A stretch of DNA of 24,484 bases from a virus (Duplodnaviria > Caudoviricetes). Below the pieces are notes generated by a model that searched no databases, was not told the DNA's origin, and worked only from the letters and a program-made list of their open reading frames with translations. Below are positions 1 through 24,484 of the stretch, one piece after another. The stretch spans positions 1 through 24,484 of the IMG/VR virus record IMGVR_UViG_3300010293_000036; one strand, 5' to 3'. A program made the position numbers and the translations under genes. Each line of letters starts with the position of its first letter. The stretch's first letter is position 1.

Positions 1-248
1 CAGCCCAAGGCCAGCATGGTCTCGAGCTCAGCCCGCTCCTCGTCGCCCCAGCCAACCAGTTCGGCGATGCATTGCTTCAGTCGTTCGTCCTTCAGCTTCG
101 AAGCAGCGACCATGAGGTACTCAAGATCGTCGCGACTGAGGTTCCCTCGGCCATGCATCAACGCGGTGCAGCGGACCGCGTAGTGCTTGATCAGTGAGTC
201 GTGATACTCCTTCGAGCCAACCTGCACGGTCTTTTGCTTCTTAGGCAT
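1..248 (-). CDS. Hypothetical phage protein, truncated at the window edge (MPKKQKTVQVGSKEYHDSLIKHYAVRCTALMHGRGNLSRDDLEYL...)
   Basis: Not in the ORF track; translated by hand. ATG at 248-246 overlaps the end of the J-domain gene (ATGCCTAA) and the frame stays open to the window edge. Confidence 0.75.
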   Translation of the reverse strand, partial: MPKKQKTVQVGSKEYHDSLIKHYAVRCTALMHGRGNLSRDDLEYLMVAASKLKDERLKQCIAELVGWGDEERAELETMLALG

Positions 249-519
249 GGCCTGAACCTCCGCAGGCTGGGCAAGGCATGTCGATGCTATGGAAGCCGTG
301 CGTCTGCTTGACCTTGCCGCTGCCTGAACAGGTGCTGCAGGGTTTGGGCGCGCTGGCTTCTTCCATAGCGACCTTGTAGGCCTTACGGATCTCGTTGAAC
401 TCAAAGGCGTTGCCGCCGCGGTCGGGGTGGTGGACCATGACCAACTCACGCCACTTCGCCTTGACCTCATCAGGCGTCGCGGTCTCAGTCAGACCTAGAG
501 TCGCGAACGCCTTGCTCAT
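241..519 (-). CDS. Small J-domain (DnaJ-like) protein with a C-terminal Zn finger, 92 aa
   Basis: J-domain pattern with HPD (LGL..ATPDEVKAKWRELVMVHHPDRGG..F.EI..AY) followed by two CxxCxGxG motifs (CSTCSGSG, CPACGGSG). Start moved to ATG 519, which has a GGAG SD and an ATGA overlap with the upstream ORF. Confidence 0.9.
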   Translation of the reverse strand: MSKAFATLGLTETATPDEVKAKWRELVMVHHPDRGGNAFEFNEIRKAYKVAMEEASAPKPCSTCSGSGKVKQTHGFHSIDMPCPACGGSGHA

Positions 520-674
520 ACCAGACTCCATCCAAACTTGAACAGCAGCCACATGAGTTTGAAGGCCAAGCCGGTCAGCACCAAAGATACTGGGCCACCG
601 AGCAACAGGACCGACCAGCTCACGATGAACTCACGCCAGTTGCTGGCGCCGTAGCGATCACGCCTCCAGTTCAT
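516..674 (-). CDS. Small membrane protein, 52 aa (MNWRRDRYGASNWREFIVSWSVLLLGGPVSLVLTGLAFKLMWLLFKFGWSLV)
   Basis: Below the ORF-track size cutoff. It has a GAGGTG SD, fills the gap between the DUF3310 and J-domain genes, overlaps the latter by ATGA, and has a long hydrophobic stretch. Confidence 0.75.
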   Translation of the reverse strand: MNWRRDRYGASNWREFIVSWSVLLLGGPVSLVLTGLAFKLMWLLFKFGWSLV

Positions 675-921
675 TCAGCACCTCGTCCAGTTTGGTGGCG
701 TACCAGATGGCCTTGCGGTTGTCCTCGACCGAGTCAGCCTTCTTGCCCAGGCGCCACTGGTACTTGATGACCTGGCCACGCAGGAAACCGATGAACTGCT
801 CCCGGCCCAGGGCGGCACGGATGGCGTCGATGCACTCAACCCCGTTGTCGGTCTCGGCGTAGTGGGGCGGGTGGTTGACCATGTCCTTCTTAGGGTCGGT
901 CTTAGTGGTCTTGCGTTGCAT
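658..921 (-). CDS. DUF3310 protein (T7 gp1.7-like nucleotide kinase family), 87 aa
   Basis: Signature DMVNHPPHY...VECIDAI...GFLRGQVIKYQWRLGKK...EDNRKAIWY. AAGGAG SD before ATG 921; the ORF-track start at 1017 lies deep inside thyX. Confidence 0.85.
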   Translation of the reverse strand: MQRKTTKTDPKKDMVNHPPHYAETDNGVECIDAIRAALGREQFIGFLRGQVIKYQWRLGKKADSVEDNRKAIWYATKLDEVLNELEA

Positions 922-1570
922 CGAGAATCTCCTTGAGTGAGGGCATGACATGGAGCAGAGCGAGGCGGCACATGACCGCAAGCTCACGATGCTCCTTCTG
1001 GGTACCGTTGCCGGCACGGAGTTGGATGTAGTGAATCCAACTGCGGATCGAACCTGCCATGTACAACCGGCTGACGGTCAGGCCCTCAGGCAAGACCGCC
1101 CTGGCCACCTCCTTCGCGATACCTTGCTCCAAGGCCCACTGGTAGGTCTGGCGGGTCAGCTCAGCTGTTCGGCTTTGCAGCGTGCACCACTGGCGTTGCA
1201 ACTCAGCATCATCGGTCTCAGTGCTGTTCTGGCGGTTCTTGGTGTCTTGCAGACGGGCTTCGCGGAGCATCACATCGTCGGTGACCTCGGCGTACCGCTG
1301 GCTGAACTCTTGGAACGAGAACGAGCGGTGGCGCAGAATCTGCCGGGCGATGTCGCGGGTTGTCTGGATCTCCATGACGGCGTGGGCCATCTCGAACGGC
1401 GACCAGTGGTGGTTGCGAGTCAGGTAGTTCAGCAGACGAGGGGCCGTCTCGTGGTTGGCTTGGTTGCTCGGGTTCGAGACCCGAGCGCAGTAGGCCACCA
1501 GCTCCTCGCCCGTCTGAACGCCATCAAGCTCGATGGGCTGCGTGAAAGCGATCAGACGGACTTGGCTCAT
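902..1570 (-). CDS. thyX: FAD-dependent thymidylate synthase
   Basis: ThyX motif RHRSFSFQEFSQRY (RHRx7-8S), plus HWSPFE, ARVS, KEVARAVLP and R...TQKEHR. Confidence 0.96.
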   Translation of the reverse strand: MSQVRLIAFTQPIELDGVQTGEELVAYCARVSNPSNQANHETAPRLLNYLTRNHHWSPFEMAHAVMEIQTTRDIARQILRHRSFSFQEFSQRYAEVTDDVMLREARLQDTKNRQNSTETDDAELQRQWCTLQSRTAELTRQTYQWALEQGIAKEVARAVLPEGLTVSRLYMAGSIRSWIHYIQLRAGNGTQKEHRELAVMCRLALLHVMPSLKEILDATQDH

Positions 1571-1779
1571 GACTCTTCGCCCTCGTCGAGCTCAGCGCAC
1601 AGGCCGTTGATAAACTCGAGCAGCTCGGCCTTGGCGGTCGGCACGCCGGTCTGCTCAATCTCGACGTCCTTCTTCTTGCAGCCCAGCTGCTCGACCAGCT
1701 CGTCACGCTTGGCGCGAGCATCCGCGTTCGTGGCCGCGTAGCGCTTGGCGCCCGGGCCTGTTACCAGATAGCAGCGCAT
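1567..1779 (-). CDS. Hypothetical protein, 70 aa
   Basis: TAAGGAG SD, ATGA overlap with thyX, phage-typical codon usage. Confidence 0.8.
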   Translation of the reverse strand: MRCYLVTGPGAKRYAATNADARAKRDELVEQLGCKKKDVEIEQTGVPTAKAELLEFINGLCAELDEGEES

Positions 1780-1806
1780 AAGAAACTCCTTATTTACATT
1801 GAGGTG

Positions 1807-1843
1807 AAAAGAAAGGTGCCTAGGAACTGAACTCCTGGCACCC
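1807..1843 (-). terminator. Rho-independent terminator after the 63-aa gene
   Basis: Minus strand reads GGTGCC-AGGA-gttcagt-TCCT-a-GGCACC followed by TTTCTTTT. Confidence 0.8.
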
Positions 1844-1858
1844 TTGCGGCTGTGAAGC

Positions 1859-2050
1859 TTAGGCAGCTTCCTTGATACCGGCGACGATGCCCTTGATGAC
1901 TTCCTTCGCAGCCTTCGCAGCGGCCTTGTCCTCGGGCAGCTCGGCTTCCTTGATCACGGTCAGGACACGCTTGGTCTCGGCCTTCACGGCCTTGGTGACT
2001 TCCTTCTCGACCAGGGCGGCGACTTTCTCGTCTTGCAGCAATTTGCTCAT
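1859..2050 (-). CDS. Small Ala/Lys/Glu-rich helical protein, 63 aa (MSKLLQDEKVAALVEKEVTK...)
   Basis: GGAG SD 6 nt before ATG 2050. Strongly biased codons (AAG, GCC, ATC). Flanked by its own promoter and terminator. Confidence 0.85.
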   Translation of the reverse strand: MSKLLQDEKVAALVEKEVTKAVKAETKRVLTVIKEAELPEDKAAAKAAKEVIKGIVAGIKEAA

Positions 2051-2104
2051 GATGAACTCCAATTGGTTGATGATAGCCTTGGGAAGATCCCCTCAGCAGT
2101 TGCG

Positions 2105-2133
2105 ATTCTAATCTGCGCCAGCACGGCTGTAAA
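2105..2133 (-). promoter_or_regulatory. Sigma70-like leftward promoter P1
   Basis: TTTACA-17 nt-TAGAAT in the gap after the primase-helicase stop. Confidence 0.8.
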
Positions 2134-2142
2134 CATGTGGTT

Positions 2143-4242
2143 TCAATATTTTGCGGCTTTTTGCCCGCTTTGCTTCTTGTCCCACTTGTTCAGGTGCTCG
2201 ATCACAAGGGGCCCAACAGCCGTGAGCCAGTGGTCCACGTTCCGCACCGCGTAGAACCGGCCCTGAGACCCATCGGCCAAGCGCACCGGCTTCCCGTTGC
2301 AGACCTGCCTGACCCCGGCCCGCGCCAGCTCGCGACCCAGCCCGTTGGCTGTGGTGCCGGTCCGCCCAGTTGGGTCGTAGAACTGCAGCAGCTCCTTGCT
2401 GGTGAACAAGTCCTTGTCGATGACCAGCTCCCCGACCCGCAGCACGTGGTCCGGGGTCGCCAGGAGCATGCGCACCCAACCGGCTAGGTCCGATTGCACG
2501 TTGGCGATCATCCGCTCCTTGGCTGCCGTCTTGAAGGCCGGGGCTGCCGGGTTGAAGTCGCCCAGGTCCAGGTTCAGCAGGTAGTCGAACACCGCAGCCG
2601 AGCCGCCCGTGTCCAGCCACAAGTCGTACTCCATGTAGAACGCCTCGTCCATGGGGCCGACTTGCACCTCGTGGATGAAGAAGCGCCGGTCGTCGTCTTC
2701 CAAGAAGAACGAATCCGGGTGATTGGCGGTGAAGAAGTAGTTGATGCAGTCCGGCACCGTGTAGGTAGGCACGTACTTGCCGTTGACGCGGAGCTCCCGC
2801 TGCGTGATGAGCTTCTTGAGGAAGTCGGCATCCTGCCGCTTGTTCGAGCCGGTCACGTCGTCGCCCATGACGAACTGCTTGCCCTCGGCCCACTCGTTGA
2901 AGGCGCCGTGCAGATCCATCTGGCTAATCTCGGTGAAGTTCTTCCCGTAGATCCGGGCCAGCGTGTAGCCCAGCAGTGACTTACCTGTACCGTGGCGGAT
3001 GCCGTGGATGACGACCGAGCTGAACAACTTGACACCCGGGTGCTGCAAGGGGTAAGCGCACCAGCGCAGGAACCACTGCTTGGCCTCAGGTTCGGCGTTC
3101 GTGAAGATGTGGTCGACAAGCTGCAGGAACAGACTGACGTCGTCCTCAACCGGTTCGACACCCCAGCCCGGCCAGATGTTGAACATAGGCCTCGGCTCCG
3201 TGATGAAGCGCTCAGACCCAGGCTGGTAGGTGAGCTTCGTGACCTCCGTGCGCAAGGGCCAGCGCAACCAAGCGGCAGCTGCCGAGACCGCCTTAAAGCT
3301 GACCGCGCCATCCTGCTTGAGGTTTCGCTCATGGTAGTTGAGAGGCGCCTGCAGGTGCTCCTTGAAGGCAGATGGTGAAGCCTTGAACCGGGTGTCTTGA
3401 TCGACGATGAGACCCGGGTCTTGCACGTAGACGTACTTGTCGTTCAGCGACCACAGCGGAGCCGTCAGCCCCAGGGGCTCAGCCTCCGTGAGCAAGCCGC
3501 GGAACATCGTGACGGCTGAGGGTCCGGCGTGGACGAGGAAGTCATCAAGCCCTACCTTCTCAAGGCCTGGTAGCTGCGGCAGCGAGACCAGATGCACGAA
3601 GCACCCGCGCCGATGCAACTCCTCAGCCAGTTCACGCAAAGCCGCGCAGACCATGGGGTTGGTCTTGTAGTCCGAGTCGAAGCAGATGTAAACGTTACGC
3701 TTGAGCCACCGCACGAGGTCGAGGCTGGGGAGCCAATCGACGCCGAGTTTGTGGCTGCGCCAGTTGTACACGCCACCCAGCCCGATGGTGGGGAAGCCTT
3801 CCTTGCAGGCCTTGGCGGCTTTGAGTTCGCCCTCAGTGAGGATCAAGGGTTGGTCGGTGTCGCCAAGCAGACCAGACCAGTCTTGGTTGGCTGGGTAGTA
3901 GGCGACGGGCGCCGTGTTGGGTTCTTGCACGTACCTGACTGGCTTCTTCTCAGTCATCGATGAGAAGTCAGTTGCGGTCTCGAGGTACCTGAGGCGGTAG
4001 AAGGGCTTGCTGCCCGGCCAGTCGCTGAGGGGTTTGCCGTCAGGGTCTAGGTAATCGATGCGGAGACTACAAAGCTGCTTGAATGCTTGGTGCTGAGCCG
4101 CCGTCTGCTGGGCTCCTAAGCAGTGCATACTAAGCAGCTTGGCGTCGTCGAGCGTGAGCCCGCTTGATTTGAGCTTGGCTTCGCCTAGGGCGAGCGCTTT
4201 GTGGTCGGCGGCTGGTGCCGTCTTCTTTCTTGTGGTTGCCAT
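2143..4242 (-). CDS. Primase-helicase: N-terminal Toprim-like domain (DUF3854-like) and C-terminal SF3 helicase (NrS-1/DUF5906-like), 699 aa
   Basis: Toprim motifs LILTEGELKA, TIGLGGVYNW, VYICFDSD, KVGLDDF. Walker A GIRHGTGKS, Walker B FVMGDD, then FTANH and DDRRF. GAGGA SD. Confidence 0.9.
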   Translation of the reverse strand: MATTRKKTAPAADHKALALGEAKLKSSGLTLDDAKLLSMHCLGAQQTAAQHQAFKQLCSLRIDYLDPDGKPLSDWPGSKPFYRLRYLETATDFSSMTEKKPVRYVQEPNTAPVAYYPANQDWSGLLGDTDQPLILTEGELKAAKACKEGFPTIGLGGVYNWRSHKLGVDWLPSLDLVRWLKRNVYICFDSDYKTNPMVCAALRELAEELHRRGCFVHLVSLPQLPGLEKVGLDDFLVHAGPSAVTMFRGLLTEAEPLGLTAPLWSLNDKYVYVQDPGLIVDQDTRFKASPSAFKEHLQAPLNYHERNLKQDGAVSFKAVSAAAAWLRWPLRTEVTKLTYQPGSERFITEPRPMFNIWPGWGVEPVEDDVSLFLQLVDHIFTNAEPEAKQWFLRWCAYPLQHPGVKLFSSVVIHGIRHGTGKSLLGYTLARIYGKNFTEISQMDLHGAFNEWAEGKQFVMGDDVTGSNKRQDADFLKKLITQRELRVNGKYVPTYTVPDCINYFFTANHPDSFFLEDDDRRFFIHEVQVGPMDEAFYMEYDLWLDTGGSAAVFDYLLNLDLGDFNPAAPAFKTAAKERMIANVQSDLAGWVRMLLATPDHVLRVGELVIDKDLFTSKELLQFYDPTGRTGTTANGLGRELARAGVRQVCNGKPVRLADGSQGRFYAVRNVDHWLTAVGPLVIEHLNKWDKKQSGQKAAKY

Positions 4243-4404
4243 TGTGTTTCGGTCCTCAATTCGTCGATCATAGCCGCCTCAGCATCGGCCTACCATGCGC
4301 TCAGCCGCATGAAAAGGTGGCCACCCCGACCATGAACCTTGCTGAGGGGATCGACGCGGACCATGGTTTAACAACCGAAGGAGACGTCACGACCGGGGCG
4401 GCCA
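4243..4404 (-). ncRNA. Putative structured 5' leader (cis-regulatory RNA) of the primase-helicase mRNA
   Basis: Nested inverted repeats 4358-4362/4251-4255, 4349-4356/4262-4269, 4340-4347/4277-4284 and apical hairpin 4294-4299/4306-4311. The outer stem covers part of the SD. Confidence 0.6.
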
Positions 4405-4410
4405 AGACAA

Positions 4411-4439
4411 ATTCTAGTTCGATTATTGCCAGACGTAAA
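4411..4439 (-). promoter_or_regulatory. Sigma70-like leftward promoter P2 (primase-helicase)
   Basis: TTTACG-17 nt-TAGAAT. Confidence 0.8.
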
Positions 4440-4446
4440 CGGTGGG

Positions 4447-4833
4447 TTATTTCTCCTGCCCGTAAGGCAACTTGATGATGTCTACCACCTCCATGGATTC
4501 TTGATCGAAGAACTGCGCACGAAGTCCTCCGGCCTTAGAGAACTTGATCTTGAGTGTTGACTCTTTGACACCTGCAAGCTTAGCTACAGCCTCCCAACCT
4601 TGAATTTGCCGAGTGGTTCCGTCCCGGTATTTGAGTTGGAATGGTTGCTCGACACGTCGCTTGGACCAGTATTCTGAAATGGTCTTCGATTGTTTGGCCC
4701 GCTGCTCCTCGTCCCAACGAGGCTTTGGGACTTGTAATTTGACCAGTTCGAGCAGTTCTTGTGGCGCTTGGCGCTTGGCGCTTGGAAGCGCATCCACCAA
4801 GTGTTGGAGCAAATTGATAAGTTCTGGGGCCAT
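4447..4833 (-). CDS. Putative DNA-binding protein, 128 aa (NUMOD3-like segment plus HTH-like segment)
   Basis: CAGGAG SD before ATG 4833. WDEEQRAKQSKTISEYW resembles a NUMOD3 repeat; GWEAVAKLAGVKESTLKIKF resembles an HTH. No nuclease motif seen. The function is tentative. Confidence 0.6.
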   Translation of the reverse strand: MAPELINLLQHLVDALPSAKRQAPQELLELVKLQVPKPRWDEEQRAKQSKTISEYWSKRRVEQPFQLKYRDGTTRQIQGWEAVAKLAGVKESTLKIKFSKAGGLRAQFFDQESMEVVDIIKLPYGQEK

Positions 4834-4857
4834 GGTCTTTCTCCTGTAAAGTGACAA

Positions 4858-4886
4858 ATCATATTCTATATTGAATGACCTGTAAA
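4858..4886 (-). promoter_or_regulatory. Sigma70-like leftward promoter P3
   Basis: TTTACA-17 nt-TATGAT upstream of the 128-aa gene. Confidence 0.75.
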
Positions 4887-5100
4887 CTACACTACCGCTA
4901 CAGAACTACTCAGCTACGGGGCGCCCTATTCTCTACTCCTCTCTTTCTAAATATATATCTTTATTTCTTTCTTTACTTTAGAAAGATAGAAAGAGAAGAG
5001 GACTGTAGTTTATGTAGTTTCTGAAAAACTCCTTACAGATTAACAACTTACGCTACTACAGAACTCGCTACACAGGCCGTGGCCCCGCCGCGGTGTAGTG
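4886..5100. repeat. AT-rich region with clustered CTAC/GTAG repeats; candidate replication origin or packaging site
   Basis: Nine CTAC and three GTAG copies. CTACAGAACT direct repeat at 4898-4907 and 5056-5065. Pyrimidine tract then purine tract (4929-5002) with inverted symmetry. IHF-like GATTAACAACTTA at 5038-5050. Confidence 0.65.
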
Positions 5101-5144
5101 GGCCTCCCACCTATGTACGAGAGGCTCCACATGTGTTAGAGCGG

Positions 5145-5173
5145 TTTACGCCACGGTGGAAACAAGTTACGAT
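5145..5173 (+). promoter_or_regulatory. Sigma70-like rightward promoter P4 (packaging/structural operon)
   Basis: TTTACG-17 nt-TACGAT, about 50 nt upstream of terS. Confidence 0.75.
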
Positions 5174-5181
5174 CCGCCCAT

Positions 5182-5200
5182 TCGTGAATTTGATTCACAA
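5182..5200. promoter_or_regulatory. Operator-like palindrome, copy 1 (TCGTGAA-tttga-TTCACAA)
   Basis: Near-perfect inverted repeat just downstream of the P4 -10 box; a second copy lies at 16258-16276. Confidence 0.7.
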
Positions 5201-5222
5201 CTTTTCTTTGTGGAGTGGGCCT

Positions 5223-5591
5223 ATGGCAGTTGGTGGAGCGCGACCAGGAGCAGGGCGGCCGAAAGGTCGGACCAACTCCGTCACCGCCGAAGCCCGCAAG
5301 GTCGCTGCTGAGTCCGGGATGCTGCCCCACGAGTGGTTGTTGAAGGTGTCACGCGGCGAGCCCATTGAGCAGAAGCGTTGGAAGATCATCTACGACAAGC
5401 AGGGCAACGAGAAAGGTCGCGAGCTGATCACCGAAGAGGTATATGCTGACTTCCCCACCCGCATCGATGCCGCAAAAGCCGCCTCCCCGTACTACGCACC
5501 TCGCCTTGCCGTGCAAAACGTCTCGATCACTGGCAACACTGACGCCGTGTCTGAGACCCTGAAATCCATCGCGGAGAAGCTGCCTGTATGA
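5223..5591 (+). CDS. terS: Terminase small subunit (probable), 122 aa
   Basis: GGARPGAGRPKG N-terminus and RIDAAKAASPYYAPRL motif. GGAG SD before ATG 5223. ATGA overlap with terL. Confidence 0.75.
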   Translation: MAVGGARPGAGRPKGRTNSVTAEARKVAAESGMLPHEWLLKVSRGEPIEQKRWKIIYDKQGNEKGRELITEEVYADFPTRIDAAKAASPYYAPRLAVQNVSITGNTDAVSETLKSIAEKLPV

Positions 5592-6934
5592 GCGAGCTTC
5601 AGGCCATCAACCCAGCTCACGCGCAGGACATTGCCCGTTGGTACCCGCTGACTGAGCACCCGGTGCAGACCTCTTTGGTCAATGACCCAGTGCGGTTCAA
5701 GGTGGTCCCGGCTGGTCGCCGGTCAGGCAAGACAGAACGCGCCAAGCGCTTCGTGGTTCGTGAGGCCATGCGGGAACCCGGCCCCTACTTCGTAGCTGCT
5801 CCCACTCGGGACCAAGTCAAGCGGATCTACTGGGCCGACCTCAAGCGCCTGTGCTTCACCTCAGTCTTGGGCGACCGCTCAGTGAGCGAGTCTGAGCTAC
5901 AGATCCGCCTCCCCAACGGCAGCACGATCAGCCTTATCGGTCTTGACCAACCTCAGCGCATGGAAGGTGTGTTCTGGGCTGGCGGCATCATCGACGAGAT
6001 TGCTGACGTACGCGAAGGTGCTTGGGAGGAGAACATCAGCCCAGCCCTCGACACGTTCAACCCGACCAAGCCTGACTATCGCGCATGGTGCTGGTTGATC
6101 GGTGTACCTGACGGCTTGAACCACTACTACGAGATGGCCGAGTACGCCAGGACCAGCAATGATCTTGACTGGAAGCTGTACACGTGGAAGTCGGCCGACA
6201 TCCTGCCTGCTGACGTCATCGAGGCCGCCAAGCGCCGCATGTCGTTGAAGCAGTTCCGCCAGGAGTACGAAGCCAGCTTCGAGACGGCTGCGGGCAAGGT
6301 CTACGAGGACTATGGCCCTGAGAACGAGACGAATGAAACCATCAAGCCCCATGAGCAACTCATGTGGCACCACGACTTCAACTACACGCCCATGTCGTCT
6401 GGCATCGGTGTGCGTCGTGGCGATGACTTCTACATCCTCGACGAGATCGTGCTCCAGTCCGCAGTGGCTCGGCAATCGGCCCTTGAGTTCGTGGAGAAGT
6501 TCAAGAACCACAAAAACCGGACTGTCATCGTGTATGGTGACCCAGCAGGCCGAGCCGGTGAGAAGCACGGCCACGCCTCGGACTACACTGAGATCGAAGG
6601 TGTGCTGAAGTCGAACAACTGGACCGTGGTGCGCAAGGTCAAGAACGCAGCTCCTGCCATTCGTGATCGCCAGAACGCCGTGCGTGCCAAGATTTGCAAC
6701 GCGGCTGGGAAGCGTAGTCTCTTCGTGAACCCGGTCACGGCACCTTACGCTCACAAGGGCTTGGCCACCGTGCAGATCAAGAAGGGTTCTACCTTCCTTG
6801 AGGAGGATGGCGAGTATCAGCACATCACGACGGCCATCGGCTACTGCGTCGACCACGAATGGCCAGTGCGTCCGGAACCCAAGAAGATCGATGCAACTCC
6901 GGTCGCCTCTGTCCACCATTTCAACAGGAACTAA
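5588..6934 (+). CDS. terL: Terminase large subunit, 448 aa
   Basis: Walker A AGRRSGKT, Walker B GIIDE, FRQEYEASF, and RNase H-like nuclease acidic motifs (HHDFN, YGDPAG). Confidence 0.95.
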   Translation: MSELQAINPAHAQDIARWYPLTEHPVQTSLVNDPVRFKVVPAGRRSGKTERAKRFVVREAMREPGPYFVAAPTRDQVKRIYWADLKRLCFTSVLGDRSVSESELQIRLPNGSTISLIGLDQPQRMEGVFWAGGIIDEIADVREGAWEENISPALDTFNPTKPDYRAWCWLIGVPDGLNHYYEMAEYARTSNDLDWKLYTWKSADILPADVIEAAKRRMSLKQFRQEYEASFETAAGKVYEDYGPENETNETIKPHEQLMWHHDFNYTPMSSGIGVRRGDDFYILDEIVLQSAVARQSALEFVEKFKNHKNRTVIVYGDPAGRAGEKHGHASDYTEIEGVLKSNNWTVVRKVKNAAPAIRDRQNAVRAKICNAAGKRSLFVNPVTAPYAHKGLATVQIKKGSTFLEEDGEYQHITTAIGYCVDHEWPVRPEPKKIDATPVASVHHFNRN

Positions 6935-6937
6935 ACC

Positions 6938-9016
6938 ATGGCCCGAATGTCAAAAGCCGAGCGCCACGCGCAAATCCACTATGAAGCCATGGTGGAGTTC
7001 GACAACATCCAGTCCGCCTTGCGCGACGAACGGTTGCAGTGCCTCCAAGACCGCCGCTTCTACTCGATCGCTGGTGCCCAGTGGGAAGGTCCGCTGGCCA
7101 AGCAGTTCGAGAACAAGCCGAAGTTCGAGGTTAACAAGATTCACCTGTCGGTCATTCGCATCATCAACGAGTACCGCAACAACCGCATCACCGTCGACTT
7201 TGTGAGCAAGGAAGGCGCAGAGTACGACAAGCTGGCCGACACCTGCGACGACCTGTACCGCGCCGATGAACAAGACAGCGTGGCCGATGAGGCCTATGAC
7301 AACGCCTTTGAGGAGGCCGTGGCTGGCGGCATCGGGGCTTGGCGCCTGCGGACTGAGTACGAGAACGACGAGGATCCAGAAGACGAGCGCCAGCGCATCC
7401 GCATCGAGCCGATCTTCGACGCCGACAGCTCGGTGTTCTTTGACCTGAACGCCAAGCGGCAAGACAAGTCCGATGCCAAGCGCTGCTTCGTGCTGACCGC
7501 CATGACCCGCGATGCTTACGCCGAGGAGTGGGGCGACGACCCGGCCAGCTGGCCCAAGGAAGTGCACCAATGGGAGTTTGACTGGCTCACACCTGACGTT
7601 GTCTTCGTGGCCGAGTACTACCGCGTCGAGGAGACCCGTGAAACTGTGCAAGTGTGGCAAGATTTGGCTGGCGGCGAGGAGCGCTACTTCGATGGCGACT
7701 TCGAGAAGGATCCGGAGCTGCTGACTAAGCTCGAGGCTGTTGGCAGCAAGCTGGTCCGCACCAAGCAGGTCAAGCGCCGCAAGGTGCGCAAGTACATCCT
7801 GAACGGCGCCCGTGTGCTCGAGGACTGCGGCTACATCGCCGGCAAGTACATCCCCATCGTTGTGGTGTATGGCAAGCGCTGGTTCATCGACAACGTCGAG
7901 CGCTGCATGGGTCACGTGCGCCTAGCCAAGGATGCTCAACGCCTGGCCAACATGCAACGGTCCAAGCTTGGCGAGATCAGCGCCTTGTCCTCGGTGCAGA
8001 AGCCGATCCTGACTCCTGAGCAGATCGCGGGCCACCAAGTCATGTGGTCTGAGGACAACATCAAGAACTACCCCTACCTGCTGATCAACCCGATCACTGA
8101 CATGAACGGCAACCAGACTCTTGCCGGTCCTGCCGCCTACACCAAGTCGCCTGACGTGCCTCCGGCCATGGCGGCTTTGCTGCAGATCACTGAGCAGGAC
8201 ATGCAAGACCTGTTGGGCAACCAGCAAGCGGCTGAGAAGCTCGAATCTAACATCTCGGGCAAGGCAGTTGAGCTGATCCAGAACAAGCTCGACATGCAGG
8301 CCTTCATCTACATGAGCAACTTCGCCAAGGGCGTCCAGCACTGCGGTGAAATCTGGCTCAGCATGGCCAAAGAGGTCTACGTCGAGGAAGGTCGCAAGAT
8401 GAAGGGCATCGGCGAGCAGGGCGAGATGAGCCAAGTCGAGCTGGTCAAGCCCATGATCGGCGAAGAAGGCGAGGTCGAAGTTGAGAACGACCTGTCTGAG
8501 GCTGAGTTCGACGTGGCTGTGCAGGTTGGCCCGTCCAGCTCCAGCAAGCGCGCCGCCACCGTCCGCGCCCTGACCGGCATGATGCAGATCACGCAGGATC
8601 CTGAGACGCTGCAGGTGCTGTCGGCCATGGCCATGATGAACATGGAAGGCGAGGGCATCACCGAGGTGCGTGACTACTTCCGCAAGAAGCTGCTGCGCCT
8701 GGGTGTCGTCGAACCGACTGATGAGGAGAAGCAAACCCTCATTCAGGAAGCTCAGAACGCCAAACCTGACGCCCAGACTCTGTACCTGCAGGCTGCGGCC
8801 CAGGAGGCTGAGGCCAACGCCCAACGTTCGCGTGCCGACACCGTGCTCACGGTCGCTAAGGCCGAGGAGACCAAGGCCAAGACCCTCAAGACCGTGTCTG
8901 AGGTCGACGCCATGGACCAGAAGCAGGCGCTGGAGGTCATTGACCGATTCGGCGTGGCACCGCAGCCAAGTCCAGAAGTTTCTGTGGTGGCGGTCGAACC
9001 GCCTCCGCAAGTATAA
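6938..9016 (+). CDS. P22-like portal protein, 692 aa
   Basis: Position after terL. Motifs GAQW, NKIH..V.RII, VFFD..AK..DKSDA..CF, YIPIVVVYGKRW.ID..E...GHVRLAKDAQRL.N, and a C-terminal helical barrel-like region. Confidence 0.93.
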   Translation: MARMSKAERHAQIHYEAMVEFDNIQSALRDERLQCLQDRRFYSIAGAQWEGPLAKQFENKPKFEVNKIHLSVIRIINEYRNNRITVDFVSKEGAEYDKLADTCDDLYRADEQDSVADEAYDNAFEEAVAGGIGAWRLRTEYENDEDPEDERQRIRIEPIFDADSSVFFDLNAKRQDKSDAKRCFVLTAMTRDAYAEEWGDDPASWPKEVHQWEFDWLTPDVVFVAEYYRVEETRETVQVWQDLAGGEERYFDGDFEKDPELLTKLEAVGSKLVRTKQVKRRKVRKYILNGARVLEDCGYIAGKYIPIVVVYGKRWFIDNVERCMGHVRLAKDAQRLANMQRSKLGEISALSSVQKPILTPEQIAGHQVMWSEDNIKNYPYLLINPITDMNGNQTLAGPAAYTKSPDVPPAMAALLQITEQDMQDLLGNQQAAEKLESNISGKAVELIQNKLDMQAFIYMSNFAKGVQHCGEIWLSMAKEVYVEEGRKMKGIGEQGEMSQVELVKPMIGEEGEVEVENDLSEAEFDVAVQVGPSSSSKRAATVRALTGMMQITQDPETLQVLSAMAMMNMEGEGITEVRDYFRKKLLRLGVVEPTDEEKQTLIQEAQNAKPDAQTLYLQAAAQEAEANAQRSRADTVLTVAKAEETKAKTLKTVSEVDAMDQKQALEVIDRFGVAPQPSPEVSVVAVEPPPQV

Positions 9017-9021
9017 GTTAT

Positions 9022-9051
9022 GCGGCACCCACCCAGCCGCTTCTTTGGGTG
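9022..9051 (+). promoter_or_regulatory. Putative H-type RNA pseudoknot in the scaffold gene leader
   Basis: Stem 1 GCGGC(9022-26)/GCCGC(9036-40). Loop CACCCA(9030-35) pairs with TGGGTG(9046-51). Confidence 0.5.
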
Positions 9052-9071
9052 AGTTGATACATGGGTCCACT

Positions 9072-9992
9072 ATGGGAAAAAAGGCAGTAACGGTCGAACC
9101 ACCGATCGTCGAGGACGATGAGGTTGCGACGCTCGATGACGAGCAGCAGAGCACCGAAGCTGGTGAGGGCGAGGAAGCGAAGGCGACCGAGCAAGCCGCT
9201 GGCGAAGGTGAGCAGCAAGTCGACGGGCAGGCAGCTGAGTCTGATGACGATGAAGTTGTGGTCTCGATTGGTGAGGAATCGCCGCCTCAAGACGAAGCAG
9301 CTCATGCACCTGAATGGGTACGAGAACTGCGCAAGAAGAACCGCGAAGATCAGCGTCGCATCAAAGAACTTGAAGACGAGTTGAAACGAGCCAAAGCACC
9401 TGCTGAGACCAAGCCGGCAGCGCTGGGCAAGAAACCAACTCTCGACGACTTTGACTACGACACTGAGAAATTCGAGCAGGAGTTGGCCGCCTGGTACGAC
9501 CGCAAGCGAGCAGCCGATGAGGCTGAGCGCAAAGCGCGTGAGAAAGAACAGGAAGCTGAGCAAGCTTGGAAGAAGAAGCTCGATGACTATGGCAAGGCGA
9601 AAGCCGAGCTCAAGGTCAAGGACTTCGATGACGCCGAGTTGGCCATGCAAGACCAGTTCAACGTCACGCAGCAAGGCATCATCGTGCAAGGAGCTGACAA
9701 CCCCGCTCTCGTGGTCTACGCGCTGGGCAAAAACCCGAAGAAGGCCAAGGAGCTCGCATCAATCACCGACCCCGTGAAGTTCGCTATTGCGGTCGGCAAA
9801 CTGGAGACTCAATTGAAAGTGACCAATCGCAAAGCACCGCCTCCGCCTGAAAAGACGCTCCAGGGAACTGGACCTAAATCTGGCGCGGTGGACTCAACCC
9901 TCGAGCGGCTCCGTGCCGACGCCGAGAAGACCGGAGACTACACCAAGGTCCTTCAGTACAAACGGCAGAAGCGCGAAGCAACCAAATCTTGA
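9072..9992 (+). CDS. Scaffolding protein, 306 aa
   Basis: Lies between portal and coat. Acidic N-terminus, coiled coils, basic C-terminal helix pair. Start set at ATG 9072 (MGKKAV) because the ORF-track start overlaps the portal gene. Confidence 0.85.
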   Translation: MGKKAVTVEPPIVEDDEVATLDDEQQSTEAGEGEEAKATEQAAGEGEQQVDGQAAESDDDEVVVSIGEESPPQDEAAHAPEWVRELRKKNREDQRRIKELEDELKRAKAPAETKPAALGKKPTLDDFDYDTEKFEQELAAWYDRKRAADEAERKAREKEQEAEQAWKKKLDDYGKAKAELKVKDFDDAELAMQDQFNVTQQGIIVQGADNPALVVYALGKNPKKAKELASITDPVKFAIAVGKLETQLKVTNRKAPPPPEKTLQGTGPKSGAVDSTLERLRADAEKTGDYTKVLQYKRQKREATKS

Positions 9993-10012
9993 TCTTGAAA
10001 TAGGAGCCAAAC

Positions 10013-11287
10013 ATGGCAAACGCATTTAGCAAAGAAGAACGCGTCGCGTTCGAAAACCTTCTGGAAGGCTTCCAGGACGCCCTGGTGCTGTCGCGCAACG
10101 TCAGCATCTACAACACCGACTCCACCATGATGGAGCGCACCAACAACGTCATCTGGCGTCCGATGCCGTACATCGCCCAGTCGATCAGCTCGACTCCCGG
10201 CGTGTCGATCGCAGGTTCGTACCAGGACATGACCCAGCTGTCGGTTCCGGCCACCCTCGGGTTCAGCCGCACCGTGCCTTGGACCATGACTGCTCTCGAA
10301 CTGCGCGACGCGCTGCAAGAGAACCGCCTGGGCGATGCTGCCAAGCAGAAGCTGGCCAGCGACATCAACCTCGCCATCATGAACGTGGCTGCTGCCCAGG
10401 GTTCCCTGGTGGTCGACGTCTCCGGTGCTGCCGGCGACTACGACGACGTGGCTCTGGCCGACTCGATCATGAACGAGCAAGGCGTGGTGAACTTCGACCG
10501 CTTCCTGGCCCTGTCTAGCCGTGACTACAACGGCCTGGCCGGCAACCTGGCGGCTGTGACCCGCAGCTTCGGCAACCAGAAGTCCGACCGCGCTTACGAG
10601 CGCAACTACGTCGGCATGGTGGCTGGCTTCGAGACCTACAAGATGGACTACGCCAACCGCATCGCTGCGGCCGGTGGTGGTGCCACCTTGATTGACACTC
10701 AAGCCGCAGCCAACAACTACCTGGTGCCGTCTGCCACCTCGACCGCCCTGACTGGCGAAACCCAGAACGTGGACAACCGCTTCCAGACCATCACCGTGGA
10801 CAACACTGGTGGCATCGTGGCTGGTGACGCGTTCACGATCGACGGTGTCGAGGCTGTGCATCACATCACCAAGCAGTCGACTGGCCAACTGAAGACCTTC
10901 CGCGTCGTTCAAGTTGTCGACGGTACCCATCTGGTCATCACCCCGGGTATCATCAGCAACCAGGGTGGCACGGACGCCGAAGCTCAGTACCAGAACTGCA
11001 TCGTGACTCCTGCCGCAGCCGCGCCGTTCACCTGGCTCAACGCCAACGCCACGAACATCAACCCGTTCTGGCAGCGTGACGCGCTGGAGATCCTGCCCGG
11101 CCGCTACGCCGTCCCGACCGATGCAGGCACCGCAGTGATGCGCGCCAGCACCGACCAGGGCATCGAGCTGGTCATGCAGAAGTGGTACGACATCAACAGC
11201 ATGACGACTCTGTACCGTCTCGACACGCTGTTCGGTGTGGTCAACAAGCAGCCTGAGATGAGCGGCATCCTGCTGTTCAACCAGTAA
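10013..11287 (+). CDS. P22-like major capsid (coat) protein, 424 aa
   Basis: AGGAG SD and strongly biased codons. Motifs MAN.FSKEE.V.FE, WRPMPYIA, AGDAFTI.GV (insertion domain), RLDTLFGV...QPEM.GI. Confidence 0.95.
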   Translation: MANAFSKEERVAFENLLEGFQDALVLSRNVSIYNTDSTMMERTNNVIWRPMPYIAQSISSTPGVSIAGSYQDMTQLSVPATLGFSRTVPWTMTALELRDALQENRLGDAAKQKLASDINLAIMNVAAAQGSLVVDVSGAAGDYDDVALADSIMNEQGVVNFDRFLALSSRDYNGLAGNLAAVTRSFGNQKSDRAYERNYVGMVAGFETYKMDYANRIAAAGGGATLIDTQAAANNYLVPSATSTALTGETQNVDNRFQTITVDNTGGIVAGDAFTIDGVEAVHHITKQSTGQLKTFRVVQVVDGTHLVITPGIISNQGGTDAEAQYQNCIVTPAAAAPFTWLNANATNINPFWQRDALEILPGRYAVPTDAGTAVMRASTDQGIELVMQKWYDINSMTTLYRLDTLFGVVNKQPEMSGILLFNQ

Positions 11288-11293
11288 GCAACT

Positions 11294-11335
11294 GAGGATG
11301 GGAGGCTTCGGCCTCTCTCCTCTCCATTAAGGAGA
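11294..11335 (+). terminator. UUCG hairpin after the coat gene without a U-tract, followed by a small hairpin over the next SD
   Basis: GAGGA-tg-GGAGGC-TTCG-GCCTCT-c-TCCTC, then TCTCC-attaa-GGAGA. Confidence 0.5.
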
Positions 11336-11340
11336 CCACC

Positions 11341-11514
11341 ATGCCGTTGAAAAAGGGTTACTCGCAGAAATCCATCTCAAGCAACATCAGCAAGGAGATG
11401 AAGGCCGGCAAGCCTCAAAAGCAAGCCGTGGCAATTGCATTGAGCACTGCACGTGAGGCGGCCAAGAAGGCCGGCAAACCAGGCAAGGCTCCGATGAAGA
11501 AGGGGAAGAAATGA
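11341..11514 (+). CDS. Small basic protein, 57 aa (MPLKKGYSQKSISSNISKEMKAGKPQKQAVAIALSTAREAAKK...)
   Basis: Below the ORF-track size cutoff. TAAGGAG SD and ATGA overlap with the next gene. The MPLKKG...PQKQAVAIAL pattern is one I recognise from phage head modules. Confidence 0.85.
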   Translation: MPLKKGYSQKSISSNISKEMKAGKPQKQAVAIALSTAREAAKKAGKPGKAPMKKGKK

Positions 11515-11927
11515 GTTTTCCATCACTCGTCTACCGTTGCCCTGGTCCACACCGGAAGCCAGGTCAAGGCACCTACGCCTACGCCCAGGTCAAGACTCAG
11601 GAAGAACTCGACGCCAAGCTTGCGTCTGGTTGGTTTGCCACCTTCGACGAGGCCAAAGAGGCCGCAGGCGAGGTTGCTCCGAGCAAGAAACCATCGAAAA
11701 AGTCTGGACGCCGCCTTAAACCGTCGCGCCCGCTTGATGGCGTGAACCGCCGACTGCTGCCCAAACCCACCGAGCAGACTCAAGAAGCCGTGGAAGAGGC
11801 CAAGGACGACCAACCTGCGACCCGCGATGAGCTTGAAGCCAAGGCCACTGAGCTCGGCATCGCGTTTACTGACAAGACAACTGACGCCAAACTGCTGAAG
11901 TTGATCACCAAACACCTGGAGAGCTGA
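11511..11927 (+). CDS. Hypothetical protein with a C-terminal HeH/LEM-like helical domain, 138 aa
   Basis: TRDELEAKATELGIAF...DAKLLKLI tail; position between coat and the gp4-like gene. Confidence 0.7.
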   Translation: MSFPSLVYRCPGPHRKPGQGTYAYAQVKTQEELDAKLASGWFATFDEAKEAAGEVAPSKKPSKKSGRRLKPSRPLDGVNRRLLPKPTEQTQEAVEEAKDDQPATRDELEAKATELGIAFTDKTTDAKLLKLITKHLES

Positions 11928-11928
11928 T

Positions 11929-12411
11929 ATGGGCTGGACTAAGCGCCAATTCGTGACGCAAGCATTTGAAGAAATCGGGCTGGCTGCTTACGTCTTCGAC
12001 CTGCAGCCTCAGCAACTTGACAGCGCCCTGCGCAAACTCGACGCTATGATGGCTTTGTGGAATGGCAAGGGCATCCGGTTGGGTTACCCGCTGCCGTCGA
12101 GTCCACAAGACAGCAACCTTGATGAGGAAACCCTGGTCCCCGACTCAGCCAACGAGGCCATTTACACCAACTTGGCCCTGCGGATTGCCGGAGGTCTTGG
12201 CAGACAGCCTCAGGACGTGACCAAAGCGGCCGCCAGGGCTGGTTACGAGGTCTTGCTCTCACGAGCTGCCATGCCGATGGAACAGCAGTTCCCTGGGACC
12301 CTTCCTGTTGGCGCAGGGAACAAACCTTGGAACAACTACGACAACCCGTTTGTCAACCCGCCTGTGGACCCGGTGCTTGCCGGCCAAGACGGTCCGATCC
12401 AATTCAACTAA
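11929..12411 (+). CDS. P22 gp4-like head-to-tail adaptor, 160 aa
   Basis: TK..FV..AF.EIG, ALRKLDAMMA.W...GI.LGY, AIYTNLALRIA, P.GAGN motifs; gene order. Confidence 0.85.
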   Translation: MGWTKRQFVTQAFEEIGLAAYVFDLQPQQLDSALRKLDAMMALWNGKGIRLGYPLPSSPQDSNLDEETLVPDSANEAIYTNLALRIAGGLGRQPQDVTKAAARAGYEVLLSRAAMPMEQQFPGTLPVGAGNKPWNNYDNPFVNPPVDPVLAGQDGPIQFN

Positions 12412-12420
12412 GGAGCTGTC

Positions 12421-12876
12421 ATGCCTCAAATCAATCAACTTCCGGTCCTCAGTCAGGTCTCGCCTGGCGACCAGATCCCTGTCTTTACGCCGAACAACGG
12501 CGACGCGCGCCGCCTGCCGATCAGCCAGCTACTGGCGTTCTTCCAGCAGTCATTCGCCAGCCCGACATTGTCGACCCAGTTCGCCACACCTGGCACTGGT
12601 TTCAACGTCGCCATCCAGACGCCTGTCAGCGAGCAGCAGTGGTTGATCATTCAGCCTGCCGGCACGCTGGCCACCGGCACAGTCACCCTGCCGCTGAACA
12701 CGCAGACGCCTGATGGCACCGAGGTGCTCATCACGACCACGCAGCAGATCACAGCCTTCACGCTGGCATTGAACGGGGCTGCTGCGGCGTTTGGCGCGCC
12801 CAGTACGTTGTCGGCCGAGGACTTCTTCCGTGTGCGCTACTACGCCAACACTAATTCTTGGTATCGGATTGCCTGA
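12421..12876 (+). CDS. Hypothetical, probably virion-associated beta-rich protein, 151 aa
   Basis: TAAGGAG SD; Thr/Gly/Ala-rich; lies within the structural operon. Confidence 0.7.
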   Translation: MPQINQLPVLSQVSPGDQIPVFTPNNGDARRLPISQLLAFFQQSFASPTLSTQFATPGTGFNVAIQTPVSEQQWLIIQPAGTLATGTVTLPLNTQTPDGTEVLITTTQQITAFTLALNGAAAAFGAPSTLSAEDFFRVRYYANTNSWYRIA

Positions 12877-12878
12877 TC

Positions 12879-13166
12879 ATGGCCACCAAGAAAGATCCTC
12901 GACTGGACCGCGCAGGTGTGCAGGGTTTCAACAAGCCCAAGCGCACGCCTTCGCATCCTACCAAGTCGCATGTCGTCGTGGCCAAAGCTGGCGATCAAGT
13001 CAAGACCATCCGCTTCGGTCAGCAAGGCGTGTCTGGCTCGCCAAAACGCGAGGGCGAATCGAAGTCTGACAAGGCGCGTCGAGAATCTTTCAAGGCCCGT
13101 CATGCCAAGAACATTGCCAAAGGCAAGATGAGTGCTGCCTACTGGGCAGACAAAGTGAAATGGTGA
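12879..13166 (+). CDS. Small basic hypothetical protein, 95 aa
   Basis: Start at ATG 12879 directly after the upstream stop. KTIRFGQQG...RRESFKARH...SAAYWA is a recurrent viral motif of unknown function. Confidence 0.8.
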   Translation: MATKKDPRLDRAGVQGFNKPKRTPSHPTKSHVVVAKAGDQVKTIRFGQQGVSGSPKREGESKSDKARRESFKARHAKNIAKGKMSAAYWADKVKW

Positions 13167-13171
13167 CCTGA

Positions 13172-14575
13172 ATGCAAATCCCAATCGTCAACGGCATCTA
13201 CACTGACAACGGACCTGACCTGCGCACGTCGTATCCGGTCAACATGGTGCCCACACCGAAGAAGCAGGGCGTCAGCAACGGCTACCTGCGCCCGGGCGAT
13301 GGCATTGTTGCCAACGGTTCTGGTCCTGGCGCGGATCGTGGCGGCATCAACTGGAACGGCACGTGTTACCGCGTCATGGGCACGAAGTTGGTAACAGTGG
13401 CCAGCAACGGCGCTGTGACGGTACTTGGTGACGTCGGTGGCCCAGTCAACACGTTGGTGACGATGGACTACAGCTTTGACCGCCTGGCCATCGCCTCTGG
13501 TGGCCGCCTGTACTACTGGAACGGCGCGCTCACACAGGTGACCGACCCAGACCTGGGCGTGGTGCTCGACTTCTGCTGGGTCGACGGCTACTTCATGACG
13601 ACTGACGGGACCAACCTAGTCGTCACCGAGCTCAATGACCCGACGCAGGTCAACCCGCTCAAGTATGGCTCGTCTGAGGTCGACCCAGATCCGGTAGTTG
13701 CCCTGCTCAAGTTGCGCAACGAGGTCTACGCGCTGAACCGCAACACCATCGAAGTATTTGACAACGTCGGCGGTGACTTCTTCCCGTTCCAGCGCATCGA
13801 CGGTGCTCAGATCCAGAAGGGTGTCATCGGCACCTTTGGTTGCTGCGTCTACATGGAGATGATCGCGTTCCTAGGCTCAGGTCGCAACGAGGCACCCGGC
13901 ATCTACATGGGTTCGAATGCTTCAGCCAACAAGATCAGCACGCAAGAGGTCGACGAGATCCTGTTGCAGTTCACTGAGGCCCAGCTAGCCGCCGTCAAGT
14001 TGGAAGCGCGCAACGACAAGAACCACCAGCATCTGTACGTGCACCTACCTGACCGCACGTTGGTCTATGACGCGGCCGCCTCGGCTGAGATGGAGGTGCA
14101 GGTCTGGTTTACGTTGACAACGACGATCGTGGGGTTCAGCCAGTACCGCGCGCGCAACCTGGTCTGGGCCTACGACAAGTGGTTAGTAGGCGATCCTCAG
14201 TCAAGCAACATCGGCTACCTTGACGACACCGTCGGCAACCACTGGGGCCAACCAGTGCGCTGGGAGTTTGGCACGACGATCGTGTACAACGAGGGCAATG
14301 GAGCCATCTTCAGCGAACTTGAACTTGTCGCCTTGACTGGTCGCGTCTCGCTCGGCGTTGACCCGATTATCACCACTAGCTACTCGCTCGACGGCTTGGC
14401 TTGGAGTCAAGATCAGTCCATTCGTGCCGGTAAGATCGGCCACAGTCTGAAGCGCCTGCTCTGGTTGCAGCAAGGGTTTATGCGCAACTGGCGGGTCCAG
14501 CGGTTCCGCGGTACGAGTGATGCCCACTTGGCATTCATGCGGCTTGAAGTTCAAGTCGAACCACTGGCGTACTGA
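13172..14575 (+). CDS. P22 gp10-like tail hub / packaged-DNA stabilisation protein, 467 aa
   Basis: Size, gene order and motifs PVNMVP.PK, GYLRP..GI, DRGG, YRVMGTKL, E.DPD.V, TIEVF.N.G. Confidence 0.9.
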   Translation: MQIPIVNGIYTDNGPDLRTSYPVNMVPTPKKQGVSNGYLRPGDGIVANGSGPGADRGGINWNGTCYRVMGTKLVTVASNGAVTVLGDVGGPVNTLVTMDYSFDRLAIASGGRLYYWNGALTQVTDPDLGVVLDFCWVDGYFMTTDGTNLVVTELNDPTQVNPLKYGSSEVDPDPVVALLKLRNEVYALNRNTIEVFDNVGGDFFPFQRIDGAQIQKGVIGTFGCCVYMEMIAFLGSGRNEAPGIYMGSNASANKISTQEVDEILLQFTEAQLAAVKLEARNDKNHQHLYVHLPDRTLVYDAAASAEMEVQVWFTLTTTIVGFSQYRARNLVWAYDKWLVGDPQSSNIGYLDDTVGNHWGQPVRWEFGTTIVYNEGNGAIFSELELVALTGRVSLGVDPIITTSYSLDGLAWSQDQSIRAGKIGHSLKRLLWLQQGFMRNWRVQRFRGTSDAHLAFMRLEVQVEPLAY

Positions 14576-14577
14576 TC

Positions 14578-15870
14578 ATGGCAACGCAAAAGCTCAACCT
14601 CACTCGCGACCAGCTCGCCACGTTCCTCAAGAACCACGAGCAGATCAAGCAATTCGAGAAGCTGTTTCAGATCGCCGACGAGATATCTCCGGCCACCGAT
14701 ACGCAGGGCATCGGCATCCAGGCAGGCAACGCTGACGCAGCGGCCAACGAGGCACTGGCCCAGATCGTCAGGTTGGCACAAGACGCTGCGATCAACAGCG
14801 GCGCGGCCGACCAGAAGGCTGTACAGGCCCTGGACATACTCGAACGCGTAGCTCAGGCGTTGGCCTACCTCGCAACAACTCCAGTCGTGCAGAACAACAA
14901 CTCGGTAGTGGCGGATTACGTTGATCTAAATGCAGCACCGCACGCCAATCGAATCCGCAGACTGGCGTGGAACTCAACCGACCAAGCGCCGGAGGTCGGA
15001 ATGGATTACGACGTGACTCAGCAGATCGGTCTGGAGTGGTACGCCCGTGTCGGAAATACCACAGGTGTCACGATCCCGAACGGCACGGTGGTCGGCTTTG
15101 CCGGTGCAACACCTAACGCGCTTCTTGTTGCCCCATACCTCGCCGACGGCTCTAGTCCGTCCCTGTACATCCTCGGCGTGATGACCCATGACCTGCCTGA
15201 CAGCGGCGAGAAAGGTTATGCAACAGTCTGGGGCTTCGTGCGCGACCTGGACACCAGCGCGTTCAGCGTTGGAGACATTCTCTACGCCAGTCCGTCCGTT
15301 GCAGGTGGCCTCACGAACGTCAAACCGACGGCGCCGAACAACGTCATCCCGGTCGCTGCATGCATCGTGTCTGATGCGGCTGCTGGAGTGATTTTTGCGC
15401 GTCCGACCATCGAACAGCAGAAATATTACGGCATCTTCACCAAGACGACAGACCAGACGCCGGCGGTGATCAACACCGAATACCTGCTGACGTTTGACAA
15501 CACGCAGATCAGCAACGGCGTGGCCATTGGCGCCCCGGCATCCAGGATCATTGTCCCAGAATCCGGCCTGTACAACTTCGACGCGACCGTGCAATTGACC
15601 AGCGGAAGTTCGTCGGCAAAGAACATCTGGGTGTGGTGGAAGAAGAACGGCGCAGCAGTGGCCAATTCTGCCCGCCTGGTGACTTCGGACGTCAACAATG
15701 GCTACATCCCGATTGCGCTGAGCGAGTTTTTCTCGCTGGCTGCCAACGACTACATCGAGTTGGCGTTCGCGGCAGACAGCACCAACGTGACTGTCGACAG
15801 CGTGGCTGCAACGGCATTTGCTCCTGCGTCTCCCGCAATCATCCTCAACGTCACTCAAGTTCAACAGTAA
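14578..15870 (+). CDS. Putative tail needle/fibre-like protein (gp26 position), helical N-terminus and beta-rich C-terminal domains, 430 aa
   Basis: Directly follows the gp10-like gene. Ala/Gln-rich helical N-terminus. C-terminal C1q/TNF-like pattern (L.FD...I.VPESGLYNF.ATVQ...L.ANDYIEL). Confidence 0.6.
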   Translation: MATQKLNLTRDQLATFLKNHEQIKQFEKLFQIADEISPATDTQGIGIQAGNADAAANEALAQIVRLAQDAAINSGAADQKAVQALDILERVAQALAYLATTPVVQNNNSVVADYVDLNAAPHANRIRRLAWNSTDQAPEVGMDYDVTQQIGLEWYARVGNTTGVTIPNGTVVGFAGATPNALLVAPYLADGSSPSLYILGVMTHDLPDSGEKGYATVWGFVRDLDTSAFSVGDILYASPSVAGGLTNVKPTAPNNVIPVAACIVSDAAAGVIFARPTIEQQKYYGIFTKTTDQTPAVINTEYLLTFDNTQISNGVAIGAPASRIIVPESGLYNFDATVQLTSGSSSAKNIWVWWKKNGAAVANSARLVTSDVNNGYIPIALSEFFSLAANDYIELAFAADSTNVTVDSVAATAFAPASPAIILNVTQVQQ

Positions 15871-15880
15871 GGAGAACATC

Positions 15881-16216
15881 ATGTCCGTTTCAGTCAAAAC
15901 CCTCATCGATGCCAAGCAGGCCGAGAACGCCCAGACCACCCAGTACACGGCTGTGAACTGCAAGACCATCATCGACAAGTTCACAGCCACCAACACCAGC
16001 GCCAACAACGTAACGCTGAGCGTAAATCTTGTGGGGTCTGGAGGGTCGCCAGGCGTCAGCAACCTCATTGTGGACGCCAGGACCGTGGCGCCTGACGAGA
16101 CCTACACCTTCCCTGAGCTTGTGGGCCAGGTGCTGGAGCCAGGCGACTTCATCTCCACATTAGCTGGCGCTGCCACGTCGCTCACAATCCGTGCCAGCGG
16201 CCGCGAAATCACCTGA
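15881..16216 (+). CDS. Hypothetical virion-associated protein, 111 aa
   Basis: TAAGGAG SD before ATG 15881 (MSVSVKTLI); beta-rich composition. Confidence 0.8.
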   Translation: MSVSVKTLIDAKQAENAQTTQYTAVNCKTIIDKFTATNTSANNVTLSVNLVGSGGSPGVSNLIVDARTVAPDETYTFPELVGQVLEPGDFISTLAGAATSLTIRASGREIT

Positions 16217-16219
16217 GTA

Positions 16220-16248
16220 TTTACAACTAGGCGGATTCGTAGTAGGAT
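16220..16248 (+). promoter_or_regulatory. Sigma70-like internal rightward promoter P5
   Basis: TTTACA-17 nt-TAGGAT in the largest gap (~120 nt) of the structural arm. Confidence 0.75.
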
Positions 16249-16257
16249 CCATCCTAG

Positions 16258-16276
16258 TTGTGAACCAGATTCACAA
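16258..16276. promoter_or_regulatory. Operator-like palindrome, copy 2 (TTGTGAA-ccaga-TTCACAA)
   Basis: Perfect 7-bp inverted repeat just downstream of the P5 -10 box. Confidence 0.7.
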
Positions 16277-16338
16277 CAGCTGAGCCGATCGATCGAGCAG
16301 CCAGCAGCTCACAACCGCCCTGAACAAGGAGAATGTGG

Positions 16339-16800
16339 ATGCTGGCTGTCGCTGTTTCTGAAGGTATCACTGAGAACCACCTGCAAGAGGTGTACTCTGA
16401 TGCCTACATCACCAAGGTTGGTCACGACCACCGCCCGGCTGCGCCCATTCACCACCCTCTGGTCACCTACCTGACCGCGACGGTTGACGGCAAGTTTGCC
16501 GGCGCCTTTATGGCCATCCAGCAAACATCTGTGGAGTTAGAACTCCACTCGCTGTTGAAGAAATCAGCAGTCCCACATTCTCGTCGGCTTGGCCGCGAGT
16601 TCCTACGCTGGGCCTTCGAGTCACGCCCCATCTTGCGCGTGACTGCATACATCATTGAAGGTCTGGAATCAGCAAAAAACTACTGCCTCAAGCTCGGGAT
16701 GAAACTCGAGGGCTTTCGCCGTGACGCCTGCGTTCAAAGTGGCCACGTGAAAGGCCTCTACATCTTGGGCATGACGCGTCAAGATTGGAGCCAAGTATGA
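16339..16800 (+). CDS. P22 gp14-like GNAT-fold protein, 153 aa
   Basis: ELHSLL...RLGREFLRWAF...ILRVTAYI....SAKNYCLKLG.K.EG..R resembles RimJ/RimL-type GNATs. Position before the ejection genes. SD spacing favours ATG 16339. Confidence 0.75.
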   Translation: MLAVAVSEGITENHLQEVYSDAYITKVGHDHRPAAPIHHPLVTYLTATVDGKFAGAFMAIQQTSVELELHSLLKKSAVPHSRRLGREFLRWAFESRPILRVTAYIIEGLESAKNYCLKLGMKLEGFRRDACVQSGHVKGLYILGMTRQDWSQV

Positions 16801-17420
16801 GTTTCATCGGAGACTTCATCGGTGACGTCGTCGGTGGCATCACCGGCGCAAAACAAGCTGGGCAAGCAGCCGAACAGGCTGGCCAGCTTCAGTACCAGGC
16901 CTCGATGGCCGGTGTCGAGGAGCAGCGTCGCCAGTTCGACAAGTTGGTCGAACTCATGGCCCCGTACGTGGCCGCAGGCGAAGGCGGCATGGCCGGCCAA
17001 CAGGCTTTGGTTGGTCTCAAAGGACCTGAAGCTCAGCAGCAAGCCATCTCGGCACTGGAGCAGTCGCCTGAGTTCGCCAGTCTTGTCCAACAAGGCGAGA
17101 ACGCGCTGTTGCAGCAAGCGTCAGCCACAGGTGGTCTGCGTGGTGGCAACACGCAAGCAGCACTTGCCCAGTTTCGCCCGCAGATCCTGTCAGCCCTCAT
17201 CGAACAGCAGTACGGCCGCCTCGGTGGTTTGACCAAGATCGGTCAGGCTTCGGCCGCCGGCCAAGCTGCCGCCGGCATGGAAACGGGTTCTAACGTAGCC
17301 AACCTGCTGCAGCAAGGTGGCGCCGCCCAAGCAGGTGCCGCCATCGCAGCCGGCAGCGTGCCTCGCCAGACGTTCGGTGACATCCTGAAGATCGGTGGCA
17401 CGGTCGCAGGCTTCTTCTAA
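16797..17420 (+). CDS. DNA ejection protein, P22 gp7-like, 207 aa
   Basis: Gly/Ala/Gln-rich; ASATGGLRGGNTQAALAQ motif; ATGA overlap; gene order. Confidence 0.8.
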   Translation: MSFIGDFIGDVVGGITGAKQAGQAAEQAGQLQYQASMAGVEEQRRQFDKLVELMAPYVAAGEGGMAGQQALVGLKGPEAQQQAISALEQSPEFASLVQQGENALLQQASATGGLRGGNTQAALAQFRPQILSALIEQQYGRLGGLTKIGQASAAGQAAAGMETGSNVANLLQQGGAAQAGAAIAAGSVPRQTFGDILKIGGTVAGFF

Positions 17421-17431
17421 GGACAACGAAC

Positions 17432-18742
17432 ATGGCAATCAACCCCCCGCAAGGTCCGATCAACTACATGGCAGCAATGCCACAAATTGACCTGGGCCAA
17501 AGTCTTCTCGAAGGTCTGAAACTTGGTTCTGGCATTCGTCAGATGCGTGAGCAACGCGCTGAGACTCAACGTGTTGAAGAAGCACGCGTTCAGTACGCCA
17601 AGGACCTGCAGGCCACTCTCGACAATCCAACGCCTCAAGCATTCGCCGCCTTGTCGGCCAAGTACCCACAGCAGCGCGAGGCGTTTAAGCAGTCGTGGGA
17701 GATGTTGAACAAGGACCAACAGGACTCTGAGTTCCTGGCTGGTTCCCAGGCGTTCAACGCCATCCGCAGCGGCAATGTGCAGGTGGCCAAGGACCTGCTT
17801 GACCAGCGCATCGCGGCCATGGAGAACAGCGGCCAACCTACGCAGAAGATGCAGGCTATGCGTCAAGCTCTTGAGGGCGACCCCAAGGTTGTGCAAAGTC
17901 AACTTGGTTTGGTGCTGTCGGCTGTTGATCCCGACCGCTGGACGAAGTTCGCCACCGGCAGCACGGCCCTTGAGAAGGCAGGCGCTGAGTTGACTGAGTC
18001 GCAGGCCAAGGCCCAATCTGCTGCTGTGGGCGCTAAGTTCGCTGAGTCGAACGCCGCCCTTGACATCCAAAAGAAGGGTTGGGACATCACCAAGATTCAG
18101 GAAGACATTAAGATCGCCAAGCAGAACGCTGGCATCGCTGCGCTCAACGCTCAGATCTCTCGCGAGGGCAACGACCTCAAGAGGCGTGAACTCCAACTCA
18201 AGGTCCAAGAGATGGAGCAGAAGCGTGATGAAGCGGTTCGTGGCAAGGTAGCTGAGGCCAGCACGGCGGCCGCCCAAGCCGACAACCTGCTCAACACGGT
18301 CGAGAAAGCGCTCAACATGTCGGTCACTGGACGTGACAAAGCTGGCAAACCGACTGGCTTCACCGGCACGGTCACGTCGGCCACCGGGCCGATTAGCTCG
18401 CGTATGCCCACGCTCAGTCAGGACGTGGCCGATTTTGAGGAAATGATCAACACGCTGGGCAGCCAAATCACCATGTCCCGCATCGGTGAGATGAAAGGCG
18501 CCCTGTCTGACAAGGACTTGGCCACTCTCCAGTCGTCACTGCAGTCGCTCAGTCTGCGTCAGTCACCGCAGCAGTTGGTCAACAACCTGCTCGAGGTGCA
18601 ACGCCTGACCCAGAAAGCACGCAAGAACACCATGGACAAGTTTGGCGCACCTGCCACGTTGTCCGTGCCTGACACGCCTGCTGCCCAACCGAGCCCTGCT
18701 GAGATTGATGACCTCGTCAAGAAATACGGAGGCGGCCGCTAA
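17432..18742 (+). CDS. DNA ejection protein, P22 gp20-like, 436 aa
   Basis: Helical Gln/Ala-rich sequence, MKGALSDKD motif, gene order. Confidence 0.7.
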   Translation: MAINPPQGPINYMAAMPQIDLGQSLLEGLKLGSGIRQMREQRAETQRVEEARVQYAKDLQATLDNPTPQAFAALSAKYPQQREAFKQSWEMLNKDQQDSEFLAGSQAFNAIRSGNVQVAKDLLDQRIAAMENSGQPTQKMQAMRQALEGDPKVVQSQLGLVLSAVDPDRWTKFATGSTALEKAGAELTESQAKAQSAAVGAKFAESNAALDIQKKGWDITKIQEDIKIAKQNAGIAALNAQISREGNDLKRRELQLKVQEMEQKRDEAVRGKVAEASTAAAQADNLLNTVEKALNMSVTGRDKAGKPTGFTGTVTSATGPISSRMPTLSQDVADFEEMINTLGSQITMSRIGEMKGALSDKDLATLQSSLQSLSLRQSPQQLVNNLLEVQRLTQKARKNTMDKFGAPATLSVPDTPAAQPSPAEIDDLVKKYGGGR

Positions 18743-20670
18743 TGGCAACCCTTCAAGAACTTGAGCGGGCTTTGGTCAATGCTGACCGGTCCGGAGATAC
18801 TGACGCAGCACGCAAGTTGGCTGCAGTCATCTCGCGCGCCCGCCAGGACGTCGTTAACCAGATCCCAGACACCACTGTGGCTGAGACGATGCCTCAGTAC
18901 GTCGAACCCACCGTCGGCGAAAAGATCGTCGGTGCCGGCGAGACCGCGCTGACCTTGGCAACCGGGGCAACTGGCGGCACTGTCGGTATGATCGGTGGCA
19001 CCCTCAAGGGCCTGGCTGAGCAGATCCTGTCTGGCAAGTTTGGTACGCCAGAAGCTGCCAAACTGGTTGAGCAGGAGGCCATGAAAGGTGCCCAGGCACT
19101 GACCTACGCGCCTCGGACCGAGGCTGGTCAGGAAATGGCGCGTGAGACTGGCCAGTTCTTGGCTGAGACCATCCCGCCAGTCATCCCCGTCGTCGGTCCA
19201 CCTGGTGCTGTCATGTCTGGCATCCGCACCGCACAGCCTGCCGTGGCTACGACTGCCCGCCAAGCCACAACTGCAGCCCGCCAAGCGGCCGCACCCGTCG
19301 TGCAAGCGGTCAAGGAGACGGCCCAGACCGCCGCCAGCAAGGCGAAGCAGGCAGTAGGTCTGGAAGTACCTCCTCGCGCAACCCCTGGTACCCCAGGTTC
19401 AGCAGGCGCAGCAGGCGTTGACATGGCAACCCAACGGGCTATGAAGGCCCAGGAGCTGCCTGTCCCTATCAAGTTGACTGAGGGCCAGAAGACACGCCAG
19501 TTCGAGGACGTCCGCTTCGAGCGCGAGACCGCCAAGCTGCCTGAGGTTGGTGAACCGTTGCGCGAACGCTTTGCCCAGCAGAACCAGCAACTGCGCCAAA
19601 ACCTCGACGCCTTCATCGACATGACTGGTGCCCAGGTCGGTGAGTCTGAGTTCCGCCGTGCGACTGGTATGGCGGTCAACGAGGCGCTTCGCAGCCGCGC
19701 GGCTCGCGACAAGGCCCGTATCCGCGTCCTCTACAAGGAGGCCGAGAAGGCCGGTGAGCTGGCCAGTCCAGCCAACCTGTCGCCGATCGCCGACTACCTG
19801 AACCAAAACCGCGCCGGCCGCTCGTCGGCCCCCATCATGGGCACCTTCGCTGAGGAGCTCAAGGTGCAGGGTATTGGAGCTGGTTCGCTAGCCGATGGCA
19901 CCTTGCAGATCGGCGAGGTCAGTCTTGGCCAGGCCGAGGCTCTGCGCAAGGCGATCAACCGCTTCGTCAAGAGCAATGACCCCAACGACGTGCGGGTCGC
20001 TAGTGAGCTCAAGCAGTTGATCGACACCCAGACCGAGGGGCTCGGCGGCAACCTGTACCAGCAGGCCCGCGCGGCCCGCGCTCGCTACGCGGCCGACTAC
20101 GAGAACATCGGTTTGGTGAAGAACCTACTTGGTTTCAAGCGTGGCACCACTGACCGCGCCATCGCGTTGGAGGAGGTGCTCAACCGATCGATCATCGACC
20201 CTGGAACCTCGCTTGACACCGTCCGCCAGATCCGTCGGTTGCTCCAGACCGAGGGTCCTAAGGGCATGCAGGCTTGGAAGGAGTTACAAGGCGGGACGCT
20301 CCAGTACATCAAGGAAGAGGCCCTGCGCAACGTGGCACCTGATCAGTTCGGGAACCGTATCGTGTCGCCAACTCAGCTTGACCGTGTCATCACCAACCTC
20401 GACAAGAACGGCAAACTCGACTTCGTCTTTGGTAAGAAGGGCGCCGAACAGTTGCGCACCATCAACGACGTGGCCAAGGATGTGCTGACTGTGCCGCCTG
20501 GCACAGTGAACACAAGCAACACAGCCAGCGTGCTTGCCGGCCTGATGGACGTGGCCATCTCAGGTACGTCAGGCGTGCCTGCACCTGTCATGACTAGTTT
20601 CCGCTTGATGACCAAAGGCATCAAGGACGCAAAAACTCGGGCCCGCGTCAAGCGGGCACTAGGAGAATGA
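18742..20670 (+). CDS. DNA ejection protein, P22 gp16 position, 642 aa
   Basis: Size, helical Ala/Gly-rich composition, TAATG coupling, position before the tailspike. Confidence 0.7.
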   Translation: MATLQELERALVNADRSGDTDAARKLAAVISRARQDVVNQIPDTTVAETMPQYVEPTVGEKIVGAGETALTLATGATGGTVGMIGGTLKGLAEQILSGKFGTPEAAKLVEQEAMKGAQALTYAPRTEAGQEMARETGQFLAETIPPVIPVVGPPGAVMSGIRTAQPAVATTARQATTAARQAAAPVVQAVKETAQTAASKAKQAVGLEVPPRATPGTPGSAGAAGVDMATQRAMKAQELPVPIKLTEGQKTRQFEDVRFERETAKLPEVGEPLRERFAQQNQQLRQNLDAFIDMTGAQVGESEFRRATGMAVNEALRSRAARDKARIRVLYKEAEKAGELASPANLSPIADYLNQNRAGRSSAPIMGTFAEELKVQGIGAGSLADGTLQIGEVSLGQAEALRKAINRFVKSNDPNDVRVASELKQLIDTQTEGLGGNLYQQARAARARYAADYENIGLVKNLLGFKRGTTDRAIALEEVLNRSIIDPGTSLDTVRQIRRLLQTEGPKGMQAWKELQGGTLQYIKEEALRNVAPDQFGNRIVSPTQLDRVITNLDKNGKLDFVFGKKGAEQLRTINDVAKDVLTVPPGTVNTSNTASVLAGLMDVAISGTSGVPAPVMTSFRLMTKGIKDAKTRARVKRALGE

Positions 20671-20767
20671 GGATGACTCGATGCACACGATTCGCAAATG
20701 GATCGCATGGCTGCTTGCGTGGCTTCGATCATTCTTCCAGCCTGAACCAATCAAAGGAGAACCAGTA

Positions 20768-22423
20768 ATGTCCGCACTCAGCATTCAGCCGCCGTATCCA
20801 ACATTTCAAGAGACGGATGGCTTGCCATTGGAGAACGGTTACATCTGGATTGGCACCGCCAACCTTGACCCGCAGACCAACCCGATCAACGTTTACTTTG
20901 ACGCTGCACTAACCATCCTTGCGCCTCAGCCAATCCGCACGCTGGCTGGCTACCCTGCCAACAGCGGCACACCTGCCAGGCTGTACGTCAACAGCGACTA
21001 CAGCATTCAGGTGCAGAACAAGACCGGCAGCGTGGTCTACAGCGCACCGGCTGCGACTGAGCGATACAGCGATGCCGTGATCAGCAACATCAACGCCAGC
21101 CAAGTCATCTACGACCCCGCAGGCTCCGGAGCAGTCGCCACCACCGTACAAGCCAAACTGCGCGAAACCGTCAGCGTCAAAGACTTCGGTGCTGTAGGTG
21201 ATGGCATCACCAACGACACGGCAGCGTTTCAGAATGCAGTGAACTCGCTGGCCAATGGTGGCACGGTCTACATGCCTGCAGGCACTTACCTGCTCGACAG
21301 CGTTGACATCCCGCACGAGCCGATAACGATTCAAATGATCGGTGCAGGAACATCGGCGACCATTCTGCTGATGAACAGCCCTACAAGCCCAGTCATTCGC
21401 ACTCTGCCTTTTGTTGGACTGTACAGAAACACAGGCTCTGTGTTCAGTGACTTTGCAGTCAAAGCACATCCTCTTGGCTCTGCCAGCAACCTGAACCACA
21501 TCGCCATCGATTGCGAGAGCTTCTCAGAAGTCACGTTCAGAAACCTGCGATTCATATCCAACGGCAGCGGATCGTGCGGCATCTTCATTCGCGTGATTGG
21601 TGGACCGAACAGATTCACATACGCAGTCCACATCGAGAACTTGATCGTGGCCGGTAACGTGGGACCAAATTACGTCGTCAAGACTGATGATGGCGGTGGT
21701 GGTGTTTTCACAAACCCGAACCTTGTCTATATCAGCAAGTGCTGGATATACGCCAACAGCAACATGGTTGCTGCCTTTGATATGTCCTGCTGCAGCGAGT
21801 ACACCATTGACCGCAACTTGGTTGAATCCACTGGCAACTATGGCGTTATCTTAGGTGCTCGTGGCCGCATCTCTGACAACTGGTTTGAAAGTCAAGCAAT
21901 AAGCCCGTTGCAATTTCAGGCTTCAACTATCGGCAGTCTTGATTCCAATGGAAACGTTATAACAGCCAATTATTTCAGCGGATATAGTGGCGCATTTGAC
22001 ATCAACACTTGTCTCGGAAATTTGTTTTTGGCAAACGAAGGTGGCGCGTACACATACTCCAAGTCGATCTCTGCTCCACTTAGCATATCAAAGGACAATT
22101 TCCCGGCAATTCCAACTGTCGCGCAAACATTTGGAACTGTAGGCGCATTGGCCTTGACGACGCAAGCTGTCACAAACCTACAGTCTGGAACTTACACGCT
22201 GGTTTATGGATTTACTCCAGGAAGTGCGTTGCAGCACAACGTCGGATTTACAGTTACTGCCCCTGCTGGGTTTGCGATTGCTTCAATCGTTGCGACTATC
22301 GGCGATCCAGTTCTTACTGGAACTGCGTATCCTTGTGGAGCACTTGGAGCAAGTAATGCGATATACGCAACAATTCCGAACAACAATCCATGCGTTTTGA
22401 CCATTCAGGTCACGCTGCAATAA
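20768..22423 (+). CDS. Tailspike: P22-type head-binding domain plus beta-helix (pectate-lyase-3-like) receptor-binding domain, 551 aa (580 aa from the alternative ATG 20681)
   Basis: PL.NGYIWIG..NLDP.TNPI.VY head-binding pattern. VSVKDFGAVGDG..NDTAAFQ.A...GGTVY.PAGTY. AAAGGAG SD before ATG 20768. Confidence 0.9.
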   Translation: MSALSIQPPYPTFQETDGLPLENGYIWIGTANLDPQTNPINVYFDAALTILAPQPIRTLAGYPANSGTPARLYVNSDYSIQVQNKTGSVVYSAPAATERYSDAVISNINASQVIYDPAGSGAVATTVQAKLRETVSVKDFGAVGDGITNDTAAFQNAVNSLANGGTVYMPAGTYLLDSVDIPHEPITIQMIGAGTSATILLMNSPTSPVIRTLPFVGLYRNTGSVFSDFAVKAHPLGSASNLNHIAIDCESFSEVTFRNLRFISNGSGSCGIFIRVIGGPNRFTYAVHIENLIVAGNVGPNYVVKTDDGGGGVFTNPNLVYISKCWIYANSNMVAAFDMSCCSEYTIDRNLVESTGNYGVILGARGRISDNWFESQAISPLQFQASTIGSLDSNGNVITANYFSGYSGAFDINTCLGNLFLANEGGAYTYSKSISAPLSISKDNFPAIPTVAQTFGTVGALALTTQAVTNLQSGTYTLVYGFTPGSALQHNVGFTVTAPAGFAIASIVATIGDPVLTGTAYPCGALGASNAIYATIPNNNPCVLTIQVTLQ

Positions 22424-22433
22424 GGAGAAAATT

Positions 22434-22766
22434 ATGGAACTCAAGTGGGAAATCAGGCAGCTCAATGTTATTCCTGAGCACAATGGCAAGAATGATGTTG
22501 TCTATTCTGTCGTCTGGATGCTGATCGCAGAAGATGGCGCATTTTCTGCATCTCATCAAGGCGTCATCAAAACCAACACAGATGATCTTGATCAGTTCAT
22601 AGAGTACGAGAAACTATCTCGTGAGCATGTGATTCAATGGGTCATCGACAGCTTGTCGAGCGAAGAAAAACAGAAGGCACAAGACACTGTGATGGCGCAA
22701 CTGAATGCTCAGAAAAACAGTTCTTGCATCAAATCCGGCACAACGCTGCCTTGGTCAACAAAATAA
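22434..22766 (+). CDS. Hypothetical tail-fibre-associated protein, 110 aa
   Basis: TAAGGAG SD; F..Y..L....VI.WV...L and C-terminal LPW pattern; lies between two fibre genes. Confidence 0.7.
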   Translation: MELKWEIRQLNVIPEHNGKNDVVYSVVWMLIAEDGAFSASHQGVIKTNTDDLDQFIEYEKLSREHVIQWVIDSLSSEEKQKAQDTVMAQLNAQKNSSCIKSGTTLPWSTK

Positions 22767-22776
22767 GGAGCATGAG

Positions 22777-23790
22777 ATGCTGAAAACAGTTTCTTCAATC
22801 GCCAACGCCATCGGAGCGTTGAACTACAAAGGAACATGGAACGCCAGCACCAATAGCCCTGCGTTGGCGTCTGGTGTTGGCACCAAGGGTGACTACTACG
22901 TTGTCAGCGTGGCCGGTTCGACTTTACTGGACGGCCTCAGCAACTGGGGTGTTGGCGACTGGGCGACTTTCAACGGATCTGTCTGGCAGCGCGTGGAGGG
23001 TGGTGCAGACCTGAACGGAGTTACTCTTAACGTATCAGGTCAAGCAAATATTGGCGGCAGGCTTGGACTCAACAAAGCGTCACCAGCATACGGTCTGGAC
23101 TATGTTGAAGGTGCGACATCTACAACGCAGCGGATGGCTACATCATCGGCTGCGGCAGGTGAGTGCGTGCAGCTTTTCGAGGTTTCAAACAACTTTAGCG
23201 GCATCAGCCAGTCTTTTGTGAAAGGCATTGGCTCAGGCAGTTCAGGTGTCAGCCAGTTGGCTTTTGGTGTTGCGATAACCTCCGGTGCGGTTACAGCCAC
23301 CGATGTTGCTCGTTTTGACACCAGCGGCAACTTTCGTCCAAGCGCCGACAACGCATACAGCTGCGGGACTGGCCCTCTTCGCTGGTCTGTAATTTATGCA
23401 GCAACTGGAACCATCAATACATCTGACGCATCCACAAAAACGGTGCTTGGCTCTATTGATGATGCAGAAAAACGTGTTGCGCAGCGCATTAAGGCTGGTC
23501 TCAAAAAGTTCAAGTTCAACGACGCTATTGCTGAAAAGGGTGATGCGGCTCGAATCCATTGGGGTGTTGTTGCCCAGGACGTTCAAGCCGCTTTTGAGGC
23601 TGAAGGCTTAAACGCTGCTCAGTACGCAATGTTCTGCTCTGACACATGGTTTGAAAAAAACGGCGAGTACGTGCTGGACGAAGATGGTGAAATCATGACA
23701 TCTGGCGATGTTCCTGATGGAGCAATCAAGGTCACAAGACTCGGCATCAGATACGAAGAGCTCCTGGCCTTCATCATTGCTTCAATTTAA
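22777..23790 (+). CDS. Second tail fibre / receptor-binding protein with a C-terminal intramolecular chaperone (peptidase S74-like), 337 aa
   Basis: N-terminal YKGTWNASTN.P.L...G..GDYY.V motif. DNAYS.G....RW..IYAATGTINTSD...K cleavage context, ARIHWGVVAQDV, GIRYEELLAF. TAAGGAG SD before ATG 22777. Confidence 0.85.
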   Translation: MLKTVSSIANAIGALNYKGTWNASTNSPALASGVGTKGDYYVVSVAGSTLLDGLSNWGVGDWATFNGSVWQRVEGGADLNGVTLNVSGQANIGGRLGLNKASPAYGLDYVEGATSTTQRMATSSAAAGECVQLFEVSNNFSGISQSFVKGIGSGSSGVSQLAFGVAITSGAVTATDVARFDTSGNFRPSADNAYSCGTGPLRWSVIYAATGTINTSDASTKTVLGSIDDAEKRVAQRIKAGLKKFKFNDAIAEKGDAARIHWGVVAQDVQAAFEAEGLNAAQYAMFCSDTWFEKNGEYVLDEDGEIMTSGDVPDGAIKVTRLGIRYEELLAFIIASI

Positions 23791-23802
23791 GGAGAATCAA
23801 GC

Positions 23803-24156
23803 ATGGCTACCAATTCCCAAATCGCATTTAACCCACAAGGCAAGACCGTCGTCGTGGCGGCTGCAGCCATCGCGCCTGCTGGCGTGCAGGCTCCTGTCTA
23901 TGAGAAGTTCAACGCTCAGGCGACAGGCCAATACCGCTTTGTGAACGCAGGCACGAACACCGTGTTCTTGGGCACTGGCCCGACTGCTGCGCTGGCTCAG
24001 GCCGCTGCTGTTGCTCCTGTGGCTGGCGTTCCTTCGGATGCCATCGCTCTGGTGCCTGGTGCCGTGGAGATCATCCGCTTCAACATGGACACCTTCTTCA
24101 GCGGTCTGGCTTCTGCGGCGACCACGGTCTATGTCACTCCTGGCGAAGGCCTGTGA
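23803..24156 (+). CDS. Hypothetical protein, 117 aa
   Basis: TAAGGAG SD; Ala/Val/Thr-rich, beta-type composition. Confidence 0.8.
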   Translation: MATNSQIAFNPQGKTVVVAAAAIAPAGVQAPVYEKFNAQATGQYRFVNAGTNTVFLGTGPTAALAQAAAVAPVAGVPSDAIALVPGAVEIIRFNMDTFFSGLASAATTVYVTPGEGL

Positions 24157-24159
24157 TCT

Positions 24160-24411
24160 ATGGACCAGGCCATCATCAACTGGTTGCTGGCAGGCTTCGG
24201 CGCTCTCATCGGCTTCATGCTCAACGCCGTGTGGCAAGCGGTGCAGGACTTGCAGTCAGCTGACAAGGTGCTTACCGAGAGGGTCGGCAGCATCGAGGTG
24301 CTGGTGGCCGGGGACTACCTTCGACGAGACGACTTCACGCACACGATCGAGGCGCTATTTGCCAAGCTGGACAAGATCGAAGACAAGCTCGACAAGAAGG
24401 TGGACAAGTGA
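24160..24411 (+). CDS. Holin-like / single-TM coiled-coil lysis-cassette protein, 83 aa
   Basis: N-terminal hydrophobic helix (IINWLLAGFGALIGFMLNAVW), charged coiled-coil C-terminus, TGATG-coupled to the endolysin. Confidence 0.6.
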   Translation: MDQAIINWLLAGFGALIGFMLNAVWQAVQDLQSADKVLTERVGSIEVLVAGDYLRRDDFTHTIEALFAKLDKIEDKLDKKVDK

Positions 24412-24484
24412 TGTACAAGCTCGGCCCACGCTCCCAGAGTCGCCTGAAGGGCGTGCATCCTGATCTGGTCAAGGTGGTCGAGCG
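24411..24484 (+). CDS. Endolysin, probable M15-family peptidase, truncated (MYKLGPRSQSRLKGVHPDLVKVVE...)
   Basis: The N-terminus matches the L..RS..RL.GVHPDL..VV pattern of T5-like peptidase endolysins. Only 24 codons are visible. Confidence 0.7.
   Translation, partial: MYKLGPRSQSRLKGVHPDLVKVVE

Follow-up and report, generated by a model that had tools for sequence, protein, structure and literature searches.

The window, that is, the whole stretch of 24,484 nucleotides analyzed here, carries on its plus strand a P22-type portal, a capsid, an adaptor and an ejection module, and on its minus strand a replication module (PHROGs). A complete genome of the same phage, G001 (38,459 bp), has a 100% identical primase and includes a ligase, DNA polymerase A, a helicase, nucleases and nucleotide enzymes. 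Neither an integrase nor a repressor was found among the 28 ORFs scanned with PHROGs and the 31 ORFs scanned with Pfam. The gene on which this study is centered encodes a primase-helicase (Table 1) that shares 59.6% identity with gp64 of phage AXL3. Searches with the DNA polymerase and the primase retrieved, as close cultured or deposited relatives, only AXL3, PW916 and MW202621; AXL3, a Stenotrophomonas phage, and PW916, a Pseudoxanthomonas phage, are the sole cultured ones. According to the available part of its description, AXL3 does not form stable lysogens, pseudolysogeny remaining possible (PMC7504290), and PW916 is termed lytic in the title of the corresponding paper (PMC9414467). In the partial text of these two papers, promoters are not mentioned. 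In the phage under study, a sigma70-like promoter precedes the primase leader, and with a strict pattern a promoter of this type is found upstream of the RNA described below in 14/16 genomes. A second one, promoter P1, gives rise to a transcript containing a 63-aa ORF for which PHROG, Pfam and Atlas provide zero matches. Folding of this transcript against shuffles did not reveal any unusual structure (z +1.2). An upstream 128-aa ORF shows weak HTH/NUMOD-like matches in Atlas, below 0.9, which are to be taken as a lead only.

Table 1. Coordinates in the window of the features described in the text.
Feature	Position	Strand	Basis or remark
Terminator-like hairpin and U-run, end of the ~290-nt promoter-P1 transcript	1807..1845	minus	read from sequence
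63-aa ORF on the promoter-P1 transcript	1859..2050	minus	
Trans target UGCUGAGGG, near +1 of the promoter-P1 transcript and followed by a GGGA/UCCC hairpin	2090..2098	minus	
Sigma70-like early promoter P1	2105..2133	minus	10 nt past the primase stop
Primase-helicase, 699 aa	2143..4242	minus	DUF3854 + DUF5906; PHROG 1156 'DNA primase'
Primase Shine-Dalgarno (SD) GAGGA (4257-4253) and AUG (4242-4240)	4240..4259	minus	predicted to be inaccessible in state P2
Cis site 2, UGCUGAGG, where the 3' arm of helix P2 begins	4277..4284	minus	
Hairpin with loop GCUGAG, cis site 1 (4305-4300)	4294..4311	minus	6/6 pairs show double-sided changes
U-rich single-stranded linker after ACC	4312..4315	minus	conserved pyrimidine run; putative cleavage/termination point
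~88-nt structured RNA, three-way junction	4316..4403	minus	fold and covariation
3' ACC tail of the ~88-nt RNA	4318-4316	minus	
Closing stem P1, 17 bp	4403-4387 with 4335-4319	minus	fold and covariation
Seed loop CCUCAGCAA, core of the 13-mer 4340-4352	4339..4347	minus	invariant alignment columns
5' arm of alternative helix P2 (anti-SD GGUCC, GUCGAUC, seed)	4340..4362	minus	full-leader MFE, flank pairing
Sigma70-like promoter of the RNA/primase transcript	4411..4439	minus	-35 TTTACG, 17 nt, -10 TAGAAT

The sequence-only reading of this DNA had pointed to a 13-nt complementarity between the primase leader (4340-4352) and the 5' end of the promoter-P1 transcript (2086-2098). We confirmed that both sequences are exact reverse complements, that the match cannot be extended on either side, and that they sit in the two gaps flanking the primase-helicase ORF. 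Such a 13-mer is not rare as such, 7 exact inverted matches of at least 13 nt being present within the window; that its occurrence between these two gaps exceeds chance, as had been estimated, is borne out by shuffling of the downstream gap, since 0/3000 shuffles reached 13 nt (the best one, 12 nt, was obtained once). The transcript start proposed near the 13-mer agrees with the position of promoter P1 (2133-2105), which puts nucleotide 2098 at about +1, and the length of ~290 nt assigned to the transcript fits the terminator-like hairpin near 1845-1807, a feature read from sequence and not flagged by the terminator scan. When relatives are compared, the conserved part of the match is a core of only 8-9 nt. 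Considering the 41 distinct relatives with a site downstream of the primase, the extension to 13 nt is private to this phage: the extra Watson-Crick pairs past the core number 0 in 11 of them, 1 in 16, 2 in 8, 3 in 3, 4 in 2 and 5 in a single one, which is this phage. A longer exact match, of 17 nt, exists between the leader and another early promoter (G001 position 8226). The 13-nt match is one visible contact within a larger system.

One of the two models initially put forward was that the 3' UTR of the primase mRNA returns 2.2 kb to open its own leader. A terminator was not detected between the primase stop and the site, and the site lies within 200 nt of the stop in 41/58 relatives, both of which would suit a loop-back. 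The remaining 17/58 relatives nevertheless keep the leader without a site within 200 nt past the primase stop; in addition, the site is always placed behind a promoter of its own and identical tags are present at distant promoters, all of which makes this model very improbable.

The leader half of the match belongs to a structured RNA of about 88 nt which, when the domain is folded alone, comprises the closing stem P1, a variable arm and a small seed hairpin with a 9-nt loop. We examined 97 primase loci, corresponding to 54 relatives, 3 annotated records, and 29/80 and 11/12 loci from further searches, once repeats of earlier contigs, near copies and fragments had been left out. The sequence CCUCAGC inside a domain closed by at least 8 pairs was found at 80/97 loci (69 distinct) and is absent from 17. 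The complete seed loop is present in the 69 distinct leaders, down to ~48% primase identity and including those of AXL3 and PW916. The stem closing this loop has 4-6 bp in 47/69 distinct leaders, a count in which L035 was scored at the wrong seed copy (later counts use the right one), and 2 contiguous pairs in the phage under study. Stem P1 starts 6-8 nt past the -10 box in 56/62 leaders, leaving little or no leader ahead of it, and is followed in 52/62 leaders by an NCC tail and then by pyrimidines. The 3' end of the RNA is devoid of a canonical terminator.

A plain MAFFT alignment of 42 leaders shows double-sided changes in 15/15 pairs of stem P1 and of the downstream hairpin, 89.1% of the cells being paired vs 67.6% in a shuffle control that relatedness inflates (0/500 shuffles as high); slid controls give 29-46%. 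A covariance model built from 37 leaders provided 20 matches in 49 further sources, all of them with CCUCAGC, and 95.1% of the cells are paired when 19 distant leaders are aligned, and hence fitted, to the model. The invariance of the seed is partly circular, as the leaders were chosen by exact CCUCAGC and the model was trained on it. Among the viral pattern matches, 41/42 precede this primase or a small ORF inserted before it; 37 of the 42 are primase-relative contigs already in the set, and 4/5 of the new ones precede the primase. The same location was found for 20/20 credible metagenome matches (of 47). The other 27/47 metagenome matches and 1/42 viral matches, without stem P1, site 2 and primase, were discarded as chance. 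A second candidate seed, UCUCCUUC, anti-SD-like and pairing with the downstream SD, was also dropped, being unconserved in distant leaders. The MFE of the full leader is no better than that of shuffles (z -0.5), so stability alone provides no evidence for the structure. We regard these sequences as a real, conserved and apparently undescribed family of probable phage riboregulators.

Downstream of this RNA, the leader contains two complements of the seed. Cis site 1 is displayed in a hairpin loop (GCUGAG in 51/67 leaders, GCUGGG in 7/67). Cis site 2 reads GCUGAGG in 56/67 leaders, with A-to-G wobble variants in a further 5/67; L201, with its seed in a probable coding stretch, and L197, which is atypical, are left out of these counts of 67. 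Seed and site 2 can form an alternative helix, P2, that continues across the SD. The leader is hence predicted to be bistable: in the P1 state the RNA is folded and the SD open, and in the P2 state the seed/site 2 helix would bury the primase SD. For the two-state folding and for the cis flank test, L209, L224, L196, L179 and L199, with no cis site 2 in range, were left out, and for 5/62 of the resulting leaders no start was found, giving n=57 for the energies. The two states differ little in energy, the median of G(P2)-G(P1) being -1.5 kcal/mol (range -22.8 to +13.2). The median predicted cost of opening the ribosome-binding site (RBS) is 10.6 kcal/mol in the P2 state vs 4.7 kcal/mol in the P1 state, P2 being the costlier one by more than 1 kcal/mol in 52/57 leaders. 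The corresponding values for the phage under study are 9.0 (P2) vs 5.0 kcal/mol (P1), with folding energies of -66.9 (P2) vs -63.9 kcal/mol (P1). Upon blocking site 2 in silico, the RBS stays cheap to open (median 4.0 kcal/mol).

That nucleotides 4340-4352 form the 5' arm of a helix burying the primase SD had been anticipated, and both the predicted folds and the covariation of this helix support it. In a test without the core on 33 dereplicated leaders, pairing of the flanks gave -20.3 kcal/mol with the downstream arm of the same leader vs -14.3 kcal/mol with the arms of others (z=-9.9, 0/20000 permutations), self ranking first in only 9/33. It is with the cis SD region that the variable arm covaries, and not with trans targets. 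In some relatives, a small inserted ORF precedes the primase (the one in L008 is HNH-like, with a Pfam E of 0.004); the element is then located ahead of that ORF and the arm fits its SD. Two leaders, L179 and L224, keep the RNA and have no cis sites, which points to a role in trans.

The seed complement GCUGAGG was also found behind early promoters. In 16 genomes, 46/49 sigma70-like promoters on the primase strand, i.e., early promoters, are followed by this tag, and so is 1/17 promoters on the opposite strand. Altogether, 47/66 promoter-like sites of these 16 genomes have the tag within 75 nt, compared with a background of 979/20400 random windows (4.8%). The offsets range from +7 to +57, and at 0/66 sites is the tag reversed or upstream. 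Most tags overlap the SD; that at 2098 belongs to a minority type located at about +1, which occurs in 29/41 of the relatives with a site downstream of the primase and is predicted to affect the RBS only slightly (median 4.5 to 5.4 kcal/mol). Since only the core is conserved and the same tag lies behind 2-6 other early promoters per genome, the idea of a 13-nt pairing dedicated to the P1 RNA and the leader is not supported.

The placement of the tag also bears on the hypothesis of a DNA element, according to which the motif would be an operator or an inversion site present in both orientations. The vicinity of promoters and the above-mentioned 128-aa ORF (again, as a lead only) could be accounted for in this way. 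As stated, the motif is nonetheless always sense and downstream, its spacing follows the SD and not the promoter, and it is asymmetric and embedded in covarying RNA helices; we hold a DNA element to be highly unlikely. The proposal that the contact is established between two RNAs is likely right.

In G001, targets are located at 1358, 8226 and 36282, the latter corresponding to nucleotide 2098 of the window. Leaving aside its own antisense strand, the seed region has its two strongest sites in this genome at early-promoter targets. Binding of the seed region to the three targets is predicted at -14.1 kcal/mol for one of them vs modest values of -6.0 and -8.2 kcal/mol for the others, by a cofold that omits loop-loop pairing; when the full leader is cofolded with each target, energies of -9 to -19 kcal/mol are obtained. 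The GAGG part of the tag is a plain SD. In 19 genomes (six RNA-bearing ones fell out on the promoter filter), GCU or GUU precedes GAGG-type SDs in 50/120 cases on the primase strand and in 3/55 on the other strand; in RNA-less relatives this occurs in 1/49. Phage AXL3 has tags at 5/39 replication-strand genes and at 0/26 virion-strand genes. Nine more distant RNA-bearing genomes have 19/28 promoters tagged. There are exceptions: G042 has the RNA, 0/4 tagged promoters and 0 pattern matches, and G044 has 0/1 tagged promoters. The two commonest variants of the tag, A5G and C2U, keep G-U pairs; a third one, ACUGAGG (L037, AXL3 and PW916), breaks one pair and is present before AXL3 virion genes too.

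Compensatory change in trans, which the sequence-only reading had suggested as a check, was not found: the flanks of the trans targets show no self-specific covariation (p=0.20, 19 genomes), nor did we find, among the relatives examined, one in which seed and tags have changed together. Contigs from RNA libraries (4 runs of one study) derive from relatives and cover early and late genes alike; they are silent on strand, ends and level.

Relatives without the RNA provide a natural control. In G025, G026, G028 and G030 the RNA is absent and 0/17 promoters are tagged. In G028, first genes and promoters of similar appearance persist without the GCU of the tag, and G025 has a similar fold in which the seed hairpin is shrunken, also with tags absent. 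In a FastTree tree of 56 proteins, with some weak nodes, RNA-less genomes are nested among RNA-bearing primases at about three places, hence RNA loss was not a single event. In these genomes, seed and tags are lost together.

These losses help to weigh a further explanation, namely that a protein of the phage or the host (a translational repressor or a RegB-like nuclease) binds or cleaves at GCUGAG(G), the complementary loop merely masking the cis copy. Phage T4 offers protein analogues in RegA and RegB. Display of site 1 in a hairpin loop, as is often the case for protein sites, invariance of the tag over deep divergence and the lack of covariation in the trans flanks would all agree with it. 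What a protein site leaves unexplained is that a covarying domain exposes a perfect complement in a loop closed by a stem; this loop is kept where the cis sites are gone and lost along with the tags, and the commonest tag variants are precisely the two wobble-compatible ones. We therefore consider a protein site unlikely.

The reading that we favor, with a probability of roughly 0.6, is that an antisense RNA derived from the leader acts as a repressor of several early operons and turns on translation of the primase, the repression of early genes being the firmer half. Transcription would start at the first G of stem P1, and some transcripts would be cut or stopped in the U-rich linker and trimmed to an RNA of about 88 nt ending in NCC. 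This RNA would build up after infection and cover early RBSs, its exposed loop CCUCAGCAA pairing with the GCUGAGG tag on early messages in what would be a standard SD occlusion. It may also bind newly made primase transcripts at cis sites 1 and 2 and so block helix P2, in the way that IsrK acts on its own long mRNA; by analogy, the sign of the effect on the primase would be activation. In a phage without detected lysogeny genes, this RNA would thereby time the passage from early host-takeover genes to DNA replication. Direction is here the reverse of that initially suggested: instead of the P1 RNA acting on the leader, it is more likely the leader that acts as the regulator, P1 being one of its targets.

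The same contacts could be used by a sensor, if the RNA stayed in the primase leader and early mRNAs carrying GCUGAGG bound the seed, prevented P2 and thereby licensed primase translation during ongoing early transcription only. Such a sensor corresponds to the first model of the sequence-only reading, its one activator widened to several. Pairing is symmetric, the full leader cofolds with each of the three targets at the energies given above, and the short form has no canonical terminator, all of which a sensor accommodates. Against it, pairing at most tags, which cover the SD of an early gene, would keep ribosomes from entering that gene. Furthermore, RNA and seed persist in L179 and L224, where the cis sites are missing, the hairpin-loop site 1 would be left without a role, and a stem P1 formed from +1 together with a conserved NCC end are what is expected of a stable free RNA. 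A sensor thus seems doubtful to us, and the antisense RNA remains the preferred reading.

With respect to known RNAs, Rfam gave only chance matches in the window (E 3.8-7.7), outside the element, and none at E<=10 on 4230-4420; in 16 relatives there was no match at the gathering score, and RF01695 (C4) passed the cut-off in 0/5 genomes. Blastn of the leader against cultured phages retrieved only short chance matches. Our literature search did not find the element described; an earlier computational listing is possible in the sequence files of PMC10690425 and in the supplement of PMC5737381. The tables of PMC10690425, one excepted, contain neither the seed string nor a DUF3854/DUF5906 neighbour, and the motif catalogue PMC2864571 (text and 8 supplement files) was searched for c4 text only. 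The earlier statement that no described system is like this one was too strong, as the logic is common to IsrK, C4 and CI.

As far as the available parts of the respective papers describe it, the C4 RNA of phages P1 and P7 is a three-stem RNA processed by RNase P, the b' loop of which occludes the RBS and the a' loop of which gives specificity (PMC5320573, PMC12197685, PMC8198154). The element resembles C4 in its three stems, its length of ~80-90 nt and its location in the 5' portion of an operon, with a loop predicted to pair over an RBS and with putative targets in its own operon. It differs in having no Rfam match, one invariant seed loop instead of a variable a' plus b', a 5' end that is predicted at +1 and would then not be made by RNase P, 3-7 separate operons as putative targets and a primase-helicase, not an antirepressor, as the downstream gene. 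C4 moreover belongs to temperate phages; here no lysogeny genes were detected, and AXL3 is the phage reported not to form stable lysogens (PMC7504290).

The CI RNA of P4 and IsrK of Gifsy-1 are, on the partial accounts in PMC4825925 and PMC3632133, the other two close parallels. CI originates in the replication-operon leader; by pairing with seqA and seqC it brings about premature termination. It shares with the element its origin in a replication-operon leader and its complementarity to sites in that leader; however, seqA lies upstream and seqC downstream of CI, whereas here both cis sites are downstream with no seqA-like element before the RNA, and the output is termination for immunity in P4 and, by prediction, SD masking here. 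The short form of IsrK activates its own bistable long form. As in IsrK (PMC4825925), a short isoform and a long mRNA would share one promoter (the ends being predicted here), the long form is bistable with a translation-silent state (by prediction, in 52/57 leaders) and the short form may compete with its own cis copy and thus activate translation. Unlike the element, which has no sequence or Rfam-model match to it, IsrK has a Rho-independent terminator at its end, its own mRNA as target and an antirepressor under its control; the seed studied here finds matches at many unlinked early RBSs as well, and the gene predicted to be gated encodes a primase-helicase. Because model match, two-loop design and lysogeny context all fail, we do not file the element as a member of C4, CI or IsrK: it works like them but matches no Rfam family.

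The tag itself has a counterpart in the SAS sequences of cluster K mycobacteriophages, for which the available text leaves open whether an RNA or a protein is the binder and mentions a single complementary-strand copy in three genomes (PMC3203893). Both are asymmetric tags that overlap the SD of a subset of genes and have bases beyond 16S pairing; sequence and host phylum differ, and a partner RNA is not described for SAS in that text.

The characterized phage antisense RNAs (C4, CI and IsrK) each address one operon in temperate elements. The single RNA described here appears to have as targets 3-7 separate early operons as well as a replication gene, in phages without detected lysogeny genes, and the support for it combines covariation, the regulon statistic and a natural loss control. 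The presence of the element in the cultured phages AXL3 and PW916 makes a test feasible now. We put forward, as a tentative extension, that this is a new riboregulator family in which one leader RNA may be the master early-to-replication switch of a lytic phage, silencing a multi-operon early regulon through an SD-overlapping tag and unlocking the primase-helicase from its own transcript, a protein-free timer that may have spread together with one replication module among genomes of podovirus and siphovirus type. The element would give a testable answer to the question of which function is served by repeats that overlap the SD of phage early genes, a question that the available text on SAS leaves open (PMC3203893).

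Many early leaders begin with a conserved 5′ hairpin of the CACGGUC...GACCG type, located ahead of the tag GCUGAGG (complement of the seed loop of the predicted three-way-junction RNA) and possibly acting as a stabiliser. At the primase-leader loci L004, L008, L016, L024, L038 and L132, small HNH-like ORFs separate the RNA from the primase. The RNA variant at such loci is shorter (about 74 nt in L004, L008, L016 and L038), and its anti-SD arm matches the inserted gene. A three-way fold resembling the RNA, its seed hairpin shrunken, precedes the primase in L177; GCUGAGG tags are absent from that genome, whose early leaders have AAACGAGG in common instead.

On the virion strand, the ejection-gene promoter is followed by a conserved leader of about 85 nt that carries a hairpin at its 5′ end and the motif AGCUGAG...CAGCAGC; this arrangement is seen in G001 (complete genome of this phage) and in the relatives G006, G011, G016 and G018. 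Because the hexamer GCUGAG lies within it, this region could represent another structured leader or else a weak target.

The 128-aa ORF directly upstream of the RNA has a separate promoter, which is not followed by the tag. The ORF includes a 7-nt tandem repeat; its weak Atlas resemblance to HTH/NUMOD DNA-binding proteins (0.86) is a lead only. An AT-rich, purine/pyrimidine-skewed stretch, in which CTACAG/CTACTA words recur, may mark the origin of replication or the site where packaging starts.

Coordinates of the features described
Feature	Position	Strand
128-aa ORF	window 4447-4833	-
Its promoter	window 4886-4858	-
Tandem repeat	window 4762-4785	
AT-rich stretch, between divergent early and late regions	window 4860-5070	
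Thy1/ThyX- and ThyA-type homologs	window 902-1570 (-) and G001 11780-12643	
Early-leader 5′ hairpin (also most early leaders of genomes compared)	G001 1328-1357, 8188-8225	
HNH-like ORF inserts	L004 2578-2997; L008 2514-2994	
Sigma70-like promoter and leader, upstream of ejection-protein genes	window 16219-16332	+
L177 fold	L177 1450-1545	

Thymidylate synthase homologs of both types are encoded in this one phage genome, together with a methyltransferase and a dCMP deaminase, as is also the case in the cultured Stenotrophomonas phage AXL3; this gene set hints at modified DNA.
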